In this document: positions 1-64,000 of the stretch, in pieces
Layout of the letters: each line of letters starts with the position of its first letter
How positions within the stretch are numbered: the stretch's first letter is position 1
IMG/VR virus record: IMGVR_UViG_3300028596_000009
Span: 102,824-166,823 of that record
Direction: 5' to 3' (one strand)
Length of the DNA: 64,000 bases
From: a virus
The notes under the pieces: generated by a model
Seen by the model: only the letters and a program-made list of their open reading frames with translations
What the model was told of the DNA's origin: nothing
Database searches by the model: none
Made by a program: the position numbers and the translations under genes

Positions 1-333
1 ACCGAGCGCGGCACCCGGGTCTACGGCGACATCGCCGTCAACGCGGCGGCCAACTCCAAGTTCGACCCCAAGCTCGCCCTGCGCAACCTGACCCCCGAGC
101 AGTACCGGTCGATCTGCGTCCTCAAGCCCGACGGCACCCAGGCCAAGAAGCTCCTCGGCGAGGAGAGCGCCGCCTACCAGTCCACCCTCGCCAAGGGCGA
201 CTGGCGCCTGACGGTCCGCCTCGCCACCGACGAGGATCGCGAGGCCGAGCTGATGGCCCAGAAGGCGCACGACGTCGCCACCTTCGTTCCCGGATCCACC
301 CTGAACGAGGACGGGGAGGTGCCGTTCGGATGA
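1..333 (+). CDS. Hypothetical protein, 5'-truncated (TERGTRVYG...DGEVPFG)
   Basis: Frame 1 open from the window start to TGA at 331-333, high GC3, ATGA overlap with the next gene. Confidence 0.75.
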   Translation, partial: TERGTRVYGDIAVNAAANSKFDPKLALRNLTPEQYRSICVLKPDGTQAKKLLGEESAAYQSTLAKGDWRLTVRLATDEDREAELMAQKAHDVATFVPGSTLNEDGEVPFG

Positions 334-572
334 GCCGGATACCTCCGAAGACCGGCGGCCACGCCCGGAACCACTGGAGGGCGGCTGAGAAGACCCGGGA
401 CGGCGAGGGCGAGTGGGTGCGGGTGTTCGACTGCCCCACCCTGAACGCCGCCCGGACGATGGCCCGGAACATCCGGTACGGCACGTTCGCCGCCTGGCAG
501 CCGGAAGGCGAGTTCGACGCGAAGTTCCAACTGGGTGAACTGGACTATGAGGTCCACGCCCGCAAGATCTGA
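330..572 (+). CDS. Hypothetical protein
   Basis: GGAGG RBS, ATGA coupling, codon bias. Confidence 0.75.
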   Translation: MSRIPPKTGGHARNHWRAAEKTRDGEGEWVRVFDCPTLNAARTMARNIRYGTFAAWQPEGEFDAKFQLGELDYEVHARKI

Positions 573-649
573 AGGGCCCACGCCGGGTGGAAGCAGCGCC
601 CTGTTCAGGGAAAAGCTCACCACCCGGCCTCCATGGAAAGGGGAGAGGC

Positions 650-844
650 ATGTTCGAGAAGCACCGGAAGCGCAAGGCGGAACGGGCAGTCATCGAAGCC
701 GAGACGTTCGTCGACAGCGTGACCGAGAAGTACTACAAGATCCTCGCCAGCGAGGGGATCGAGGCGGCCAATGCGTACTTTGCCGACATGGATCCCATGG
801 TGAAGGCCGTCATCGAGCGGGCCCGCCGTAAGAGTTCCGGCTGA
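650..844 (+). CDS. Hypothetical protein (MFEKHRK...)
   Basis: Purine-rich RBS before ATG 650. Confidence 0.7.
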   Translation: MFEKHRKRKAERAVIEAETFVDSVTEKYYKILASEGIEAANAYFADMDPMVKAVIERARRKSSG

Positions 845-1128
845 TGACCTCCCCGTACAAGGCGGACGACATCTGCTTCTACTGTTCGCACACCTTCGCG
901 GAACACACCCTGATCGTCCAAACCTGCGCCGCCTGTGCCGAACTCCAGGACGGAATGCCCCGGCTCCCCGGTCACGAAGAGCGGTGCATCCGATTCCGCA
1001 AGACTGACTTCTGCGGTGAATGCAGCGCTCGGATCGCCTGGGACTCCTGGCTGAATGAGTACCACCATGCCGAACCGGCGCTGGACGACGACCACATGCC
1101 GTACCGGAGGAGGAAGTCCCGTGTGTAG
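844..1128 (+). CDS. Small Cys/His-rich putative zinc-binding protein
   Basis: CFYCSH...H...CAAC...CGEC; TGATG coupling. Confidence 0.7.
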   Translation: MTSPYKADDICFYCSHTFAEHTLIVQTCAACAELQDGMPRLPGHEERCIRFRKTDFCGECSARIAWDSWLNEYHHAEPALDDDHMPYRRRKSRV

Positions 1129-1396
1129 TGCGTGCGAGCCGGACGGACTGCGGGGTCAGCGGGCGACCGACGAGGCCAGGGAGATACACGATCTGGCGTT
1201 CTTCTGGGTGAGCGAGGGGTGGTTCGAGTACGACGTCGAGTGGGATCCGCAGCTCGGAATCCACGAGATCACCGTTCAGCTCCCCGACGACCCGAACGAG
1301 CTGCTCATGACTCCGTGCCAGTTCGACACCTTCATCTTCGGAATGAAGGTCGCGCTCGACAAGCTGCGGACCGACGACGGCGGCGCCAGTGTGTGA
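1121..1396 (+). CDS. Hypothetical protein
   Basis: GGAGG RBS, GTG start, acidic ORF with codon bias. Confidence 0.65.
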   Translation: MCSACEPDGLRGQRATDEAREIHDLAFFWVSEGWFEYDVEWDPQLGIHEITVQLPDDPNELLMTPCQFDTFIFGMKVALDKLRTDDGGASV

Positions 1397-1622
1397 CTCC
1401 TGCCGCGAGTTCTACAACGGAGCCCCGGGACTGATGGGCAGTACGGAGGTCGCCGAGACCCTGAAGGTCTCCAGGTCGCGGGTCACCGAACTGGTCCGGT
1501 CCAACCGCGATTTCCCCAGGCCACTGGTGGTTCTGAGGGCGGGTCCCGTCTTCTGTGGCGTCGAGATCCACGAGTTCCTGCGCACCTGGACTCGCAAGTC
1601 TGGCCCGAAACCCAAGAAATGA
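1389..1622 (+). CDS. AlpA/excisionase-like HTH DNA-binding protein
   Basis: LMGSTEVAETLKVSRSRVTELV...DFPRP...GPVF pattern. Confidence 0.75.
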   Translation: MCDSCREFYNGAPGLMGSTEVAETLKVSRSRVTELVRSNRDFPRPLVVLRAGPVFCGVEIHEFLRTWTRKSGPKPKK

Positions 1623-2512
1623 ACGAGGAGAAAAACGACATGAATGACGGCAGGGGCAGGGCGATGAGTACCACCGAAACCGAGAAGAAGATCATCATCT
1701 CGGTCGATCCGAGCCTTTCGCCCGAGGTGCAGGAAGAGCTGCGCAAGACCATCGAAAAGGGGTTCAAGGGCGCGGGCGGCTACTTCAGCGTCGAGGGGAC
1801 CATGCTGGGAATGAGCTTCGGCATCTGCTCCGGCGGCCTTCTGTCGCTCGTCACTGAGGTGCCGTCGTCCATCGGATACACGATGGTTCTCGGCATGATC
1901 GGAGGCAACCTGGTCAGGGTCGCCATCCCCGGAGTCCGCAGGAAGATCAAGGTCGGCAACGCTGCCTGGGTCGCGTACCGCGCCAACGAGTGGCGGACCT
2001 CCGACATCGGCTGGGAGGAAGGCGAGAAGCTGATCCAGCGGGCCTCCGAGTCGATCGAGTGGATCACCGGGTCCCTGGTGCACAGGGACGGCCAGATCGA
2101 CACCGTGCACAACAACGTGGTCCTCCCGCGTCAGCTCTGGGACCTGATGGGCGACCTCACCGAACTTCAGAAGCACCGTGAGAACCGTCCGGTCGAAGGC
2201 AGCCCGCTCGCCGAGACCCACGACAAGGTCATCGGACAGATCAAGGTCAACTGCGAGCGTCGTGTCCTGGCCCTGGAGACCTACGCCCGGCAGGTCATGA
2301 GCGCCGACAAGCGGTACGCCGAGCTGGTGTCCGTCGAGATGCTGGAGTCGAAGTCTTCCAGCCTCATGGACCTGCTGGCCCGGACCTCCATCGTCGACCG
2401 TGACGTGTCGGAGCTGAACGGCCTGACCGCCGAGGCCACGCACCTCGTCGAGTCGTACCGCACCGCGCTGGCCGCCGCCCGTGAGGCCGGTCTCGCGCTG
2501 ACTTCGGCCTGA
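1619..2512 (+). CDS. Membrane protein with coiled-coil C-terminus
   Basis: Two hydrophobic segments followed by a helical region. Confidence 0.7.
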   Translation: MNEEKNDMNDGRGRAMSTTETEKKIIISVDPSLSPEVQEELRKTIEKGFKGAGGYFSVEGTMLGMSFGICSGGLLSLVTEVPSSIGYTMVLGMIGGNLVRVAIPGVRRKIKVGNAAWVAYRANEWRTSDIGWEEGEKLIQRASESIEWITGSLVHRDGQIDTVHNNVVLPRQLWDLMGDLTELQKHRENRPVEGSPLAETHDKVIGQIKVNCERRVLALETYARQVMSADKRYAELVSVEMLESKSSSLMDLLARTSIVDRDVSELNGLTAEATHLVESYRTALAAAREAGLALTSA

Positions 2513-2570
2513 AGCACCCTTCGCCGGACGGTGAACCAGTAGCCGTCCGGCCCCTCGGAAAGGAGAACTG

Positions 2571-2786
2571 ATGGGATTCGCCAACCGGTTCATCAGCACC
2601 CACACCAGGTGCCTGGCCGTCGACCGCGACGAGGAGGGCCGCATGCTGATGTGTGGCCGGTCCTACGGACACGACGACCCGAAGGCGAAGAAGACGCCGA
2701 CCGACCACTACGACCCGAGCGCCGAGGTGACCTGGGTGTCGGAGCGGGCGGAGCGGGCCCGGCGCAAGAAGGAGAAGAGCGCGTGA
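2571..2786 (+). CDS. Hypothetical protein
   Basis: Strong GGAAAGGAG RBS. Confidence 0.75.
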   Translation: MGFANRFISTHTRCLAVDRDEEGRMLMCGRSYGHDDPKAKKTPTDHYDPSAEVTWVSERAERARRKKEKSA

Positions 2787-3160
2787 AGTACTACTTGCGC
2801 CAGCTGCACGAGATGAACGGAACGCTGCACACCTACAGCGGAGAGCCCGGCTCGGTCACTGGCGACCCGCACGATCTGTTCCCGAAGCAGGTGCGGAAGA
2901 TGTGGCGTAAGTGGGACGCGCGGGACGTGGAGCTGGGATTCAAGCCGACCCCGCACACCAAGACGGGCCTCGCCTACGGCATCTGGGCTCTTCCGGACAG
3001 CACCTGGTCCGTGGCCGAGGCGGCTGCCTGGGCCGAGAAGAACCCGGGCTTGATGGAGCTGTACGTCATTCTGTACAGCAGTTGGAAGCCGACCAGGCTC
3101 GCCGTGCACCCGGACAACCCGGTCGTGTTCGACAAGCCGCTCATCCCGTTCGAGGAGTAG
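2783..3160 (+). CDS. Hypothetical protein
   Basis: GTGA coupling, codon bias. Confidence 0.7.
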   Translation: MKYYLRQLHEMNGTLHTYSGEPGSVTGDPHDLFPKQVRKMWRKWDARDVELGFKPTPHTKTGLAYGIWALPDSTWSVAEAAAWAEKNPGLMELYVILYSSWKPTRLAVHPDNPVVFDKPLIPFEE

Positions 3161-3162
3161 AC

Positions 3163-3411
3163 ATGGGTCACCAGTGGCAGGACGTCGGCCGGGGCATATT
3201 GTTCCGCACCCGCAACGTCAACATCACCGAGCCGTACCGGGAAGCGCTCGGCGTCAAGGAAAAGCTGAACGGCATGGCTGCGTACTGCGACGGGGACGGG
3301 TGCGAGATCGCCCCCTGCGGTACGTACATGATCCACAAGACCGGCTGCGCCGCCATGTACAACCCGCGCACCGACGGCGGGACCGGCATGCAGGACGAGG
3401 AGTGCGGATGA
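3163..3411 (+). CDS. Hypothetical Cys-containing protein
   Basis: GAGGAG RBS. Confidence 0.7.
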   Translation: MGHQWQDVGRGILFRTRNVNITEPYREALGVKEKLNGMAAYCDGDGCEIAPCGTYMIHKTGCAAMYNPRTDGGTGMQDEECG

Positions 3412-3641
3412 GCAAGGTCTGCGCCTTCCTGCACTTCAGGTCCAGCAAGATCGTCGCCAACGTGACGCTCTACCAGGTGCCGCGTATCGGTGAGCGGATG
3501 AGTTACTTCGAGTACCCCGGCGAGAAAGATGCGGTCAGGGGAACTGTCACTGACGTCGAGTGGATCAGCAGCCCGCTTGGGGCCCTGAGCCAGACCGTCC
3601 GCGTCTACATCAGCGACACTATCGAGGAGGTACCGGCGTGA
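3408..3641 (+). CDS. Hypothetical protein, paralog 1 of a tandem triplet
   Basis: VPRIGE...VTDVEW motif. Confidence 0.7.
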   Translation: MSKVCAFLHFRSSKIVANVTLYQVPRIGERMSYFEYPGEKDAVRGTVTDVEWISSPLGALSQTVRVYISDTIEEVPA

Positions 3642-3937
3642 TCCGGGCCATGGTCGACATTCACTATGTGGAGTCGCTCAAGCCGTCCTCGGTGATCCTC
3701 TGCTTCGAAGCCCTGCCCCGGGTCGGCGAATGCCTGGAGGTGGACCTGGAGACGCTCGGCATCACCGACTTCGCCGAGATCGACAAGCTGGGTATCGGGT
3801 GGAGTCTGAACGGCAGGCGCGGCCTGTCCCTGACGGTCCGGAGCATCTACTGGCAGCCGGACAATTCGGGCGAGAACGGGCCGGTGATGCTTCCCGTCCT
3901 CAACGTCGAGTCCTGGCAGTCGAAGGAGCGCACGTGA
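3638..3937 (+). CDS. Hypothetical protein, paralog 2
   Basis: LPRVGE...VRSIYW motif. Confidence 0.7.
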   Translation: MIRAMVDIHYVESLKPSSVILCFEALPRVGECLEVDLETLGITDFAEIDKLGIGWSLNGRRGLSLTVRSIYWQPDNSGENGPVMLPVLNVESWQSKERT

Positions 3938-4191
3938 TCACCGCCGAGCTGAAGCTTCACCGCCGGTTCATCAAGGGTGTCGAGCTGAACTTCCCCGGCG
4001 TGCCGGAGGTCGGTCAGTTCGTCACCCTCCACGACGGCCTGGTCAACGAGAAGACCCGGGACCTCGTCATGAACGGCGCCCCCATCGACTCCCAGACCAT
4101 CTTCCAGATCACCCGCGTCGAGTGGACCGCCGAACGGCTTCACGCCCCGGCCCGCATGGTCGTACACATGGACCACAAGGGCGGCGTGTAG
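3934..4191 (+). CDS. Hypothetical protein, paralog 3
   Basis: VPEVGQ...ITRVEW motif. Confidence 0.7.
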   Translation: MITAELKLHRRFIKGVELNFPGVPEVGQFVTLHDGLVNEKTRDLVMNGAPIDSQTIFQITRVEWTAERLHAPARMVVHMDHKGGV

Positions 4192-4442
4192 TGGAGCTGT
4201 GGAGCTGGACCCTGATGGGCATCGGCATCACCGGCCTCTACCTGGCCGGACGCAAGAGCGCCTGGGGGTGGGCCATCGGATTCGGCGTCCAGCCCCTGTG
4301 GGTCGCCTACGCGATGGCCACCGAGCAGTACGGCTTCATTGTCGGAGCCATCGCCTACGGTGCGGTCAACGCCCGCAACTTCCTCCGCTGGAAGAGGGAG
4401 GAGAAGCAGGAGAAGAGCAGGGCGGTCGAGAAGGCCGCCTGA
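4191..4442 (+). CDS. Small 3-TM membrane protein, PnuC-like half-transporter
   Basis: GLYLAGRKSAWGWAIG...LWVAYAMATEQYGF...NFLRWK pattern. Confidence 0.6.
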   Translation: MELWSWTLMGIGITGLYLAGRKSAWGWAIGFGVQPLWVAYAMATEQYGFIVGAIAYGAVNARNFLRWKREEKQEKSRAVEKAA

Positions 4443-4462
4443 ACCACTGGAAAGGAGAAGAC

Positions 4463-4678
4463 GTGAAGCATGGACAGGAGAGGCGCAAGCAGCCTCTCAC
4501 CCTGCCTCACCAGGAGGACTTGTCCTCCGACTCCGAAAGGTCCGCTGCGCAGTCCTTCAAGGACAGGATCACGGAGTACAACGCCATCCTCGCCACCGGC
4601 GACACCGAGGCCGCCGAGGTCTACGCCTGGGAGACCCGGTGGGTGTCCCGTAACGAGTATCGCGGGGCGAGGGGATGA
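4463..4678 (+). CDS. Hypothetical protein
   Basis: GGAAAGGAG RBS, GTG start. Confidence 0.65.
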   Translation: MKHGQERRKQPLTLPHQEDLSSDSERSAAQSFKDRITEYNAILATGDTEAAEVYAWETRWVSRNEYRGARG

Positions 4679-5187
4679 CCATCATGCGAGACGAGATCGA
4701 GCACATAGCCGAAGTCGATCAGTGTGTCGGCTCCTGCTTCACCTGCTGCCCGGGTACTGAGAGGTTCTGGTACCAGTACATCGACGAGGCGCTCGGCTGC
4801 ATCGACGAGCAGGAATCGGTCGCCGAGATCCGCAACAAGGCTGTCGACGACGGTGCGCCGTTCACCATAATCGGCATGCTCGACGGCCTGCTGCGAACCC
4901 TCCGGGTCTGTGACTGCCGCACCGAGATCTGCTGGTGCGACGTCAGCCCCCAGGACCCGTGGTCGAAGGTCCATCTGTACAGCCAGGCGGACATCGACTT
5001 CACCAACGCCTACCTGAAGACGATGGCCGAGCACATGGCCGCCCAGCTCGACGTCGCCATGCCGGACTACGAGGTGTCCTTCACCGAACGCCCCGGCACC
5101 GGCAACATCTGCTGGTGCGGCCAGACCGTCAGCGCCGCCGACATCGAAGCCCTCGACGCCCACTCCTACTGTTCGCCGGAGCAGTGA
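4675..5187 (+). CDS. Cys-rich hypothetical protein
   Basis: ATGA coupling, codon bias. Confidence 0.7.
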   Translation: MTIMRDEIEHIAEVDQCVGSCFTCCPGTERFWYQYIDEALGCIDEQESVAEIRNKAVDDGAPFTIIGMLDGLLRTLRVCDCRTEICWCDVSPQDPWSKVHLYSQADIDFTNAYLKTMAEHMAAQLDVAMPDYEVSFTERPGTGNICWCGQTVSAADIEALDAHSYCSPEQ

Positions 5188-5336
5188 TGACCAAGAACCC
5201 CCAGGAACTGTGCGACCGGTGCAGCCACCCGGTCGGCATGCACACCGGAGTCGCGGGCCCGTTCACCCGGGCCTGCCTGAAGGAGATCGGACGCGGCATC
5301 TGCTGCGCCTGCAAGGGTCCCCGCAGCAAGTCCTGA
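5187..5336 (+). CDS. Small putative zinc-finger protein
   Basis: CDRCSH...H...C...CCAC. Confidence 0.6.
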   Translation: MTKNPQELCDRCSHPVGMHTGVAGPFTRACLKEIGRGICCACKGPRSKS

Positions 5337-5361
5337 CGAGACCCTGACCCCGAGAACCATC

Positions 5362-5390
5362 GGACCGCCCGGCACACAGTCGGGCGGTCC
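5362..5390. terminator. GC-rich stem-loop
   Basis: GGACCGCCCG-9nt-CGGGCGGTCC perfect 10-bp inverted repeat. Confidence 0.5.
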
Positions 5391-5414
5391 ACCCATAAGG
5401 AAACGGAGAAGGAC

Positions 5415-6140
5415 ATGAAGAAGAGCACGGCGAAGAAGTCCACGGTCGTCATATCCATGCTGGGCGCCCTGCTGATGACGGCGGCCCCGGCCCAGGCTCT
5501 GACGCCCGGACAGGTGAGCAGCGGTACCGGCTGGACGCTCGGCTACTCCGACCAGGTCACCTCGATCGCCCCGGTGACCTACACGATCACCTTCGACTCG
5601 GTCGCCGCCCGCACCCGCCTCAAGCCGTACATGCAGGCCATCGCCACCCACACGCAGACCCTGACGCCGGGCACGACGTTCGTCGTCTCGGACACCATCG
5701 CCCCGCAGACGTACCCCGGCTGCCAGACCACGCGGACCATCTCGCTGTCCCTGTCGTACCGGCCGACCGGCCAGGCGGGCATGGCGTGGGGCGGCGCCTG
5801 CTACATGCTCAGCGACCACAGCCTGCACTCCGGCCTCATGCGCATCAACACCGAGTGGTGGTACCCGAACTGGTTCTCGTCCAACGCCACCACGAACGAG
5901 CAGTGGATCAAGAACGCGGTCATCCACGAGTTCGGCCACGCCATCGGCCTCGGCCACCCGAACAAGGATCTCGACAAGGACGGTGTCGTCGAGGCCCACG
6001 AGTGCGTGAAGAACACCGACGGCTGGCTCCCCGTCCTGTGCTCCCCGAACGGCGGCAGCCGCAACGCGAACGCGGGCAAGTGGACGTTCCTGGAGCAGGC
6101 GGGCGTGAAGATGCTGACCACCAACTACCAGTACCGCTGA
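5415..6140 (+). CDS. Secreted zinc metalloprotease (metzincin/matrixin-like)
   Basis: Sec signal peptide (KK...hydrophobic...AQA); HEFGHAIGLGH = HExxHxxGxxH. Confidence 0.85.
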   Translation: MKKSTAKKSTVVISMLGALLMTAAPAQALTPGQVSSGTGWTLGYSDQVTSIAPVTYTITFDSVAARTRLKPYMQAIATHTQTLTPGTTFVVSDTIAPQTYPGCQTTRTISLSLSYRPTGQAGMAWGGACYMLSDHSLHSGLMRINTEWWYPNWFSSNATTNEQWIKNAVIHEFGHAIGLGHPNKDLDKDGVVEAHECVKNTDGWLPVLCSPNGGSRNANAGKWTFLEQAGVKMLTTNYQYR

Positions 6141-6209
6141 CCGCATCGGCCTCACGGACGCTCCGTGAGGTACGGTCGGATCCAGATCTGCACCCCCAGA
6201 TCTCCTCGT

Positions 6210-6244
6210 CGAACGGCCCGGCCCCCGACCTGCCGGGCCGTTCG
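6210..6244. terminator. Stem-loop, probable terminator
   Basis: CGAACGGCCCGGC / GCCGGGCCGTTCG 13-bp inverted repeat. Confidence 0.55.
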
Positions 6245-6268
6245 CATGTCCAGGGATAGGAGCCGAGG

Positions 6269-7000
6269 ATGTCCGTCGTCGTTCTTGTGCCGTGGTCCGG
6301 CCGGTGTCCGCATCGTGAGGCTGCCTGGGAGTGGGTGGCCCGGTGGTACACGGAATCCCACCCTGCCTGGAAGGTGGTCCGTGGCGAGATCTCCGGTCCG
6401 TGGAGCAAGGCGACCGCCGTGGCCGAGGCGCTGAAGCAGACCGATGCCGACATCCTGGTCATCGCTGACGGGGACTGCGTGGCGCCGGACGTCGGCAAGG
6501 CCGTGTTCCATGTGGAGACGGGAACGAAGCGCTGGGCGATCCCGCATCTTCGGGTCCACAGGCTGTCCCAGGAGGCCACGGACAGGGTTCTGGCGGGTGA
6601 ACTCCCGCAGGACGTGGTGCAGACCCTGGACGACTACGACCAGCCTCCCTACCGGGGCATGGCGGGCGGCGGCATCACGGTGCTGCGGCGCGAGACCTAC
6701 CTCGAAGCCCCCATGGACCACCGGTTCGTCGGCTGGGGGCAGGAGGACCAGGCGTGGGCAATCGCCCTGAAGTGCCTCTTCGGCAACCCCTGGAGGTCCC
6801 AGGAGGGCCCACTGTGGCACATGTGGCATCCGCCGCAGGAGCGCATGTCCCGGGAGAAGGGATCGCTTCCTTCGTGGGATCTCTACAGCTCGTACCGCCG
6901 GGTCGCGGCGAACCGGACGAAGATGGCCGAGCTGCTCGATGAGCCCCGCAGGGTGGCCGGACAGGGCCCCGTGAACCCCGCCCGGCCAGTCACACCCTAG
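6269..7000 (+). CDS. GT-A fold glycosyltransferase (GT2/GT7-like)
   Basis: VVVLVPW N-terminus, ADGD (DxD) motif, FVGWGQED motif, HMWH. Confidence 0.85.
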   Translation: MSVVVLVPWSGRCPHREAAWEWVARWYTESHPAWKVVRGEISGPWSKATAVAEALKQTDADILVIADGDCVAPDVGKAVFHVETGTKRWAIPHLRVHRLSQEATDRVLAGELPQDVVQTLDDYDQPPYRGMAGGGITVLRRETYLEAPMDHRFVGWGQEDQAWAIALKCLFGNPWRSQEGPLWHMWHPPQERMSREKGSLPSWDLYSSYRRVAANRTKMAELLDEPRRVAGQGPVNPARPVTP

Positions 7001-7560
7001 GACCCGGCAGGGAAGGGCACGACCACCTGGTAGCTGAAGTTACGTGCCGCGTTGTCGGCGTCCTGGACCAGCATGTCGAAGATGCCGCCCTCGCCGTACT
7101 CGTAGAAGGACTGGGTGACGCCGTCGCCCGGGTTGGTGCCGTTGGGGGAGCCGTCGCCGAAGGTGATGTTCACCGGCCCGTTGCCCTTGTTGTCGACGGT
7201 GATGAACGCCCGGCGGGATCCCGGCACATCGGTGGTGACCTCGACCTCCATGGGCGAGGTCGGGTCGACGGCCAGATCCGCCGCCTCGACAGTGATGTGG
7301 GTGTCGGTGAACTTCACCTTGGACACCTTGCCGTAGAAGACCTCGCGGCCCGAGCGGTCCATGAGGGAGAGGAACTCCCGGCCGGGCCAGGAGCGGGAGA
7401 CCAGGACGTAGGACTCGGCGTCCTCGCCCAGGGTGCGGCGGCACCACGAGACGCAGGCCGTCCAGGTGTTGTCGCCGAGGCCGACGGCGAGCGACGAGGG
7501 CTTCGCCTCGATCTTGGCAGGTATGCCACCTTCTGCGGTGATGTGCACCGTGTACGGCAT
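6997..7560 (-). CDS. Putative virion protein with C-terminal PKD/Ig-like domain
   Basis: GAAGGAG RBS before ATG 7560; NITFGDGS...YEYGEGGIFDMLVQD PKD-like pattern. Confidence 0.6.
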   Translation of the reverse strand: MPYTVHITAEGGIPAKIEAKPSSLAVGLGDNTWTACVSWCRRTLGEDAESYVLVSRSWPGREFLSLMDRSGREVFYGKVSKVKFTDTHITVEAADLAVDPTSPMEVEVTTDVPGSRRAFITVDNKGNGPVNITFGDGSPNGTNPGDGVTQSFYEYGEGGIFDMLVQDADNAARNFSYQVVVPFPAGS

Positions 7561-7661
7561 ACGGAACTCCTTCGTTTGACTGTGTGTCACCTTCCAGGGT
7601 GCCTCACAGGATCCGATAAGCAACGGGCTCGTTTGTGCGGTTCTGACGAAGCGTCGGGCGG

Positions 7662-8435
7662 TTGCCACGAAGGTCCAGACTGTCGGACGAAACGGTTATC
7701 CGGGTGCTGTCAGTGCTCGCATGTACGGTTCCTGACGTGACCGACGACGACACTCAGGTCCGGGCGCGCGCGTTCATCCGGGACCTCATTCGCTTGACGA
7801 TGACCAACCCTTCCGACAGGGACAAGCAACGCCTTCCTGGGCCCAGTGATCTCGCGGATCCCTGTGACGTTTGCCTGGCGCGAAAGATAGCCCTGGCGTG
7901 TGGTATATCCACGCCCGAAGACCACAAGCGGAACTTCTCCCTCAAGGCATGGACGGGTACCGCGACCCACCAGAAGATCGAACATGATCTTCCTCGTGTG
8001 TACCCCCACGCCGAGCAGGAGATCACGGTCGAGATCGAGGACGTCGAGGGCCTCGGCATGGTCAAGGGACACGTCGACCTCTACGTCCCCCAGCACCGCA
8101 CCATGTGCGACTGGAAGACCACTGACCTGCGGAAACTGAAGACGTATCAGATGAACGGCGTCCCAGCTTCCCACTTCGGGCAGACGATGCTCTACATGCT
8201 CGGGCTGCGCCGTTCCGGCCGCGAAGTCGACACCGCGACCCTGTGCTACATCCCCCGCGACTCGAACAAGGAGTCAGATATATGGGTCGCTTCATGCTCC
8301 TTCCGAGAGGACGTTGCGGTAGGGTTGCTGGAACGAGCCAGGCGGCTTACGGCCACGGTTCGCGCAGGGGAGTTGGGCACTCTTGTGCCTGAAGAAGGGT
8401 GCTTCCCCTGCACGGTGCAGCCGAATCTGCGGTAA
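7662..8435 (+). CDS. Cas4-like PD-(D/E)XK exonuclease (true start may be downstream)
   Basis: GPSDL.DPC, GTATH, GHVDL, DWKT, Q..LY, C-terminal CFPC. Confidence 0.85.
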   Translation: MPRRSRLSDETVIRVLSVLACTVPDVTDDDTQVRARAFIRDLIRLTMTNPSDRDKQRLPGPSDLADPCDVCLARKIALACGISTPEDHKRNFSLKAWTGTATHQKIEHDLPRVYPHAEQEITVEIEDVEGLGMVKGHVDLYVPQHRTMCDWKTTDLRKLKTYQMNGVPASHFGQTMLYMLGLRRSGREVDTATLCYIPRDSNKESDIWVASCSFREDVAVGLLERARRLTATVRAGELGTLVPEEGCFPCTVQPNLR

Positions 8436-8486
8436 CAAAAAGCGCTAGAAAACCACTGGGAATTCTGCATCTTCTGAGGAGAACGC

Positions 8487-9569
8487 GTGACGCTTCCCGC
8501 TGCACAGCCACCCCCGTCCGGGGCCCTGGTGGTCGCCCCCGCCAAGATCCTCACCTCGAACGAGCGGCACGACCTCGTCAAGTCCCTCTCGGGGTCCACG
8601 TTCCTGCCGACGCACTTCAGGAACAACGAGGCGAACATCTTCTACGCGGTCGAACTCGGCCAGTCCTTCGGGCTGGAGCCGGTCTCGATCATGAAGAACA
8701 TCCACGTCTTCGACGACGGACAGGGCCGTATCCAGGCCGCCCTCTCGGCGGACCTCATGGTCTCCCTCGCGCGGCGCGCGGGGCACGTCGTCCACGTGAA
8801 GGCCACCAAGTCCAAGGCCATCGCGACCCTCGTGCGCGGCGAACTGCTGACCATGGAGGTCGACCGGCTCAAGGCGCTGGCCGAACTCGGCCTGCCGCTC
8901 AAGGACTACTTCACCTTCGAGGAAGTGTGGTCCGAGGAAGACGCCATGACGGCGGGTCTGCTCGGCAAGGGCAACTGGAAGAAGTACCCGCGCGCCATGC
9001 TCCAGGCCCGAGCGAAGGCCGCCATCGTGCGCGCCGCCGCCTCCGAGGTGCTCATCCAGATGTCCGACGCCTCCGCACAGCACGGCGGTCTCATCGTCCA
9101 CGGCGAGCGCATCATGCCGGTCACCACGCACACGGCCGACGAACTCGGCGACGACTCCTCCTTCGAAGTGGACGGCGAGATCCGGATCGAGCGCGCCGAC
9201 CGTGCCTCCAGGAGCAGGACCGCGCCGGTACGGATGAACGCTGACGTCCAGGCCCCGGCGAAGCCCGTCCAGGCGCCTGCCGCCATCCCGGCCCAGCCCT
9301 CCGGCATCCCGAAGCAGACCAACCAGGAAGTCGTCGACTACGTCAAGGCGAACACCGCCACCTCCGTGGCGAAGACCGCGAACGACATAGCCGAGAACGC
9401 CGGGTTCACGGCGGACGACAAGACGAAGCGCCTGATCGCTCTGCACGCCGCGCTGAAGTACCTCGGTCGCCTCACCGAGAAGATCGAAGCCCCCGAAGGC
9501 GTCATGCCCATCGGAGATTTCATCGTCTCGCTGACCACCCAGGTCAAGTCCGCCGCCCCGGCGAAGTAA
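8487..9569 (+). CDS. RecT/Red-beta-like single-strand annealing protein
   Basis: ELGQSFGLEP...IHV...LSADLM...NWKKYPRAML.ARA; adjacent to the exonuclease. Confidence 0.8.
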   Translation: MTLPAAQPPPSGALVVAPAKILTSNERHDLVKSLSGSTFLPTHFRNNEANIFYAVELGQSFGLEPVSIMKNIHVFDDGQGRIQAALSADLMVSLARRAGHVVHVKATKSKAIATLVRGELLTMEVDRLKALAELGLPLKDYFTFEEVWSEEDAMTAGLLGKGNWKKYPRAMLQARAKAAIVRAAASEVLIQMSDASAQHGGLIVHGERIMPVTTHTADELGDDSSFEVDGEIRIERADRASRSRTAPVRMNADVQAPAKPVQAPAAIPAQPSGIPKQTNQEVVDYVKANTATSVAKTANDIAENAGFTADDKTKRLIALHAALKYLGRLTEKIEAPEGVMPIGDFIVSLTTQVKSAAPAK

Positions 9570-9588
9570 CCCCAGAAGGAGAAGCATC

Positions 9589-10641
9589 ATGACCGACGAC
9601 CCGTTCGCGAACCTCGGCGCCACCGGCGCGAAGGACGAGCCGCAGGACGCCCCCGCCGCCGTCGCCGTCGCGGAGCCCAGCTCCGACAGCACGGACCTCG
9701 ACGACTACTTCGCCACCGAGATGACCATCGGCGAGGAGGAGTTCAAGCAGCCGCAGGAGCGCATCCAGTACAAGATGCCCGAGGACAAGACGTGGGTCCC
9801 CGTCGTCATCCTCGACGCCAAGATCGGCCAGCGCGACATGAACGTGATGGTCGCCAAGGACGGCGAGAAGACCGCCGAGCTGCGGTCCATCGACCGGTTC
9901 GAGCTGGAGTGCCAGCACGCCACCGACGTCTACGGCGAACGTTCCTGGCCGTACCTGCTCTCCGCCCCGGTCTTCGACCTGGAGATGCCGACCAAGTCGG
10001 GCCGCACCTGGACCAAGTCGTCCGGCCGCAAGCTCCTCGCCGCGACCCGCGTCACCAAGCCGGGCCAGCGCATCACCAAGGACACGCTCGACGAGCTGGC
10101 CGAAGCGATGAAGGGCAAGGTCGTCATGGCCCAGATCCGCATCGTCGAGAAGAAGAACAAGGAGCGCGTCCCGCTCAAGGACTCCTCCGGCACCATCCTG
10201 CGCGCCCGCGTGGACGACGAGGACGAGTACGTGCGCATCGTGAAGAACGACGCGGGCGAGCTGGTCATGGAGGCCACCGGCCAGATCTGCCCCGTCGGCG
10301 CCGAGTCGCTCCTCAAGGTCGAGGACTACTACCTCATCCCCGATGAGACCGGCCGCATCGTCCACACGATGGAGGAGACGATCCGCTACTTCGACAACCT
10401 CCAGGACGACGTGGCGCCGGTCCCGAACCGCGACGTGGCGTACACCAGGCTCGACGGCAAGCAGGGCAAGGCTGAGGTCACCATGGAGACCGTCGGCGCC
10501 ATGACCACCCGCCCGCTGAAGGTCGGCACCGAGGTCTCCGCCGTCGTCGGCAAGGCCGGTGAGGTCATCCGCCTGTCGTGGATCGGTTCGGCCTGGAACG
10601 AGGTCGAACTCGCCGGGGGAACCGACGTCTTCAAGGGCTGA
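9589..10641 (+). CDS. Probable ssDNA-binding protein
   Basis: Position between annealing protein and primase, acidic terminus, beta-rich, very strong codon bias; function inferred. Confidence 0.45.
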   Translation: MTDDPFANLGATGAKDEPQDAPAAVAVAEPSSDSTDLDDYFATEMTIGEEEFKQPQERIQYKMPEDKTWVPVVILDAKIGQRDMNVMVAKDGEKTAELRSIDRFELECQHATDVYGERSWPYLLSAPVFDLEMPTKSGRTWTKSSGRKLLAATRVTKPGQRITKDTLDELAEAMKGKVVMAQIRIVEKKNKERVPLKDSSGTILRARVDDEDEYVRIVKNDAGELVMEATGQICPVGAESLLKVEDYYLIPDETGRIVHTMEETIRYFDNLQDDVAPVPNRDVAYTRLDGKQGKAEVTMETVGAMTTRPLKVGTEVSAVVGKAGEVIRLSWIGSAWNEVELAGGTDVFKG

Positions 10642-10732
10642 AACCGGTCAGGCCCCGAACGGGCCGCCGCCGGAAGCCAGGTGGTTGAATCGGGTCATAG
10701 CCCACACCACTGAGCGAACGGCCTGAAAGAAG

Positions 10733-10766
10733 GTGAGGGCGGGAGACTTGGATCTCCCGCCCTTAC
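10733..10766. other. Long stem-loop upstream of the primase gene
   Basis: GTGAGGGCGGGAGA-CTTGGA-TCTCCCGCCCTTAC. Confidence 0.6.
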
Positions 10767-10819
10767 TGGTGGCCGGTGTCAGGACCGACCGCCAACCGTC
10801 GAACGAAGAAGGATCCGCG

Positions 10820-13099
10820 ATGAGCTTTACGTTCTTCGACACCCTGTTCCCGGGACAGAGCAGCGACGGCCAGGATCTAGGGTACGTGGTTCTGGCCCTG
10901 TTTCCCGGAGGAACTTTCGACCCTTCCAAGGGCCCCGTACAGAACCATTTCTTCGCATGGCCGTCCCAGCGTGACGAGGTCGTGGCGTTCTGCCTGCACA
11001 ACAGCGAGAGCGACGTCTACACGGTTCCGGCGCTTTTCAAGACGCGTTCCAGCCGCAAGGCCGACAACATCGGGCACATGTGGTGCGTGTACGCCGACGC
11101 CGACACCCTGCCGCTGGAGAACCTGAAGGCCGAGCCGACCCTCATAGTCGAGACGTCTCCCGACCGGCACCACGCCTACTGGACCACGTCCTCCGACAAC
11201 CCCGAGGCGCTGACCGCCGTCTCCCGGGCCATCGCGCACACGCACGCCGACCAGGGCTGTGACCCGAGCGGCTGGGACGCCGGTCAGCTCCTTCGTGTGC
11301 CGGGCACCACGAACAACAAGTACGCGCAGATCGGCCTGGACCCCTTCGAGGTCCGCATCAAGAAGTCCGGCAACCCGTGGTCACTGGAGAAGCTGGCCGA
11401 CCTGTACCCGCCGCCGCCGAACGTGGCACGCGATCCCTCGGTGCAGGACATGCCGCCCCGGTCGAAGTGGTACCTGACTCCGCAGACCATCGAAGAGTCG
11501 TCGGAGATCTTCCACTACAACCCGGACATCTACCAGATGGCCAAATTGGAGCCCCGTCTCGAACAGGACTGGTCCGCCACCATGTGGCGCCTGCTGTGCG
11601 AACTGTCGCGGGTGGGGTGCTCGCGTGAGACCGCGCTGTTCATCGCCAGCGACGCCGAGTGTAACAAGTACAAGCGCGACGGCAGGCCCACGGAGGAGCT
11701 GTGGGTCGAGCTGACCAAGGCGTTCGACGACCCGGCCAACGCTCCGGTCACCACCTCCCTGGAGGCCGCCGAGCGAACCCGCCTGGACGCCTCGGCGAAC
11801 AACCCCGAGAACAAGATGAAGGCGTTCCTGGAGTCCGTGGAGATCCTCCACGCCGGTGAGCGCGAGATGGTCCCCGACGACACCTTCGTGGACCGGTATG
11901 TGGCCTGGGCGTCCACCCGGACCGACGCGCCCGAGATCTACCACCGGTCCGGCGCCGTCACCATGCTGACCGCGATATTCGGGGAGTTCGGCTCCTGCCC
12001 CACCAAGTTCGACTCGAACCTGACCCTGTGGTTCCTGCTGCTCGGCCCCACCACCCGGGCCCGCAAGACGACCGCCATGATGCTCTGGGTCGACCTCCTC
12101 GGCGACCTCGAAGACCACCGGTACAACTACCTACTGGGCTCCGACGTCACCTCTGAGGCGCTGTCCGCGATCCTTCCCAAGCGCAACGGCCGCACCTCCC
12201 TGTTCTACCGCGACGAGGCACACGGTCTGCTGTACGAGCAGGACAAGAAGCGCTACCTGGCCGGTCTGCGTGAGCACATGACCGAGCTGTTCGGTGGTCG
12301 CGTTCGCAAAGCGATGCGTGCCTCGACGGCAACCTCCGACGAGGAAGACGCCCACACCGGCAACGTCACCACCAACTTCGTGATGTTCCTGTGCGGCACC
12401 CTGGACCAGGTGACCCAGGCCCTGACGATCGACGACTACCAGTCCGGCCACCTCGCCCGGTTCCTCGTCTCGGAGGCCGACCCGCCGCCGCTGACCCGTG
12501 AGTCGATGTACATCGAGCAGTACGACGGCATCGACCGCTCCGAGGACCCCTGGCGCCAGCGGCTGATCGACGAGCTGTCCGACGCGCGCGAGTACTGGCA
12601 GAACATCACCGTGCCCGGCAAGCTCAAGATGGTGCCGTTCGACAAGGAAGCCTGGAAGCGTCTCCAGGACGCCCGGTTCGAGATCTACGTGGCGGCACAG
12701 AACGACCCTCAGGCCGAGGCCCTGCTGCCGACCATCGACCGCATGGGCAACTCGATGATGAAGTGCGCCGTGCTGCTGGCCATGTCGGACAAGACGCCCA
12801 CGGTGCGGATGCGTCACGTCCTGAAGGCGATGAGCCTCTCGGAGGAGTGGTACGCCTCGACGGCGAAGATCGCCGGAAAGATCATGCACTCCGCCTGGTC
12901 CTCCCGCCAGGAAGAGATCCTGAAGGCCATCGGCTCGAACGTGGACGGCATCACGGAGTCCGAGCTGTACAAGCGCTTCCGCACCAAGATGCAGGAGAAG
13001 GAGATCGAGTCCGACCTGTCGATGCTGATCAAGTCGAAAATGATCAACAAGATCATCGAGAAGAAGAGGATCCGATACATCCGAGTCAGCAGGATCTGA
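10820..13099 (+). CDS. RepB'-type (AEP) DNA primase fused to a DUF3987-like helicase/ATPase domain
   Basis: YADAD, IVETSP.RHHAYW, LLRVPGT.N.K; C-terminal LLGPTTRARKTT and YRDEAHG motifs. Confidence 0.8.
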   Translation: MSFTFFDTLFPGQSSDGQDLGYVVLALFPGGTFDPSKGPVQNHFFAWPSQRDEVVAFCLHNSESDVYTVPALFKTRSSRKADNIGHMWCVYADADTLPLENLKAEPTLIVETSPDRHHAYWTTSSDNPEALTAVSRAIAHTHADQGCDPSGWDAGQLLRVPGTTNNKYAQIGLDPFEVRIKKSGNPWSLEKLADLYPPPPNVARDPSVQDMPPRSKWYLTPQTIEESSEIFHYNPDIYQMAKLEPRLEQDWSATMWRLLCELSRVGCSRETALFIASDAECNKYKRDGRPTEELWVELTKAFDDPANAPVTTSLEAAERTRLDASANNPENKMKAFLESVEILHAGEREMVPDDTFVDRYVAWASTRTDAPEIYHRSGAVTMLTAIFGEFGSCPTKFDSNLTLWFLLLGPTTRARKTTAMMLWVDLLGDLEDHRYNYLLGSDVTSEALSAILPKRNGRTSLFYRDEAHGLLYEQDKKRYLAGLREHMTELFGGRVRKAMRASTATSDEEDAHTGNVTTNFVMFLCGTLDQVTQALTIDDYQSGHLARFLVSEADPPPLTRESMYIEQYDGIDRSEDPWRQRLIDELSDAREYWQNITVPGKLKMVPFDKEAWKRLQDARFEIYVAAQNDPQAEALLPTIDRMGNSMMKCAVLLAMSDKTPTVRMRHVLKAMSLSEEWYASTAKIAGKIMHSAWSSRQEEILKAIGSNVDGITESELYKRFRTKMQEKEIESDLSMLIKSKMINKIIEKKRIRYIRVSRI

Positions 13100-13123
13100 C
13101 GCACAGGAAAGAAAAGAGCTGCC

Positions 13124-14059
13124 GTGCCCCGCCGCCCCACCGGACGCGCACCGGGGCGGCCCAGGGGACCCGTCACAGCGGAAGGAAAGATCGAACGGGC
13201 CCGCACCATTCTCCCGGATGTGCGGGCCTTCCCGTTTCTGTGCAACGCCGTCGACCGCTCCCTGGCCGCACCCGACACGGTGCTGCGTCGTGAGCAGACC
13301 TCGGACTCCCGCAACGTGATTCTCGTTCACCACTACACCCCCGCAGAACGCGGTCAGATCCTGGCCTTCGCCTGGTGGGTGCACACGAACAGAAGCCGCT
13401 GGGACCGGGAAGAACTCCGAGCCGCCGTCATGATCCTGTCTCCGCTGATGATGTTCTCCTCCTCGTTCTTCGAGGAGATGTCAGGGATTCCCGGGTCGAC
13501 AGTCAAGAAAATCATGGTCAAGCCGCCCCAGGTTACGGCCGCCCGTGTCACCGGCACCTGCGACATGGTCGTCATCCACCGACTCCTGGAATCCGCAGCT
13601 CAGGGCATGGCAGAATACCGGGAGACCGTCCGGGAGTTGTCGATCGCCAAAGGGATTCCCGGCGCGATGCTGGCTCGAATCTCCGGCATTCCCAGGGAAG
13701 TTCTGATCCGTCCCGAGCGAGGAGTCAACTTCTTCGCCGAGAAGCCCGACCTCCTCATGGAGCGCGTCTGCACCGCGAACCAGCGCATCACGTACATCAG
13801 CAGGAACCCTCAGGAAAGGAGAGGATATGACCCACAGCCTGGTAATCAGCGGGCCGTCCGTGATGCCCTCGCAGGTACGTATCTGGGTGAATTCTGTGCT
13901 ACCCATGCTCCCGTACCCGACGACGGCGCGCTTCCGTACCACTTCGCAATCCCTGGGTTCCCCGTTCGGCGTCAGGGGGATCCCGTCGGAATCGACGACC
14001 TGCGAAGGATGCAGGAGTGGCAGATGCTCTACCACCTTCCGATTTCCGCCGCTCTATGA
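13124..14059 (+). CDS. Putative DNA-binding protein (basic N-terminus, two HTH-like segments)
   Basis: RPTGRAPGRPRG; FEEMSGIPGSTVKK and LARISGIPREVL; overlaps the polymerase by 233 nt. Confidence 0.55.
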   Translation: MPRRPTGRAPGRPRGPVTAEGKIERARTILPDVRAFPFLCNAVDRSLAAPDTVLRREQTSDSRNVILVHHYTPAERGQILAFAWWVHTNRSRWDREELRAAVMILSPLMMFSSSFFEEMSGIPGSTVKKIMVKPPQVTAARVTGTCDMVVIHRLLESAAQGMAEYRETVRELSIAKGIPGAMLARISGIPREVLIRPERGVNFFAEKPDLLMERVCTANQRITYISRNPQERRGYDPQPGNQRAVRDALAGTYLGEFCATHAPVPDDGALPYHFAIPGFPVRRQGDPVGIDDLRRMQEWQMLYHLPISAAL

Positions 14060-17000
14060 CCTGCGCGCCCGCGCCAACACCCGCGAGGTCATCCTCGCCA
14101 ACCTGCTCCGCGCAGTCCGCCACATCGCTGGGGAAGACATACCCAAGCCCGACGGCGTGTACCGGCTGCTCACCTCCCGCGAGGAAGCCGAATCCTGGAT
14201 CAAGGTCCGGCAGAAGACCCACGTCCTCGCCATCGACATCGAGGGCGACGGCAACCCCGACACCGTCCACCCCTCCCGCCACGAGATCCTGTGCCTCGGG
14301 ATCCACGACGGGGCCGAGACGGTCGTCCTGCCCGAGGAGCTGTTCCTTCCCGGACTGTGGCCCGAACTGGCCGACCTGCTCGAAGGTGCCGTCACCGTGG
14401 CACACAACGGCAAGTTCGACGCCGCCGTCCTCGGCTGGGTCCTGCGGGGAACGAACAACCCGATCCACATCACGCACGACACGATGCTCGCCCACTACGC
14501 CCTGTGGCCCGCCGGAGGCAACGACGACGAGCATGCCGACAAGTCCTCCACGGCCTTCGCGTACCACGGCCTGAAGCTCCTCGGCGTCCTCTACAACGGC
14601 GTCGAGAACTGGGCGCTGGACCGCTCCGAGTACGAGAACATGCGCTCCGTCCCTCTGAAGCGGCTGTGGAAGTACAACGCCGAGGACGTCCAGCACACCC
14701 ACCTGCTGCTCCAGTTCTTCCGTGACCAGTTCCGCCTGCGGCCCGAGCAGCTCCATGCCTACATGACCGTCTTGATGCCCGCTTCCAACCACCTCACGTG
14801 GCAGGAGGACTCCGGCGTCTGTGTCGATGTGCCCTACGTTCAGACCGAGCTGGTACCCGGCATGACGCAGGAGGTCGAAGACCTCACCCGGGACCTCATC
14901 TACAAGGCGAACCTGATCCTGCCCGGCCACGCGTGGCCCCTGGTCGCGCCCGCGAAACGGCTGCCGGGGGAGACTTCCAAGGAGGCCCGCCGGTTCAACC
15001 CGGGCTCGGCCGACCAGGTCCGCGTCATCCTGGAGAGCCAGGGCGTCGAGCTGCCCGTCGACCGTGAGTCGAAGTCGAAGAAGGGCTCCACGTCCAAGCG
15101 GACCCTGGAGCTGCTGATGCGCGACTCCCGCAAGGGAGACCCGTTCCTCACCAGGCTGCTGGAGCGGCGCAAGGTTGAGAAGATCCTCGGTACGTACGCC
15201 AACCCCCTGGCCACCCGGTCGCACACCAACCACCCCTACCAGGGTCTGCGTGTCTTCCCCGGACTCCACCTGCACAAGACGCTCACCGGCCGTCTGGCGT
15301 CGTCGAACCCGAACATCCAGAACCAGCCCAAGCTGGCCACGATCCGGCGCGCCTACATCCCCTCAGGGCCCGGCCGGGTGGTCTTCCAGGTCGACTACAG
15401 CCAGGCCGAGCTGCGGGTCATGGCCGTCCTCGGCAAGGACCGATTTCTTACCAAGATCTTCAAGGACCCCAGCCTCGACGTCTTCGACGGCATGATGCCC
15501 GGCATTTTCGCTGACATCGACTTCGAGAAAAACCCCGAGAAATACTCGGAATTGCGTCGTCCACTTAAGGCGTGCGTCCCGCTCGACACGATGATCCTCA
15601 CCAAGCGGGGCTGGCTGAAGCACGACGAGGTCCGCATCGGCGACGAGACGCCCGGTCTGACTGCCACCGGTCGTACTGAGTGGACTCGCATCAGCGCCAT
15701 CCACCACCCCGGCAAGCAGAAGGTCTACCGCCTCGGACACTCCCGTTGGAGCTTCCTGTGCACCTCCGACCACCGGTGGGCCGTAGGGAAGCGCAACCGC
15801 AGGGCGAACCAGTACGGCGAGCCGGTCATGGTCGAGGCCAAGGACATCACCAAGGACTCGGTGATCTACGTGGCCGGTGAGCTGGCGGATGAGAACATCT
15901 CCTTCCTCACGGACGACGAGGTGCGCATCCTGGCCTGGATCCAGTCGGACGGGTACCTGAAGGTGGCACAGTCCACCGGTGGCCCCTCCCAGGGTCGTGA
16001 TGGATCCAAGCGCCAGGTGAACGCTTCGATACAGCAGGCCAAGCCGCAGTGCGTCGAGGAGATCAAGGAGCTGCTGAGGGACGTTCCGCACGGCGTGGGT
16101 GTGCGTCCTGGAGTGAACCACGAGACGGCGTACGACTTCCGCCTCTCCAGCCCCTGGACGCGTGACCTGCTCAGCCGAGCCAGACTCCTAGACGGAGGGA
16201 TCGAGGACTTCGTTCTCCGGCTCCCGGCTGCCCAGCGACACATCTGGCTGGACACCTTCTGGAAGGCTGAGGGGCACATGAACGGCAAGGCCCGCTGCAT
16301 CACCCAGAAGCGCGGCGAGAAGGCCGACGCCATCGCCCTGGCGGGATACCTGTGCGGCTACCGGGTCAGCGTCACCACCCACACCAAGGGAAGCGGTGTC
16401 GTCAAGATCCTGCTCAGCCACGTGACCGACGTGGGCACCAACACCATGACCATGACCGAGCACTCCGAGGAAGAGGTCTGGTGCGTCACCACGGAGAACG
16501 GTAACTGGACCGCCCGCCAGGGTGACGTGACGGCCAACACGGGTAACTGCGTCTACGGGCTCGCCTTCGCCAGAGGTGCGAAAGATATCGCGGAAGACCT
16601 CGGAATGGAGACCGCCTACGCGCAGGGAATCATCGACGGCTTCCTCTCCTCCGCGCTCGGCGTGACCCGGTGGCGGCAGGACGTCATCGACCACATCCAG
16701 TACGAGATCCCCCTGGTCAGCCGTCTCGGCCGGTACTTCCTCCACCAGCCCGTCAACGACAAGAACCGCGACGACATCAACCGCTCCGCCCTGTCGTTCC
16801 TGCCCCAGTCCTCCGCCTCCGACTGCTGCCTGCTGGCCGCCGTGGAGCTGGGCAAGCACATCCGCAGCAACGACCTCGACTGGGACATGAGCGCCCTCAT
16901 CCACGACGCGATCATCCTCGACGTCCCGCAGGACCAGGTCGAGGAGGCGATGAAGGTCACCGGCGACTTCATGGTGGCGTCGGCGGCCAAGTGGTTCCCC

Positions 17001-17135
17001 GAGGTCCCGTTCGCGGTCGACGGCACATGGGGCTGGTCGTGGGCCGACTTCGACGACAAGAAGCTCCAGAAGAACATGAAGACCCTGACCTCCGACGAGA
17101 TCAAGACGGTCCGCCGCGAAGATCTGGTCGGCTGA
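13827..17135 (+). CDS. polA: Family A DNA polymerase with 3'-5' exonuclease, intein-containing
   Basis: DIE, HNGKFD, YNAED exonuclease motifs; TGRLASSNPNIQNQP, DYSQAELRVMA, IHDA; strong RBS. Confidence 0.95.
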   Translation: MTHSLVISGPSVMPSQVRIWVNSVLPMLPYPTTARFRTTSQSLGSPFGVRGIPSESTTCEGCRSGRCSTTFRFPPLYDLRARANTREVILANLLRAVRHIAGEDIPKPDGVYRLLTSREEAESWIKVRQKTHVLAIDIEGDGNPDTVHPSRHEILCLGIHDGAETVVLPEELFLPGLWPELADLLEGAVTVAHNGKFDAAVLGWVLRGTNNPIHITHDTMLAHYALWPAGGNDDEHADKSSTAFAYHGLKLLGVLYNGVENWALDRSEYENMRSVPLKRLWKYNAEDVQHTHLLLQFFRDQFRLRPEQLHAYMTVLMPASNHLTWQEDSGVCVDVPYVQTELVPGMTQEVEDLTRDLIYKANLILPGHAWPLVAPAKRLPGETSKEARRFNPGSADQVRVILESQGVELPVDRESKSKKGSTSKRTLELLMRDSRKGDPFLTRLLERRKVEKILGTYANPLATRSHTNHPYQGLRVFPGLHLHKTLTGRLASSNPNIQNQPKLATIRRAYIPSGPGRVVFQVDYSQAELRVMAVLGKDRFLTKIFKDPSLDVFDGMMPGIFADIDFEKNPEKYSELRRPLKACVPLDTMILTKRGWLKHDEVRIGDETPGLTATGRTEWTRISAIHHPGKQKVYRLGHSRWSFLCTSDHRWAVGKRNRRANQYGEPVMVEAKDITKDSVIYVAGELADENISFLTDDEVRILAWIQSDGYLKVAQSTGGPSQGRDGSKRQVNASIQQAKPQCVEEIKELLRDVPHGVGVRPGVNHETAYDFRLSSPWTRDLLSRARLLDGGIEDFVLRLPAAQRHIWLDTFWKAEGHMNGKARCITQKRGEKADAIALAGYLCGYRVSVTTHTKGSGVVKILLSHVTDVGTNTMTMTEHSEEEVWCVTTENGNWTARQGDVTANTGNCVYGLAFARGAKDIAEDLGMETAYAQGIIDGFLSSALGVTRWRQDVIDHIQYEIPLVSRLGRYFLHQPVNDKNRDDINRSALSFLPQSSASDCCLLAAVELGKHIRSNDLDWDMSALIHDAIILDVPQDQVEEAMKVTGDFMVASAAKWFPEVPFAVDGTWGWSWADFDDKKLQKNMKTLTSDEIKTVRREDLVG
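15573..16547 (+). mobile_element. Intein (325 aa) with LAGLIDADG-type endonuclease in polymerase motif B
   Basis: KA|CVPLDT...TSDHRW...VWCVTT...TGN|CVYG; AWIQSDG and FWKAEG motifs. Confidence 0.9.
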
Positions 17136-17145
17136 GGAGAAGACG

Positions 17146-17760
17146 ATGGACTACCCGTACTACCTGACCGCCATGGACCCCGGCGGCACCACCGGCCTGA
17201 CCCTGAACAGGATCTCGGACGAAGACTTCGTCCTGGTGGACAGCGCCGCCGTCCCGTACCGGAAGGACACCACCGGGCCGGTCGGGAAGATGAAGGAGTG
17301 GGTCGAGGAGCACTCCGATCACCCGCACATCCTGGTCTACGAGGACTTCCACGTCCGCCCCGTACGCGGGCCGGTGGACACCACGGCCATCAACGTCATC
17401 AGCGAGGTGAAGAGCTGGCTCGCCGAAGGGGACCAGAACCAGGAGCTGGCCGAGATCCACGGACTTCTCCAGGGGTTGAAGCAGTTCGTCCAGATCGGCG
17501 GGCAGTCCGTCTACACGGCCATCATGGAGCGCATGGCCACCCTCTACGACTCCGAGGTCACCGGTCCGTACCGGATGGTGCTGCGGCAGACACCGACGGA
17601 AGGCAAGCGCATGGTTCCCGACGACGCGCTGAAGCGGGCGGGGATGTGGCTCTCCGGGCCGGACGCGCAGCACATGAGGGACGCACAGAGGCATGCGGCC
17701 ACTTACCTCGCCAAGAGGAAGTACATGCCCCTGTGCCGGATCGCGTGGCCCCGGGACTAA
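17146..17760 (+). CDS. RuvC-like Holliday junction resolvase
   Basis: AMDPGGTTG, LVYEDF, HMRDAQRH. Confidence 0.75.
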   Translation: MDYPYYLTAMDPGGTTGLTLNRISDEDFVLVDSAAVPYRKDTTGPVGKMKEWVEEHSDHPHILVYEDFHVRPVRGPVDTTAINVISEVKSWLAEGDQNQELAEIHGLLQGLKQFVQIGGQSVYTAIMERMATLYDSEVTGPYRMVLRQTPTEGKRMVPDDALKRAGMWLSGPDAQHMRDAQRHAATYLAKRKYMPLCRIAWPRD

Positions 17761-18086
17761 GAGCCTTCGATGAGCTGAGCCGGAGCCTGGAAGTATCCCT
17801 TGGTGGTCTGCGTCGTCGCACCCGGGGAGAGGAAAGGCTGAGCAAAGTTGTCGATCAGAGCGACGATCTGATCCATCAGGAGATCAAGATCCGCTCCGGT
17901 GGAGTTGGGGATGACGACCTCCCGGATCATGAAAGAGTCGGGAGGTCCGAAGGGGTGGAGGGATTCCCCTACCGGATCCTCACTCGGCTGCGTGATGCGG
18001 ACGGCGGCACGCAGCAGGGGGAACGAGTAGCCGGTCCCGTCCATCATGACCTGCGTCTCGCTCCAGTCGGCGCCTTCGGGTATCAC
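17757..18086 (-). CDS. Hypothetical protein, last gene of the late operon
   Basis: GGAGG RBS, coupled to the upstream gene. Confidence 0.65.
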   Translation of the reverse strand: MIPEGADWSETQVMMDGTGYSFPLLRAAVRITQPSEDPVGESLHPFGPPDSFMIREVVIPNSTGADLDLLMDQIVALIDNFAQPFLSPGATTQTTKGYFQAPAQLIEGS

Positions 18087-18256
18087 TATGCCTCCGTCTT
18101 CCGGTTGTTCTGCTGGGTCCGCTCAGTCTCCAGCTCTTCGATCCTCCGCCGGTAGGTGAGGGCCTGAGCCCGGAGAATCGAGTTCTCGTAGATGAGATCG
18201 CCGACCTTCTCCCTCAGGCCATCGATCACGTCACTCGACGAAACGGAGTCCGTCAC
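18086..18256 (-). CDS. Small coiled-coil protein (MTDSVSSSDVIDGLREKVGDLIYENSILRAQ...)
   Basis: 56-aa ORF absent from the ORF track; GTGA overlap with the upstream stop. Confidence 0.7.
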   Translation of the reverse strand: MTDSVSSSDVIDGLREKVGDLIYENSILRAQALTYRRRIEELETERTQQNNRKTEA

Positions 18257-18951
18257 GGCGTCTTCCCCTTCCAGCTCTTGTCGGCTTCCATGCGGCGTAC
18301 GGAGATCATCTTCCTGATCTGCCTTCCGTACTTCACTTCCATCACGTGCCTACGGGACTCTTCGACCAGGTCGGCGTTCTCTTCGAGGATGGAGGACAGG
18401 GAAAGGTACCCCTTGGCGGAACGGTCGATCGAGTGGTCCGAGGCGTCCGCCAGAAGGAGATCACGAGCAGCCTGCCGGGCCTGAGCCACGGGAGACGCGG
18501 ACAGCGCCCTGGCGGCTCGCATCCCCCCTCCGCCGATCTCGGTGGAGATGTCGAAGACCGCCTTCATCATCGTTTCCGTGTCGGCCAGCTTCATGCTCCT
18601 GGCCTCCTCCATGAGCGTGTGGCCCACCTGGTCCAACAGGTTCCTGACGGCCCGCCCACGATCCACCTGACGGTTCTGCACACTTCGCAGACCGGCCATC
18701 TTGCTCTTCATCAGACCGGCTTCCGCCGCATGATTCATCACGTGGAACTCGACGGCTTCCATGTCCGATTCGACGCCGAAAGTGAGCTGGGCGTCAGCGA
18801 TGGCATGGATCGGCATGTAGTGGAGGTGCTTGCCGTTGGGTTCCTCGTCCCACGGAGGGTCGTACTCAAGAATCAGGCAGGAAAGCTTGGGGATCCCGTC
18901 CATGGTGAGTGCGGTGTCATTCAGTTCGGCTGACTTGAAAACTATGTCCAT
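18253..18951 (-). CDS. Hypothetical late protein
   Basis: ATG 8 nt after the tail gene stop; codon bias. Confidence 0.7.
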   Translation of the reverse strand: MDIVFKSAELNDTALTMDGIPKLSCLILEYDPPWDEEPNGKHLHYMPIHAIADAQLTFGVESDMEAVEFHVMNHAAEAGLMKSKMAGLRSVQNRQVDRGRAVRNLLDQVGHTLMEEARSMKLADTETMMKAVFDISTEIGGGGMRAARALSASPVAQARQAARDLLLADASDHSIDRSAKGYLSLSSILEENADLVEESRRHVMEVKYGRQIRKMISVRRMEADKSWKGKTP

Positions 18952-18958
18952 GGCATCC

Positions 18959-21900
18959 CTAAATGTCGTAGGAACCACGGAAGCAAAGGAACTGAACCGC
19001 CTCCGTATCCGCGTTCTGCCTCCAGGAGAACCCGGAAGAGGAAAGTGTATAGTAATTCGCATACATCGGTGTCGTCGTACTGACAGCATTCGGGCTCACC
19101 ATCGGACGGTACGACCAACCGTTATTCAGCGACCACGTCACTGTGCCGTTTCGCTGGGTGGCTACCGTAGCTACCGCGATAGCCCGGAAAACCCCGTAGT
19201 TGTCGTTCAGCTCCGAGCCGTGAGGCATGGTCCCCTCAAGCAGAAGCTCGTTGCCGGTGTCGCCCCAACTGATGCTGGCAACCACCGAACTGTCGACCCA
19301 CTCCTTGTAGATGGCCATACCGCCACCGGTCTTGAAGTTCAGGTCGACGCGGCCCGTGCTGTTCCGGGTGATCTCCGGCCCCACGATGCCGAACGAGTAC
19401 GGCGTCCACCCTCCCGTACCGGCGCCGTCGGCGGCGAAGATGTTGGTGTCCTGGTCGCCGGGGCCCGGGGTGTCGATACGGATACCGGCCTGGCCCAGGT
19501 AGTTGGCGCTCTGGCTGATGACGACTCGCGGCACACCGGAGGCCGGAACCGTGGTCTGGTAGACCGAGCCGGTGATCGTGTGCTTGACCGTCAGTGCGTC
19601 CGCCTTGATCTGAGTCGCCGTCACCGAGTCGGCAGCCAGCAGCGGCGTGTTGATCATGCCGTCGCCGATGTAGACCGACGACTCCTGCCAGATCGAGAAC
19701 TCGGACAGCCGCACCACGTTTCCGGCCGGGACGTTCGTCCACTGCGTCCAACCGTAAAGGGCGACAGCAGCCGTGTTCGCCGGAGGGCTGACGCCCGCCC
19801 CGGTGCTGGTGGTGATGATGGCGTCCTGGTTCGGGGCGGTGTAGTTCGTCGTACCGATGATGGCCAGGTTGCTGATCTGGTTTCCCGCGCGGTCGAAGAA
19901 CTTGGCGAAGAGCTGAACGGCCAGCGTCGCACCCACCGGCCATGCGGCAGCCGCCGGGATCTCCACACGCATACGGGCCTTCAGGCCGCCTACCACCTGA
20001 GATCCGTTACGGGTGAGCTGCTGAAGCTGTCCGATGTTCACACCGGTGAGGGTGTTGCCCAGCGGAAGCGACAGGATCGTGTTGTTCAGCAGAGAGAAAC
20101 GGGCGGTCTGCGTGGTGGTCAGCGGCCCCTTCGTGCCGACGGCCTTGCCGCCCGAGACCGACCACGTGATGTCCGACGAGGAAGTGCCTGAGAGCGCCGA
20201 GGTGGCCACACGGAAGGCGTTCAGGTCCGGGTCTCGGAGCTGCGGGTCGGCAACCAGGTTGTTCGTCTCACCGATCGACAGGCGGTCGACCGTCAGCGAG
20301 TACGCCTTGATCTTCTCGGCGGTGATCGTACCGGCGGCAATGTTGTTCGCCGTGATCGAGTTGGCCTCGATGTCCGGGCCGACAACGCCGACGACAACGA
20401 TGCTGGAGACGTCGGACACCGTGGTCGAGTCGTTGCCCGCCGTGTCGTAGGCGGTGAACCGGAAGTACAGGGTGTCGCCGATGCCCCAGTTGAGCTGGGC
20501 GTCCTCACCGGTGACGATAACCGCGCTGCCCGGCTCGAAGATCTCTCCGATCCTGGTGAACGGACCGGCGCCCGACAACGACATCTCGACCTGGATCGAG
20601 GCAAACCGTGCGGGCATCGGCTGACCGGCCGAGTCGTTGCCGTCCCACTCGACCTTCACCGTGGACAGGCGGCTGGACAGCACAGGGTCCGACGGCTTGG
20701 GCATGCCCGTGGTGGGCCACGCCATGACGGCCGAGACCTCGTTGCTGTACTCGCCGACACGACCGCCCAGGCCGATGGCCGCCACACCGAAGTAGTACGT
20801 CTCGCCGGAGTCGAGGTTGTTGATGTGGCCGACGATCCTGTTGCCCGGCGTCGCGTTCAGCGGGTGGCGGACCGAGTTGCTCAGCGACATGTCCTCGGGC
20901 GACGAAGCGGGCCGGGCATAGAAGCTGTACCTGGCCATGCCCATGCTGTTGCCGTCGACATCGACGAAGACCGGGTCGAACTCGACCCTCGCCCGCGCCT
21001 TCGGCTCACCGGCCGGATTGAAGTACCCCGTGGACGTGACCACGAGGTTCCCCGGGATGCTCGGCTCCTGGTTGGTCGGGTCCGGCTGGGGGATGGGGAT
21101 CGGGTTGGTGCCGCCGCCACCGCCAGCTCCAGGCCCTCCCTGTCCCGTGACACGGTTGACCCACCGCTCGTTGCGCATCTGGCGTTCGAGGAAGCGGTCG
21201 TTCAGGGTGAGGTGGATGACCATGCCGGTCGGCTCGGTGCCTGCCAGCGTGATCTGGTACACCCGAAGAGGTTCGAGCTGATTGCCGTTCTCGGTGCGCC
21301 CTCGGATCACGTCACCGGGGCGGTAGTCGTAGAAGGGCACAGGAAGGCCCTCACGCCAGGTGATCTGCTTCGTGATCATCATGCGCGGCTGGCTGCGGGA
21401 CGACAGCACATAGGCGCCCACCTGAGCCATGGTGGAAAGGTCGGAAACACCACCGGCCTGCATGAGATCCTCCCACTCGCCCCACGGCGGATCGGGAGAA
21501 AGCGGCGGCATCTCCACCACCCGGCTGATGCCCTTGTCGCCCTGCACAATGATCGTGCGGGTGTAGTCCTCCAGTGTCCGGTCCACCGGCTCTTCGAGGT
21601 GCGAGGCGGTCGGGTGCAGGATGACACCGCCGCTGTCTATCGCGAGGTTCCGGCGCAGCTCGGTGTTCGGGCGGTACAACTCCAGGGTGCGGCCCAGCAT
21701 GCGCCAGTCGGCCAGCCCCTGAGAAGTGAGGGCGTCGAGGATCGACCAGGCGTCCTGCCCGTACTCGTACTCGACGGTGTAGGTGTCGTCCCAGGGAATG
21801 CCTGCGGAGTCCTCGGTGGGGCCGAAGTTGTACGCCAGCCCGGGAATGTTGCCCCGGAGCTTCGACTCCTCGATCAGGGCGCTCAGCGCGTCACCCGGCG

Positions 21901-22294
21901 TGGTGTTGGCGAACCGGCGCCGGTTCTCCTTGTTCACCAGGGCCTTGTTGGTGAACCTGACCTTCTTCAGCATCCAGCCGTACGACGGCATCGTGTACGT
22001 GACGTGGCCCGGCCGGATCATCAGGTCGTGCTGGCGGCGCAGGTTCAGGAAACGGAATCCGGTCTGCTCGCCGTACCCTCCGGTGACCGGATTGCGCAGC
22101 CGGAAAACCACCTCGCACGGCTGCTCCAGCAGCTCGATGCTGGGCGAGTCTTTCGGGTAGACCATCGTCAGTGACGACATGTCGTTGATCGGGACGGAAA
22201 TCTCCCACGAAAGCGGGTGGGGTATGGAACCCCTCAGGTCACCGTTCGGCTCATAGACCTGGAACCTTCCGATGAGACTGTTCTGTGCCGCCAT
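18959..22294 (-). CDS. Minor tail protein (Tal/hub with FN3-like domains and receptor-binding C-terminus)
   Basis: Follows Dit; hub-like N-terminus, FN3 motifs (YYFGVAA, YFRFTAYDTAGN), ITANNIAAGTITAEKI repeat. Confidence 0.85.
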   Translation of the reverse strand: MAAQNSLIGRFQVYEPNGDLRGSIPHPLSWEISVPINDMSSLTMVYPKDSPSIELLEQPCEVVFRLRNPVTGGYGEQTGFRFLNLRRQHDLMIRPGHVTYTMPSYGWMLKKVRFTNKALVNKENRRRFANTTPGDALSALIEESKLRGNIPGLAYNFGPTEDSAGIPWDDTYTVEYEYGQDAWSILDALTSQGLADWRMLGRTLELYRPNTELRRNLAIDSGGVILHPTASHLEEPVDRTLEDYTRTIIVQGDKGISRVVEMPPLSPDPPWGEWEDLMQAGGVSDLSTMAQVGAYVLSSRSQPRMMITKQITWREGLPVPFYDYRPGDVIRGRTENGNQLEPLRVYQITLAGTEPTGMVIHLTLNDRFLERQMRNERWVNRVTGQGGPGAGGGGGTNPIPIPQPDPTNQEPSIPGNLVVTSTGYFNPAGEPKARARVEFDPVFVDVDGNSMGMARYSFYARPASSPEDMSLSNSVRHPLNATPGNRIVGHINNLDSGETYYFGVAAIGLGGRVGEYSNEVSAVMAWPTTGMPKPSDPVLSSRLSTVKVEWDGNDSAGQPMPARFASIQVEMSLSGAGPFTRIGEIFEPGSAVIVTGEDAQLNWGIGDTLYFRFTAYDTAGNDSTTVSDVSSIVVVGVVGPDIEANSITANNIAAGTITAEKIKAYSLTVDRLSIGETNNLVADPQLRDPDLNAFRVATSALSGTSSSDITWSVSGGKAVGTKGPLTTTQTARFSLLNNTILSLPLGNTLTGVNIGQLQQLTRNGSQVVGGLKARMRVEIPAAAAWPVGATLAVQLFAKFFDRAGNQISNLAIIGTTNYTAPNQDAIITTSTGAGVSPPANTAAVALYGWTQWTNVPAGNVVRLSEFSIWQESSVYIGDGMINTPLLAADSVTATQIKADALTVKHTITGSVYQTTVPASGVPRVVISQSANYLGQAGIRIDTPGPGDQDTNIFAADGAGTGGWTPYSFGIVGPEITRNSTGRVDLNFKTGGGMAIYKEWVDSSVVASISWGDTGNELLLEGTMPHGSELNDNYGVFRAIAVATVATQRNGTVTWSLNNGWSYRPMVSPNAVSTTTPMYANYYTLSSSGFSWRQNADTEAVQFLCFRGSYDI

Positions 22295-22295
22295 C

Positions 22296-23135
22296 TCACA
22301 CCACCGCTGCTCGGGCTCGAATCACCACAGGTCCGGCTGTTTCCGTGGAGACGATCTGAACCTGAGAAGTCACCGTCAAACTGGATCCGCCCGACCTGGA
22401 GGTAATCGTAAACGGACCGAGATCGGTGAACACCATTCGACTGGAAACGTTGGTCCCGGTGAAGGTCCACACAGGGGAAGTGACGATGTGTGCTATCAGG
22501 TTGTAGGGGTCCATCAGAAGGTACTGTCCGGACGGAACCGTCAGACTTCCCTTGGTCCAGTTGACCGCCGTGTTGGACACCACGTCCCTGACCGTGATCG
22601 ACCCGACCGGTCCCGGCACACGGATCAGGGAATCGACGATGGGGGCCGTGGTGGAAAGCCCCACGTTGGACGTCGTGGTGTTGTTGATGGCGAAGCCCTG
22701 CTCGACATAGGGGCCACGCCAGGAGCCGCCGGGAATGTTGAAGATGATCTGCACATCGGCACGGTTGGTCGAGCAGAAGAAGTCCGGCGAAGTCGTCGAC
22801 ACGAGCTGCCCGTCGGCCGTCTCGGTGTTCGTCCCACGGACCCTGGTCAGTTCGACCGGCTGATTGTTGCCCATGCCGAACGCGCCGGTCAGGCTGTTCC
22901 ACAGACCCCGCAGATCGTTCGCGTCGTCGCCCTGCACACGGACCTTCAGACCCAGCGTGATGGCCGACATCGGATCGTCCCACTTCGGGATCTGGTAATG
23001 CGTAGCAGGAATCTCCACGACCGCCCGGCGCGGAGCCAGGGCAGGGGCGTACTCCGTCTCCTTCAGGAGCCAGATGCCCCGCGTCTGCGTCGTGCCGGGG
23101 ATCGTAAAGCCGTTCAGGCCGTACTGCGTAGACAC
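22296..23135 (-). CDS. Distal tail protein (Dit-like)
   Basis: Directly after the tape measure gene, 279 aa, beta-rich. Confidence 0.75.
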   Translation of the reverse strand: MSTQYGLNGFTIPGTTQTRGIWLLKETEYAPALAPRRAVVEIPATHYQIPKWDDPMSAITLGLKVRVQGDDANDLRGLWNSLTGAFGMGNNQPVELTRVRGTNTETADGQLVSTTSPDFFCSTNRADVQIIFNIPGGSWRGPYVEQGFAINNTTTSNVGLSTTAPIVDSLIRVPGPVGSITVRDVVSNTAVNWTKGSLTVPSGQYLLMDPYNLIAHIVTSPVWTFTGTNVSSRMVFTDLGPFTITSRSGGSSLTVTSQVQIVSTETAGPVVIRARAAVV

Positions 23136-23148
23136 GGCTCTCCTTTCC

Positions 23149-26100
23149 TCAGACTCCGTTCAGCGTCGCAGCGTACGCCAGGGACCGGTTGATGGTGGTG
23201 CTGGTGGGCTCTGCCTGCGGGTACTGGTTGTTCACGGTGATACGAGTACCGGCACCACCGCCGATCATCGCGATCCGGGGCACCTGACTGTTCGCGGGCA
23301 TCCGCTGGATCATGCCGCTGCCGGACTGCATCTGCCGCAGGCTGACCTTCCGGACGTTGACACTGCCGCCCGAGGCGAACTGCGGGTAGCCGTAGCCCCT
23401 GCCGTACCTGCCGGAGTTGATCGCCTCCAGCAGCGCGCCGAACCGACTGGCCTGCTTGGCGTTGATGACGAACTCGCCGTCGGACAGCATCGCCGGGATC
23501 GAGTCGGACGTGCCCGTACCAGGACCCGCGATCCAGCCACCGGTGGCTGCTTCCATCGTCGAGGGCGGGCTGTTCTTCTGGTAGTAGTAGTAGCCGACCG
23601 AGACCGTCGCTGACCTGGTCAGGTTCGCCTGGATCGTCTCGCCCGTGCTCCAACTGTTCTGGCGCATCTGCTGAAGGTCGCTGTCGAAAGCGCTCTGGTT
23701 GACCTCCGGTGTCGGGTCCATCCAGCCGTTCAGACGGTCGCGCCACTTGCCCGTCCACTCGCGCAGCTTGTTCAGGCCCTGCTGGAACACGTCCGGGTAG
23801 ACGTTCGGAGTGCCCGTGGGCGACAGGCCGCTCTTCGTCTGCTGCGACTGTGCGATCCCCTTCAGCAGCTCCAGCACACGCAGGTACTCAGCGGGGTCAA
23901 GCTTTCCGTTGCCGTCCGCATCGAAGTCGCCCGCCTCGCCCCTCGCCTTGGCCAGGGTGTTCAGGGCGTCCATCGTGGTCTCGAACTGCTCGGTGGTGAG
24001 CTTCGCCTCGGCCTTCGGGTCGAGCGCGCCGGAGCCGACGACCAGGGTGACCAGCTCCTCCAGCTTGGTCATCTCGGTGGTGTACTGCTCAGTGGTCAGC
24101 TTGCCCTCGGCGTTCAGGTCGAGCGCGTCGCTCGCGTTGAGCAGGTTGACCTGTGCCTCCAGGCGGGCCACGGCAGCGGCGTACTCGGCATCGTCCAGGG
24201 TGGCGTCGCCGTTCAGGTCGAACGCGCCGACGGCGTTCTGTGCCTTTACCCAGTCGGCCAACTGGCTTGCCTCACCGGTGTACAGCGCGGTGACCAGCTC
24301 GGCAGCCGCCTTGATGTCCAGAGCGCCGGACTGCACCAGGCTCAGGGCGTACGTCTGAAGCTTCGTGGCGTCGCCCCGGAACTTCTCCAGGTCGAGTGCG
24401 ATCTCCTTGGTGATGACGTCCTTGGAGATCAGGTCGCCGAGGGTCTCCAGCGCCTTTGTGGCCTTCTGCACAGAGCCGCCGGGCTTCATCGCCTGGTCGA
24501 GCGCGTTGGCCGTGGCGTCGGCGAAGAGCTGGCCGGTCTCAGCGCCCTTTCCGGCAATGGCGACCTGCCCCTTGGTCACCGCAGCACCGAATGCCTCCTG
24601 ACCCTGCTTTCCGTACGCGCTCATCTGGGCGATGAAGTCTGCCTTCTCCTTGTCGCCCAGCTTCAGAGCCTGCGCCAGCATGGGGGCGGCGTCGATACCC
24701 ATGTCGCGGAACGCACTGGCCACGGCCGGGGAAAGCTCATTGACCGCGCGAACCAGGTTCTTCTCCCAGTCCCTGGTGACAGTGAGCTGGTCCTTGATCG
24801 CCTGACTGAACGCATCGAACGACTTGGTCATCGCTTCAATGTTGATCTTCCCTGCCCGGAATGCGGCAACGAAGCTGTCGGCACTCTCAAACTCGATCGC
24901 CTCGAAACCGGCCTGAAGGGCGCGCATGGGATCCAGCGAAGCGCCGATGGCACTGGCCATGGCCGTGATGTCGGTGGACAGCGACGAGGCGTTCGAGTCA
25001 GCTTCGTCCAGACTGTTGGCCAGCTCCTCGGCATCGCCCGAAGCCTTGGCGGCCGAGTCGCCGAAGAGAAGGTTGGTGGCGGCCGACTTCTGTAGGTTGC
25101 CCTCGAAGAGGTTGAGGGACTCGGCGATGAGAGCGATGGCGGCCTTCTCTTCCGCGAGCCCCCTCATCTCCTTGTCGAACTGGTCGATGTCGACGATCCC
25201 GCGACCCTTGAGATCCTGCATCTTCTGGTCGATCTCGTCCAGCTCACCCTGGAGGATCTTCGCCGCGTCCTCAGGATTCTCCAGCGCAGACGTCATGGCC
25301 TGCTGAAGTTCGAGCGAGCTGTTGTTCAGCGCCCTCATGGCGCCTTCGGTCTTGAAGATCTCGTTGGTCATCACGGACTGCCGGACCGTGTTCTCCAGCA
25401 TGGCCTGAGCATCGTCCTCAAGAACGATCTTGTGCTCACTGAGGGCATTCGTGACCTGGTCGATGGTCTTCTGCGCCTCGTCCCACTCAGCCACATAGGC
25501 GCGAGCACGCTTGGCCGCGTCGTCCGTACCCTTCGCCTGCTCCCTCAGGGCCTCGATGGTTCCGAACAGAGCGGTGATGCGCGTCTGCTCGGCCTCGGCG
25601 TTCTTGCGGCGCTGCTCGGCGGACTTCCGCTCCTCCGCACTCAGGTCGGCGGCGGCAATGGTGAGTTCCCGGATGACACCGCCACCCTCCTTGGCCGCCG
25701 CCGTGTCGGCCGCGATGGCGTCACCGAGGGCCGTCAAGCCACCCGCCGCCTCGAAGCCCGCCTGCGCGGCATCCCGGATGGCCGTGTCCGCCTTGGTGAA
25801 CTCCTGGTACAGCGTCACGATGCCCGTGATGATCGCGCCGACGGCAATCGCGGAGAACGCCGCACCGAGCAGGGTCACACCACCGGCTGCCGCACGGGCA
25901 GCGACACCGACAGCGCTGAGGCGGGCCGCCATGCCGGTCGTGGAGACGTTGCCGACTGCGGCAAGGCGCTGAGTGGCGGCAGACGCTTCATTAGTGGCTA
26001 CGATGTACCGCTGCGTCGCCGAGGTCATGCGAGCCTGCTGAGTCGCCATGCGCTGGCCATCGGATATGAGGGCCTGGCCTGCGGCGGCGCGGTCGCGAAT

Positions 26101-28497
26101 CGCTTGAATTTCCTGACGAGCTGCATTCACGCCGTTAAGAGCGGTGCGCTGCTGAACCAAGGCATTCGCCTGTGCCGCGCGAGCCTGGTCATTGAAAGCA
26201 GAAATGGATTCGCGACGTGTACGAGCTTCCTCACGAGCCGCCTGAATGTTGCCCAGATAGCTGCGCTGAAGGTTGCTGTTCGACCTGGCGGCCTGATTCG
26301 AACTGTCCCGGTAGGCCCGCATGATGTTGGTCAGCGACAAGCTCTGCACACCGAGACGCTGCTGAGTCTCACGCATGGCGACCATGCTGCGCAGCGTCTG
26401 GAAGGCAGCCATACGAAGAGCGGCCAGAGCGGCGGCGAATCCAAGGACAGCGACAGATCCGGTGGCGAAGTACTTGAAGACGGCAGGCAGCTCCTGGAAG
26501 CCCTCGATCAAGTCCGTGGTGAAGGAGGCTATGTCACCGAGGACAATGATGATTTCCTTGCCGACGCCCGCCAGGAAGGTACCGAAGGCGTCGATCATGT
26601 TGTCGATCTTGACGCGGGCGGTGTCGTACAGGATCGCCGTCTGGTCGGCCAGCTCGGAGTTCTTCGAGAACGCGATCGTGGCGATGTTCGTCTGGTCCGC
26701 AAGCGTGTCGAAGTTCGACGCCAGACGCGAGATGAACTCGATGTCACGGACCGCGCCCACGCCGAGAGAGCGCAGCACATTGGCCACCGATGCGGTCGCC
26801 TCTTCGGCCGACTTGGTGGTGTCCGTGTACTTGCCCATGCCCTGGACGAACTGGCGGAAGAACTCGCCCGGGTCGGTCGACCTGAGGTTCTTGATCTCCT
26901 CCGCCGTCAGGCCCATGACGTCGGTCAGGATGCCCAGCTCGGCGCCCGACGACTTCACCGCGTCGTCCAGCTCACGGAAGATACGGGTCGTCGTACCACG
27001 CGACCACTCGGGCGGCACACGCAGAGAGGCCAGCGCACCGGCCAGGCCGCCAATGTCCTGAGTCGTCAGGCCGAACATCGTCGAGGACGTCGAGATGGCC
27101 TGCGTGACCTTCAGGATCTCGTCCTCAGTCGCGGCCGACGCGGTACCGACCGCGAGAACCATCGACGCGAAGTTGCCCATCTGCTGCGTCGGCAGGTTCT
27201 GCATGTTGCCGATACGGCCGAACAGCACAGCCACCTGATCGGACGCGATGCCGGTGGTGACCGAGAACCGGATGACCGTACGCGAGAACTGCTGGAGCTG
27301 CTCGGTTGCCACACCGGTCTGCGCGGCGAGCTGACCAACCTTCGCCACGTCCTCGAAGCTGATCGGCTCCGTGGTCGCCAGTTCCTCGAACTGCCTCTTG
27401 AGGTTCTCCGACTCGGCCCCGGTCACCTTCGTAACGCGAGCGAGCTGAGCGAACGCCGATTCGTGGCTGATGGCGGCGCCGACCACACTCTCCACCGCGC
27501 TGGTCGCCGTCTGCGACATGCGCCGGTACGCCGTCTCCAGCTCTGACAGATCCTGACGCAGAATGTTTCCGGCCGCGCCGCCCTCCCGGAGGCGCTGATT
27601 CAACGTCTGCTGAGCCCGAGCGGAAGCCTGCTGCGCGTTGGCAAGAGCCACTAGGGCTCGCTGGACCGCCTGAGCTGCCTGAGCCGCCTGCCGCTGAGCC
27701 TGGACAGCGAAGGTCGAACCACGGGTCTGCGCCTGCTGAGCTATCTGAGCGGTCCGCGCGGCGTTCTGCTGAGCAAGCGCAAGAGCACGAGTTGCCTGAG
27801 TCAGTCGCTGATCCGTCGCCGTGAGCTGAGCACCCGTACGGTTCGCATTGGCCTGTGCCGTGGCCACCTGACTGGCGGACGAGGCAACCCGCTGATTCGA
27901 CTGAGCCTGAGAGTTCGCCGCATTCGCCTGCGCCTGTGCCGTCTTCAGCTTGGCCTGGGCAAGACGCTCCTCGGCAATGGCCTGATCGGTGATCGCCTTC
28001 TTCGCCCGGTCCCGCTCCTTGGCCTCCGCCGCCTGAGCCTGCGTACCACGCTGCGTCGCCGCCGACATCTGGTTCTGCGCAGTCGCCATCCGCTGGAGAA
28101 CGGTGGCCATCTGGGTGTAGAGCGAGAGGGTGCGCTGAAGCCGCTGGTGCTCCTTCTCACCCATACCGCGCATGGTGGCCATGACCTTCGCCAGCTTCTC
28201 GAAGGTCTTCTCCATGGCCTTGGTGCCATTGACCGAGCTGCTCTGCGCCTTACCCAGCGCCGTGACCATCGACGCGTAACTGCGGACGACGCCGATCATC
28301 TTCTGGTAGACGCCGAGAGCCCGGTTCAACTCCCCGGCCTGCGTCTTGTTGACCTGTCCGACGTGCTGGAGCGTCTTGTTCAGATTCTTGAAGATCTGCT
28401 CCATCGAGCCACCAGCCTTGGTGACCTGCTGAGCACCCTGAGAGAACGCCCTCAGGTCCAGGCTGATCCTGGCTACAGCGTCGAACTGGCTGGCCAC
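23149..28497 (-). CDS. Tape measure protein
   Basis: 1782 aa, Ala-rich helical, TP901-like core, TM segments, C-terminal GPGTGTSDSIPAMLSDGEFV motif. Confidence 0.95.
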   Translation of the reverse strand: MASQFDAVARISLDLRAFSQGAQQVTKAGGSMEQIFKNLNKTLQHVGQVNKTQAGELNRALGVYQKMIGVVRSYASMVTALGKAQSSSVNGTKAMEKTFEKLAKVMATMRGMGEKEHQRLQRTLSLYTQMATVLQRMATAQNQMSAATQRGTQAQAAEAKERDRAKKAITDQAIAEERLAQAKLKTAQAQANAANSQAQSNQRVASSASQVATAQANANRTGAQLTATDQRLTQATRALALAQQNAARTAQIAQQAQTRGSTFAVQAQRQAAQAAQAVQRALVALANAQQASARAQQTLNQRLREGGAAGNILRQDLSELETAYRRMSQTATSAVESVVGAAISHESAFAQLARVTKVTGAESENLKRQFEELATTEPISFEDVAKVGQLAAQTGVATEQLQQFSRTVIRFSVTTGIASDQVAVLFGRIGNMQNLPTQQMGNFASMVLAVGTASAATEDEILKVTQAISTSSTMFGLTTQDIGGLAGALASLRVPPEWSRGTTTRIFRELDDAVKSSGAELGILTDVMGLTAEEIKNLRSTDPGEFFRQFVQGMGKYTDTTKSAEEATASVANVLRSLGVGAVRDIEFISRLASNFDTLADQTNIATIAFSKNSELADQTAILYDTARVKIDNMIDAFGTFLAGVGKEIIIVLGDIASFTTDLIEGFQELPAVFKYFATGSVAVLGFAAALAALRMAAFQTLRSMVAMRETQQRLGVQSLSLTNIMRAYRDSSNQAARSNSNLQRSYLGNIQAAREEARTRRESISAFNDQARAAQANALVQQRTALNGVNAARQEIQAIRDRAAAGQALISDGQRMATQQARMTSATQRYIVATNEASAATQRLAAVGNVSTTGMAARLSAVGVAARAAAGGVTLLGAAFSAIAVGAIITGIVTLYQEFTKADTAIRDAAQAGFEAAGGLTALGDAIAADTAAAKEGGGVIRELTIAAADLSAEERKSAEQRRKNAEAEQTRITALFGTIEALREQAKGTDDAAKRARAYVAEWDEAQKTIDQVTNALSEHKIVLEDDAQAMLENTVRQSVMTNEIFKTEGAMRALNNSSLELQQAMTSALENPEDAAKILQGELDEIDQKMQDLKGRGIVDIDQFDKEMRGLAEEKAAIALIAESLNLFEGNLQKSAATNLLFGDSAAKASGDAEELANSLDEADSNASSLSTDITAMASAIGASLDPMRALQAGFEAIEFESADSFVAAFRAGKINIEAMTKSFDAFSQAIKDQLTVTRDWEKNLVRAVNELSPAVASAFRDMGIDAAPMLAQALKLGDKEKADFIAQMSAYGKQGQEAFGAAVTKGQVAIAGKGAETGQLFADATANALDQAMKPGGSVQKATKALETLGDLISKDVITKEIALDLEKFRGDATKLQTYALSLVQSGALDIKAAAELVTALYTGEASQLADWVKAQNAVGAFDLNGDATLDDAEYAAAVARLEAQVNLLNASDALDLNAEGKLTTEQYTTEMTKLEELVTLVVGSGALDPKAEAKLTTEQFETTMDALNTLAKARGEAGDFDADGNGKLDPAEYLRVLELLKGIAQSQQTKSGLSPTGTPNVYPDVFQQGLNKLREWTGKWRDRLNGWMDPTPEVNQSAFDSDLQQMRQNSWSTGETIQANLTRSATVSVGYYYYQKNSPPSTMEAATGGWIAGPGTGTSDSIPAMLSDGEFVINAKQASRFGALLEAINSGRYGRGYGYPQFASGGSVNVRKVSLRQMQSGSGMIQRMPANSQVPRIAMIGGGAGTRITVNNQYPQAEPTSTTINRSLAYAATLNGV

Positions 28498-28932
28498 CTA
28501 GTCCTCCTGACCGGTGTAGGACGAGAACCTGGAAGGAAGCGGCTTCCCCTCCCAGATGTTGTGAGCCGAGACGTACCTGGTTTCACCCGGGCGCGCCTTC
28601 CTCTTCGCCCTGCCGTCACCGGAGACACTGTCCCTGTCCTTCTCCAGCTCGGCACACGAGTAGCAGACGGACGACTTGACCGTGAACGCGATCTCATTGT
28701 TGGTGGAACGGCCCAGCCACGCAGGCGTGCCGCAGCCACCGCATGTCTCATCCTCAAGAAGAGTCAGCGCCACTGCCAGCATCTTGTTCCTCGGGTCGGA
28801 CCATCCCTTTTTGCACTTCTTCTCGTTCAGCAGGTCAAGAGGCGGAACTCCCCACGACCTCGCCGTCTTCAGCACCGGCACGGCCCACCGGTTCTGCGGC
28901 CACGTCAGCGCCTCCGCCAGGAAATCCGGCAT
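28498..28932 (-). CDS. Tail assembly chaperone, second frame (gpT-like)
   Basis: Between chaperone 1 and the tape measure gene; overlaps chaperone 1 in the +1 frame. Confidence 0.75.
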   Translation of the reverse strand: MPDFLAEALTWPQNRWAVPVLKTARSWGVPPLDLLNEKKCKKGWSDPRNKMLAVALTLLEDETCGGCGTPAWLGRSTNNEIAFTVKSSVCYSCAELEKDRDSVSGDGRAKRKARPGETRYVSAHNIWEGKPLPSRFSSYTGQED

Positions 28933-29662
28933 CGATCCGGCTCGCCCACTCGGCGGACGCGTCGAGCTTCTTGTTCAGGGCCGTCAGCAGGCGCATCAGC
29001 TCGGAGCTGATCAGGGCGTCGAGAAGGCTGCCGAAGCCGTCCTGCGACGGCACAGAACGCAGCGGACGGACGAACTTCTCCCCACGCTCCTCGGCCGCCT
29101 TCTCCAGCTTGTCGCTGCGCTCCTTCTCCGCCGGGGTCTCCCAGCCGATGCAATACGCAGTGAGCTGGTGCAGCAGAAGCATGCGGGTGCGGCCAGTGAT
29201 GTGCTCGACGTCCGTCTCGTCGAACTTCCCGTTGACCTTCGAGTACTCCTTGTCGGCCTTGCGCAGCACCTTGCCGAACTTGTCCGGGGTGCTCGACCTG
29301 AAGTGGAGGATCATGGCGGTGCTCCAGATCTTCTGCTTCAGAGCATCCATCTGGGGTTCGAGGTCGGCGACGTTCCGCTCGAACGTGTCGATCTCCTCGG
29401 CTATGTCGGAGAGCTGGTCGTCGCCCATCGACATGGTGCCGCTCTCCATCAGGAGGCGCTGCTTCTCCCGAAGAGAACGGATCATCTGGACGTCGGCCTC
29501 GTACTCGTCGATGAGGTCGGCCAGTTCCGAACCGGCGGCCTGGTCCAGGTAGACCCGGTGCCAGAACGAGGGGAAGGTCGACTTCCCCGCCACGTAGTCC
29601 TCGAAGCTGAAGTTGTCCGAGCCCGGCACCTGGTCGAGCCCGGACTTCTTCTCGTCGTTCAT
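28835..29662 (-). CDS. Tail assembly chaperone (gpG-like)
   Basis: Position after the major tail gene. Confidence 0.75.
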   Translation of the reverse strand: MNDEKKSGLDQVPGSDNFSFEDYVAGKSTFPSFWHRVYLDQAAGSELADLIDEYEADVQMIRSLREKQRLLMESGTMSMGDDQLSDIAEEIDTFERNVADLEPQMDALKQKIWSTAMILHFRSSTPDKFGKVLRKADKEYSKVNGKFDETDVEHITGRTRMLLLHQLTAYCIGWETPAEKERSDKLEKAAEERGEKFVRPLRSVPSQDGFGSLLDALISSELMRLLTALNKKLDASAEWASRIDAGFPGGGADVAAEPVGRAGAEDGEVVGSSAS

Positions 29663-29760
29663 GCCATTCCCCTTGTAGATTTCCTGGTTCGAAAGCGGAT
29701 GCTTTCTTGTTCGCCGCCATCCACGGCGTCCTGCTTGAACCCGCCGGAAGCGGGCCGGTG

Positions 29761-30297
29761 TCAGCTACCGCAGATGCCGACCTGGACGATGCCGTCCGAC
29801 GACTCACCCTGCGCGTAGAACACGACCTCCATCTGCACCGGCGCCGTGGCGTCGTTGACGACGTTGGGGTCGCCGGACAGGAACTTGAACACGGTGATGT
29901 AGTCGCCGTCCGCCGCGTCCGGAACGTTGCGCGGGTGCTTGCCGATGCGCTGCACCAGGTAGCCGGGCTGGAGCGGCGTCTTGAACAGCTCCAGCGCCTC
30001 GTTGTACACCGACTCCGGCTTCGCGTCGCCGAGGTCCCGGTCGAGGAAGAAGTTGAGGGTGCCCTCGTAGTTCTTCTTCGTGGGGTTGGCCACGTTGGCG
30101 TCGTCGCACAGACCACCGGTGTCGTCGGTGTCGCGCTCGGTCCAGCCCAGCGTCAGGTCGGTGGTGAGGGCGCAGGAGATGTTCACACCCGCGTTGATCT
30201 CCGCCGCCGTCGGGCAGTTCACGTTCGCGATGCCCGCCGGGATGGGGACCCACCACACGGTCACATTTGGGGGCAACATTTTCACTTCGTTTGCCAT
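29761..30297 (-). CDS. Major tail tube protein
   Basis: PTAAEINAGVNISCAL, GYLVQRIG motifs typical of actinophage tail tubes; strong codon bias. Confidence 0.9.
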   Translation of the reverse strand: MANEVKMLPPNVTVWWVPIPAGIANVNCPTAAEINAGVNISCALTTDLTLGWTERDTDDTGGLCDDANVANPTKKNYEGTLNFFLDRDLGDAKPESVYNEALELFKTPLQPGYLVQRIGKHPRNVPDAADGDYITVFKFLSGDPNVVNDATAPVQMEVVFYAQGESSDGIVQVGICGS

Positions 30298-30399
30298 TGG
30301 TGGGTTCCCTTCGTGATCTCACCAGTGGTTTCGCCACACGAGGCAGCACGGTCTTCTGGTGAAGTCTAGATCGTCAGCCAGTATTGATGTCGGTACAGC

Positions 30400-30427
30400 A
30401 AAAAGCCCCCGACCGAAGCCGGGGGCC
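30400..30427 (-). terminator. Intrinsic terminator after the HNH gene
   Basis: GCCCCCGG-CTTCGG-TCGGGGGC-TTTTT on the minus strand. Confidence 0.8.
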
Positions 30428-30443
30428 TTGTGGAGGGTCAGGG

Positions 30444-31166
30444 CTACTTGCTCGCCCGCCAGTTGCGCTTCTTCTCGTTCACGCACGCACGACAGCGGCG
30501 GCGATTGCCTTCGCGAATCGTGTTCGCCTCGTCGTACGGGTGACCCTTCGGGCAGTGGGTTCTGAGGGTCTGATACCCACCCTTGCCCAGCTCGGGCTTG
30601 AGGCCGTGACGCTCCCTGTAGGTACGCGTCCGGTCAGCGCCATTGATCAGCGCCTCGACCTTCTTGCAGGCAAGACACTGCCGATGCCCGTCGGGCGTGA
30701 CATACGTGTTCGCTTCGTCGTACGAGTGACCCTTCGGGCACTTCTGCTTGCGAGCGTTCTGGGCCGTCGGGGCAACTCCCCGAAGCGTGTTCACCTTCTG
30801 GGTGACCGGCTCCAGATGGGCAGGGTTGCAGCAGGGCCGCATGCGGCACCGGTGGTCGAGTTCGAGACCTTCCGGAATGGGCCCCACCAGGAGTTCGTAG
30901 GCGTAGCGGTGGACCCTGACCATCGCTCCGGCGGCGATGCGGAAGACTCCGTAGCCACCATTGTTCAGGGCCCCGCCCCACATCCAGCACTCACCCTCTC
31001 CGGCCTTGTGGAGGTAGGCGTAGAAGCGCTTTTCATCAGAGCCGATGATCTTCGTCGACCTGGCGGGACGGTAGAGCTTGGTGTGCTTCTCGTAGTGCGG
31101 GGTGCACATACCCCACTTGTCGACCGACCCGAAGCAGTTGTCGTGCCAGCACGTACGATTGACCAT
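30444..31166 (-). CDS. Free-standing HNH homing endonuclease
   Basis: CWMW.G...GYG...HRYAY...LDHRC...CCNPAHL..VTQKVN; two C-terminal CPKGH.YDEANT...C.AC repeats. Confidence 0.9.
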   Translation of the reverse strand: MVNRTCWHDNCFGSVDKWGMCTPHYEKHTKLYRPARSTKIIGSDEKRFYAYLHKAGEGECWMWGGALNNGGYGVFRIAAGAMVRVHRYAYELLVGPIPEGLELDHRCRMRPCCNPAHLEPVTQKVNTLRGVAPTAQNARKQKCPKGHSYDEANTYVTPDGHRQCLACKKVEALINGADRTRTYRERHGLKPELGKGGYQTLRTHCPKGHPYDEANTIREGNRRRCRACVNEKKRNWRASK

Positions 31167-31284
31167 GTTGCGTCTCCTAACGCAGCCCGGCCCCGGAGTG
31201 TGTCCGCACTCGCGGGGCCTCTTGGTGAGAACAGTACACCCAAATCGCGGGCCGAATGGCCGGTAATTTCAAGGCCGTTACTAT

Positions 31285-31320
31285 TTGGTGGGTTCCAGGC
31301 ACCCACCAAACGGTGACATT
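31285..31320 (-). repeat. Permuted copy of the major tail gene 5' region (codons 11-18 plus RBS spacer)
   Basis: 31297-31320 matches 30244-30267 at 20/24 nt with all mismatches synonymous; 31285-31296 is identical to 30297-30308. Confidence 0.85.
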
Positions 31321-31328
31321 GACGGCTC

Positions 31329-31808
31329 CTAGCTGGAGTATCCGCTTCCGGTGGGTGCGGTATTGCCGACGACGCCGGAGAAGAAGATGGCCTTGTAGAA
31401 CCTGAGGCCCACGCCGATACCAGTAGGCAGCGGGTCACGGACGGCCGTCACACCGCCCTCGGCGAGTTCTCCCTGTCCGGCTGGCTGGAAGCCGGTGAGG
31501 ATGCTGCGGATCCTGTCCTCGAACTGGAGCAGCGACAGGCCGTTCGGCGCGACGACCTCCAGGGCGAAGGTGGCGGTTCGTGCGGACATGCCGGAGCCGA
31601 AGCCGCACAGGTCGCCGCTCTGGGTGCCGGTGAGGATGTCGGTGAGCTGGCCGAACCAGAGGATGGCGAAGGGCTTCACGAAACCCTGCGGATCGATGGG
31701 GATGTCGCTGGACTCCGGCACACCCTCCAGGAAGACCTTGTTGTTCGGCACGCCGCGCACGATCTCCTCGTAGATCGCGGTCTGCCAGTTGATGATCGAC
31801 TTGGTCAC
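31329..31808 (-). CDS. Tail terminator protein
   Basis: Size and position before the major tail gene; GGAGG RBS, GTG start. Confidence 0.7.
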   Translation of the reverse strand: MTKSIINWQTAIYEEIVRGVPNNKVFLEGVPESSDIPIDPQGFVKPFAILWFGQLTDILTGTQSGDLCGFGSGMSARTATFALEVVAPNGLSLLQFEDRIRSILTGFQPAGQGELAEGGVTAVRDPLPTGIGVGLRFYKAIFFSGVVGNTAPTGSGYSS

Positions 31809-31812
31809 GGGG

Positions 31813-32226
31813 TCACCGGCCGCCGAGCCTGGAGCGGAGCTGGGCCAGGACCATGTTGTAGGCGTCGAACACGGCATACATCGGCTCGATGCCCTTACGT
31901 GTGCCGAACTCCTGGAAGGGCGCGTAGTACGGCGCCATCTCCTCCCAGCCGAAGCTGATCTTCAGGATGTCGGTGCCGAAGTCGCCGGTGCCCGTCACCT
32001 GCCTCTTCATGGCACCGGTGTCGACCCTCGACTTGGCCCGGACGATGCCCTCTCCCCGGCGCCGCATGTTCGACATGTCGAGGATGAGCTGCCTGCGCGT
32101 CTTGTTCAGGTGGTCAATGACGAAGTCGTCCAGTGCCGCGTCCTGCGGACCGTGCGGGGAGCCGCCGCCGTAGTACCGCTGACCACCGCCGAAGCGGTAG
32201 TTGTACTTGAACTCGAAGCCCGTCAT
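31813..32226 (-). CDS. HK97 gp10-like tail completion/neck protein
   Basis: RVDTGAM...YAPFQEFGT motif. Confidence 0.8.
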   Translation of the reverse strand: MTGFEFKYNYRFGGGQRYYGGGSPHGPQDAALDDFVIDHLNKTRRQLILDMSNMRRRGEGIVRAKSRVDTGAMKRQVTGTGDFGTDILKISFGWEEMAPYYAPFQEFGTRKGIEPMYAVFDAYNMVLAQLRSRLGGR

Positions 32227-32236
32227 GGCTGCCTCC

Positions 32237-32767
32237 CTATCCGCAGTTGCAGCCGCTCGTGATGGGCGGCGGGGCCTGCTCGAAGTTGGTTATCGGCTGC
32301 ATCTCGTACGGAGGGGGCAGCAGGTTGGGGTGTGCAACGTCCACGTCGCACAGGAGATTCCTGACCCACGGCCTCGACGACATCATCATGTTCCGGACGT
32401 GGAAGACGAAGTGAGTCAGCTCCTGGTCGGCGGGGGAGTCGATGACCCGGACGACGTCGTGCACATGGATCGGCGGGCAGGTCTTGATCTCGACCTGGAA
32501 GCGGACCGCGTGTGCCACGCCGGAGTCGCCTCGGATGGTCTTCACGCGGGCTCGCCAGTCCTTGTTGGTGGCGACGCGGGTGGGGCCCCGGTAGAGCAGC
32601 GTCATGGGCGGGGCGTCCACGCCGCCGGTGTCGGGGTTATAGGCGTAGCTGGCGGCGTCACCCACGCGCCGGAAGATTTCGCAGACGACGGACATGTGCC
32701 CGATCGGCACACTGCGCTGGTGCCAGCCCCAGCGTGGGTCGAGAGCCCTGCGGCTGTTCAGAGCCAT
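32237..32767 (-). CDS. Head-to-tail stopper (DUF6093-like)
   Basis: CEIFR...YNPDTG...LLYRGP.RV; synteny. Confidence 0.7.
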   Translation of the reverse strand: MALNSRRALDPRWGWHQRSVPIGHMSVVCEIFRRVGDAASYAYNPDTGGVDAPPMTLLYRGPTRVATNKDWRARVKTIRGDSGVAHAVRFQVEIKTCPPIHVHDVVRVIDSPADQELTHFVFHVRNMMMSSRPWVRNLLCDVDVAHPNLLPPPYEMQPITNFEQAPPPITSGCNCG

Positions 32768-32777
32768 GTCCGTCTCC

Positions 32778-33305
32778 TCACACGTGTCCGCTGCCGAACC
32801 CGGCGCCCCGGTCCTTCGAGCCGGAGCAGCCACAGGATCCGGTGTACGAGGTCATGCAGCACATCTGGGGGAAGCCCCGCAGGGAGTAGGGCAGGCAGTC
32901 CGCCGGGTACGGCTGGAAGTCGACGATGGCGAACGCGTACTCGTCCTCGATCTGCTCGTCGTCCTTGTCGGCTTCGTCGAGGAGCTGCTTGGCGCGGGCG
33001 AGGAGGGCGTTGGCCACCTTGGCGCCGTCGGTCTGGAGATCCTCGGTCTTGATGACCTTGGAGATCAGTGCCTCGGAGTTGGCCACGGCGCCGATGGCGT
33101 CGGCGGCTGCGCGCTTGATCCGGCCCGACGGTGACGGCCTGAGGCTGTAGAGGGCGAGCAGCCCGTTCAGGTGCGCGTCGGAGAACATGTACACCGGCAT
33201 GCCCTCGCCGGTGAAGTCCACCTTGTCGACGTCGGGGATGAGCGCCCGGACGATCCCGAGCGGAGTGGTGAAGTCCGGCGGGTACACGGACGCGTCGTCA
33301 GCCAT
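32778..33305 (-). CDS. Head-to-tail adaptor
   Basis: DFTTPLGIVRALIPD...FSD...AAADA..A.A.SEALISKVIKTEDLQTDGAKVA. Confidence 0.8.
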   Translation of the reverse strand: MADDASVYPPDFTTPLGIVRALIPDVDKVDFTGEGMPVYMFSDAHLNGLLALYSLRPSPSGRIKRAAADAIGAVANSEALISKVIKTEDLQTDGAKVANALLARAKQLLDEADKDDEQIEDEYAFAIVDFQPYPADCLPYSLRGFPQMCCMTSYTGSCGCSGSKDRGAGFGSGHV

Positions 33306-33327
33306 GCGTTCACAGTACCCGCGCAGG

Positions 33328-34215
33328 TCACCGGCAGCCGGGACACCGCCGAACGGCTCCGGATCCGTCGGGGTTGTAAGTCCCCCAGCAGCCACGGCAG
33401 ATGGCGAAGCTCTGTACGGCCCTCTGGTGGACGATCTCCGCCTCGTCCGACTCCTGGGGCCCAGAGGTACCTTCCGGACCGTCAGGGGGTGACTGGGGGC
33501 CGTCCTCGGCCCCGTCGCACCAGATCTCTTCCTCCCCGGAAATCTCTTTCTCCTCCTCGCCCGAGGCTCCGCCCGAGGGCACGACCACGACCGGCACGTC
33601 TCCACGAGAGGGAGTAAGAGGGAGAGAAGAGTCTTCTTCGAAGACAGTCTTCTTAGAGACTGCGGGGTGAGCCGACTGTCGGGTATCCCGGCACTCGGGT
33701 TCGCCCTTTTTGTCCGACTCGTCTTCCCCGAGTGCGGGTTTTCCGGCAGTCGGGCCGACCTGCGGGTTTTCCGGATCGTCGGCGTCGGCCTTCATGAGCT
33801 TCTCCATCCGCGCCCGGGCCCGCTTCACCGCCGCCGGGGTGGGCGGGATGACCCGGACGTCCTTCACCCCGGGCTCGTCCGCGATCTCGTTCAGGAGCGC
33901 CTCGACCTCGCCGTTGTGCGGCGGGGTGTCGTAGGTGATGATCTCGGTCGACCACTGCGCCGTGGCGGAGTCCTGCACGCGGACCTTCACGACGTATCGG
34001 GCGACCTGGAGCAGGCCCATGGCATTTGCCATCGCGTCGCGGCCGTATCCGTAGCGCTTACCCACGCGTTCCAGGGTGATCTCCCAGCCATCTTTCTGAC
34101 GCAGGAGCACCGTGAGAAGCGCCAGTGCCATGAAGTCCAGTTTGAGCGCATCGTCGATGGTTGCGTTCGGGATCATGGCGTAGCCGGGCTTCCGCCCGTG
34201 CCGGGTGCGTGCCAT
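33328..34215 (-). CDS. Winged-helix protein, replication-initiator-like
   Basis: GYAMIPN...LDFMALALL..LL...DGW.IT...GRDAMANAM..L....YV...R......QW pattern; disordered acidic C-terminus. Confidence 0.65.
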   Translation of the reverse strand: MARTRHGRKPGYAMIPNATIDDALKLDFMALALLTVLLRQKDGWEITLERVGKRYGYGRDAMANAMGLLQVARYVVKVRVQDSATAQWSTEIITYDTPPHNGEVEALLNEIADEPGVKDVRVIPPTPAAVKRARARMEKLMKADADDPENPQVGPTAGKPALGEDESDKKGEPECRDTRQSAHPAVSKKTVFEEDSSLPLTPSRGDVPVVVVPSGGASGEEEKEISGEEEIWCDGAEDGPQSPPDGPEGTSGPQESDEAEIVHQRAVQSFAICRGCWGTYNPDGSGAVRRCPGCR

Positions 34216-34304
34216 CAGTACTTACCCTCCGACCTGCGTAGATGCCCCTGAGGCAGATCGTGTTGTACGATGGCCACAGGGGTTGGTTGGTAGCCGTTCC
34301 CCAT

Positions 34305-34340
34305 AAACCCGGTCGTGCAGAAGCGGCCGGGTTTTCTCTT
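34305..34340. promoter_or_regulatory. Stem-loop in the divergent intergenic region
   Basis: AAACCCGGTCG-8nt-CGGCCGGGTTTT. Confidence 0.5.
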
Positions 34341-34502
34341 GGTCATCTTACCTTTGGGCCTGACATTGCCACCGAAAAGTGCCAGCCGGGTAGTCGCTTT
34401 TCATGGCCGGTTTCCTCTAGTGCAGGCCAGTGGCCCAGCAGTAGCCTGAGGGAAGGCGTGGCCAACGATTCATCCCTCGCGCGACGTGACCGGGAGGCAC
34501 TC

Positions 34503-34691
34503 ATGCCTGCGTTGTGCAACAAGAGCACGAACGAGAACCGCGAGCCGGAAGGTCCGGACGCGGAAATGACAGGCGAGGAGGCCGTCGCCATGTACAGGGA
34601 GTGGAGGGCCCGCGTCATCGGGGACCGCGACACTCGTGCACATGACATATTCGACCTCCTCGCCGCCACTCGCGAGGAACCGGGCTCCTAG
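34503..34691 (+). CDS. Small hypothetical protein
   Basis: GGAGG RBS; stop overlaps the convergent HATPase stop. Confidence 0.5.
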   Translation: MPALCNKSTNENREPEGPDAEMTGEEAVAMYREWRARVIGDRDTRAHDIFDLLAATREEPGS

Positions 34692-35089
34692 CCCACCACT
34701 TCGGCCCAGACCGTCTTGTCGCCAGAGTTGTTCGTCCAGCCCCACCGACTCGACAGAGCGTCGACCAGGGCGATGCCACGCCCCGACTCTTCGCTGAAGT
34801 CTGCCGGGATCAGCCGGGGTTCACGGGGGGAGCGGTCCGTCACTTCCAGGCGGACCGTTCGCTCACTGATCTTGGTGATGGTCGTACGGATTTTGCTCGA
34901 ATCCGTGTGGCCGATGGCGTTGGCCATCAACTCGGAGACGATCTGCTGGGTGTCGTCCACGAGTTCGTCCAGACCCCAGGTGTAAAGGGCCAGGCTCACG
35001 TCGTGACGGACCTGTCGTACGGAGGTCGGGCAGGACTCATAGATCTTTCCGTACTGCTGCGGTCCTACGGACGCTGCTGTCATGGTCAT
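34688..35089 (-). CDS. RsbW-like HATPase (AbaA-orfA-like ATP-binding protein)
   Basis: IVSELMANAIGH, LEVTD, EESGRGIALVDALSSRWG, KTVWAE. Confidence 0.9.
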   Translation of the reverse strand: MTMTAASVGPQQYGKIYESCPTSVRQVRHDVSLALYTWGLDELVDDTQQIVSELMANAIGHTDSSKIRTTITKISERTVRLEVTDRSPREPRLIPADFSEESGRGIALVDALSSRWGWTNNSGDKTVWAEVVG

Positions 35090-35367
35090 CGCGGCCTCGT
35101 TGCTCGCGTTGAGGGTGTCACGGCCTCAGGTGCCGTCTGCCGGTTTTGCCTTGGACTTTCCCCGTAGTGCACAAACGTCCCGTGCGGGGGACCCGGGTGG
35201 GCCAACCTTGCAGGGACGTAACGGTGTTGCCGGTATAGACAGAGTCTCGCGTACGTGCAGTAATGACAAGTGTCTCTGTGACATAATCTCAGAATCACGA
35301 ACATGCGTTCCAGTAGCGGAGGGCGCCGTTCGTCCAAGGAGAAGACGAAAGAAGCAGGAGAGAGCAC

Positions 35368-36225
35368 ATGGCATACAGGGGCGTCGCCACGATGCGGAAG
35401 CGGCTCGTCGGATCCCGACTTCGCAGGCTTCGCGAAGCGGCCGGGCTGAGCATCGAGGGCGTAGCCAAGGAGCTGGGCGTCAACAAGAGCGTCATCTACC
35501 GCCAGGAGACCGGCACCACCGCCACCTCCATCGCGGACGCCCGCGCCTACATCGGCATGTACGGCATCGACAACGAGGAAGAGGCCGAGCGTCTCGTCCA
35601 CCTCGCCCGGTCGTGCCGGACGCGCGGCTGGTGGTTCGCCTACGGGGAAACGGCCGGAGAGGAGCACGTCGATCTGGCCGACATCGAAGACCTTTCCACC
35701 GAGTTCCGCGTCGCGAACCTCAACGGACTCCACGCGCTGCTGGAGACCGATGACTTCGCTCGTGCCTCCATGGAATCCTCCCGCGCTGTCCTCGAAGAGG
35801 AGCAGGTCAACATGGAGGACGTTCTGACCCTCCGCCGGAAGAGGCGCGCGATCCTGGACCGCCCGAGCCCTCCGAAGGTCTGGGCCGTGATCGGGGAAGC
35901 CAGCCTCCACCTGGAGTTTTCCGACAAGGAAGTGATGACTTCTCAGATCAGGCACCTGATCGACTTGTCGGAACGCTCCAACGTCAGCCTTCAGCTCCTC
36001 CCCCTGAACAACCCCGCCAACCTGCTGGTCGCCGGATTCATTTCCATCATGGGGTTCGACGGGACCCCCGATGGATCTGTGGTACACACGTACCGTACTT
36101 TCAGTGATCACCCGGATCAGGTGAAGGTGGACCTGTCGCGCTTTTCTCAGGTCCAGTCGCAGGCCCTGTCCCGTGGTGAGACCCGCGTCCGCCTGGAGCG
36201 AATCCTCGCGGAACGCACCAAGTAG
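35368..36225 (+). CDS. XRE HTH + DUF5753 regulator (WhiJ/Scr1-like)
   Basis: RLVGSRLRRLREAAGLS HTH, RGWW..Y, ALLET..FARA, WAVIGEA.L, QIRHL, NVSLQLLP. Confidence 0.9.
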   Translation: MAYRGVATMRKRLVGSRLRRLREAAGLSIEGVAKELGVNKSVIYRQETGTTATSIADARAYIGMYGIDNEEEAERLVHLARSCRTRGWWFAYGETAGEEHVDLADIEDLSTEFRVANLNGLHALLETDDFARASMESSRAVLEEEQVNMEDVLTLRRKRRAILDRPSPPKVWAVIGEASLHLEFSDKEVMTSQIRHLIDLSERSNVSLQLLPLNNPANLLVAGFISIMGFDGTPDGSVVHTYRTFSDHPDQVKVDLSRFSQVQSQALSRGETRVRLERILAERTK

Positions 36226-36243
36226 CCCAAGGAGAACAACGAC

Positions 36244-36435
36244 ATGAACAACACCCAGGGCGCCACCGACTGGCACAAGTCCAGCTACAGCTCGCAGAAC
36301 GGCAACTGCGTCGAGCAGGGCATCATGGCCGACACCGGCGCCACTGCCGTCCGCGACACCAAGAACGACGGCGTCGGCGCGGTCCTGAAGTTCGACCGGA
36401 GCGCCTGGACCGCGTTCGTGTCCTCGGTGCGCTAG
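36244..36435 (+). CDS. DUF397 protein (BldB/Scr2-like)
   Basis: WHKSSYS...GNCVE...VRDTK...L.F...AW.AFV. Confidence 0.92.
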   Translation: MNNTQGATDWHKSSYSSQNGNCVEQGIMADTGATAVRDTKNDGVGAVLKFDRSAWTAFVSSVR

Positions 36436-36472
36436 GGTTCATCTACAGGTTCCTGCACGCGCACGCAGGGGG

Positions 36473-36511
36473 AAAAGCCCGGCCGACTTCGTTCCGGCCG
36501 GGCTTCTTCTT
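36473..36511. terminator. Bidirectional intrinsic terminator
   Basis: AAAAGCCCGGCCG-loop-CGGCCGGGCTTCTTCTT between convergent genes. Confidence 0.8.
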
Positions 36512-36518
36512 GTCCGGG

Positions 36519-38933
36519 CTACGGACCGACACCCACCCACGGCCCGGCGAAGTCCGTGCCCACGTTCGAGGCCGGAGTGATCGTCGAGGGGATCGTCGTC
36601 CGGCTCGTACCGTTGATGGCGAACCGGAACGTGGCGGCCGTCAGACCCACGTTGGCCGCCGCCTCCACCCCCGTCCAGCCGGAGCCTCGGGTCAGCGTCG
36701 GGGCGCCGGAGGCGTTGATCAGGATCGCTACCCAGTAGAACGATCCGGCCGTCAGCGCCGTCGAGGCGATCGTGGTCGCCTTCAGCCCGGCCGAGGAGAT
36801 CGCCGCGTCCGTACCGGCCGAAGCCAGCAGGGTGCCCGCCGAGTTGTAGATGCCGACATGGTTCTGACCGGCGACCGCTCCGGAGCCCTGGTTACCGATC
36901 CACCAGTACAGCTTGGTGATGCTGGTGCTGGCGGCGATGTTCACCCTCGCCAGGTAGAGCGTGCCGTTGGTCGGCGACGTCGAGTTCACCGCGAGGGCCG
37001 GGTCGTAGCACCACGCCGAAATGCCATGTGCCGCCGGAGTGTCCTGACCGTGCGCGAAGCCGGTGGCCAGTACATTGCCGGTGATCGTTCCACCGGATGC
37101 CGGGAAGGCTCCTGTGATCCTGCCGTCGTCCCCCGCCGCGACCGTTCCGTTGGTTGTGCCGACGTTCCTGGTGGCCGAGTTGCCAAGACCCAGGTTCGTC
37201 CGTCCCAAGCTGACGTCGTCCAGGTCGGACAGGTTGGAGGACTTTTGTGCCGCTCCGGTGATACGCGAGTCGTTTCCGGCTGCGACTGTTCCTCCGGTCG
37301 TGCCGACGTTCAGTACAGAAGCCCCGCCGAGACCCAGGTTCGCCCGTGCCAAAGAGCTGTCATTCAGGTCCGACAGGTTGCTGGTCTTGTCCAGCTTCTC
37401 GGCGACGTCCCCTTCGACTGCCGTCATGCGGCCTTCGAGGGCGGTTCCGTCGGCGCCCGGGTAGCCATCGGTGAAGCTCGGGGTGCCGAACTTCGTGGCC
37501 GGGATGATGCGGGCCTGAAGAGGATCCGAGAGATCGGTAGCCGTGTGCCGGACAGCCAGGAAGGCTACGAGAACACCATTGCCCGGCAGTGCCAGGTTGT
37601 TCACGAACGTCGGCTCACCGGCGCCCATGATCGCGTCGGCCAGGGTGTCGTACACCTTCTGCCCGTACTGGGAGACGTGGATCTCCGAGATGCCGTCGTT
37701 GGTCGGGAAGAGCCAGAGTCGTTGCACAGTGGACCGGTTGATGTCTCCACCCACCGCCGTGAGGGAGCCGCCGACGTCGTAGTTCGCGGGGTCGATGTTG
37801 GCGGTCGGGGCCGAGCCGAGGACCAGGGTGTTGCGGAGGATCTTCAGCCACGCTGCGGGGTCCCCGCCGACCGTCGCCACCACGTGCGGCTCGTTGGTCG
37901 GCACACCGTCGTTGTAGTGGTTCCAGCCCCTGGAGAAGACGCGGCCGGGCGAGACGTCGAGCGTCAGGTTGGCGTTCGGCGTGACGGAGTTGCCCGAGAT
38001 GTTGAACGCGCCCATCGCGTCCATCAGGTCGTAGAGCTGGTTCACCGGCTGCTGGTTGATCACCGGGATCGACTGCTCGACGATGATCTGTCCGCCCAGC
38101 ACAGTGGTTACGCCGAGGACCAGGTGAGTGCGTCGCTGCGATCCGCTCGGGCGCAGGGCCTGCTGGGTGATCGCCTGTGTCTCGTCCATGAGCCACCAGG
38201 TGATGGCGCGCGTCTGCGCTTCCGCCTCCAGGGCGACTGTCATCGTGGTGGTGGTCTGGATCTCGGTGGTGATCGGGTTGGGCGGGTCGGTGAGGTAGTC
38301 GACGATGAAGCCGTGCAGCGGCGCGATGTCGATGGCCAGCGGGTTCGAGGCGTTGACGTTGAGGTCGCCGCCGCTGACGATGCCGGTGTTCAGTCCGGAC
38401 TCGGTGTCGTCGCCGCCTCCTTCACCGGGAGGGCCCTGGGGACCAGTGGGTCCGGCGGGTCCGGTCGCACCCGTGGCACCGGTCGCACCGGTTGCGCCTG
38501 TGGGGCCGGGAGGTCCGGAAGGGCCCTGGGGTCCGGGCGGTCCAGGAGGACCCTGAACAGGGTCGCCGGGTATGGGCGCGGACGGGACGGTGAGCAGGTC
38601 GGTGATGTCGACCGGGCCGTCTCCGGAGGGGAGGGCGAACACCCATGTGACCCACCGGCCGTCTATCAGCTCGCGCATCTCCCAGGACCGGTTGTCCGGA
38701 AGTACGCCGGGGGCGTCGGTGGTGACCAGGTCGATGGCGAAGTCGCCCGATGCCAGCACACGAGATCCTCCGCCTGTGAGGATCTGATTACCATCGGTGT
38801 CGGTCCACCTGGATGGCACCGGTGTGAACTCGACACGCCCGCGCGTGGGCCGACCGGTGGCCGGGTTCACATAAGTGCCGGTCACGGTACGGGTGGTGGG
38901 AAGGGTCACATTCGCTCCCGTCGTCCTACTCAT
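36519..38933 (-). CDS. Collagen-repeat fibre protein (head or tail fibre)
   Basis: About 14 Gly-X-Y triplets; duplicated SNLSDL...R.NLGLG...VGTT.GTVAAG.D.RITG repeat. Confidence 0.8.
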
Positions 38934-39098
38934 GGTAGCTGCGGACCTGACGTACTTGTACGAATGTGACAAGAAGTGCGGTACCCTGGGCCCGTCCACG
39001 AAGCTGTACCGTCCATGGCTGGTCCTTGGCGACTCTTCGAGGGAAGCCCCGTCGACTCGATCCCGGCGGGGCTTTCTGCTGCGCCAAATCTATTCGGG

Positions 39099-39190
39099 AA
39101 AACGAAGAAGCCCCCGGTTGCGCAACCGAGGGCTTCCTCTGGAAAGGAGAAAGACGACAAGACACCTGAAAGGAGATCCTGTGGCCTGTC
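39099..39190 (-). ncRNA. Candidate sRNA with two UCUCCUUUC anti-SD motifs
   Basis: TACTGT -10 at 39203-39198, 5' hairpin, terminator hairpin with U-rich tail. Confidence 0.5.
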
Positions 39191-39223
39191 AAGACAGACA
39201 GTACAGGTCTTTGACCGGGAAAG

Positions 39224-39258
39224 CCAGAACCCCCCACGTCAGACGCAGGGGGTTCTGG
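39224..39258 (-). terminator. Terminator after the major capsid gene
   Basis: CCAGAACCCCC-loop-GGGGGTTCTGG followed by CTTT on the minus strand. Confidence 0.7.
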
Positions 39259-39346
39259 GTGAGAGCCGGGGGGAATGGCTCTCCGGCCCTCACGGACCGG
39301 GGTCCGGACCCGGGATGGGTGAGGCCCGGATCCGGCCAGTCGTGGG

Positions 39347-40735
39347 CTACTTCGCCGTGGTGGGCTTGGTCGCCGTGGTCTTCGTCTCGGTCTTCTCGGC
39401 GGCCGGGGCAGCCGGGGCGGCCGGAGCCGGAGCCGAACGGATGGTGATCGGCGCGGCGAAGGAGCCACCGCCGGTCGGGGTGCCGTCACCCAGGGAGACC
39501 GCCACCGCGCTGTTGTCGATACCGGCGGCACCGACGATCGAGCGAACGCGGTACTGGATGTCGTCGTGCGAGAAGGAGCCCTCGAACGCCGACAACTCGC
39601 CACCGCCGAGGCTGCGGCCGGTGTCGCCCATGACGCGGACCTCGGGGGACTCGTGGCCCCGGAGGAACGCGGTGACGATGGCCGGGCCGCGCTCCGTGGT
39701 GCCACCGGCCGGAACCAGGTACCACGTGGTCGCGGCGTCCGCCGACTGGTCGATGAGCGGCAGCCACTGCGACTCGACGACCGTGAAGCGGCCCGCGATC
39801 GGGGAGGCGACGTTGACGCGCAGCTCGTTGCCCGCGCCGTCCGTGGTGACGCGCATGTACGTGGTCGCCTGGGCGATCTCGTGGGCGGTCAGCGCCAGCG
39901 ACGGCGGGACGAGCAGAACGAAGTTCTGCACACGGACCATGCGGCCGTTGACCTTGCGCATGCTGATCTGCTGGATCGCCTTCTCCAGCGCGTCCAGCGA
40001 GAGCGGCGGGTTGTCCGCGACGTAGTTGCCGGGGACGACCTGGGCGCCGAAGTCCTGGCTGGTGTTGAAGAAGTCCGGGTTCGGACCGCTCGCCGTGGCG
40101 AGCACGCCGGTGGTCAGGACGTCCTCGGTGTCACGAGCCCAGCGCGCCATCTCCGACGGGAGCTGCTGGAGGACCCTCAGCTCGTCGTTGAGGAACGCCT
40201 CCCACGAGAAGGGGAACCTTGCTCCGTACTTGTTGACGAAGTAGTCGCTCCCTTCCGTGGTCAGGTTGAACGTCGGGTATTCGGTCAGCTCCGGGATCCT
40301 CGGGAGCGCGCGGACGTGACGCTCCGCACCACCGTTGTGGTCGGGGAGCTGGTCCATCTGCGAGTCCCAGCGGACCAGGCGGGCCGGACGAAAATCGGGA
40401 ACCGTGGTGCGCTGCGAGAAGGTCGGCCACTGCTGCGGCAAGTCGGCGTACTGGCCGAGCATGGACGCCTGCGACACCGCCTGGAACAGCAGCGGGAAGT
40501 CGCCGGAGGACACGGCCTCGCGGAGGCGGCCCATCGCCAGGTGCTGACCCTGCGCGGCCTCGCTGATGATGCGCATCAGCTCGACCGGCCGCTTCATGGC
40601 CATGACGTTCTTGAAGGCGGTGTTCTTGATGACCTGGCGCCGGTTGACGTGCGCCTCGGCGATCTTCGCGAACTCGCGGTTGTTCGTGGTCGAGATGCCG
40701 TCGAAAGCCGAGAGGACGTCGATTTCCTTGCTCAT
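39347..40735 (-). CDS. Major capsid protein (HK97 fold, Mu gpT-like)
   Basis: SSGDFPLL, VPDFRP, ELTEYP, KYGARFPFSWEAFLND, LLVPPSL; strong codon bias. Confidence 0.92.
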   Translation of the reverse strand: MSKEIDVLSAFDGISTTNNREFAKIAEAHVNRRQVIKNTAFKNVMAMKRPVELMRIISEAAQGQHLAMGRLREAVSSGDFPLLFQAVSQASMLGQYADLPQQWPTFSQRTTVPDFRPARLVRWDSQMDQLPDHNGGAERHVRALPRIPELTEYPTFNLTTEGSDYFVNKYGARFPFSWEAFLNDELRVLQQLPSEMARWARDTEDVLTTGVLATASGPNPDFFNTSQDFGAQVVPGNYVADNPPLSLDALEKAIQQISMRKVNGRMVRVQNFVLLVPPSLALTAHEIAQATTYMRVTTDGAGNELRVNVASPIAGRFTVVESQWLPLIDQSADAATTWYLVPAGGTTERGPAIVTAFLRGHESPEVRVMGDTGRSLGGGELSAFEGSFSHDDIQYRVRSIVGAAGIDNSAVAVSLGDGTPTGGGSFAAPITIRSAPAPAAPAAPAAEKTETKTTATKPTTAK

Positions 40736-40757
40736 GTTGTCTCTACCCCCTCTCTAC

Positions 40758-41273
40758 TTAGGAACCGATCGGCATGTCGGGAACAGCGTTCACGACACCC
40801 TGGAGGTTCTGGACGATGTTGACGATCGGGATCGGCCGGAGCGGGTTCCCGAGGTTGTCCTTCTGCATCATCTTGGTCCAGCCGATGATGGTGCCGAAGG
40901 GGTGGTCGCCCGCAGCGACGGTAAGGGTCGCGGCGTCCGAACCGGCGGCGGCGTTGATGTTGACCGTCGTGCCCGCGCCGTGGACGGCCGGGTCGAAGTC
41001 CTGCACCGGGATCGCCCAGGCGCCGCAGAGGGCGACGGACGCCCAGCCGGGCTCCAGCGAGTCGGCGGTGTTGCGCGACTGGGTGACGGTGAGCGAACCG
41101 ATCGAGTACTCGACCGGAACACCGCCGACTTCCTGCGCGACACCGACGAGGTCACCGATCAGGACCGGGTCGCCGTTGCGCGTGGGGTCGGCATTGACGG
41201 CAGGGTCGGAGCCCCGCAGCGGCAGCGGAAGCGAGATCCACTGGCCGTACTTGAAGACCTCATTGGTCGCCAT
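40758..41273 (-). CDS. Capsid cement/decoration protein (DUF2190-like)
   Basis: MATN...GDPVLIGDLVGVA...GAW; between protease and capsid genes. Confidence 0.7.
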   Translation of the reverse strand: MATNEVFKYGQWISLPLPLRGSDPAVNADPTRNGDPVLIGDLVGVAQEVGGVPVEYSIGSLTVTQSRNTADSLEPGWASVALCGAWAIPVQDFDPAVHGAGTTVNINAAAGSDAATLTVAAGDHPFGTIIGWTKMMQKDNLGNPLRPIPIVNIVQNLQGVVNAVPDMPIGS

Positions 41274-41277
41274 GGAC

Positions 41278-42390
41278 TCAGAACTCCCCTCGGAGGACGG
41301 ACTCAAGGTCTCCGAGCTGCTCGGCCGTAGAGCCGGTGCCGAAGTTGGACGACGGCGTCATCGCGGACTCGACCAGGCCCAGGCCCGACGAGTCGGTGCG
41401 CGACAGCTCGCCCAGCTCCGACTCGCGGCGGATCTTCTTGAGGTACTCGCGCTCGGCCGTGATGTCGGCGTTGTGGTCCTTGCCGGGACGGTAGGACTCG
41501 ACGATCCGGACCATCGACGGCACCGGGAGGCCGGACTTGATGAGGTCGGCCAGAACCTCGTTGTTTTTCTTCGACTCGATGACCAGCGTGTCAGCCTTGA
41601 TCTGACGCTCGTTGATCGACTCGACGAACTCGCGCAGCGCCGTGTTCTCCTCGGCGATCTGCTTGAGAACCTTCAGGCTCTCGCGCAGCGCCTGGCTCAG
41701 ACGGCCCTGGTCCACGGAGAGCTGCTCGATGCGGTCCGAAATGGACTCGCGCAGCGAAACGACCTCGCTGCGCAGCGCACCGTTGCCGGTACCCGAGGGA
41801 GCGGACTCCTCGATCGGGGTGACAATCGGCGCGCCCTCAGCCGGAGGGGATCCCGGCTTGGTCGACTCAGTCATGGTGACGAGCCTTCCTCCCGCTCCAG
41901 CGCGGGTGACGACGTCAACGGACAGTCCCTCGGATATGGCCCGTACGACGCGCTGGCCGTCCGGACTCACCTCGATCTCTCCTGCGGCCCGAATGGACAG
42001 ACCGATCACGGGAGCAAGGGACTTGATGCGGTCCTTCAGTTCGTCGATGAACTGGATGCGAGCGAAAAGCCCGCGTCCGTCAGACGACTCTTCGAACCTG
42101 GCCCCGTCCACCAGGTATCCGGCGAGGTCGCGAACGCTCCGTTCGGGCCGTTCGACGTCTTCGCCGGATGTCGGGTGGTCGAGGAACACGTGGGTTCCGG
42201 CCGGGAACGCAAAGGGTCCGTCGCGGCGCAGTACTTCCGCCGGGTAGTACCCCGAGCTTCCCTGTACATCTGCTTCGATCAGGCGGGCTCGCCAAATTCC
42301 CTTCGACTCCACCCCCGTCGGGCTGAGTACCAGGGTTGCCGATTCCGCCAGAGTGGCGACAACCAAGTTTGCGTTCCTAACGACTAGCAC
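41278..42390 (-). CDS. Capsid maturation protease with scaffold region
   Basis: GSSGYYPAEVL, FLDHP, RSVRDLAG, GLSIRA.G, SVDVVTRAGAGG; coiled-coil C-terminus. Confidence 0.85.
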   Translation of the reverse strand: MLVVRNANLVVATLAESATLVLSPTGVESKGIWRARLIEADVQGSSGYYPAEVLRRDGPFAFPAGTHVFLDHPTSGEDVERPERSVRDLAGYLVDGARFEESSDGRGLFARIQFIDELKDRIKSLAPVIGLSIRAAGEIEVSPDGQRVVRAISEGLSVDVVTRAGAGGRLVTMTESTKPGSPPAEGAPIVTPIEESAPSGTGNGALRSEVVSLRESISDRIEQLSVDQGRLSQALRESLKVLKQIAEENTALREFVESINERQIKADTLVIESKKNNEVLADLIKSGLPVPSMVRIVESYRPGKDHNADITAEREYLKKIRRESELGELSRTDSSGLGLVESAMTPSSNFGTGSTAEQLGDLESVLRGEF

Positions 42391-42432
42391 GTGTGTCAGG
42401 ACACAGGGTAACCCGTCAGCGCTTCGAAGGGA

Positions 42433-44103
42433 TCAATCCTCGTTATCTGCATCTTCCTGCGAACCTTCGTCTCGCAGTTCGTGGTCACCCATCGACGGAG
42501 GATCAACCTGCGGAGGACCGTTCTTCGTCGACTGTGCAGAAGCAACGGAAGCCTCCGCCTGCTGAGTCGGCTGCGGCTGGAGAATGAAGGGAAGCTTGCT
42601 CGGCGGAGGAGCCTGCCGGGGAAAATCATCCCATTTGTCGTGCCACGCGTCGAGCACCATCGCGCGCGCTTCGTCTGCGGTGAAAAGTCCGAGCCTCACA
42701 GCCATGTTGATGGCCTGGAGGCGACGGTGAATCGGCTCTTCCGAGATCTCGGGCCACCGCAGACGAACCTTCAGGCCGAGCAGACGGAAGATGATCCGGA
42801 ATGCTTCGTCCATCATCTTCTGACGCATCTGCATCACGAGAACCGTGGACGTGTCGAGAGCGGCGGCGGTAGCCCGGGTGCCCAGAGTCGGGTCTTCGGT
42901 CAGAGCGGGGAGCGGCACATCGAGCGCGGCTGCGATCATCGCGGCGAGCGGGCGCCCGGCGTCGAAGTCCACCTTCGTGTTTCCGCCGACTGCGGAGAGA
43001 TCCTGTCCGGCGCCCAGAACGGCCGACGCGCCTACCGAGAGAGGCTGACCGGTCGTCGGGTCCGTGCGGGGAGCCTGTGCGAGCTGAGCGGCCGTACGGC
43101 GCACTCCACGGGAACGCTCGCTCGTGACCTTCCACGCGAACCTGGCGTACGCCTTCGTCAGCGTCGCGCAGTTCTCCAGGTACTCCTTGTACGCCTTCGT
43201 CCACCACACGGCGGGAAGGACGTCCGGAACCCCCCATCGCCATCCGACCAGACGGTTGAACGGCACATGGACGATGACCTTGTTGTGGTCGACCGGGTCG
43301 CCGTCGATGCGATTGCGGTTGCTGCGTCGGCTGTCTGGCTGGTCCACGAGCAGGTTGGTCGGGTACCACACGGAAACGTTCCGGTACGAGGCGCTGGCGG
43401 AACCGTCCCTGTTCATGTTCGTCCAGGTCCGCGATCCGCGTCCGAAGTCGGGGTCGGTGACCGGCTTGGTGTCGATGTCGCCGCTGTCGAGTTCGAGGTC
43501 CCAGTCGTTCCAGGTGCGCCTGATGTACAGGATCCGCTCCCGGTTGCCGCGCTGGGAGACCGCTTCGGTGATTTCCTCGAACGGCACGCGCTGGACCGTT
43601 TTGGCCTTCTTGTCCACGAGGAAGAACAGGTTGCCGTCGGTGGCGGCGGTCAGCTCGATCTCCATCTGGGCCAGAGAGCCCGTCAGGACGTCTTCGACAC
43701 CCGGCGGAAGGGTCGGTTCGGTGTTCACACTGCGAGGGCGCCCAGGGCCGCCGGAGACGAATTCCTTCGCGACGACGCTGACGCCGGATCCCCAGATGTA
43801 GCCGGTGCGCACCTTCAGCCCGCGCTCCACGAGCGGATTGACGGTGGCGACTGCGCGGCACAGTTCGCTCGCGCGGTGAAGTCCTTCGAGCGTGAAGGAG
43901 TTGGAGGAGTCGGCCACGCCCGCGAGCGGGCGCCAGCCTATGTCTTCGAGTGCGAGCTGCGCGGTCGAGAACTCACCGGCCTCCTGGAGCATCTCGTCGG
44001 TGACGAGACCGGTGAGTTCTTCGTTCCTGGCTTCGAGGGTGTCGACGAGCGCCCTCACTTCCTTCAGGGACATCTCGTCGACAGACTTGCCCATGTGATC
44101 CAT
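42433..44103 (-). CDS. Portal protein
   Basis: 556 aa between terminase and protease; NPLVERGL..R..YIWG, DGNLF, RWGVPD motifs. Confidence 0.85.
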   Translation of the reverse strand: MDHMGKSVDEMSLKEVRALVDTLEARNEELTGLVTDEMLQEAGEFSTAQLALEDIGWRPLAGVADSSNSFTLEGLHRASELCRAVATVNPLVERGLKVRTGYIWGSGVSVVAKEFVSGGPGRPRSVNTEPTLPPGVEDVLTGSLAQMEIELTAATDGNLFFLVDKKAKTVQRVPFEEITEAVSQRGNRERILYIRRTWNDWDLELDSGDIDTKPVTDPDFGRGSRTWTNMNRDGSASASYRNVSVWYPTNLLVDQPDSRRSNRNRIDGDPVDHNKVIVHVPFNRLVGWRWGVPDVLPAVWWTKAYKEYLENCATLTKAYARFAWKVTSERSRGVRRTAAQLAQAPRTDPTTGQPLSVGASAVLGAGQDLSAVGGNTKVDFDAGRPLAAMIAAALDVPLPALTEDPTLGTRATAAALDTSTVLVMQMRQKMMDEAFRIIFRLLGLKVRLRWPEISEEPIHRRLQAINMAVRLGLFTADEARAMVLDAWHDKWDDFPRQAPPPSKLPFILQPQPTQQAEASVASAQSTKNGPPQVDPPSMGDHELRDEGSQEDADNED

Positions 44104-44162
44104 AACCTCAGAATAATCCGACGCTTACCCCGGGGTTATTGTCACTGCCAGGTTCTCTTCGG

Positions 44163-44492
44163 CTACTTCACAGGGACTTCCTGTGCCTCATCCCCGCCCT
44201 CGGCCGTGGACGGGTCCTTCTTCTCGGGCAGGCACTCGACGATGCCGGGCCCCTCGTTTCCTATCCCGAGCTTGGCGACGGACGTGACGACCGAGACGAG
44301 GACCGCGAACACGGCCACCGATCCCATGGTCGACCAGGGGAGGACGCCGAGTCCGGAGTCGGTGATGTCGGTCGCCGTGAACACGACGAGCTGGGCGAGG
44401 ATGGCCTGGGCACCGGTGAAGACGGAACGCTCCGCCGTCGCGATCCAGAACCTCTTGTCTGCGAGCATGGACGCCCTGCTGGGCTTGGTCAT
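44163..44492 (-). CDS. Holin (r1t-like)
   Basis: FWIATAERSVFTGAQ...PW...SVVTSVA; two TM segments, charged C-terminus. Confidence 0.8.
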   Translation of the reverse strand: MTKPSRASMLADKRFWIATAERSVFTGAQAILAQLVVFTATDITDSGLGVLPWSTMGSVAVFAVLVSVVTSVAKLGIGNEGPGIVECLPEKKDPSTAEGGDEAQEVPVK

Positions 44493-44647
44493 GGGGGACA
44501 CCTCACTTGCTTGGCTCCGCACCCCGATGTGGCGCGCGGAGTGCTCCACTCCTGAAGCACTTACACCAGGGTTCCATGATCGCCCCTCAGGACGACTTAT
44601 TCATCTGATTAGTCTGATGGCATTGACCTCAGTCACATGCGGGTGTA

Positions 44648-47600
44648 TCAGAACGGCGAGATCATCATGTCGCCATCCATGAACCCCTCCAGCTCCTCGG
44701 CCATGGTGTGCGCCGACTCCGCGTACATGTCGCCGATCTGAGGCCCACTCGCCACCGGGGCGGTCGCGTACGCCAGGGCATCGGCGAAGTCGGGGGAACG
44801 GCCATGCTTCGTACGCATCTCCTCCTTCGGCATGATGTACAGCTTCCCGTTTTTGAACAGGTAGAAGATGATCGCCAGATCGTCCTTGAGCTGCTCGTGC
44901 TCCATGATCTTCACCGAGCCGTTGCGCAGCATCTGCCGGAGCTGGTCGAACCAATACGCCCTCGCGTTGCCGTAACCGTGCACAGAACCGCCCACGTCCG
45001 TCGGAGCCGACGCGGAACCGTGCATCTCATACACCGAGTACCAGGCTTCGGGAAGCAGGGCGAGACGGGCGTTCAGGGTGTCGACGACACCGGCACCGAG
45101 ACCGACAGCGTCGACCCGGATCTCCACCCACGACGCCTTGAACTTCTCCTTCAGCTCCTCCGCCAGACGGATCACCTGGTGCGCGGAAGACGTCGTATCC
45201 GTACCCGACCAGGTCGCCTCGACCTTCGCGGTCCTGTTCATGTAGGAGACGACCACGTTCTGGTCCGCACCGAAACGGGCGACGTCGACCCCGAGCCGCA
45301 GAGTGCCGTGCGGGCCCGGCATCGGAACGTCGTCGAACGCTGAGGAGATGACCGCCGGAGGGAACAGCGAAGACTTCGAGACCTCGGGGAACTTGGCGTC
45401 GACCTTCGACATGTACCTCGGGTCGTCCTTGCCCCACGCCCGCAGGCGCTGCTCACACCACAGCTTCGAGACGAGGACGTCCTTCAGCAGCTCCGGCACC
45501 GGTTCGCCGGTGAAGTTCGGTGTTGAGGCGGCGGGTACGGACACCCTGTTCCACATGTCCGCCATCTCCGGCTTCAGGTACACCTTGCCGAACTCGGTGT
45601 TCCTGTCGTCCGGGTTTCCGATGGCGAGAATGCGGCAGCCCTCGGTGGTGGTGATGGCCTCGACACCGGTCCAGATCTCCTCCGGCACACCGCAGTTTCC
45701 GGACCAGAGGGTGTAGCCCTTCCGGCGAGTGAACAGCATGGCTTCCGGAGGTACGGAGGCGCAGTACACCATCCCCTCGTAGTCGATCTTCTTCAGGTTC
45801 TGCGGGTAGAACTTGATCTTCGAGTCTTCGCGGGGTCGGGTGATGACGTACCCGTCCACCGACGAGGTAGCGATGTGAGTCCCAAAGTCGGACTCGACAC
45901 CGGCAAGGCTCCGCTTCCGCACCACCGAAGGGCTGCCCGTCTTCAGGATCATCTCCTGAAGGTCGTCAGCCATCTGCGGTGACGAGGTGTAGATGATTCC
46001 CTGCCCCTGCTTCCAGTAGCCGTCACCCTTGAGGTAGGAGTCCAGCAGCATGCCGATCTGCCGCGCACTGGCCATGCGGGCGTACGTAGGCACTCGCTTG
46101 ACGAGGCAGCCATCTCCGAACTGAGCCAGATGGCGACCAAGCTGTGTGTCGGTGATGTGGACCTGCTTGCCCGTGTTCCGAGGTTTGAATCCCAAGCTTT
46201 CGGCCAGATCGAAGATCTCCTGCCTGACGTTATCGTCCTGCTGGGAGATGCCGATTCCGTAGACCTGACCACGATGCTTGATCAGGTGCCCTTCGCTCAG
46301 ATACCAGCCGAGGAAGGTCATCCAGTCGTCCATGTCGACGAATCTGGCCGGGAAGAACTTCCGCTCACTCGCATACTCGGGCAGCTCGAACTTCTCCTGG
46401 TCGGGGGCCGTCCAGGAGATCGTCTTCTTCATGTACTTGTCGGTCTTGCCCGCCAGCTCCTCCATCGGAGTCTTGCGCCAGGCAGTGTCCCGATTCCGGC
46501 TGCGGCCATGGAAGTACATGTCGTGATCGGGGGTGACGCAGAAGTTCGCGCCCTTCGCCTCGTACAAGTACATCGGACCGGTGTGCGGCTTCTTCACGAT
46601 CTTCTGAGGCTTTCGGTAGGTAGCCTCGTGAGTCGTCTGGTCCATGGTCAGGAGACGCTCATCGCCCGTCAGGTCGGCGAAGAGCTTCCAGCCGTCCTCG
46701 GTCATCACTTCGGTCTGGTCGTCGTGGCATGCCTCGTCGAGCACAACAAGGACATATCGTCGGTGGATTCCGTGGAAGGCGTGACGGTCACCGGTGGCGG
46801 GCTTGCGTCCGAATCCGAGTACCTGGCCCGAGTCCGACTTCCACTCGTCTCCCTGGGTCACGCGCCCGATCATCGGAAACCCGCGCTGCTGCGCCGTGGC
46901 GTGATGCTTCCGGATCTCCTCCCAGAGGATCTTGTTGACCTGGGCGTAGGTCGGGGCCGTCGAGACCACGATGGCGTCACCGGGCGGCCGGGTGTTGATC
47001 CACCAGCAGGCGAGAACCGAGGCGATCATCGAGTTGTGGGTCGGGATGCCTTCCTCGGTGCACAGGAAGAGATGGTCGAAGGCGTTGACCTGGATGCACT
47101 TCACGTCGCCGTCGGCGATGCGCTCCACCGAGACGATCTCCCACCCGCTCGGGCCCGGGTCGTACCGGTCGAGCTGGCGCTCCAGGGCCGCGTTCAGGGC
47201 AACAGCCCGGTCGTTCTCGGAGGGCAGCAGGTCGGCGGCTATTGGGGAGCAGACGGACAGTGTCCACGTCATCGACGCGTTGTGCCTGCGCTTGTGCAGC
47301 AGCGTGTGGATGCCGGATTCGGCCAGCGACTCCCTGACCCTGGTCAGTTCATCCGGCTGTGTCGTTCCGTGAGTGACCCACCGGAGCGCTGGACGGCCGG
47401 TGTCGTCGCACAGCCCCCTGCTCATCAGCAGGTCGGTCACCCAGAACTCGGCCCGCCACGGGTGGTCGGCTCGTTCCAGCCGGGGGATCCGGCCAGGGAT
47501 CACGAACTTCATGTTCCGGCTTGTCATGCTGAACAGGGCCCGGGTGTCGAAAACCTGGGTCAGGTGGTGCCATGCCCCGAAGTGGACTTTCTTCACCGAA

Positions 47601-48064
47601 GCGCGGGATGCGAAGAGTTCGGCCTTGGCTCGGCCACGGCTTACGAGGGTGGCCCACTTGTGGTCTCCGGATGCGACGACCTGGGTCTTGCGCCCGTCCG
47701 CCTCCAGTGTGATCCGGTAGCGGTCCTTGTGGTGAATCTCCGTGGTGGCCAGAACGAGGACGGGCTTTCCGTCCGATCCGTAGACCATGTCGCCGACGGA
47801 TATGTCACCCATCCGGCGGGGCCCTGAAGGTGTCGGTATGACAGTTTCGACATCAAGGGCCTTGCCGGTTCCGTGACATGAAGCGACCACGGTTCGCTTG
47901 TGGTTCACAACAGATTCGGCGATCTCGTTCTGCTTGCTCCAGAGGTGAACTCCCAGAACGTCGTGTGCCCATGCTTTCGGATCGCTCGCCCATACCGCCT
48001 GCTGTGCCTGACTGCGCAGCATCTCGGTCACGGAAGCGGCCACATCCCGGTCCGCTCTGCTCAC
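44648..48064 (-). CDS. terL: Terminase large subunit with two inteins
   Basis: LWSKQ Q-motif, CHGTGK|S Walker A, VLDEA|CG Walker B, IGNP, GVDVARFGAD nuclease, SPDFADA. Confidence 0.95.
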   Translation of the reverse strand: MSRADRDVAASVTEMLRSQAQQAVWASDPKAWAHDVLGVHLWSKQNEIAESVVNHKRTVVASCHGTGKALDVETVIPTPSGPRRMGDISVGDMVYGSDGKPVLVLATTEIHHKDRYRITLEADGRKTQVVASGDHKWATLVSRGRAKAELFASRASVKKVHFGAWHHLTQVFDTRALFSMTSRNMKFVIPGRIPRLERADHPWRAEFWVTDLLMSRGLCDDTGRPALRWVTHGTTQPDELTRVRESLAESGIHTLLHKRRHNASMTWTLSVCSPIAADLLPSENDRAVALNAALERQLDRYDPGPSGWEIVSVERIADGDVKCIQVNAFDHLFLCTEEGIPTHNSMIASVLACWWINTRPPGDAIVVSTAPTYAQVNKILWEEIRKHHATAQQRGFPMIGRVTQGDEWKSDSGQVLGFGRKPATGDRHAFHGIHRRYVLVVLDEACHDDQTEVMTEDGWKLFADLTGDERLLTMDQTTHEATYRKPQKIVKKPHTGPMYLYEAKGANFCVTPDHDMYFHGRSRNRDTAWRKTPMEELAGKTDKYMKKTISWTAPDQEKFELPEYASERKFFPARFVDMDDWMTFLGWYLSEGHLIKHRGQVYGIGISQQDDNVRQEIFDLAESLGFKPRNTGKQVHITDTQLGRHLAQFGDGCLVKRVPTYARMASARQIGMLLDSYLKGDGYWKQGQGIIYTSSPQMADDLQEMILKTGSPSVVRKRSLAGVESDFGTHIATSSVDGYVITRPREDSKIKFYPQNLKKIDYEGMVYCASVPPEAMLFTRRKGYTLWSGNCGVPEEIWTGVEAITTTEGCRILAIGNPDDRNTEFGKVYLKPEMADMWNRVSVPAASTPNFTGEPVPELLKDVLVSKLWCEQRLRAWGKDDPRYMSKVDAKFPEVSKSSLFPPAVISSAFDDVPMPGPHGTLRLGVDVARFGADQNVVVSYMNRTAKVEATWSGTDTTSSAHQVIRLAEELKEKFKASWVEIRVDAVGLGAGVVDTLNARLALLPEAWYSVYEMHGSASAPTDVGGSVHGYGNARAYWFDQLRQMLRNGSVKIMEHEQLKDDLAIIFYLFKNGKLYIMPKEEMRTKHGRSPDFADALAYATAPVASGPQIGDMYAESAHTMAEELEGFMDGDMMISPF
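45695..46729 (-). mobile_element. Intein (345 aa) with LAGLIDADG endonuclease at terminase Walker B
   Basis: DEA|CHDDQTEV...VTPDH...FLGWYLSEG...YLKGDG...VYC...SGN|CG. Confidence 0.9.
47033..47860 (-). mobile_element. Class 3 (Ala1, WCT) intein (276 aa) at terminase Walker A
   Basis: GK|ALDVET...DHKW...VKCIQV...PTHN|S. Confidence 0.88.
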
Positions 48065-48379
48065 ACTCCACCACCCCTACTGTTTCCAGTACTGCTTCCT
48101 TGCTTCCATGATCTGTCACAGGAAGCACTGCCTGTCGATGGAAGCGGGTGGAAGCGGGTTGACCTGGGGGTTTCCTCGGGAAAGGAAGCAGCGCCCGGCT
48201 GGATGAGCAGAGGGTTTCCTCGCGTTGGCGATGTTGCCATGTCGCGCTGCCGGGCGCTGTGGAAGTGACGAGGAAACAGTACACCCCAGGAAGCAGCGAC
48301 GACCCTCACCGGTTCGGCGGGGCCGTCGTGTCCTGCATTCGAAGTCCGACTTTCCCCTCAAGGAATGGCCCGGAATTCG

Positions 48380-49252
48380 TCAGTCCTTGCGTGCTTCGAG
48401 GGCGGCTATGCGCTGGGTCAGCTTGTCGATCTTGGTGTTCAGGTTGGTGATGAGGGTGTGCACCTGAACGAGGTAGCCGTACGCATCGGGGATGCGCTTG
48501 CCCGCCTCGATCGATTCCGCGTCGGCGTTCGCGTTGCGGTACGCCCAGAACTCGTAGGGCTCCATGTCGTTCTCCTCGGGGGTGGTCGGAGGGGTGGTCG
48601 GCTTCCCGGGGCTCCAGGAGGCCGGGTGGAGGAGACGCTCCTCGATACGGGTGCGCAGGCCCGGCATGGCCACGACGTCGCCCGGCCCCTTGGGGTCGGA
48701 CTTCCAGTCGGACCACTCCAGGTGACCGATGGTGGACTTGTGTGTCCAGCCGTGTGCCCGGCACAGAGCAGCCGACGCGCGGACCATCGCCTCGACCTGA
48801 GCGGCGGGCCACGGGTCCACGCCGTCGCCCAGGTTCTCGCACTCGAACCCGTAGAAGTGTGCGTTGCCGTCGGTCGCGCCGGACTCGCCGTCGTGCTTGT
48901 CAGGTGCGGGCGGGCGGGTGCCGTAGTCCTCGTTGATAACGGCGTTCAGTACGTCCGGATCTCCGCCACCCGCGTGGTTGGCGCGCCCATGGCCGACGAG
49001 GTGAACCGTTCCGTCACGACGGATGACGCCGTGGCAGAGCGGGCCGGGGAGGGTGCCGGTGCCGTTGAAGCACATCGACACGGCGGACATGGTCTTCGGG
49101 GTGACGGTGTGGTGGAGCATCACACCGTTCACCGGACCCCAGGCTCCCTTGTGGTTCCTGTTGTTGGTCTGCCAGCCGGGGGTCTCGATGACAGTGACGC
49201 CTTCGGCCCGGAGTGCGGAGAGCAGAACGGATGCGGTCAGCGGAGTGCTCAT
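48380..49252 (-). CDS. Endolysin, N-acetylmuramoyl-L-alanine amidase (Amidase_2)
   Basis: VMLHHT, GRANHAG, YGFECEN, IGHLEW...KSDP. Confidence 0.92.
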   Translation of the reverse strand: MSTPLTASVLLSALRAEGVTVIETPGWQTNNRNHKGAWGPVNGVMLHHTVTPKTMSAVSMCFNGTGTLPGPLCHGVIRRDGTVHLVGHGRANHAGGGDPDVLNAVINEDYGTRPPAPDKHDGESGATDGNAHFYGFECENLGDGVDPWPAAQVEAMVRASAALCRAHGWTHKSTIGHLEWSDWKSDPKGPGDVVAMPGLRTRIEERLLHPASWSPGKPTTPPTTPEENDMEPYEFWAYRNANADAESIEAGKRIPDAYGYLVQVHTLITNLNTKIDKLTQRIAALEARKD

Positions 49253-49338
49253 ATCAACACCCTACTGATGGTGGGCCTCTGGTCAGGGATTACCTTTACG
49301 GCCGAATAATCGTGGAATTTTGCTGGCATCATCGATCC

Positions 49339-49710
49339 ATGAGGAACCAGTACCCGGAGAGCTGCGTGGTTTGCCGCACTGAAGTCCTCCCTGGACGCGG
49401 GGAAGTGACTTGGTTGGGCGACCGGATCGTTTTCTACCACTTGGGCTCGTGCCCTCGTACTCCGCAGACCGAGGAGTGCGCCCGCCTGCGCGCGGTCTAC
49501 GTCGGCCACATGCTGGAGTCGGAGGACACCAGCAGGAAAGACCTCGTCGATTCGGTTTCCAAGCTGGCCATCATGGTGAAAAGTGGCTGGCTCGATGTCA
49601 GGAAATGCGAACTGAAAATCCTCGAATGTGCGGCCACCAAGGATCTTGACCGGCTGGACGTCGAGATGCTCATCACGGACTGTCTGATCCGTCAGTCCGT
49701 CCGTCGCTGA
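49339..49710 (+). CDS. Hypothetical protein with N-terminal CxxC...H..C motif
   Basis: First gene divergent from the lysin. Confidence 0.6.
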   Translation: MRNQYPESCVVCRTEVLPGRGEVTWLGDRIVFYHLGSCPRTPQTEECARLRAVYVGHMLESEDTSRKDLVDSVSKLAIMVKSGWLDVRKCELKILECAATKDLDRLDVEMLITDCLIRQSVRR

Positions 49711-50102
49711 GCTGGCGTCCACGCATCGCCCGGCCCCAGTCGGATCGCTGGATGTCGTCCATGGATATCTGCCTGTCCGTCGACAGACCTGCGGCATCCA
49801 GCATCTTCAGCAGCATGGCTGCTGCGTAACGACGGTCTTCTGCTCTTGCGTTCCCGAACGAACGCTTCCTCTCCGTGTACACCTTGCGTACGACGTAGTC
49901 CGCGATGGCCACACGCGCCCGGTGGCGGCATGCCAGACACTCCCCGCACGACTGATCGCCGCAGTTTTCCTTGCGGGGGAGAGAGAAACTTCGCTGCGGA
50001 GTACTCAGGTTCACGTTGGCCTTCCTGGTTGTATGCTCGCCGGGAAGTCGTAGGACCGACCCCGGATCCATCGTGTGGTCGGCACACCGATGGAGGCTTG
50101 AC

Positions 50103-50597
50103 GTGGTCCACCTTCCCAGAGTTCTGCGGATGATCCGAGACCTTGATGTGTCCGGGGTCTCGGGCACCGGAGTCGTTGCCGAGGTCGCCGTGTTCAGTGA
50201 CGGGCACGCTGCCGTGCACTGGCTGAGCGACTACCCCACGACCACCCCACACCCCTCCATGGCTTCCGTCGAGCACATACACGGACACGGTGGATCGACC
50301 CGGCTCGTGGAGATCGACGAGAAGGACGCGGTCATCGCGAAGCTCCAGGCCGAGATCAAGGAGCTGAAGTCCCGCAACGGTGGCTGGGAGGCGATGATGG
50401 CCGACCTCGACCGATGCCGTCACGGACGGCACGAGATCGATCCGTGCGCGTTCTGCCCTCCGTCGGGCAACACCGGCAACCCCCATCTGAAGGAGGGGGA
50501 CGTCATCGGCTACACCGTGTACGCCAAGCCCATCAAGGTCCCCGCCGTGGAGGACCGTATTCACCCTGGAAAGTGGAGGCCGTCTCGCCGTGGATGA
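50103..50597 (+). CDS. Phage hypothetical protein
   Basis: GGAGG RBS; DVSGVSGTGVVAE...FSDG...HGHGG.T motif seen in actinophage proteins. Confidence 0.75.
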   Translation: MVHLPRVLRMIRDLDVSGVSGTGVVAEVAVFSDGHAAVHWLSDYPTTTPHPSMASVEHIHGHGGSTRLVEIDEKDAVIAKLQAEIKELKSRNGGWEAMMADLDRCRHGRHEIDPCAFCPPSGNTGNPHLKEGDVIGYTVYAKPIKVPAVEDRIHPGKWRPSRRG

Positions 50598-51066
50598 AGT
50601 ACTGGTACGAAAGGTCGCGGAGACGCTCTCCCTGCATGCGGGGTCGGCGGCGTTCCTCGGCGCCTCGCCGGAGAACGTGTGCGAGCAGGAGTCGTGGAAG
50701 GACCATGCCAGGGCCGCGCTGACGGCGGTGGAGCAGGTGCTGCTGTGCAACGACACCGTTCTGCGTGCGGCGTCGGATCTGAGCGAGGAGGCACTGAACC
50801 TCCTGGGCCGTGATCTCGGAACGATGCATGTCGAGCAGCTCGTCCGTAAGACCCTGCTGTCCGCGCTGGGCACCGACGAGGCGTCCGTGTACGACCGGCA
50901 TCTCAAGTCGCCGCTGTCGGCCGAGGCCATCAAGGGGATCCGGCAGGCCCTGGCCGAGGGGAGGGTTCCCCGCCGGAAGGTGCCGAGGCGTGAGGAGGAG
51001 GCGCAGGGGGCTGCGTTCCAGGAGATGGTGCAACTGGACGAGGAGCTGGGCTTGTACGACAAGTAG
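50590..51066 (+). CDS. Hypothetical protein
   Basis: GGAGG RBS, codon bias. Confidence 0.7.
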   Translation: MDEVLVRKVAETLSLHAGSAAFLGASPENVCEQESWKDHARAALTAVEQVLLCNDTVLRAASDLSEEALNLLGRDLGTMHVEQLVRKTLLSALGTDEASVYDRHLKSPLSAEAIKGIRQALAEGRVPRRKVPRREEEAQGAAFQEMVQLDEELGLYDK

Positions 51067-51090
51067 CCCCTCACCTGCTGATTCTCCGTC

Positions 51091-51128
51091 AACGAGCGGC
51101 CCCATGGATCCAGTTGGGGCCGCTCGTT
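51091..51128. terminator. Stem-loop, probable terminator
   Basis: AACGAGCGGCCCCA / TGGGGCCGCTCGTT 14-bp inverted repeat. Confidence 0.7.
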
Positions 51129-51206
51129 CGCGTTCGGGGGTTGCGCCGTTCGGGGATCTCGTAGATGATGGCCAAGAACTGAGAATTCCTGGAAAGGGGA
51201 AAGTTC

Positions 51207-51635
51207 ATGGACTTCGTCTCGGGCGCCCTCGCGCTCTCCCTCCTCGGAGGCGGTACCGTCGTCGCGGTGACCGTCCCCAACATGGGTCCGGACTGCAACA
51301 CCCGCTTCGAGATGCGCGCCGATGGCGTCGCCCAGGTCACGCGATGTGACGGCGTGATCCAGAAGGCGACCCCCGCGCAGATCATCGCCAAGGCGGCCAA
51401 GGGCACCGGCGGCCTCGTCTTCCGTGACGAGCAGGGCAACGACCTCGGCTCCGGCATCGGCGAGAACCAGTCGTTCATCTTCGTCAACTGCGGCCCGGAG
51501 AACTCCGGCCTTATCAGCGTGTACCAGATGGACACCGCGTCCGACGACAACATCGGCGGCGGCTGGGGCGGCCTCTACACCGGCTACGTGAAGAAGAAGT
51601 TCACGGAGAACCCGTCCGACTATCCCTGCAACTGA
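51207..51635 (+). CDS. Exported/membrane-anchored small protein with four Cys
   Basis: Hydrophobic N-terminus, strong RBS and codon bias. Confidence 0.7.
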   Translation: MDFVSGALALSLLGGGTVVAVTVPNMGPDCNTRFEMRADGVAQVTRCDGVIQKATPAQIIAKAAKGTGGLVFRDEQGNDLGSGIGENQSFIFVNCGPENSGLISVYQMDTASDDNIGGGWGGLYTGYVKKKFTENPSDYPCN

Positions 51636-51654
51636 GCGGAAGGAAGTGGACTCG

Positions 51655-53510
51655 ATGGAGCACACGCGGAGCGCCTACCTGCGTTTCACTTCGGCCGAGC
51701 TGAAGGAGAGGCTGGCCGATTACAACAAGGCTGTTCAGATCCTGCCCAACGAGAAGACCCGCGACAGCATGCACCAGATGATGAACGTCATGATCGACAT
51801 TCTGAAGGAGCGCAACGAGCTGTGAAGATCCACATCAGGGACTTCGACCACAGCAAGCTGGTCACCCTTCCCTCGTACGCCAAGGCGGTCGAGGCGATCA
51901 AGAACCTCATGCTCGACGTGACGGAAGCAACCACCGACTGGGGTCTGAGCGAGGACCGGAACTTCCTTGGCGAGATTGTGGCCGCAGCAAAGTACATGGA
52001 CTACTGCGCGAACTGCGCGAAGTCTGGCGACGTGGGGCGTGTGGAGAGCTGCTGCATTCCGCGTGCCGTGTGTTTGAAGGAGTCGCACGCCCACTACGAG
52101 TGTTCGGTGTGCAGCTACGCGTGGACGTGCAGTTGGAGGTTCGACAAGTGAAGTTCCACCCCCGCATGGAAGACGTCCAGGTCGCCAGGAACGACAAGGG
52201 CGACCACATCGGCTGGATCGGGAAGCTCGGCGACGGCTACACCTGGGTCGTCCCGTCCCTCGACGAGCCGGACGTGGTTCCGGCCCCCTTCGGTCTGATG
52301 AGCGTCAGCTCCCACACCGGCGACGGGAACTTCGAGACCCGCGAAGCTGCCCACCGCATGCTCACCGGCATGTACGAGCGGCCCGAACTGTACGGCTTCA
52401 CCCGAGAGAACTGGGCAGCACTGTGACCCTCAGCAACGAGAAGCTCGACATCCGGCCCAAGCCCGAGAGCACCGAGAGCACCTCGCAGGACACCACCGTC
52501 TACGACGGGGACCGGGGTGGCTGGTACCCGCCCGGCGAGTCGAAGGAGAAGTGAAGATGGGCAACGACGACGTCTCCGTCAAGGGGCGCGTGTTCAACGC
52601 CCTTGGCGCCTACTTGACCGACAACCGGGAGATGCTGGTCGAACTCCTCCTGAACCCGGACGACGATGACGTGGCCGAGGCCCAGGGAGTGATCGACGAC
52701 CTCGGCCACGAACTCATCCGGCGCTTCATGTCGATGGGCTCCGAGGAGTCGGCGTGATCGGCAAGGACGGGTCGGTCATCAGGTTCACCGACATCGAACT
52801 GCTTCCGTCCGACTGGCCGAGCTGCGCCGACGAGAAGCTGACGCGCATGTTCTGCGCCGAGTGCCGTGGCGTCGCGGGCCTCTTGTGTAACTGGTGCGCC
52901 GACACCGGTTACCGGACCAAGGACAGCCACTTCGTGAAGTGCGAGGACGACTGGCACAAGGGGGAGGCATGAGCAACTTCATCGACCGGAACCGCCTCAC
53001 GGAAGTAATGGCCCAGACTGCGCAGATGGCCAGCGACATTCTGCTCAACAAGACCGAGAAGATGGTGGAAGTCCTCAACCTGCGGACCGAGGCCGAGCAG
53101 GATGTCGTCCGGCAGACCATCGAGATCATCGTGAACGATCTGCGCGACCGGGCCGCTGTACTCAGAGAGGAGCGAGAATGACCGAACACCGCAAGCCGAT
53201 CGCGGTCGGCGACATGGTCCACGAGTTCGCCCAGGGGTTCTTCGGCCGCGACAGCTACAACTGCATGCAGGTCGTGGAGACCGGACCGGACTGGATTCTG
53301 GTCCAGTCGGCGGAAGGTGAGAACGAGCGGGTCGAGGGCTTCGACCGCCTCATCAAGTTCATGGAACTGCGCGACTTCCAGGCTCGCGAGGGATGCCCGT
53401 ACGACCAGCGGAACGTCAACTGGAACGAAGACGGCTGGTGCCACTTCAAGAGCGCCGTACAGCTCACCGAAGGCGGACCCCCCCTCCTTCCGCCCAAGAT
53501 CCCGTGGTGA
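51655..53510 (+). CDS. Run of small coupled hypothetical genes: 51655-51825, 51822-52151, 52148-52426, 52423-52554, 52551-52757, 52754-52972, 52969-53181, 53178-53510
   Basis: Successive GTGA/ATGA overlaps, RBSs, high GC3; several with CxxC pairs. Confidence 0.7.
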
Positions 53511-53878
53511 CCCCGTACGTCCGCGAGGGCGACTCCGACATGTTCCGCCGAGCTGTGCATCTCGTCGTAGGGGCGCAGCTCGGCGCGGTCACCTTCATCC
53601 AGCGAAGGCTCCGGATCCGCTTCGTCGAGGCCAAGGCTCTGCTCGACGAGATGACGGCCCGGGGCATCACCGGACCCGAATACGGCTCATTCGCACGGAA
53701 GGTGCTCATCAAGGAGTGCCAGCAGTGCGGCCGGGTCGGCAAGACCCGCTACATGGTGGTCCCGGCCACCGAGCACGACACGTTCCGCCAGGAAGTCGGC
53801 ATGGACCCGATCTGGATGTGCTCCAGCCGGACCGCCTGCCGCAAGCGCTGGCCCAAGACGAACGAGGTGGACGAATGA
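53507..53878 (+). CDS. Stand-alone FtsK-gamma winged-helix domain plus C-terminal zinc finger
   Basis: DMFRRAVHLVV...FIQRRLRIRF..A..LLDEM..RGITGP..GS..RKVL; CQQC...C....AC. Confidence 0.8.
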   Translation: MTPYVREGDSDMFRRAVHLVVGAQLGAVTFIQRRLRIRFVEAKALLDEMTARGITGPEYGSFARKVLIKECQQCGRVGKTRYMVVPATEHDTFRQEVGMDPIWMCSSRTACRKRWPKTNEVDE

Positions 53879-55775
53879 CCCTCATCGACCCGAGCAAGCC
53901 GTACGGGCTCAACCACTACCTGGCGACGACCCCTGCGCCGGAAGGGGCGAAGAACTTCCCCTCGGCGATCAGTATCTACTGCGACGCCTGCGGTATCACG
54001 CAGACCGCCGACTACGTGGTCAACGACCACATGACCCGGTTCGAGCGCTTCCAGGTCGCCCGCAACTACCTGAACGCCGAAGCGGGCTGGCAGTGCAACG
54101 AGGAGGCCGACCTGTGCTCCCGCTGCGCGAGCGGTGACCAGTGAGGTACTCCGACAAGTTCGTCCACTCCCACCACCCGTACGCCATCGACTACGCGTCG
54201 CTGCGATGGGAGGGGGAGTGGGGTCACATAGGGGCCCTGTGGTTCCGCAGGAAGCACGGCATCGCCACGGTGCACATCGGCGGCCTGCGGAACCTCACCC
54301 ACCTGAGGACGACCGACCCGGTCTCCTTCCTGGAGGAGTTCACCGCTGGTGAGCACAGCGGGTACTGCACCGCACGCTGGGACGGTGAGAACTACCTGGG
54401 CCCGAAGGACCCTGAGCTGATGGCCGCGAACCTGGAGATCCTGCGTCCCGCGCTGGACGGCTTCCTGTGCCGGAAGTTCGAGCAAACCCCGTGGATACCG
54501 GAGAACTACACCGGCTGGTGGATGTTCCGACAGTCGAGGAGGAAGTCGTGAAGGACGAACCGACCGAAGGAAAGTGCGGTCGCTGCAAGCAGACCAGGCA
54601 CCTGTTCCGGTACAAGCCGAAGCACGACTGCGTCGAGGCCATCGGCACCGTCGACCTGATCGACGCCTTCACGCACATCGCCTCGATCGGTGACAACGGT
54701 GACCACTGGTGCATGAGCAAGATCGAACGGTACCCGCAGCGGCTGATGGTGTGCACGACGTGCTTCCAGAAGGAAGTCGTCGAGGAGGAGCACCTTATCG
54801 AGAACGTGCTGGAGGGCTGATGAACACGGGACTGAAGGAACTGATCCGGTTCGTTGTCGAGGCGATCGAGGAGGACGTCGACTCCTCGCCTTCGGAGAGG
54901 GCCATGCGCAAGCAGTTCGTGAACCTCGCGCTCTCGCTGTCGTACGGCCTGGAGGGTGAGTGCGTGCCTCACATCATCGACACCCAGCGCAAGATGTTCA
55001 TCGTGCTGGCCAGCGTGTACGCCAACCGTCCCGGTGGCCGGGAAGTTCTGATCAATGCGGAAAGGTAACCCGATGAAGACCACGACCAGGGTCCGTCTGT
55101 ACGGCGGCAGGGTCGTTCACGAGGCGGCTCCGGCGGAGGTGATAGGCGGGCACTACACGACCTGCCTGACCTACCTGTCGGAGGGTGCGATCAACAACTG
55201 GATGCCGGACGCGACGCCGATCTCCTGCGTCCGCTGCCTGCGGATCAAGAAGCGTGTGCAGTGAACCGCGACTACCTGAACAGGGTGCCGGGCGAGGAGC
55301 GGGTGCACATCGAGTTCCTGCCCGTGGACGTGGCCGAAGTGCTGGCCGACCTGAAAAACGCACCGGCCCTGACCGCGCGTACCCGGCGCCTGGTCCAGAT
55401 CCTCGAAGAGGTCGACGTCCTCTTCACCGGAAAGGAGTGAACATGGAAGAGAAGCTGCCTCGGATGATCACCGACTTCCGCGAGCTGGCACCGTACATCG
55501 AGAAGAAGTCCGAGCACTGGCAGGCGTGGTGGGATGGCTTTGACGGCTGGGATGGCTACGTCGCCTACACGACCCTCGACTCCGCCATGCGCTGCTCGGT
55601 CGAGCACTATATGCGGGAAGAGTACTCCTGGGACCACGACGATCCGGACGAGGACGCGCCGGACACCAAGTTCCAATGGCAGTTGGAGCACGGTCGCTGG
55701 TACCTGCTCGACGGTGAGCGCGGTACCGGTGTCCAGCTCTACCGGGTCACCGTGTACGGGCCGGGGGCGTCGTGA
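53875..55775 (+). CDS. Run of small hypothetical genes: 53875-54144, 54141-54551, 54548-54820, 54820-55068, 55073-55264, 55261-55440, 55443-55775
   Basis: Translational coupling, RBSs, codon bias. Confidence 0.7.
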
Positions 55776-56146
55776 ACAACAAGAGCTGTGTCTTCTGCCG
55801 GATCATCGTTGGCATGGAGAAGGCCAAGTGGGTCATCGATCCGGACCACTGGGTGGACGCCGTGGCTTTCGTTCCGCTGAACCCGGTGACCGAGGGGCAT
55901 GTGCTGGTGGTGCCGAAGGAGCACACGCCCGACTTCGCCGCCGACCCGGAGATTTTCGCGAAGACCGCACGGCGTGCCGGTGAGCTGATGCGGTGGTCTC
56001 CGCGCCCGATGAACCTGATCACGTCACGGGGCCGGGAGGCGACGCAGAGCGTCTTCCACCTGCACCTTCACCTGGTGCCGCGTGCGGAGAACGATGGGCT
56101 GGCGCTTCCCTGGTACAGCGGCAAGGGGAAGAAGCGTGACCACTGA
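55772..56146 (+). CDS. HIT family nucleotide hydrolase
   Basis: CVFCRI, GHVLVVPKEH, QSVFHLHLHLVPR. Confidence 0.9.
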   Translation: MNNKSCVFCRIIVGMEKAKWVIDPDHWVDAVAFVPLNPVTEGHVLVVPKEHTPDFAADPEIFAKTARRAGELMRWSPRPMNLITSRGREATQSVFHLHLHLVPRAENDGLALPWYSGKGKKRDH

Positions 56147-56552
56147 GGACGGCTACCTGGCCCGGCGGACCAGGAACATCCTGGACGCCTACGCGAACTA
56201 CGCGACGAAGTGCCAGAGCGGGGCTGCCGCTCTGAATCCGGAGGAGATCCTGTCGTTCGCCAGGACGTCGCTGACGAAGACGGACTTCGTGCACGGCATG
56301 AGCCTGAACGTGATCCTGTCGGAGTTCAAGAACGGCGACGAGACTTCGTGGAACGAGGAGTTCGACTGGATCACCACGAACAACGAGGACAACCTGAACC
56401 GGGTGATTCAGGGCGTGAAGCTCGGCACGATGCCTCCTGTGGAGCTGTGCTTCGCGGAGATGCGCGTCATCGACGGGCATCACCGGATCCTGGCTCACTC
56501 TGCGCTGGGCCTGGAGATGATTCCGGTCTGCGACGCATGGTCGAAGGGATAG
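56136..56552 (+). CDS. ParB/Srx-like domain protein
   Basis: VIDGHHRILA...LG...IPV. Confidence 0.7.
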   Translation: MTTEDGYLARRTRNILDAYANYATKCQSGAAALNPEEILSFARTSLTKTDFVHGMSLNVILSEFKNGDETSWNEEFDWITTNNEDNLNRVIQGVKLGTMPPVELCFAEMRVIDGHHRILAHSALGLEMIPVCDAWSKG

Positions 56553-56555
56553 AGG

Positions 56556-58337
56556 ATGAGCGAGAAGACCGAGACTCAGGACGCGGTGGCCTACCGCATC
56601 CGCGCCGAGCTGGTGTGCTGCGACATCTATGGCACGGTCCAGAAGTGGGCCACCGAGTTCGAGTCGCGCGGTGTTCCGAACGCCTTGCAGGTGGCGATGG
56701 ACAACGCCCGGGTGGCCCGCCGGTGGCACGACCTCTGCTACTGGGGTGAGGCATCGGCCCGAATCGCGGAGGGCGGCTGTCCCGGCTACGAGACGGAGCC
56801 GAACCTGTGCCGCTGTACCTGCGAGGGCTGCAAGCACAACTGTTCCGCACACAAGGAGGACGTGTGACCGACGAGAAGATGATCGGCGAGGCGGCGAAGC
56901 TGATCCGGCATGGCGACAACCGTGTGGACATATCCCTGCGGGGTCCGCTCGCCGACCTGCTGAGTGAGCTGGAGGAGCACGCCGACTCCGAGTACGCGTG
57001 CTGCGACAACGGAGTCAGGCAGTGCTACGAGATCGGCGGCGTCACCATGAACCTGGTCGACGCAATCCTGAAGCCGTTCACCGCGACCGACGGCAGCAGC
57101 GCGTGATGTACGACGAGGACACACTCGTGGTCGAGTCCCGGGCCGAGCCTGCACACTCGGACCAGATCCCACTGCCGACCGATGACTACTGGTTCCACCG
57201 GATCGGCCTCGGGGGCGGATGCTTCCTGGCATCCTTCCGGATGTTCGGCGTCACGGTCATCGGCTTCAGTCCCGCCAACGGTCTCACCCGGTCGCACCCG
57301 GCGCATTACCCGGTCGACGAGATCTACAAGTACATCCGCAGCGCCAAGCCCGACACCATCACTGCCGACACCTGCTTCGCGGCGATCAAGTTGCTGAAGG
57401 AAACCCTGGACAAGGAGACGGAATGAATCAGCGTGAGTACAACGACCGGCGCTCCATGGCGGAGCTGCGTGAGCACGTCGCCGTTCTGGAGCAGCAGCTC
57501 CTTGGCATGTCCGAGGTTGCCAAGGAGAACGAGCAGGCCCTGCTGGGCATCGACAAGCTCCTGCGGATCATCTCCGAGACCGTCGTCGAGGCCAACGACG
57601 TCGGTGGCGTCGACCTGAACGACCTGGCCGACCGAGTGTGCGCCGAGGGCTTCGAGCTGCCCGGGGACGACGAGTGACGGCGGGCGCCGACATGGTGCTG
57701 TGCGGCGGTCTCGGTCCGGCGGAGGAACCGGGTACCTGGCGGCCGTGTCGACTGGAGGAGGGTCACAACTCCCCCTGTATGCCTGTCCCGGATCCTGTGC
57801 GGGCCGAGCTGGTCAAGCTGCGCAGTGACTACCAGGGGCTGGCCGACTGCTACCGAAGGACCGATGATGCGCTGGACCGCCTGATGGACGAGATGGACCG
57901 GCTGCGCGACCGGTACCACGAGAAGGACACCGAGTTCGGGCGCGCTGTCCGATGGGTGGTCGACTGCCTGGATGCTGCCCTCGAAGGTCGTGACCGTCCT
58001 CACCCGTGAACCGTCCAGGACTGGACTGTACGTACTGCCGCACGCTGAGAGAGTGACGGCACGCCAGAAAAGGAGAAAGACCATGTACGAGATCGACTTG
58101 CGCAGGGTGAGCTTCGCCTCCCCGCAGGCCCGCGAGAATTCCACGAGGCGCCTGGGTGCCGCCTCGGTCAGCTCCATCCTCCCCGACCGCGCCTACCGAT
58201 CGCTGTGCCACTTGCACCTGTACGCGACCGAGAAGATCGCCAAGCTCCCCGACATCCCCGAGGGGGACCTGAGCACCCTCGCGTCGCTGGACTACCTCTT
58301 CCTCGACGAGGACAAGGTGGAGGTGACCCTCCGGTGA
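56556..58337 (+). CDS. Run of small hypothetical genes: 56556-56867, 56864-57106, 57106-57426, 57423-57677, 57674-58009, 58083-58337
   Basis: Coupled starts and stops, RBSs. Confidence 0.7.
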
Positions 58338-58855
58338 GCGTGCTCTCCACCGCGTACAAGATCGCATGTCAGGCGCACCTGGAGCAGACCGACAAGCTCG
58401 GTGTTCCGTACGTCGACCACGTCGGATGGGTGGCCACCGGCCTCGGATCCTTCGGTGACGACGAGCTGACCGCCGCAGCCTGGCTGCACGACGTTCTGGA
58501 GGACACCGACCTGACCGGCGAGGATCTCCTCCGCGCGGGAATCACCGAGCGGACGGTGCGGATCGTCGAGGCCGTCACCAACCAGCCGGGTCAGTCGTAC
58601 CTGGAGAAGATCGCCGGGATCACCGACCCGTGCGCGGTGCTCGTGAAGATCTCCGACAACGCGCACAACTCCCGGCCGGACCGGCTGGCGGGACTTGACG
58701 AAGAAACCCGCAAGCGGCTGGTCGTGAAGTACCGCAAGGCCCGGAAGATCCTGTGGCCGAGGGCTGGAAAGGGCGCCGTTCTGCGGATCGTGCGTATCGT
58801 CAACCCTGACCTGCTGGAGCAGGTGGAGGACGAGTTCCGACAGCCCTGGGAGTGA
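58334..58855 (+). CDS. HD-domain hydrolase, RelA/SpoT small alarmone hydrolase-like
   Basis: AH..Q.DK.G.PY..H...V, AAAWLHDVLEDT, V.AVT, VKISDN.HN. Confidence 0.85.
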   Translation: MSVLSTAYKIACQAHLEQTDKLGVPYVDHVGWVATGLGSFGDDELTAAAWLHDVLEDTDLTGEDLLRAGITERTVRIVEAVTNQPGQSYLEKIAGITDPCAVLVKISDNAHNSRPDRLAGLDEETRKRLVVKYRKARKILWPRAGKGAVLRIVRIVNPDLLEQVEDEFRQPWE

Positions 58856-59103
58856 CACCTGTGTCGACCGAGCCCGAGAAGGTCTACCAGCCGTTCAGTG
58901 ATGACGAGGTCGCGGTGATGCGGGCCTGGCAGAACGCCCATCCGGCGGAGGCCGTGTTCTGTGCGCAGGGTCAGCACTATGCTCCGGTGACCACCCCGCT
59001 GTACCCGAACATCGACGGCCTGTGGTGTCCGGAGGAGGGGTGCAGCGATCCGCGCCACCTCTGGGCGTACGCCTACATGCTGGAGGACAGCCCAGGTTCG
59101 TAA
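58852..59103 (+). CDS. Hypothetical protein
   Basis: GTGA coupling. Confidence 0.65.
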   Translation: MTPVSTEPEKVYQPFSDDEVAVMRAWQNAHPAEAVFCAQGQHYAPVTTPLYPNIDGLWCPEEGCSDPRHLWAYAYMLEDSPGS

Positions 59104-59165
59104 GTGAACTCGCCTGTGGCACACACCGCCTGACGGGCGGTAAGCTTTCGTTTCGCGGAAGTCAT

Positions 59166-59201
59166 CAGAACCGGGTCCCACCCCACGGGGGCCCGGTTCT
59201 G
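59166..59201. terminator. Stem-loop, probable terminator
   Basis: CAGAACCGGG...CCCGGTTCTG. Confidence 0.65.
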
Positions 59202-59255
59202 CCGTTCCCGAACTTCCTCCTCCGTATCCCGGATAAGCGGAGGACAAGATTCGTC

Positions 59256-59284
59256 TTGTCTAGGCGACGGAAACCGGCTACTGT
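59256..59284 (+). promoter_or_regulatory. Sigma70/HrdB-like promoter giving a leaderless mRNA
   Basis: TTGTCT-17-TACTGT, ATG 7 nt downstream, no SD. Confidence 0.65.
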
Positions 59285-59291
59285 CTACGAC

Positions 59292-59654
59292 ATGGAAATC
59301 ATCAAGGCGGTAGCCAGACGCAGCGCTGGCAACTGGATCGCCGAGTTCACCTACGACGGCACCGCGTACGTCGCATCCGGAACCACCTGGTCACGGCTCA
59401 ATGACTCCATGCGTGAGCTGGTCGGCGACAGGGACCGGGGCCAAGTCCACGTGGCCTGGCACTTCCAGGACCCGGAGCTGGAAGACCTCCACGCCGAGCT
59501 TCACGCGGCACGCAGTGACGCCATCGCCGCCAACCTGAGACTGGAAGAGGCACTGCGTGACGTCGCGCGCGAGTTGGTCCACATCTCCTCCACGCGCGAC
59601 GCGGGCGCCATCCTCGGCTACTCCCACCAGTACATGGCGAAGGTGGCCAAGTGA
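59292..59654 (+). CDS. HicB-like protein with C-terminal HTH
   Basis: AVARRSAGNWIAE N-terminus; STRDAGAILGYSHQ C-terminus. Confidence 0.6.
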   Translation: MEIIKAVARRSAGNWIAEFTYDGTAYVASGTTWSRLNDSMRELVGDRDRGQVHVAWHFQDPELEDLHAELHAARSDAIAANLRLEEALRDVARELVHISSTRDAGAILGYSHQYMAKVAK

Positions 59655-60004
59655 CCACCCCCTACGAGATTCGCCAGCCCGGCCTGCGGAACCGCCTGCT
59701 GACCATCATGGACATCAGCGAGGAGATCGCCGACGCCGCACTGGAGCTTCTCAAGCCGGAACTCTCGGCGTTCGCCGAGTACGAGAGCGCGATCAACTGG
59801 CACACCACCTGCACCTCCTGTGCCCGCATCCTCGACTCTGCCTACAAGGAGACCGTTCGCGCCGAGAAGGCCGAGCAGGCGCTGGAGCAGTATGAGGAGA
59901 GCGTCGTCGGCGACCTGAACGAGAAGAACATCAACCTCGCCCGGACTGTAGCCCGTCTCCAGAAGGAACTCGACGACCTGAAGGCTTCGGAGGGGGCGAA
60001 ATGA
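59651..60004 (+). CDS. Hypothetical coiled-coil protein
   Basis: GTGA coupling. Confidence 0.7.
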   Translation: MTTPYEIRQPGLRNRLLTIMDISEEIADAALELLKPELSAFAEYESAINWHTTCTSCARILDSAYKETVRAEKAEQALEQYEESVVGDLNEKNINLARTVARLQKELDDLKASEGAK

Positions 60005-60237
60005 CCGACATCAAGACCCTGGAACATCAGCTCGTCGGCAGCGTCATGGTCCGCATGCTGGTGCAGTTCCGGAAGCAGAGCGGCATGAGCGTCGAACAGG
60101 TCGCCGAGCTGATGAACACCACCATCGCCGAGGTGGAGGAGTTCGAGAACTCGCACGACCCGATGGCCACCACCGCCATGGACTACGCCCGCATCGTCGG
60201 AACCAGGATCGTCCTGAAGCTCTCGGACGACGAGTGA
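60001..60237 (+). CDS. XRE-family HTH protein
   Basis: LVQFRKQSGMSVEQVAELM...V.EFE...P.....DYARIVG. Confidence 0.8.
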   Translation: MTDIKTLEHQLVGSVMVRMLVQFRKQSGMSVEQVAELMNTTIAEVEEFENSHDPMATTAMDYARIVGTRIVLKLSDDE

Positions 60238-63200
60238 GCTACCTCGCGAGCTGGCTCGAAGACCCCGACGGCGGCGGCATCTTCCCTCGCCAGAGGGACC
60301 TGATCCGGGCCCACGAACCGCAGTGCGACAGCCTCACCTACCTCTACCTGCCACGCAAGGGCGGAGTCTCCTGCATAACCGACTCCATGACCTGCAACGG
60401 CTGCGGCATCGAGTTCTTCTGGGAAGGGCTCTACGCCCCCGAGAAGGACTGCAAGTTCACCAACCACTACTTCTGCAAGTGCTGCCTGACCGAGGAATGC
60501 GACTGCACCGAATGACCGTCCGTACGCACACCCACACCATGACCCCGCTCGCCAACCCGCACATACAGTGCGCCGAGTGCGGCGAACAGGTCACCTCCTT
60601 CCACTGCGCCGAGACCTGTGGCTGTACCGGATCCTCCTGGAACTGGCCCTGCCGTCACGACGCCGACACCCACAACACCTGCCCCACCTGGAGCCCGGTC
60701 GACGGCTGCCAGTGCATCCCGAACGGAGGGGAAACAGCATGAGCGCCCACCCCAACTTCGACGGATGCAGCCTGGAATGCTCCCGGCAGAACGAGCACAC
60801 GAAGGTGTACGGCGATTGCGAGAAGGGCGTGAAGCCCGAGGCCACCGTCACTCTCAGCGTCGTCCTGCCCCATCTCGACGATGTGCCCTCCATCGGCTTC
60901 GAGACCTACACGGTCGAGGGCCTGGCCGATCTGATCGAGCCCGCCCTTCGCGGCGTTCGCATCGAGATCGGGCCGAACAGTCTCACGGCGATAGAGCACG
61001 GCAACGTGCTCACCCTGACCGGCGGCGAGATCCGGTCCATGGCCCTCGAAGCCGCCCACGCCATCATCCACCGCAACGACCCGCAGGAGCAGACATGACC
61101 GAGAAGCCAACGGTCAGCGAGGTATCGGACCGCGCCGAGGAGATAGCGCGGTGCTTCCACGAAGCCTACGAGGAGCTGGCACCGAGTCACGGCTACGAGA
61201 CCCGCGAGGCGTCCCGCAAGCCCTGGGCCGAAGTCCCCGACAACAACAAGGGCCTGATGATCGCCGTCGTGGCGCGACTGCTGGAACGAGAAGTGATCCG
61301 CTGACGCGCCATCATCCATCAGAACGATGAAAGGCCCGCAGTGAACCGGAGAGCAGCCGACAAGGGTGGGGCGGAACCCGGTTTCGTCGGACGCCATAGG
61401 CACGAGAAGTCGACCGACTGCACCTGCGGCCACGACATCGGGTGGCATGGCATCGGGCGCCCGAACAGCCTTCGGCACTGCCGGGTCTGCACCTGCGAAA
61501 GCTTTGAACCCAAGAACTGAACACCCTCCCCGGAAAGGAGAACGACCGTGGCGACCTACGTCACCCATGGCCGCAAGTACCACCTCGACCGCGAGTGCCA
61601 CCTGATGAACGGTGGCGAGAACATGTGGGAGTTCGACAGCGAGGACGGCTGGAGTCACAGCTCCGGCGCGTTCCGTCAGGAAGTCGACGGCCCGATGGCC
61701 GCCTCGTACCTGGGGAAGCTGCCCTGCCTGCACTGCGTGCCGATACCCCACCGGGTCCTCCCGCCGCTGTACGGGCAGACCTTCGGACACGAGCCGGTCG
61801 ACGAGTACGACGGCACCCCCGAGCAGAAGAGGGGTGTCACCCGCATCGTGTGCGCCCGCTGTGTGACCTGGACTCGCTGGACCGACGTCGGTCTGTCGGC
61901 CGGATCCCGCGTCTCGTGGCCCTGCACCTCCGCCAAGATCTTCGGTCTCTGACCGGTCATCATGAAAGGACCCGCCATGACTTCGGACAACCCCTTCGAG
62001 AACGCCTGCAAGCAGTGTGGAGGCTCCGGCTTCGACCCGGACTATGCCGAACAGGGTCTGCCCGGCATCCCGTGCCACGTCTGCAACGACGACCGCATGG
62101 AGAACTTCGCCAACGCCCTGAACAAAGTCCTGGAGGACTACCGGACCAAGAGGCTGACCGCGAACGCTGTCACCTACGCCATCGCGTACGGCATGAACGA
62201 CACCCACGACCTGATCGACCCGACCATCGACGGGTTCGACGAGGACACCCTCGCCCGGATCAAGGAGCACATCAAGAACCTCCAGGAGAACAAGCTGTGA
62301 GCCCCGACCCCCTCGCCCAGCACGTCAGCGGCGGCCAGTGATGCAGGAAGGTCCCGAGTTCGATCAGGCGATGGCGGCCAGCAGCCGGGCCTGGGAAAGC
62401 CTCTTCCCCGAGGCGGTTGCCAGGATCCAGGCCCGAAAAGCCGAGGAGCAGGCCGCCCTTCGCCGCGAGGTCATCGACGAGGTCATCGACCGGATCGAGA
62501 ACTTCTACGGCACCCGCGACGGAATCCTCGCCCTGCTCAACCAGATGAAAGAAGAGACGTGACCGATCCGACCGAGGCCGTGGCCTCCGCCATCCGCGAC
62601 TTCCCCTTCGACAACTACGGGCTCGACGACGTGGACCCCACCGACGAGAACGCCGAATGGGTCGAAGACCTCGCCGCCGCCATCGTCAACCATCTCCTGG
62701 AGAACCCGTGACTCCCGCGCAGCGTATGCGGCGAGCAGCCCTTCTTCTGTCCAGGCTCGCCGACGAAGCACAGGACGACCCGTCCACCCGGGGCGCCTGC
62801 CCGGCTTGCAACGGAACCGGCAGGCGATCCGATCCTCTGCTGATCCAGTGCAGGCACTGCGAGCGTCCGATCACCCGCAAGTCGATCTTCTACGACGGCC
62901 ACCCCAACAACCCGCCGGTCTGGCTCCACGACGCCACGGGTGAACGGATGTGCCAGATCGACTGGATCCGCCATGACCCCCACCCCGTCGCCAAGCCGAG
63001 GACCGAAGAATGAACGAGCCCACCGATCTGGAGTGGACCCGCGCCGAACTCTTGAAGGCGCAGGCCGAGGCGACCGATCTGCTCGCCCGGGCCGAGAAGG
63101 CCGAAGCCGAGGTCGAGCGTCTGCGGCACACCAACCTGGACCAGCGGGCGGTCCTGCGTGACGTCACCGAGCTGAACGACATCCTGCGGCGGCACTCCGA

Positions 63201-63453
63201 CAAGGCCCGGTCGACCCTGCTGAACGTCCAGACCCTCGCCACCCAGTGGGCGGTCCTGCGTACATACGGATCGGCCGCCTACGAACTGAACCGCGTTCTC
63301 GCTGGAGGCCCCGTGAACCAGCCCGCCGGATCGTGCCCCTGCGGTTCTTGCGCCCGGCCCTGCACCGAGCCGGTCACGTGCCCCGACGGTTTCGGGGACT
63401 GCCATGCCGACGACCACACCAACCCGCCCACCGTGAACGGAGAGATCGTATGA
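60234..63453 (+). CDS. Run of small hypothetical genes: 60234-60515, 60512-60742, 60739-61098, 61095-61304, 61341-61520, 61548-61952, 61977-62300, 62341-62562, 62559-62711, 62708-63013, 63010-63453
   Basis: Coupling, RBSs, many Cys-rich motifs. Confidence 0.68.
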
Positions 63454-63980
63454 CCGACTTCAGCCACTTCATCGAGCGCCTCGAAGCCGAAGGCCAGCGC
63501 CAGCTCGTGAACTCGGAGCGCCTGCCCACCCACATCGCCACCGGCACCGAGGAGGAGTTCCTCGCCCTCGGCTTCGAGTTCTCCCGGCCCAACCCGGTCG
63601 ACCCGATCTTCCGCCACGCCATCCTGCCCGGCGGCTGGACCATTACCGCGTCGCCGGACTCCAGCTACTGGTCCACCATCAACGACCACCTCGGTCGGCC
63701 CCGCGTCTCCATCTTCTACAAGAACGCCCCCTATGACCGGCGGGCCGAGATGTACCTGGACGAGGTCAGCGCCTACGTGTCCCGCATGGTCGGCGACAAC
63801 AAGCCGGTCATCACCGACGACACCTGGGCAACCCCGCAGGCCGTCGCTCTCGCCGCCCGCTGCTGGCTGGACCGCATGTCCGCCTACCTTTCCACCGCCG
63901 AAGGCATGAAGGACTCCGTCATCCACGACGAAGCCGTCCGCTACCACCACCTCCTCGACACCCACGGGAACGCCCTGTGA
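63450..63980 (+). CDS. Phage hypothetical protein
   Basis: ATGA coupling, codon bias. Confidence 0.7.
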   Translation: MTDFSHFIERLEAEGQRQLVNSERLPTHIATGTEEEFLALGFEFSRPNPVDPIFRHAILPGGWTITASPDSSYWSTINDHLGRPRVSIFYKNAPYDRRAEMYLDEVSAYVSRMVGDNKPVITDDTWATPQAVALAARCWLDRMSAYLSTAEGMKDSVIHDEAVRYHHLLDTHGNAL

Positions 63981-64000
63981 CCACCCGCATCGCCCCCACC

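Follow-up and report, generated by a model that had tools for sequence, protein, structure and literature searches.

A 33-residue repeat module in the tape measure protein of a Streptomyces-type phage carries a conserved, probable Ca2+-binding EF-hand loop

In the window analysed here (a 64-kb stretch of a 166.8-kb IMG/VR contig from an uncultured, Streptomyces-type phage), the tape measure protein (TMP) contains an array of 33-residue repeats in which one loop, and probably two, appears to have every hallmark of a selected Ca2+-binding EF-hand site. The phage is related to cluster-BM Streptomyces siphophages. Judged from the sequence evidence set out below, it is likely that this TMP holds a real Ca2+ site; our preferred explanation, which we consider probable, is that unit 5 of the array and, probably more weakly, unit 2 bind Ca2+ as a structural site.

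Several lines of evidence identify the gene. PF10145 (PhageMin_Tail) matched the product well above its cut-off (50.7 bits versus 33.2, E 2.6e-13), and in PHROGs it matched phrog_17594, 'tail length tape measure protein' (E 8.9e-68), as well as several other TMP families. Residues 313-732 are 40% identical to annotated TMPs of cluster-BM Streptomyces phages. The architecture is also typical of TMPs: the protein is very long and mainly helical, contains hydrophobic segments and has a conserved block at its C-terminus. This block has 37 invariant columns in an alignment of 12 TMPs, two of its motifs retrieve at least 422 TMPs in IMG/VR, and it starts ~90 aa past loop 5 and ~40 aa past the end of the repeat module. 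The tail operon runs from the major tail protein through a chaperone pair and the TMP to distal/minor tail genes, collinear with the operons of phages Satis and Frankenweenie, and the 1111-aa product downstream of the TMP matches phrog_38009, 'tail protein'. The domain match, the PHROG match and synteny with the major tail protein and chaperone genes all bear out the initial annotation, which had called the gene a TMP. Coordinates of all features are collected in Table 1.

Table 1. Features of the tail gene region and of the TMP repeat module, in window coordinates
Feature	Position	Strand	Basis or remarks
Two genes downstream of TMP gene, 279 aa and 1111 aa	18959..23135	minus	collinear with 'minor tail protein' genes of Frankenweenie and Satis (order and sizes)
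TMP gene, 1782 aa	23149..28497	minus	ORF; PF10145; phrog_17594
Conserved C-terminal TMP block, aa 1627-1782	23152..23619	minus	motifs L-T-R-S-A-T-V, G-G-W-I-x-G-P-G...S-D-x-I-P-A-M-L-S-x-G-E-F-V, I-N-R-S-L-A-Y-A
33-aa helix-loop repeat module, aa 1390-1587, units 1-6	23737..24330	minus	33-aa spacing, autocorrelation, AlphaFold
Unit 6, aa 1555-1587, degenerate loop L-S-P-T-G-T-P-N-V	23737..23835	minus	in register at +33; aligns with K-L-N/D-P-K-G unit after canonical loop in other family members
Unit 5, aa 1522-1554, holds canonical loop 5	23836..23934	minus	repeat-HMM score 36.1; Pfam EF-hand_1 match aa 1524-1543
Loop 5, aa 1526-1538, D-A-D-G-N-G-K-L-D-P-A-E-Y	23884..23922	minus	exact PROSITE PS00018; probable (predicted) Ca2+ site
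Unit 4, aa 1489-1521, loop D-P-K-A-E-A-K-L-T-T-E-Q-F	23935..24033	minus	generic non-binding type, Lys at position 3; repeat-HMM score 44.1
Unit 3, aa 1456-1488, loop D-L-N-A-E-G-K-L-T-T-E-Q-Y	24034..24132	minus	Gln at position 12; repeat-HMM score 41.1
Unit 2, aa 1423-1455, holds near-canonical loop 2	24133..24231	minus	repeat-HMM score 42.7
Loop 2, aa 1427-1439, D-L-N-G-D-A-T-L-D-D-A-E-Y	24181..24219	minus	EF-hand ligands D1, N3, D5, D9, E12 all present; Ala for Gly at 6
Unit 1, aa 1390-1422, degenerate loop D-I-K-A-A-A-E-L-V-T-A-L-Y	24232..24330	minus	in register; repeat-HMM score only 5.7
Hydrophobic segment, aa 869-898	25804..25893	minus	Kyte-Doolittle 19-residue mean <=2.27
Hydrophobic segment, aa 676-700	26398..26472	minus	Kyte-Doolittle 19-residue mean <=1.89
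PhageMin_Tail domain, aa 369-564	26806..27393	minus	PF10145, 50.7 bits
Two overlapping tail assembly chaperone ORFs, directly upstream of TMP gene	28498..29662	minus	phrog_20192, E 1.2e-18; phrog_15960, E 2e-4
Major tail protein gene	29761..30297	minus	phrog_2491, E 7e-38

The C-terminal fifth of the TMP holds the repeat module. Each unit consists of a loop of ~12 residues followed by an amphipathic helix of ~21 residues, and the five segments quoted in the initial annotation begin at aa 1391, 1424, 1457, 1490 and 1523, exactly 33 aa apart. BLOSUM autocorrelation over aa 1390-1587 peaked at lag 33 (0.98 versus a shuffle mean of -0.77; z = 11.3), with a further peak at lag 66. The proposed 33-aa period therefore stands, but the proposed count of about seven repeats falls to five clear units and a degenerate sixth; a putative extra unit upstream, at ~aa 1357, had a repeat-HMM score below 0. 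Tandem Repeats Finder detected no 99-bp period in the DNA, so that the repeats must be old. The module alone matched no PHROGs family, a close module alignment searched against IMG/VR returned no relatives, the wide module alignment contained no stretch of sufficient conservation for such a search, and the best score of an ESM Atlas feature search, 0.82, was at chance level.

Two of the loops resemble EF-hand loops in detail. The coordinates first given for them proved exact (23887-23922 corresponds to aa 1526-1537 and 24184-24219 to aa 1427-1438), as did their separation of three periods, with loop 2 lying 99 aa upstream of loop 5. Loop 5 was described as canonical, and a PROSITE scan gave an exact match to PS00018: oxygen-ligand residues occupy positions 1, 3, 5, 9 and 12, position 6 is Gly, position 8 is hydrophobic and position 13 aromatic. 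This is the sole PS00018 match both in the TMP and in the six-frame translation of the whole window. The pattern arose in 0.35% of 20,000 shuffles of the TMP, and the C-terminal parts of 78 unrelated TMPs taken from IMG/VR did not contain it. Loop 2, described as near-canonical, fails PS00018 only at position 6, where it has Ala, a residue that is rare at this position (2.2% of 456 loops from real multi-EF-hand proteins).

The Pfam scans gave a mixed result. With EF-hand_1 (cut-off 25.4 bits), the module fragment of the TMP scored 27.0 bits and the modules of P0003, P0005 and Frankenweenie scored 30.7-32.7, but the full-length TMP scored 19.8 and the modules of two other relatives, P0010 and P0016, reached 22.5 and 18.3. 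A search with the module profile retrieved dozens of genuine multi-EF-hand proteins, and 25 of its 26 weak matches in the PDB were EF-hand proteins. In hhalign, even the units that lack ligands could be matched to real EF-hands with the register correct (P = 3e-6; 0/150 column permutations scored as high).

The same module, with its 33-aa period, was found in 17 related TMPs. In all 12 loop-bearing TMPs (the window's own and 11 relatives, in two clades), loop 5 is PROSITE-exact and retains D1, D/N3, D/N/S5, G6, L8, D/N/S9 and E12. Besides a D/N exchange at positions 3 and 5, variation is limited to positions 2, 7, 9, 10, 11 and 13, of which 2, 10 and 11 are free. The exchange itself keeps ligand capacity at both positions: the window TMP (P0001) and P0002 have D3/N5, and the remaining loop-bearing TMPs have N3/D5. 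The canonical loop is present in cultured phages plated on laboratory strains of Streptomyces (Satis, JustBecause, Kradal, Frankenweenie and others), and the cluster-BM members Satis and Frankenweenie share only ~30% identity with the window TMP in the module region. Loop 2 has a narrower distribution, with D1, N3, D5, A6, L8, D9 and E12 invariant in 6/6 members of the window's clade; it is absent from the BM clade. The loop of unit 3 is not a conserved site, since G-V-G-G-E-G takes its place in homologues P0004 and P0006.

Most copies of the unit are of another kind. The usual loop of the family, L-D-P-K-G-K-A-x-L-D, has Lys at ligand positions. D1, G4, L8, D/N9 and an aromatic at 13 are common to the generic unit and to EF-hands, but the generic unit typically has K3, K5 and Ala at 6. 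A unit that looks so much like an EF-hand while having no ligand set raises the possibility that the canonical-looking loops are variants of a helix-breaking hinge that bind no metal, their acidic residues serving packing or charge balance inside the tail tube. The sub-threshold Pfam score of the full-length protein, the lack of contiguity between entering helix and loop, and the failure of structural models to recover an EF-hand pair fold (see below) would fit such a look-alike. Conservation points the other way. Four simultaneous changes toward ligands (position 3 to N/D, 5 to D/N/S, 6 to G and 12 to E) occurred at the same unit, unit 5, in both clades, and the ligand set has not varied since, along branches of at least 0.6-0.9 substitutions per site. 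If residues were drawn independently from the generic repeat columns, PS00018 would be expected by drift with a probability of only ~0.001 per unit, and the D3/N5 versus N3/D5 exchange retains both ligands. We regard the metal-free hinge as doubtful. The conservation fits a picture in which purifying selection acts on the loop 5 ligand positions in two clades.

The initial annotation had made its proposal depend in part on conservation of the ligand positions in homologues, and the comparison goes partly against it. These positions are kept in 12/12 loop-bearing TMPs but are lost in seven more distant TMPs, which have the same 33-aa module without any canonical loop and in which Lys, His, Ile, Ala or Thr takes the place of the ligands. 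Because the orthologous loop in these seven has non-ligand residues, Ca2+ binding is not integral to the working of the module, and the site is dispensable for its basic role. The predicted Ca2+ binding is thus a lineage-specific specialisation and not the core function of the module. The loop-bearing TMPs form two separate clades with non-EF relatives between them, and a single origin was rejected on the non-module parts of the protein (AU p = 5.8e-8) but not on the short module alignment (p = 0.33). Given this disagreement, two gains, repeated losses and exchange of modules between TMPs are each possible.

AlphaFold predicted alternating helices and loops across the module, with helices on either side of each loop. 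The exiting helix begins at loop position 10 in both loops 2 and 5. The entering helix adjoins loop 2, at low pLDDT, whereas that of unit 5 stops ~7 residues before D1, past a conserved Gly at -3. The initial annotation had described both loops as flanked by helical segments. The gap before loop 5 gives unit 5 more the character of a loop-helix 'F-hand' than of a classical EF-hand. Model 1 (pLDDT 66) is an up-and-down helical bundle, for which a wide structural search with VIA-align returned only generic helical bundles (Z <= 6.9); model 2, covering units 4-6 from a 16-sequence alignment, is unreliable (pLDDT 58, pTM 0.34). Foldseek searches of the PDB with models 1 and 2 gave nothing at E <= 0.001. 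In these two models of low to moderate confidence there was no EF-hand pair, strand or beta bridge, and no EF-hand protein appeared among significant fold matches.

The Pfam EF-hand_1 match spans profile positions 8-27 of 29, that is, the loop and exiting helix only, as in the F-hands of dockerins. Weak Pfam Dockerin_1 matches to the modules of P0003, P0005 and P0010 (E 0.03-0.2) point in the same direction, and a Ca2+-loaded loop-helix could in principle be where a partner docks (for instance a tail-tip hub protein, the assembly chaperone or a component of the host envelope) instead of an internal stabiliser. Nevertheless, the Dockerin_1 (PF00404) matches score only 12-15 bits, far under the cut-off of 22.9, and occur on homologues only. 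Dockerins, moreover, have two closely spaced loops in adjacent 22-residue segments, but the two candidate loops here are 99 residues apart. We consider a docking role very improbable.

The structural reading that we prefer can be put as follows. The 33-residue unit is a family-wide TMP building block, most copies of which have non-ligand residues at the metal positions. In the clade of the window phage, two loops have been converted to full sets of oxygen ligands, the one in unit 5 canonical and the one in unit 2 canonical save for Ala at position 6. Bound Ca2+ would lend rigidity or stability to this part of the TMP in its folded state. In lambda, T5 and 80-alpha, the C-terminal portion of the TMP sits at the tail tip and exits the tail first. 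By analogy with these phages, the module would lie near the tail tip in the virion, where bound Ca2+ may influence assembly, virion stability or ejection.

That location, in the C-terminal fifth just upstream of the conserved C-terminal block, also invites a more dynamic role. As in the Ca2+ switch put forward by the initial annotation, the module might be held extended and metal-free or strained in the tail; once the TMP was expelled into the Ca2+-rich cell wall, loops 2 and 5 would take up the metal and force a refolding that ratchets the TMP out or nucleates a trans-envelope channel. There are precedents for parts of this scheme: the lambda TMP is ejected and forms a trans-envelope conduit (PMC12617516), and Ca2+ stabilises the activated tail-tip conformation of lactococcal phage p2 (PMC7472080). 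The apparent purifying selection on ligand positions is compatible with it too. However, only one or two of the six units are metal-capable, and since the counterparts in seven related TMPs lack ligands, ejection in this TMP family is not generally Ca2+-dependent at the module. Sequence and models, furthermore, do not separate a switch from a static structural site, and we consider a switch unlikely. A bolder version deserves mention at a similarly low level of confidence. Loops 2 and 5 would load Ca2+ only once the distal TMP had entered the Streptomyces wall, which is rich in cations, folding energy would help to pull the TMP out of the tail or to seed the DNA conduit, and the Lys-type loops of relatives would be Ca2+-independent mimics in which the lysine ammonium replaces the metal. 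If this Ca2+-gated folding took place, rulers with and without a need for Ca2+ would form a natural series within the family, which could explain differing Ca2+ requirements among related phages.

Infection by many siphophages, among them Streptomyces phages under routine plating conditions, requires millimolar Ca2+, and the molecular site of this requirement is rarely known. The TMP is the first protein to exit the tail and forms the conduit for DNA, and a conserved EF-hand-type site within it would offer a concrete candidate. Relatives in which the orthologous loop is of the Lys type provide natural controls. Should the site be only structural, as we favour, a metal-binding repeat would join the short list of elements embedded in TMPs. 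Our literature searches combining tape measure with EF-hand or calcium-binding gave only incidental co-occurrences, and we found no paper on an EF-hand in a TMP.

Compared with known EF-hands (PROSITE PS00018; Pfam PF00036, PF13202, PF13405), loop 5 shows the full 12-residue pattern, the aromatic that follows it and a helix from position 10. It differs in being embedded in a 1782-aa virion ruler protein, in an entering helix that is interrupted by the conserved Gly at -3 with no paired-hand domain predicted, and in belonging to an array made up mostly of non-binding units (Lys at 3 and 5, Ala at 6). The strict 33-aa period is a further difference, and implies that a single long helix leads out of one unit and into the next.

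Among TMPs, embedded elements are known from the C-terminal peptidoglycan hydrolase of T5 pb2 and from peptidoglycan hydrolase motifs in other TMPs (PMC12617516). These likewise are extra elements in the distal part of the TMP, which is ejected first and acts in the host envelope, but here the element is a putative metal-binding loop in a repeat array and not an enzyme. Periodic tandem repeats of 11 aa with aromatic markers have been described in TMPs (Mahony et al. 2016, PMC5099701, as cited in PMC8616913). They share with our module a regular period and a conserved aromatic marker (Tyr/Phe at loop position 13 here), and 33 is three times 11; the unit described here, by contrast, has a ~12-residue, Gly/Pro-bearing EF-hand-like loop, and its six-unit array stands just before the C-terminal block and not along the ruler. 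In phage p2, baseplate activation is Ca2+-dependent, so that there too Ca2+ acts on a siphophage tail tip and is linked to TMP release, but the distal tail protein, and not the TMP, provides the loops between which the p2 site is placed (PMC7472080), and that site is not an EF-hand.

A further comparison is with the TMPs of the BM phages Satis (MH576962 gp60) and Frankenweenie (OQ921725 gp67; PMC6687918, PMC10652959), whose records annotate the gene as 'tape measure protein' only. In gene order, TMP architecture and possession of the 33-aa module they agree with the window phage, and the corresponding unit likewise bears a PROSITE-exact loop. Identity is ~30% in the module and ~40% in the N-terminal domain, and the BM phage TMPs have one canonical loop, their other units being of the Lys type, whereas the window TMP has two candidate loops.

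The gene carrying the repeats encodes the tape measure protein (TMP) of the window's phage, as the initial annotation had proposed. Residues 369-564 of this protein (P0001) match Pfam PhageMin_Tail (50.7 bits), P0001 matches PHROG 17594 'tail length tape measure protein' (E 8.9e-68), and the tail genes run in the order major tail protein, two overlapping chaperone ORFs, TMP, and tail genes of 279 and 1111 aa, collinear with Streptomyces phages Satis and Frankenweenie. The closest cultured relatives are such cluster-BM phages, siphoviruses of 185-200 kb with prolate heads and 66.6% G+C (PMC6687918). The window DNA, about 65% G+C, comes from a 166,823-bp IMG/VR virus contig of 88% estimated completeness, and P0001 shares about 40% identity with BM-phage TMPs in the N-terminal domain and about 30% in the module region. 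The chaperone ORFs share 98 nt (window 28835-28932, minus strand), consistent with a programmed frameshift.

Features of the tail gene region and their coordinates in the window
Feature	Window position	Strand	Basis
TMP ORF (P0001, 1782 aa)	23149-28497	minus	single ORF
Conserved C-terminal TMP block (aa 1627-1782)	23152-23619	minus	motif positions
Tail assembly chaperone ORFs	28498-28932 and 28835-29662	minus	chaperone PHROG matches for both

The five segments singled out as repeats begin at residues 1391, 1424, 1457, 1490 and 1523, exactly 33 residues apart, and self-similarity at lag 33 lies 11 standard deviations above shuffles, with a second peak at lag 66; the 33-aa period is thus borne out. 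A repeat HMM places five units in register (aa 1390-1554), followed by a degenerate sixth (aa 1555-1587) that aligns with the next unit in relatives; these six stand from the approximately seven first counted, and the seventh found no support. No repeat of the array is seen at the DNA level, which indicates that it is ancient. In an AlphaFold model of the module (pLDDT 66 overall, near 80 in units 2-5), every loop is followed by a helix some 20 residues long, the exit helix starting at loop position 10 in EF-hand-like fashion. Further upstream, at aa ~170-340 (window ~27400-28000, minus strand), P0001 has an N-terminal, Ala/Gln-rich, low-complexity helical region, with a 9-bp tandem repeat at 27666-27690. 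This region varies in length among close homologues (P0001, 1782 aa; homologue P0003, 1832 aa) and the number of 33-aa units is constant within the window's clade, which suggests that tail length is tuned in the Ala/Gln-rich region, not in the module.

Two loops had been likened to EF-hands, with nucleotide coordinates that proved exact. Loop 5 (aa 1526-1538) is indeed canonical, matching PROSITE PS00018 exactly, a pattern that arises in 0.35% of shuffles of P0001. Translated in six frames, the 64-kb window holds no further PS00018 match, so the EF-hand-like loop of a putative metzincin protease at 5415-6140 is not PROSITE-exact. Nor did the pattern turn up in the C-terminal parts (up to ~830 aa each) of 78 other TMPs picked from IMG/VR by a shared C-terminal motif. 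Loop 2 (aa 1427-1439) has D1, N3, D5, D9 and E12 with Ala at position 6, a residue found there in 2.2% of 456 loops from genuine multi-EF-hand proteins. Units 1, 3 and 4 have no ligand sets. Against Pfam EF-hand_1, full-length P0001 reaches 19.8 bits, under the 25.4 cut-off; the module fragment reaches 27.0 bits, and the modules from three relatives reach 30.7-32.7 bits. Structure searches with two predicted models, the second of too low quality to rely on, did not recover an EF-hand pair. In unit 5 a conserved Gly-containing stretch parts the entering helix from the loop, which makes it safer to speak of an 'EF-hand-like loop-helix' than of an 'EF-hand'. A look-alike that binds no metal is a rather unlikely reading, and a dockerin-like docking surface a very improbable one.

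Loop 5 is PROSITE-exact in all five close metagenomic homologues (66-86% identity in the module), and also in Frankenweenie, Satis, the homologues P0009, P0010 and P0016, and IMG/VR contig L004. Across these loop-bearing TMPs, D1, D/N3, D/N/S5, G6, L8 and E12 always stay within the allowed set, with free variation at positions 2, 10 and 11. D3/N5 is read in the window's phage and in P0002, and N3/D5 or D3/S5 in all others, an exchange that retains ligands at both positions. The ligand positions of loop 2 are invariant in the window's clade (n=6), and loop 2 is absent from the BM clade. L004 (IMGVR_UViG_3300049571_000380, 192 kb) is a further uncultured phage of BM-like type that has four units and, as its canonical loop, D-V-N-G-D-G-K-L-D-D-D-E-F; a 60.6-kb contig of a much smaller phage (L005) gave one weak match to the unit.

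Searched with a profile, 1.8 billion representatives yielded further TMPs with the module (P0011, P0012, P0014, P0023, P0024, P0036, P0054 and the fragment P0027), with four to six units each and a 33-aa period throughout. Their loop consensus, L-D-P/A-K-G-K-A-x-L-D/N-x-x-x-Y/F, reads K3, G4, K5 and A6 in EF numbering; in the orthologue of the loop-5 unit, ligand positions are filled by K, H, E, I, A or T, and no Pfam EF-hand matches these TMPs. The lack of ligand conservation that the initial annotation had named as counting against its reading is therefore seen in distant homologues and not in closer ones. Judged from these sequences, this TMP family uses the 33-aa unit as a generic building block, and ligand sets of the Ca2+ type mark a specialisation confined to certain units in certain lineages. 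The generic unit keeps Asp at position 1 (81%) and Asp/Asn at 9 even with Lys at 3 and 5 (P0011, P0012, P0014, P0024 and others); speculatively, the lysine ammonium group might replace the metal as a Ca2+-independent mimic.

In a comparison with 300 loops of genuine EF-hand proteins, units whose positions 3 and 5 lack the ligand set fall into the register expected, with D1 facing D1 (hhalign probability 88%, P = 3e-6), and 0 of 150 column permutations gave as high a score. The module profile retrieved dozens of genuine multi-EF-hand proteins, and EF-hand proteins account for 25 of the 26 weak matches that it gave in the PDB (best E 0.014). These results are consistent with the generic unit being descended from, or convergent on, EF-hand-like loop-helix units, neither of which is proven.

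In a tree built from the non-module parts of the protein, TMPs with the loop are split between two clades, and each clade has a sister without it (P0023 and P0011); a tree constrained to unite them is worse by 95 log-likelihood units (AU p = 5.8e-8). The loop-bearing TMPs also lie apart in a module tree without the loop columns, where a single clade is not rejected (p = 0.33). The pattern could reflect two gains at one and the same unit, several losses, or exchange of the module among TMPs. It is unlikely to stem from drift alone: independent draws from generic unit columns match PS00018 with a probability of about 0.001 per unit.

About 40 aa separate the end of the module, and about 90 aa separate loop 5, from a strongly conserved C-terminal block downstream, in which the motifs G-G-W-I-x-G-P-G, S-D-x-I-P-A-M-L-S-x-G-E-F-V and I-N-R-S-L-A-Y-A occur. 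In IMG/VR, a pair of short patterns derived from this block matches at least 422 TMP-like genes, which belong to very different phages. Within it, aa 1649-1718 carry the PHROGs label phrog_971 'endolysin', which looks like a mislabelled TMP motif, not a lysin domain. The TMPs of lambda, T5 and 80-alpha have their C-terminal portion in the tail tip; expulsion of the TMP precedes that of the DNA, and in lambda the protein forms a trans-envelope channel (PMC12617516). By analogy, the module would sit at the tail tip and leave first. With moderate confidence, we favour a putative structural site at unit 5 that would bind Ca2+, with a probable second, weaker site at unit 2; this binding would stabilise the folded state of this distal module. 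The Ca2+ switch for ejection originally suggested is weakened by relatives with non-binding units at the same place as loop 5, and we regard it as unlikely.

We found no published description of an EF-hand or Ca2+ loop in a TMP, and the BM phage announcements mention neither. The Satis and Frankenweenie gene is annotated in GenBank as 'tape measure protein' only, and precomputed Pfam EF-hand matches to P0003 are present in the searched protein collection. The finding is of moderate interest because cultured relatives make the putative Ca2+ loop directly testable. Both of its ingredients are of kinds already known: EF-hand-type loops, and accessory elements embedded in TMPs.

Follow-up and report, generated by a model that had tools for sequence, protein, structure and literature searches.

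Here we describe a locus in a stretch of viral DNA of 64,000 nt (the window, taken at its full length) in which the gene for an HNH endonuclease stands between a virion gene and the major tail gene, and in which short look-alikes of a tail-gene site, here called boxes, are found at the upstream edge of the nuclease cassette. All of the features lie on the minus strand and are listed in the direction of transcription.

31329–31877, minus strand: upstream virion gene of 182 aa and unknown function, an open reading frame (ORF) matching PHROG 14948.
31337–31357, minus strand: degenerate inverted box GCACCCACCGGAAGCGGATAC, with one core mismatch, within the 3' extension of the upstream gene.
31297–31320, minus strand: tail-sense box C', AATGTCACCGTTTGGTGGGTGCCT, which reads NVTVWWVP and is conserved in relatives L013, L014, L015 and L019.
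31277–31296, minus strand: inverted box GGAACCCACCAAATAGTAAC, whose reverse complement reads VTIWWVP; 3' arm of a hairpin with C'.
31231–31238, minus strand: TGTACTGT, -10-like promoter element of the HNH gene, assigned from its genome copies and its position in relatives.
31189–31219, minus strand: conserved hairpin 2 (GGCCCCG-C-GAGTG, loop, CACTC-CGGGGCC), a predicted fold directly 5' of the ribosome-binding site.
30444–31166, minus strand: HNH_3 (His-Me finger) endonuclease gene, 240 aa, assigned from Pfam, PHROG, homologue alignment and structure match.
30400–30427, minus strand: intrinsic terminator, ancestral, directly 3' of the upstream gene in HNH-free relatives.
30363–30375, minus strand: GACGATCTAGACT, promoter-like element of the tail gene, conserved and ancestral, a single copy in the genome.
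30297–30308, minus strand: GGAACCCACCAA, the copy at the tail ribosome-binding site; core of the box motif in inverted orientation.
30244–30267, minus strand: tail codons 11–18 (NVTVWWVP), the putative homing site from allele comparison.
29761–30297, minus strand: major tail (tail tube) gene, 178 aa (PF25595, 110 bits; PHROG 2491).

The nuclease matches the HNH_3 profile (PF13392) over residues 84–127 with 44.1 bits, against a curated cut-off of 24.8, and PHROG 826 ('HNH endonuclease') with E = 4e-57. Residues H86, H105, C107, C112, H117 and N126 are invariant across 21 homologues, and D104 and N114 are kept at 90% or more. The protein has a zinc knuckle at its N terminus, an HNH core and a CPxGH...CxxC zinc-ribbon module in two repeats, and its gene contains an internal 36-nt repeat (D1). 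The best fold matches, to I-HmuI and I-PpoI, are weak (Foldseek, E about 0.1), and a sequence search of the nuclease against solved structures gave no significant match. By these signatures the product of 31166–30444 is an HNH_3 (His-Me finger) endonuclease, with a predicted site-specific nuclease activity. The gene lies between two ORFs, outside any intron or intein, with a ribosome-binding site, a -10-like element and a leader of its own, and Rfam gave no intron or other match. The TGTACTGT element has 6 copies in the genome, each 49–219 nt upstream of a long ORF, and a TAnnnT element is found at the matching place in the other cassettes. All 11 cassettes have hairpin 2, and compensatory changes occur in it: L019 has AAGC/GCTT, and L017 and L020 have an A-T base pair.

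Within the window, C' (31320–31297, AATGTCACCGTTTGGTGGGTGCCT) and tail codons 11–18 (30267–30244, AATGTGACCGTGTGGTGGGTCCCC) are identical at 20 of 24 bases, the 4 mismatches (bases 6, 12, 21 and 24) all fall on third codon (wobble) positions, and both stretches read NVTVWWVP. The 12-mer GGAACCCACCAA has exactly 2 copies in the window, at 31296–31285 and at 30308–30297, where its last A is the A of the tail ATG. C' and the box that follows it are predicted to form a hairpin of 10–11 bp (-23.8 kcal/mol, z = -3.2). The wobble-only copy, its junction with the spacer of the tail ribosome-binding site and the hairpin between the two parts had been pointed out in an earlier note on this DNA, and are all confirmed. 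A direct 20/24 pair within 1.5 kb amounts to about one chance event per window (0–2 in shuffles), so the significance of the boxes derives from their clustering and their conservation in relatives and not from this pair alone. The 9-mer ACCCACCAA has 3 copies in the 166.8-kb genome, all in the same 1.1 kb (shuffle mean 1), and the 8-mer counted beside it has 13 genome copies, 4 of which are in the 1.1-kb region. The tail ribosome-binding site GGAACCCACCAA belongs to an untranslated-region haplotype common to this genome, L013, L014, L015 and L023, and is predicted to be able to pair with tail codons 15–18 in the mRNA. A weaker copy of this motif is present in the HNH-free L006, and the copy at the ribosome-binding site may for that reason be an unrelated mRNA feature.

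Relatives were drawn from a protein database and from contig look-ups, and include 11 related HNH_3 cassettes (45–89% aa identity), all at this same locus; it is shared by homologues at 89, 75, 72, 61, 63, 59, 56 and 45% identity, and likewise by L008 and L030. A scan of viral contigs with the nuclease protein gave no matches, and none of the isolated phages in GenBank has this cassette at this locus. One to three boxes (20–23 nt look-alikes of the NVTVWWVP codons) are found at the upstream edge of 10 of the 11 cassettes, where they overlap the stop codon of the upstream gene or lie no more than about 50 nt from it. They occur in either orientation (one tail-sense and one inverted in five lineages, two inverted in two, a single inverted box in three), with at least one inverted box in every box-bearing cassette. 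Boxes accompany intact nuclease genes, and are absent from five lineages that lack one, including L031 with its nuclease relic. The most distant cassette, L022 (45% identity), has a different tail site and lacks both a box and a mimic of that site; a second HNH_3 gene in L020 is nearly leaderless and lacks a mimic.

The information profile of 16 boxes consists of conserved T5, A7, C8, T11, a core, C22 and C23, with bases 6, 21 and 24 free. The boxes thus hold codon positions 1–2 and drift at wobble positions, giving a three-base periodicity, and carry a conserved box-specific T at bases 9 and 12, unlike the presumed sensitive tail allele. The leader between boxes and promoter cannot be aligned among cassettes. 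Box and tail within one genome usually disagree at 4–5 wobble bases; the comparison with HNH-free relatives that the earlier note had proposed came out as predicted, in that C' matches the tail allele of L005 at 22/24 bases and its own tail gene at 20/24. The bases of the boxes that correspond to wobble positions are rich in A and T, against a share of only 6–11% A- or T-ending codons in tail genes; the boxes are therefore not translated, and tail genes do not refresh them.

Several other explanations of the boxes were considered and rejected. Recurrent gene conversion from tail genes does not fit A/T-rich box wobbles beside tail codons that are 89–94% G/C-ending. An ORF of 12 codons begins inside C' in the window, behind a good ribosome-binding site, but starts, frames and peptides are unconserved in L013, L014 and L015; a -1 frameshift leading out of the upstream gene into the reading frame of C' lacks a slippery site. 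A pseudo-target at the insertion point was dropped, since the sequence in which the upstream gene ancestrally ends (GGCAACACCACCTGA) resembles the box poorly by eye. As a separate observation, the C' frame is open up to the nuclease ribosome-binding site in the window and in L014.

Presence and absence of the cassette can be followed among close relatives. L005 and L006 are without the nuclease gene and have a 98–99% identical tail protein. L018 and L006 are 97.7% identical over 2789 nt, followed by a clean 872-nt insertion; the insertion distinguishes L018 and L027 from L006 and L026, with flanks 97.7–99.4% identical, and its left junction is the end of a box. The one near-isogenic pair with and without the gene is L027 and L026, which over the 1096 nt 3' of the insertion differ only at wobble bases in tail codons 12–14; L008/L031, tried as a second such pair, are only about 88% identical and too diverged. 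The resident tail site of the window has 2 wobble differences from the HNH-free allele, GTC to GTG in codon 12 and GTG to GTC in codon 17. The codon 17 wobble is G in 3 and non-G in 1 of the gene-free lineages, and G in 1 and non-G in 7 of the gene-carrying ones (one-sided Fisher exact p about 0.07, computed by hand on related lineages); a link between this wobble state and gene presence is suggestive only, the lineages being few and phylogenetically related.

In L031 only a relic of the nuclease is left, fused to the upstream gene, and in L006 the nuclease ORF survives as its final 8 nt; the comparison indicates that this locus has undergone repeated gain and decay of the nuclease gene. The upstream gene ends in GGCAACACCACCTGA in relatives and instead reads GGCAATACC followed by GCACCCACCGG...TAG in the window, such that its last ~9 codons (from about 31357) are cassette edge, entered after loss of the ancestral stop codon; the box at 31337–31357 within them and the first box of L018 (L018 2789–2810) are homologous. 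HNH-free genomes, too, have the terminator (30427–30400), the tail promoter GACGATCTAGACT and the first ten tail codons, none of which was therefore supplied by the cassette. Thus the terminator formerly assigned to the cassette exists, but is the ancestral one of the upstream gene; the first ten tail codons, described as unusually AT-rich, are indeed A/T-rich, and are so in HNH-free relatives as well.

We favor, with moderate confidence, the interpretation that the cassette encodes a free-standing HNH_3 homing endonuclease targeting the tail gene, and that the boxes are putative target-mimic binding sites which limit its own production. The nuclease gene is inserted between the stop codon of the virion gene and its terminator, about 200 nt upstream of the tail gene. 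The homing site would be tail codons 11–18, encoding N-V-T-V-W-W-V-P, a stable target because the two Trp codons cannot vary, and gene-carrying genomes would evade cutting through synonymous changes in this site. The boxes would be double-stranded DNA binding sites of the same nuclease, preserving exactly the bases (codon positions 1–2) on which its recognition of any tail allele would depend, with free wobbles except for the box-specific T's at 9 and 12, which may block cleavage. Nuclease bound to the boxes would hold down transcription of the cassette, whether this enters from the late genes upstream or starts at the cassette's promoter, resulting in negative feedback of the I-TevI kind. The nearest box core is 65–87 nt upstream of hairpin 2, or about 40–60 nt upstream of TGTACTGT; since the boxes are off the -10-like element, simple promoter occlusion as in I-TevI is inapplicable. 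Of the readings offered in the earlier note, whose interpretation is partly supported overall, an operator mimicking the homing site is the one best supported by the comparative data, with the amendment that the boxes are 40–60 nt upstream of the -10-like element and not on it.

The boxes could instead be portable cleavage-resistant repair templates (an "immunity patch"), with a break in the still sensitive tail site of a newly entered genome repaired from a box, and the essential tail gene thereby recoded with its protein left unchanged. The tail allele of L027 differs from that of its HNH-free twin only at codons 12–14, which are the box-type GTA ACT GTT, three consecutive A/T-ending codons (6–11% in the gene) in a stretch 20/20 identical to the tail-sense box of L015, and such a role would also explain the retention of all non-wobble bases in boxes. 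We consider it unlikely: a break inside 20–24 nt of homology leaves only about 10 nt per side, which is very short for recombination, the boxes of L027 itself read TTC and GTT and none has the exact tail states, and the usual differences at 4–5 wobble bases between box and tail within one genome imply that conversion is rare at best. That the boxes have a second role beyond binding, as a protein-neutral repair template rewriting the sensitive tail site to a resistant synonymous form, would likewise account for the preserved non-wobble bases and the three consecutive rare box-type codons of L027, and is quite doubtful.

It is improbable that the boxes act as RNA, either through a C'/inverted-box hairpin that terminates, processes or stabilizes the upstream late transcript, or through pairing of the ACCCACCAAA strand with the tail mRNA (ribosome-binding site or codons 14–17), which would tune tail synthesis. 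The stability of the hairpin in the window, the TTTTT that follows it in L014, the inverted box found in every box-bearing cassette, and a minimum-energy fold that pairs the tail ribosome-binding site with codons 15–18 are consistent with action as RNA. However, five lineages (L017, L018/L027, L020/L021, L008 and L030) lack an inverted pair and hence the hairpin, conservation reaches past any stem and tracks codon phase, pairing with the genome's own tail mRNA is broken at every third base, and the tail 5' region folds no better than shuffles (z = -1.1).

A further possibility, which we consider distinctly improbable, is that the boxes are sites nicked or cut on the phage's own genome, the breaks stimulating recombination or replication around the cassette and thereby its inheritance, as a cis-acting homing enhancer. 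HNH intron endonucleases like I-HmuI nick intron-containing and intron-less DNA alike, and the boxes are orientation-independent and lie right at the border of the mobile segment, one of them ending at the left junction of the 872-nt insertion; but the conserved T9 and T12 differ from the presumed sensitive allele, which looks like protection from cleavage.

Very unlikely, and already contradicted by the conservation pattern, is the suggestion that the copy is a leftover of the original insertion, such as a duplicated 5' end of the tail gene from entry of the cassette there, which is decaying and no longer has a function. C' does resemble the tail alleles of HNH-free genomes more closely than the resident one, and the remnants in L031 and L006 attest to gain and decay at the locus. 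Boxes nevertheless persist across cassettes with 56–75% identical proteins while the adjoining leader is unalignable, inverted-only arrangements occur (five lineages), and neither the tail ribosome-binding site nor codons 1–10 precede C'. The fuller form of this reading, in which a new promoter and a recoded 5' end also came with the element, is largely refuted by the presence of the terminator, GACGATCTAGACT and codons 1–10 in HNH-free genomes. Also disfavored, and scarcely conceivable, is a guide-like RNA made from the leader that steers the nuclease to competitor tail alleles: it has sequence similarity alone in its favor (22/24 between the window's tail-sense box and the L005 tail allele), whereas the boxes agree with no tail allele at the wobble positions (most mismatch the sensitive allele at 4–5 of 20 bases, every third base) and lie upstream of the promoter-like element, the conserved structured RNA and base-for-base guide of IscB/OMEGA-like systems are not seen (an unalignable leader, no adjoining conserved scaffold, no Rfam match), and the protein, with its DNA-binding zinc-ribbon repeats, has none of the domains known from RNA-guided nucleases.

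For a homing endonuclease with target-mimic sites, the closest known parallel is the autorepression of I-TevI, without the promoter overlap. I-TevI of the phage T4 td intron has an autorepression operator (2004 work reviewed in PMC2988022). As in that system, a look-alike of the homing site is found upstream of the endonuclease ORF (in 10/11 cassettes), and the boxes would be expected to be bound but poorly cleaved, with negative feedback as the proposed outcome. Unlike I-TevI, which is intron-encoded and of the GIY-YIG family, the enzyme is a free-standing HNH_3 protein; one to three boxes in either orientation stand at the cassette edge, whereas the I-TevI operator overlaps the promoter; and the mimicry follows codon phase.

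Free-standing homing endonucleases that spread by "intronless homing" include the Seg proteins and MobE of T-even phages (PMC2988022, PMC2790892). The present gene resembles theirs in lying between conserved genes with its own expression signals, in an inferred target within a neighboring essential gene and away from the insertion point, in its presence or absence among close relatives, and in target polymorphisms of gene-carrying genomes (here in one near-isogenic pair). It differs in its actinophage-type, high-G+C genome and in the major tail gene as the inferred target. We know of no report of operator-like target mimics at Seg or Mob genes. A catalytic core of the His-Me finger type is shared, by a weak structural match, with I-PpoI and with I-HmuI, the HNH nickase of an SPO1 intron (PDB 1U3E); here, two or three CPxGH...CxxC zinc-ribbon repeats are found in place of NUMOD or helix-turn-helix modules.

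L027 and L026 provide a clean natural before-and-after pair with candidate cleavage-resistance bases. If the boxes are binding sites of the nuclease, the target of an uncharacterized homing endonuclease could be read from the leader of its own gene, and the three-base periodicity would be a natural footprint of the bases read, codon positions 1–2 of a conserved peptide. To our knowledge, I-TevI is the one well-studied case of self-control through a target mimic, and the same principle would then extend to free-standing HNH_3 enzymes of actinophage-type genomes.

The window belongs to a 166.8-kb IMG/VR virus contig, to which the large Streptomyces phages Kela, Satis and Frankenweenie are distantly related (~70% nt identity). 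The HNH_3 endonuclease gene lies in a group of minus-strand genes with the following order:

31877-31329, minus strand: virion gene, function not assigned; first in the local order, upstream of the HNH_3 gene
31166-30444, minus strand: HNH_3 endonuclease gene, between the virion gene and the major tail gene
30297-29761, minus strand: major tail gene, downstream of the HNH_3 gene
After the major tail gene, minus strand: tail chaperone and tape-measure genes

Between phages, the nucleotide identity of the tail gene (29761-30297) is 93-100%, its first 100 nt being the least conserved part, while the flanking genes and the HNH gene are only 67-88% identical. The high identity could result from strong codon bias or from a recombinational sweep.

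At the upstream edge of the cassette (the nuclease gene with its leader) lies C' (31320-31297, minus strand), a look-alike of tail codons 11-18 (30267-30244, encoding NVTVWWVP). The coordinates and sequences of the earlier note are exact on re-reading the window: 20 of 24 bases agree, with all four mismatches at third codon positions, and C' is directly followed by GGAACCCACCAA, which occurs a second time at the tail ribosome-binding site and folds with C' into a stable hairpin (-23.8 kcal/mol, z = -3.2). The 9-mer ACCCACCAA occurs three times in the whole genome, each time within the same 1.1 kb. By chance alone, about one 20/24 pair within 1.5 kb would arise per window, and we take the feature to be real because comparative data from relatives settle the question. 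As predicted, C' is nearer the HNH-free tail allele (22/24) than the resident tail gene (20/24).

L005 and L006, two viral contigs with a 98-99% identical tail protein, lack the nuclease gene. In these, a G+C-rich terminator stands directly after the upstream gene, which ends in GGCAACACCACCTGA; GACGATCTAGACT comes next, and a variable untranslated region separates it from the tail gene. The window's terminator (30427-30400), previously assigned to the cassette, is homologous to theirs, as is its promoter-like element (30375-30363) to their GACGATCTAGACT element, and both are therefore phage-owned rather than cassette-owned. GACGATCTAGACT (30363-30375, upstream of the tail gene) is near-invariant (one base varying) in all close relatives with or without the HNH gene, is single-copy in the window's genome, and probably serves as a promoter for the tail gene alone. 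The first ten tail codons (MANEVKMLPP), common to the window and HNH-free relatives and diverged in Kela, are A/T-rich as noted earlier, but their A/T-rich wobble bases are also present without a nuclease gene. The inserted segment spans ~31357 to ~30440; the ancestral stop codon of the upstream gene was lost in the window by a small deletion, and this gene now runs on for nine more codons in the cassette edge.

Sequences resembling the tail site GTnACnnTnTGGTGGGTnCC, here called boxes, are present in one to three copies in 10 of 11 cassettes, directly 3' of the upstream gene's stop codon or overlapping it. Five lineages have a sense and an inverted box, giving a hairpin, two have two inverted boxes, and three have a single inverted box, which in the related contig L020 is the full 23-nt AACGTCACGGTGTGGTGGGTACC. 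No boxes were found in genomes without an intact nuclease gene (five lineages). Conservation was scored outside the box core, the stretch used to find boxes. In 16 boxes, the equivalents of codon positions 1 and 2 outside this core are kept (T5, A7, C8, T11, C22 and C23 of the 24-nt site), while bases 6, 21 and 24 are free, and T predominates at bases 9 and 12, where it is rare in tail genes. At wobble-equivalent positions the boxes are rich in A and T, in contrast to tail genes, where 89-94% of codons have G or C in third place; the boxes are therefore neither translated nor maintained by copying from tail genes. Judging from their sequences, selection maintains them, acting on those bases that do not vary among tail alleles, and their orientation independence points to recognition as double-stranded DNA.

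Tail codons 11-18 are the probable target, on the following evidence. Contigs L018 and L027 (gene present) and L006 and L026 (gene absent) are near-isogenic, with 97.7% identity across 2789 nt upstream, then an 872-nt insertion. The next 1096 nt differ at three positions only, the third bases of tail codons 12, 13 and 14 (GTC ACC GTG in L006/L026, GTA ACT GTT in L018/L027, the latter being three consecutive rare A/T-ending codons). With a background divergence of ~0.5%, three changes inside this pre-specified 24-nt window would be very unlikely by chance. The new states match the box version of contig L015 at 20 of 20 bases. All nuclease-adjacent tail alleles and all boxes depart at base 12 or 21 from the GTG-TGG-TGG-GTG of L005/L006, a post hoc rule from few lineages; we hypothesize that these bases are candidate cleavage determinants.

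In contig L008 (3028-3075), an inverted pseudo-copy, TGGTGGGTACCTGAGGACCCCACCAGTA, lies within the tail gene directly after the tail site, and is similar to the box hairpin of the window's leader; it belongs to the stretch WWVP-EDPTSTPPKP-GIANVN, which stands in place of the window's shorter IPA. The HNH-free contig L031 has the same peptide with other codons and no inverted copy.

From the boxes to the promoter region, the leaders of different cassettes do not align with one another. TGTACTGT, a candidate -10 motif of phage promoters, stands downstream of the last box, at a distance of some 40-60 nt. Each of its six genomic copies (window 31231-31238, 39198-39205 and 48276-48283, and three sites elsewhere in the genome) precedes a long ORF by 49-219 nt, the terminase gene being one of these ORFs. 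In the cassette the motif is followed by a hairpin kept in 11/11 cassettes with compensatory changes, a small stem around the ribosome-binding site, and the nuclease ORF. The nuclease has a zinc knuckle at its N terminus and an HNH core; its zinc-ribbon repeats of the form CPxGH...CxxC, two here and three in some homologues, are plausible modular DNA readers. Its structure model (mean pLDDT 84.5) gives I-HmuI and I-PpoI as best matches, both weak. A 36-nt direct repeat (94% identical, 30519-30554 and 30705-30740) within the HNH gene encodes both CPKGH.YDEANT zinc-ribbon modules.

We propose that the gene encodes a free-standing homing endonuclease whose site would be the Trp-Trp-containing stretch of the tail gene, with the boxes as target mimics bound but uncut by the enzyme. 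Because the ancestral terminator comes after the insertion point, late transcription arriving from the virion genes must pass into the cassette; enzyme bound right at the entry could stop this incoming transcription while sparing the upstream gene, providing negative feedback on the nuclease. Binding, cleavage and repression are steps that we infer. The boxes are proposed to work like the operator of I-TevI, which shares 15 of 20 bases with the I-TevI homing site (PMC2988022), but one defining feature of that system fails because the boxes here do not overlap a promoter.

A self-nicking recombination enhancer is another, less likely, candidate role for the boxes. The box-type codons in L027's tail gene also suggest a repair template, although so short a homology puts a strain on this mechanism. 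Roles at the RNA level are contradicted by conservation that follows codon phase and by the inverted-only arrangements, given which an RNA hairpin cannot be the conserved feature. Box conservation likewise contradicts a plain relic of insertion, one reading in the earlier note, and the guide RNA proposed there is contradicted by the wobble mismatches between boxes and tail alleles, the location of the boxes ahead of the promoter, and the lack of a scaffold.

The motif copy at the tail ribosome-binding site has an unproven link to the nuclease. From promoter element to start codon, the tail 5' untranslated region (window 30298-30362; L005:2922-3000; L006:2923-3000) has three unrelated haplotypes among otherwise close relatives. 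The copy is part of one of these, with a weaker form in the HNH-free L006; in two of the three versions the ribosome-binding site carries CCACCA or ACCCACCA, either of which is complementary to the Trp-Trp codons, and the copy may simply pair with these codons in the tail mRNA.

Protein homologues of the nuclease (89, 75, 72, 61, 63, 59, 56 and 45% identity) are all encoded between the same two genes, which also flank two further cassettes in contigs L008 and L030. In L020 (at 1740-2342), and likewise in L021, the same virion operon contains a second, shorter HNH_3 gene, further upstream by one gene. At L006:2851-2858, directly after the upstream gene's stop codon, GCAAGTAG corresponds to the last eight bases of the L018 HNH ORF, and L006 probably lost the nuclease gene by deletion. 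In L031 (1218-1847), an HNH gene has been lost except for its last zinc-ribbon module, which is now fused to the upstream virion gene as its 3' end (BLASTP match to the window's HNH, E = 2e-8). The same relic occurs at L008:1290-1931 and L030:284-925 together with a fresh intact HNH gene, so more than one invasion of the locus must have taken place. As read from these sequences, the cassette is old and tied to one locus, which displays the life cycle typical of selfish genes.

Follow-up and report, generated by a model that had tools for sequence, protein, structure and literature searches.

A predicted phage small RNA with a lineage-tuned anti-Shine-Dalgarno seed downstream of the major capsid protein gene

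Our analysis of a 64-kb stretch of viral DNA points to a new family of phage small RNAs (sRNAs) that have a generic but lineage-tuned anti-Shine-Dalgarno (anti-SD) seed; this is the best-supported reading of the sequence comparisons presented here. In particular, the element that we describe, located downstream of the major capsid protein gene and on the same strand, is on balance probably the gene for a member of a trans-acting sRNA family that would occlude the ribosome-binding sites (RBSs) of non-structural genes. A literature search returned no description of this capsid-downstream RNA.

Results

Architecture and fold of the element

The DNA analysed (the window) is the final 64 kb of one virus record of 166,823 bp with a GC content of 64.7%; positions below are window positions unless given as genome or contig positions, and the virus is referred to as the window phage. 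The structural genes occupy the minus strand from ~17.7 to ~49.1 kb, and nearly all other genes are on the plus strand. The major capsid gene and the structural gene that comes next are ~410 nt apart, and the element lies in this gap; it comprises, in order, a TACTGT box, a 5′ hairpin, unpaired UUCUCCUUUCC, and a terminator with a U-rich tail:

39347–40735, minus strand: major capsid protein gene, identified as an ORF and by tblastn; the sRNA element lies downstream on the same strand
39224–39258, minus strand: capsid-proximal terminator-like hairpin CCAGAACCCCC...GGGGGGUUCUGG, identified by sequence; its 3′ arm overlaps the conserved TGGC box
39203–39098, minus strand: whole element
39198–39226, minus strand: promoter-like region, with TGGC (39226–39223), an 18-nt spacer, and G-TACTGT (39204–39198)
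39098–39190, minus strand: predicted sRNA of ~93 nt, with its start placed 7 nt past the −10 box and its end at the U-rich tail
39149–39190, minus strand: 5′ hairpin with motif 1 UCUCCUUUC (39176–39168, within GGAUCUCCUUUC); lineage-specific
39141–39151, minus strand: conserved seed UUCUCCUUUCC, single-stranded, directly 5′ of the terminator
39098–39139, minus strand: intrinsic terminator identified from the fold, with a 16-bp stem (39139–39104) and the tail UUCGUUUUC

A preliminary description of this DNA had drawn the element as a minus-strand TACTGT box, a hairpin, a linker, and a terminator hairpin with a U-tail, and had proposed tandem anti-SD seeds, motif 1 in the hairpin loop and motif 2 in the linker. 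The box is present at 39203–39198, the linker GUCUUUCUCCUUUCCAG at 39155–39139, and a 16-bp GC-rich hairpin at 39139–39104, followed by UUCGUUUUC. The 5′ hairpin has the arms GACAGGCCAC and GUGUCUUGUC around AGGAUCUCCUUUCAG, as drawn, but its minimum-energy form differs slightly from the drawing. The 100-nt RNA folds with a free energy of −43.7 kcal/mol, and none of 200 shuffled sequences folds as well; z-scores in the structure tests were −4.9 (window RNA) and −4.3. The calculated probability of being unpaired is ~1 (~100%) for CCUUUCCA of motif 2 and only ~59% for motif 1.

TACTGT is a −10-like hexamer of the TANNNT type, which is a host type, and the −35 region is weak. A scan for sigma-70 consensus promoters and a simple terminator scan flagged nothing in the region of the element; the terminator hairpin was missed by the latter because its stem absorbs part of the U tract. 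An Rfam search of the whole window returned no family at gathering score, 6C and RsaE/RoxS included, and the best hits in the region were far below threshold. A search of three genomes for TGGC-N17-20-GTAYNNT identified only a few unrelated sites, none of which assigns a temporal class to the promoter; one, at genome positions 94336–94363, is antisense inside or next to a plus-strand gene and was judged to be a chance match.

Further hairpins flank the element. The capsid-proximal hairpin yields a covariance-model match at 39215–39254 and has a counterpart in all relatives. A second conserved hairpin in the capsid 3′ UTR, GAGAGCC...GGCUCUC (39261–39284, minus strand), occupies the same position in the relatives L004–L011, and L001–L003 have a variant of it; its loop carries a conserved pyrimidine motif, (G)CCAUUCCCC, and the Satis clade (below) has at the equivalent position a hairpin with a UCUCCGUUCCUG loop. 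Possibly, this is a further anti-SD-like loop, located upstream of the sRNA. On the far side, ~25 nt past the sRNA terminator, a second GC-rich hairpin, AAGCCCCG...CGGGGCUU (39040–39076), could be a terminator in either direction.

Conservation of the element among capsid relatives

A blastn search of GenBank phages with the 500-nt region returned no similar sequences, and relatives were therefore reached through the capsid protein. This protein is 74–76% identical (tblastn) to those of the Streptomyces phages Satis, JustBecause, and Frankenweenie, which, with their kin, are cluster BM phages with genomes of 184–200 kb (PMC6687918, PMC10652959). A further 37 capsid relatives (71–92% identical) were retrieved from IMG/VR, of which 33 were usable, four being excluded for contig ends too near the capsid gene.

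Satis, JustBecause, and Frankenweenie have the element at the same place and on the same strand, ending in CGUUUCUUCUCCUUUCC, a GC-rich hairpin, and GGAUUUUC; the RNA is ~130 nt in this clade versus ~93 nt in the window phage. The element is unannotated in all GenBank BM-cluster genomes, and the Satis record has no ORF annotated between genes 29 and 30. Immediately 5′ of the terminator, and on the strand of the capsid gene, 31 of the 33 IMG/VR relatives and all three GenBank phages have UUCUCCUU; the single-stranded pyrimidine seed reads UUCUCCUU(UCC). In 29 of the 33, UUCUCCUU and a strong hairpin are found within ~250–400 nt of the capsid stop codon; in L028 and L038, the element lies ~1 kb downstream of the capsid gene, behind an inserted ORF on the opposite strand. 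Among the 33 relatives, the UUCUCCUU seed is absent only from L032 and L033, which are one 13-kb sequence present twice.

Two of these loci have further features. In L032 (4095–4160), a GGTACATT box directly follows the capsid gene and precedes a terminator hairpin with the loop ACCUCCCC, an arrangement that may be a minimal variant of the element. In L028 (4600–4700), the inserted ORF is flanked by several copies of the inverted repeat CCGAACA / TGTTCGG, which look like an operator array.

The terminator is conserved in structure while its sequence diverges. At the terminator site, each of the 20 representative relatives forms a hairpin (−26 to −39 kcal/mol) that is followed by a U-rich tail. 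Ten stem pairs were modelled; every one is canonical in 17–19 of the 19 sequences aligned, and as many as four pair types occur. These pairs come from a covariance-model alignment, which replaced a MAFFT alignment of the 3′ modules in which the stems were out of register and RNAalifold recovered four pairs only. With the Satis clade as its sole source, covariance model R1 matches the window copy (39090–39160, minus strand) and other clades at the syntenic site, with one strong copy per genome, including a single strong copy in the Satis genome. The covariance search in related phages that the preliminary description had suggested thus recovers the element across clades with its terminator pairing kept.

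The remainder of the element is conserved unevenly. Clades share the position of the TGGC-N18/19-G-TA(C/T)NNT box, ~7 nt before the RNA start, but not the sequence of its spacer; in Satis and JustBecause the hexamer is TATCTT. Satis and JustBecause, whose genomes have an average nucleotide identity of 74.4% (PMC6687918), are 93.7% identical over the RNA and 62% identical in the upstream spacer. In distant members, the seed is 84–96% identical, the 5′ motif ACUCACCCUCC 85–90%, and the middle 33–43%; a diverging body with a conserved seed is, at the level of sequence, the pattern expected of a base-pairing sRNA. Of the two proposed tandem seeds, conservation is confined to the 3′ one; loop motif 1 is missing from the closest relative, L004 (capsid 92% identical), where a different sequence takes its place. 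Other clades have different anti-SD-like motifs in the 5′ part, for example UCACCCUCC, or CCUCCUUUCU in L028. The gene downstream of the element differs in identity and strand between relatives.

We weighed against this the reading that the element is a cis-acting or passive part of the capsid mRNA 3′ UTR, namely a second tandem terminator or a stabiliser or processing element, with the pyrimidine tract serving termination, RNA stability, or protein binding and pairing with nothing in trans. The location just past the most highly expressed late gene, capsid, in nearly all relatives fits this reading, as does the presence in the capsid 3′ UTR of another conserved hairpin with a pyrimidine-rich loop; moreover, the capsid-proximal hairpin has a poor U tail, and read-through into the element is therefore plausible. 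The reading is weakened, and we consider it unlikely, because relatives keep a TGGC-N18/19-GTAYNNT box after the first hairpin and ahead of the RNA body, and because the element in L028 is still conserved although ~1 kb with an opposite-strand ORF lies between it and the capsid gene. In addition, a terminator has no need of an invariant 8–11-nt upstream tract, and a cis role leaves unexplained the covariation of this tract with the RBS population of each genome (below).

A scan of all IMG/VR for the seed followed by a hairpin yielded mostly ordinary junctions in which a terminator is followed by an RBS on the opposite strand. In some contigs outside the capsid search, a stop codon is followed directly by a small hairpin, UUCUCCUUUCC, and a terminator, and the reverse strand has no ORF there:

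L083, 4469–4539: hairpin-UUCUCCUUUCC-terminator module
L088, 4766–4845: hairpin-UUCUCCUUUCC-terminator module
L128, 5561–5640: hairpin-UUCUCCUUUCC-terminator module
L132, L136, and L144: further modules of this kind

The small hairpin is CCCGGUUCGCCGGG in L128, L132, L136, and L144, and CCCGUUCGCGGG in L083 and L088. A PHROGs search of the ORFs beside these modules returned no families. The modules may represent an analogous anti-SD RNA in other phages.

Complementarity of the seed to ribosome-binding sites of non-structural genes

Non-structural genes have extended, purine-rich Shine-Dalgarno (SD) regions (GGAAAGGAGAAAGAC type), to which the seed is complementary. The perfect complementarities of the linker that had been reported are exact: 13 nt at 4447–4459 and 58069–58081, 11 nt at 2557–2567 and 61532–61542, and 10 nt at 13813–13822. 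Predicted targets include:

4447–4459, plus strand: RBS CTGGAAAGGAGAA of a plus-strand gene, 13 nt complementary
58069–58081, plus strand: RBS AAAGGAGAAAGAC, followed by ATG, 13 nt complementary
13813–13822, plus strand: RBS GGAAAGGAGA of a gene for a 1102-aa polymerase-like protein, 10 nt complementary

The 166.8-kb genome has eight plus-strand copies of the 9-mer GAAAGGAGA, of which six are RBSs of plus-strand genes, and one minus-strand copy; taken in the direction of local transcription, only the two in the element are anti-SD. The preliminary description had cautioned that any strong SD will match in part. This is indeed expected, and one structural-gene RBS (23139–23148) also has a 10-nt match; the significance of the matches therefore rests on conservation and covariation.

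The RBSs of the two gene groups differ in kind. Non-structural genes have an unusually long common RBS consensus, ~CTGGAAAGGRGAAAGAC (for example at 4447–4459, 51189–51197, and 58069–58081), which extends well past what the 16S tail can pair. Structural-gene RBSs are of the GGAGG or GGGAGG types and match the seed poorly; within the structural block, 16S complementarity is strongest for the capsid gene, at −17.3 kcal/mol.

Duplex energies were calculated between gene positions −22 to −1 and 20-nt seed windows aligned on their common core, for genes called with a heuristic codon-model and 16S-SD caller; starts were uncurated, and most GenBank starts in the Satis structural block were reproduced. 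The seed of the window phage binds structural genes at −11.2 kcal/mol versus −14.8 kcal/mol for the others (p = 0.0025), and the seed of Satis binds them at −10.1 versus −15.5 kcal/mol (p = 1e-6). Structural-gene RBSs are 3.6–5.2 kcal/mol weaker on the seed, whereas 16S complementarity is similar in both classes, and the gap is larger than that for 100 of 100 flank-shuffled seeds of equal composition. G001, the third complete genome (the record of L037), has the same class trend, which is not significant (p = 0.066). The claim that the anti-SD seed is directed at early RBSs is borne out by these energies in the form that it favours RBSs of non-structural, presumably early or middle, genes over those of structural genes.

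Covariation of the seed with the ribosome-binding-site dialect

We compared three complete genomes, those of the window phage, Satis, and G001, which represent three independent lineages only. The seed flanks are UCUUUCUCC in the window phage, UUCUUCUCC in Satis, and CGUUUCUCC in G001; other flank types occur elsewhere, for example in L009–L011 and L017. In a 3 × 3 test, the RBS set of each genome binds its own 20-nt seed best (six of six comparisons, p < 0.03); the lineage-specific effect is modest, with a mean of 0.4–1.3 kcal/mol. When each seed was set against 150 flank shuffles of the same composition, only 0, 1, and 3 shuffles performed as well in the three genomes. Across 67 orthologue pairs between the window phage and Satis, seed-RBS energies are correlated with rho = 0.44 (p = 2e-4), versus a rho of 0.27 for 16S.

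Word counts follow the same division. Specifically, GGAGAAAGA occurs 14 times in the window phage (11–12 of these being RBSs) and in neither Satis nor G001; GGAGAAGAA occurs nine times in the window phage (mostly in coding sequence), 15 times in Satis, where RBSs of this type dominate, and four times in G001; and GGAGAAAC occurs five times in the window phage, eight times in Satis, and 13 times in G001, where it is the dominant type. The CTGGAAAG:TCGGAAAG ratio is 14:8 in the window phage versus 5:14 in Satis, which fits CCAG versus CCGA in the respective RNAs. In four additional genomes that carry the Satis-type seed, AGGAGAAGA occurs 15–31 times and AGGAGAAAG 0–4 times. For Satis gene 67, a non-structural gene, the RBS is of the AGGAGAAGA type. 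A single orthologue illustrates the difference: the RBS of the Satis DNA polymerase I gene is the Satis-type variant AGGAGAAGA, versus GGAAAGGAGA in the window phage. In the consensus fold of the Satis clade, the 5′ seed flank pairs with an internal AAGAAGG stretch, and part of the covarying flank is therefore possibly sequestered.

These comparisons bear on two further readings. The first is that the RNA acts in trans mainly against host mRNAs, with matches to phage RBSs arising as a by-product that is tolerated or avoided. The seed core CUCCUUUC coincides with the anti-SD core at the 3′ end of Streptomyces 16S rRNA and would therefore pair with any strong host SD, and the host-type TANNNT −10 box is compatible with transcription by the host polymerase at any stage. 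Phage RBSs hit only collaterally, however, should avoid complementarity, and the non-structural RBSs instead favour their own seed over shuffled and foreign seeds; the flanks outside the 16S-like core, moreover, covary with phage RBSs. We regard a predominantly host-directed role as quite unlikely.

The second, which we judge very unlikely, is that the RNA pairs with no mRNA and is a decoy of the 16S rRNA 3′ tail, titrating a nuclease or other protein specific for the anti-SD region, such as a host defence toxin, ribosomal protein S1/S21, IF3, or a maturation RNase. Motif 1 GGAUCUCCUUUC and, in the Satis clade, UCACCCUCC together with UUCUCCUUUCC resemble GGAUCACCUCCUUUCU, and L028 has an exact CCUCCUUUCU. 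The invariant UUCUCC nevertheless departs from the CCUCC of 16S, and the 16S-like motif 1 is not kept in the closest relative, L004. A decoy is further weakened because the lineage-variable positions follow phage mRNA RBSs and not the invariant 16S tail. The preliminary description had itself proposed a mimic of the 16S tail with an anti-SD seed. The anti-SD seed stands; the mimicry does not extend to the flanks, which track the RBS dialect of each phage and not rRNA.

The element is non-coding on either strand, as judged by ORF comparison and coding score. To the possibility that the motifs are true plus-strand SD sites for a small protein from GTG 39181 or nearby, which had been named at the outset as a possible refutation of the sRNA, we give almost no credence: GAAAGGAGA at 39168–39176 does precede the GTG at an ideal 5-nt spacing, with an open ORF of 88 codons, but a gene there was rejected on its negative coding score (log-likelihood −0.34 per codon versus +0.26 ± 0.09 for called genes), on missing start codons (no ATG, GTG, or TTG within 3–14 nt of the conserved SD-like site in eight lineages: the window phage, L004, L009, L010, L011, L012, L026, and L037), and on frameshifts (GTG ORFs of the Satis clade are 6–27 aa in most members and mutually frameshifted, two reaching 107 aa and still open). 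In addition, the ORF has a GC3 of 0.75 and runs antisense into the capsid gene, the closest relative, L004, does not have it, and the U tail and −10 box are both on the minus strand. A cis-acting SD-sequestering leader (an RNA thermometer or riboswitch platform) was rejected, as a strong terminator follows the seed and the downstream gene is not conserved.

Discussion

Proposed mode of action

In the trans-acting sRNA reading, the RNA would be transcribed from its own promoter, would accumulate, and would pair in trans with RBSs of non-structural (early or middle) phage mRNAs; for the RNA of Satis and JustBecause, the predicted targets include GGAGAAGA-type RBSs. The U opposite the last SD purine would allow pairing with both GGAGA and GGAGG, and host mRNAs with AAGGAG-type SDs would probably also be paired. 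Pairing would be chaperone-independent, as is usual for sRNAs in Actinobacteria. It would occlude 30S binding, would perhaps trigger double-strand-specific cleavage, and would thereby free ribosomes for structural-gene mRNAs. "Late" expression of the sRNA is a guess from its position alone.

Comparison with known systems

The RNA is a member of none of four systems that it resembles in part: 6C, RsaE/RoxS, c4, and RegB/RegA. The 6C sRNA of Actinobacteria is chaperone-independent and binds purine-rich mRNA at many targets through C-rich single-stranded regions (PMC6486639). Like 6C, the window RNA would be a base-pairing sRNA of high-GC Gram-positives with a pyrimidine-rich single-stranded seed. 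Unlike 6C, which has two C-rich loops, its seed is a linear U/C tract beside the terminator; it is phage-encoded, seems to target an RBS class of the phage itself, and does not match the 6C model. The RsaE/RoxS sRNAs of Firmicutes have conserved C-rich motifs that pair with the SDs of many mRNAs and block translation. The window RNA shares with them an SD-pairing motif, a variable body, and a terminator end, but RsaE/RoxS are host-encoded metabolic regulators with a UCCC motif, whereas the phage RNA has UUCUCCUUUCC and is unrelated in sequence.

Among phage regulators, the c4 antisense RNA of P1/P7 pairs around the RBS of a phage mRNA and blocks its translation (PMC12197685). It serves one operon, ant, and immunity, whereas the generic anti-SD seed of the window RNA matches dozens of RBSs of one class. 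In T4, the RegB endoribonuclease and the RegA repressor turn off early mRNAs through an RBS signature of GGAG plus an A-rich stretch (PMC1702504, PMC3014915). The switch proposed here would likewise be class-specific and act on RBSs, and the T4 signature resembles the GGAGAA(A/G)A dialect of the window phage; RegB and RegA are proteins, however, and the recognising agent of the window phage would be an RNA. A Pfam RegB search found no homologue, but the control search was likewise without matches, which leaves this negative uninformative.

The 16S 3′ tail itself shares the CUCCUUUC core with the window RNA, and motif 1, GGAUC-UCCUUUC, may be compared with GGAUCACCUCCUUUC in 16S. The window RNA differs in that it is not an rRNA fragment, has U in place of C opposite the last SD purine, and has flanks that follow phage RBSs.

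Implications

Known phage sRNAs mostly target single operons or host genes. We tentatively propose, as a possibility that we hold less firmly than the sRNA itself, that in the large BM-like Streptomyces phages one abundant sRNA, made from the capsid region, silences at once, and co-evolves with, a whole RBS-dialect class, and so acts as a global translational switch. If true, it would be an RNA counterpart of T4 RegB/RegA. The RNA can be tested directly, since Streptomyces lividans is a host of both Satis and JustBecause, and matched seed/RBS pairs could serve as orthogonal translational control parts for Streptomyces engineering. A generic anti-SD seed fitted to the RBS signature of a single temporal class of genes would represent a new way in which a virus programmes translation, and would show that RBS sequence outside the 16S-complementary core carries class information.
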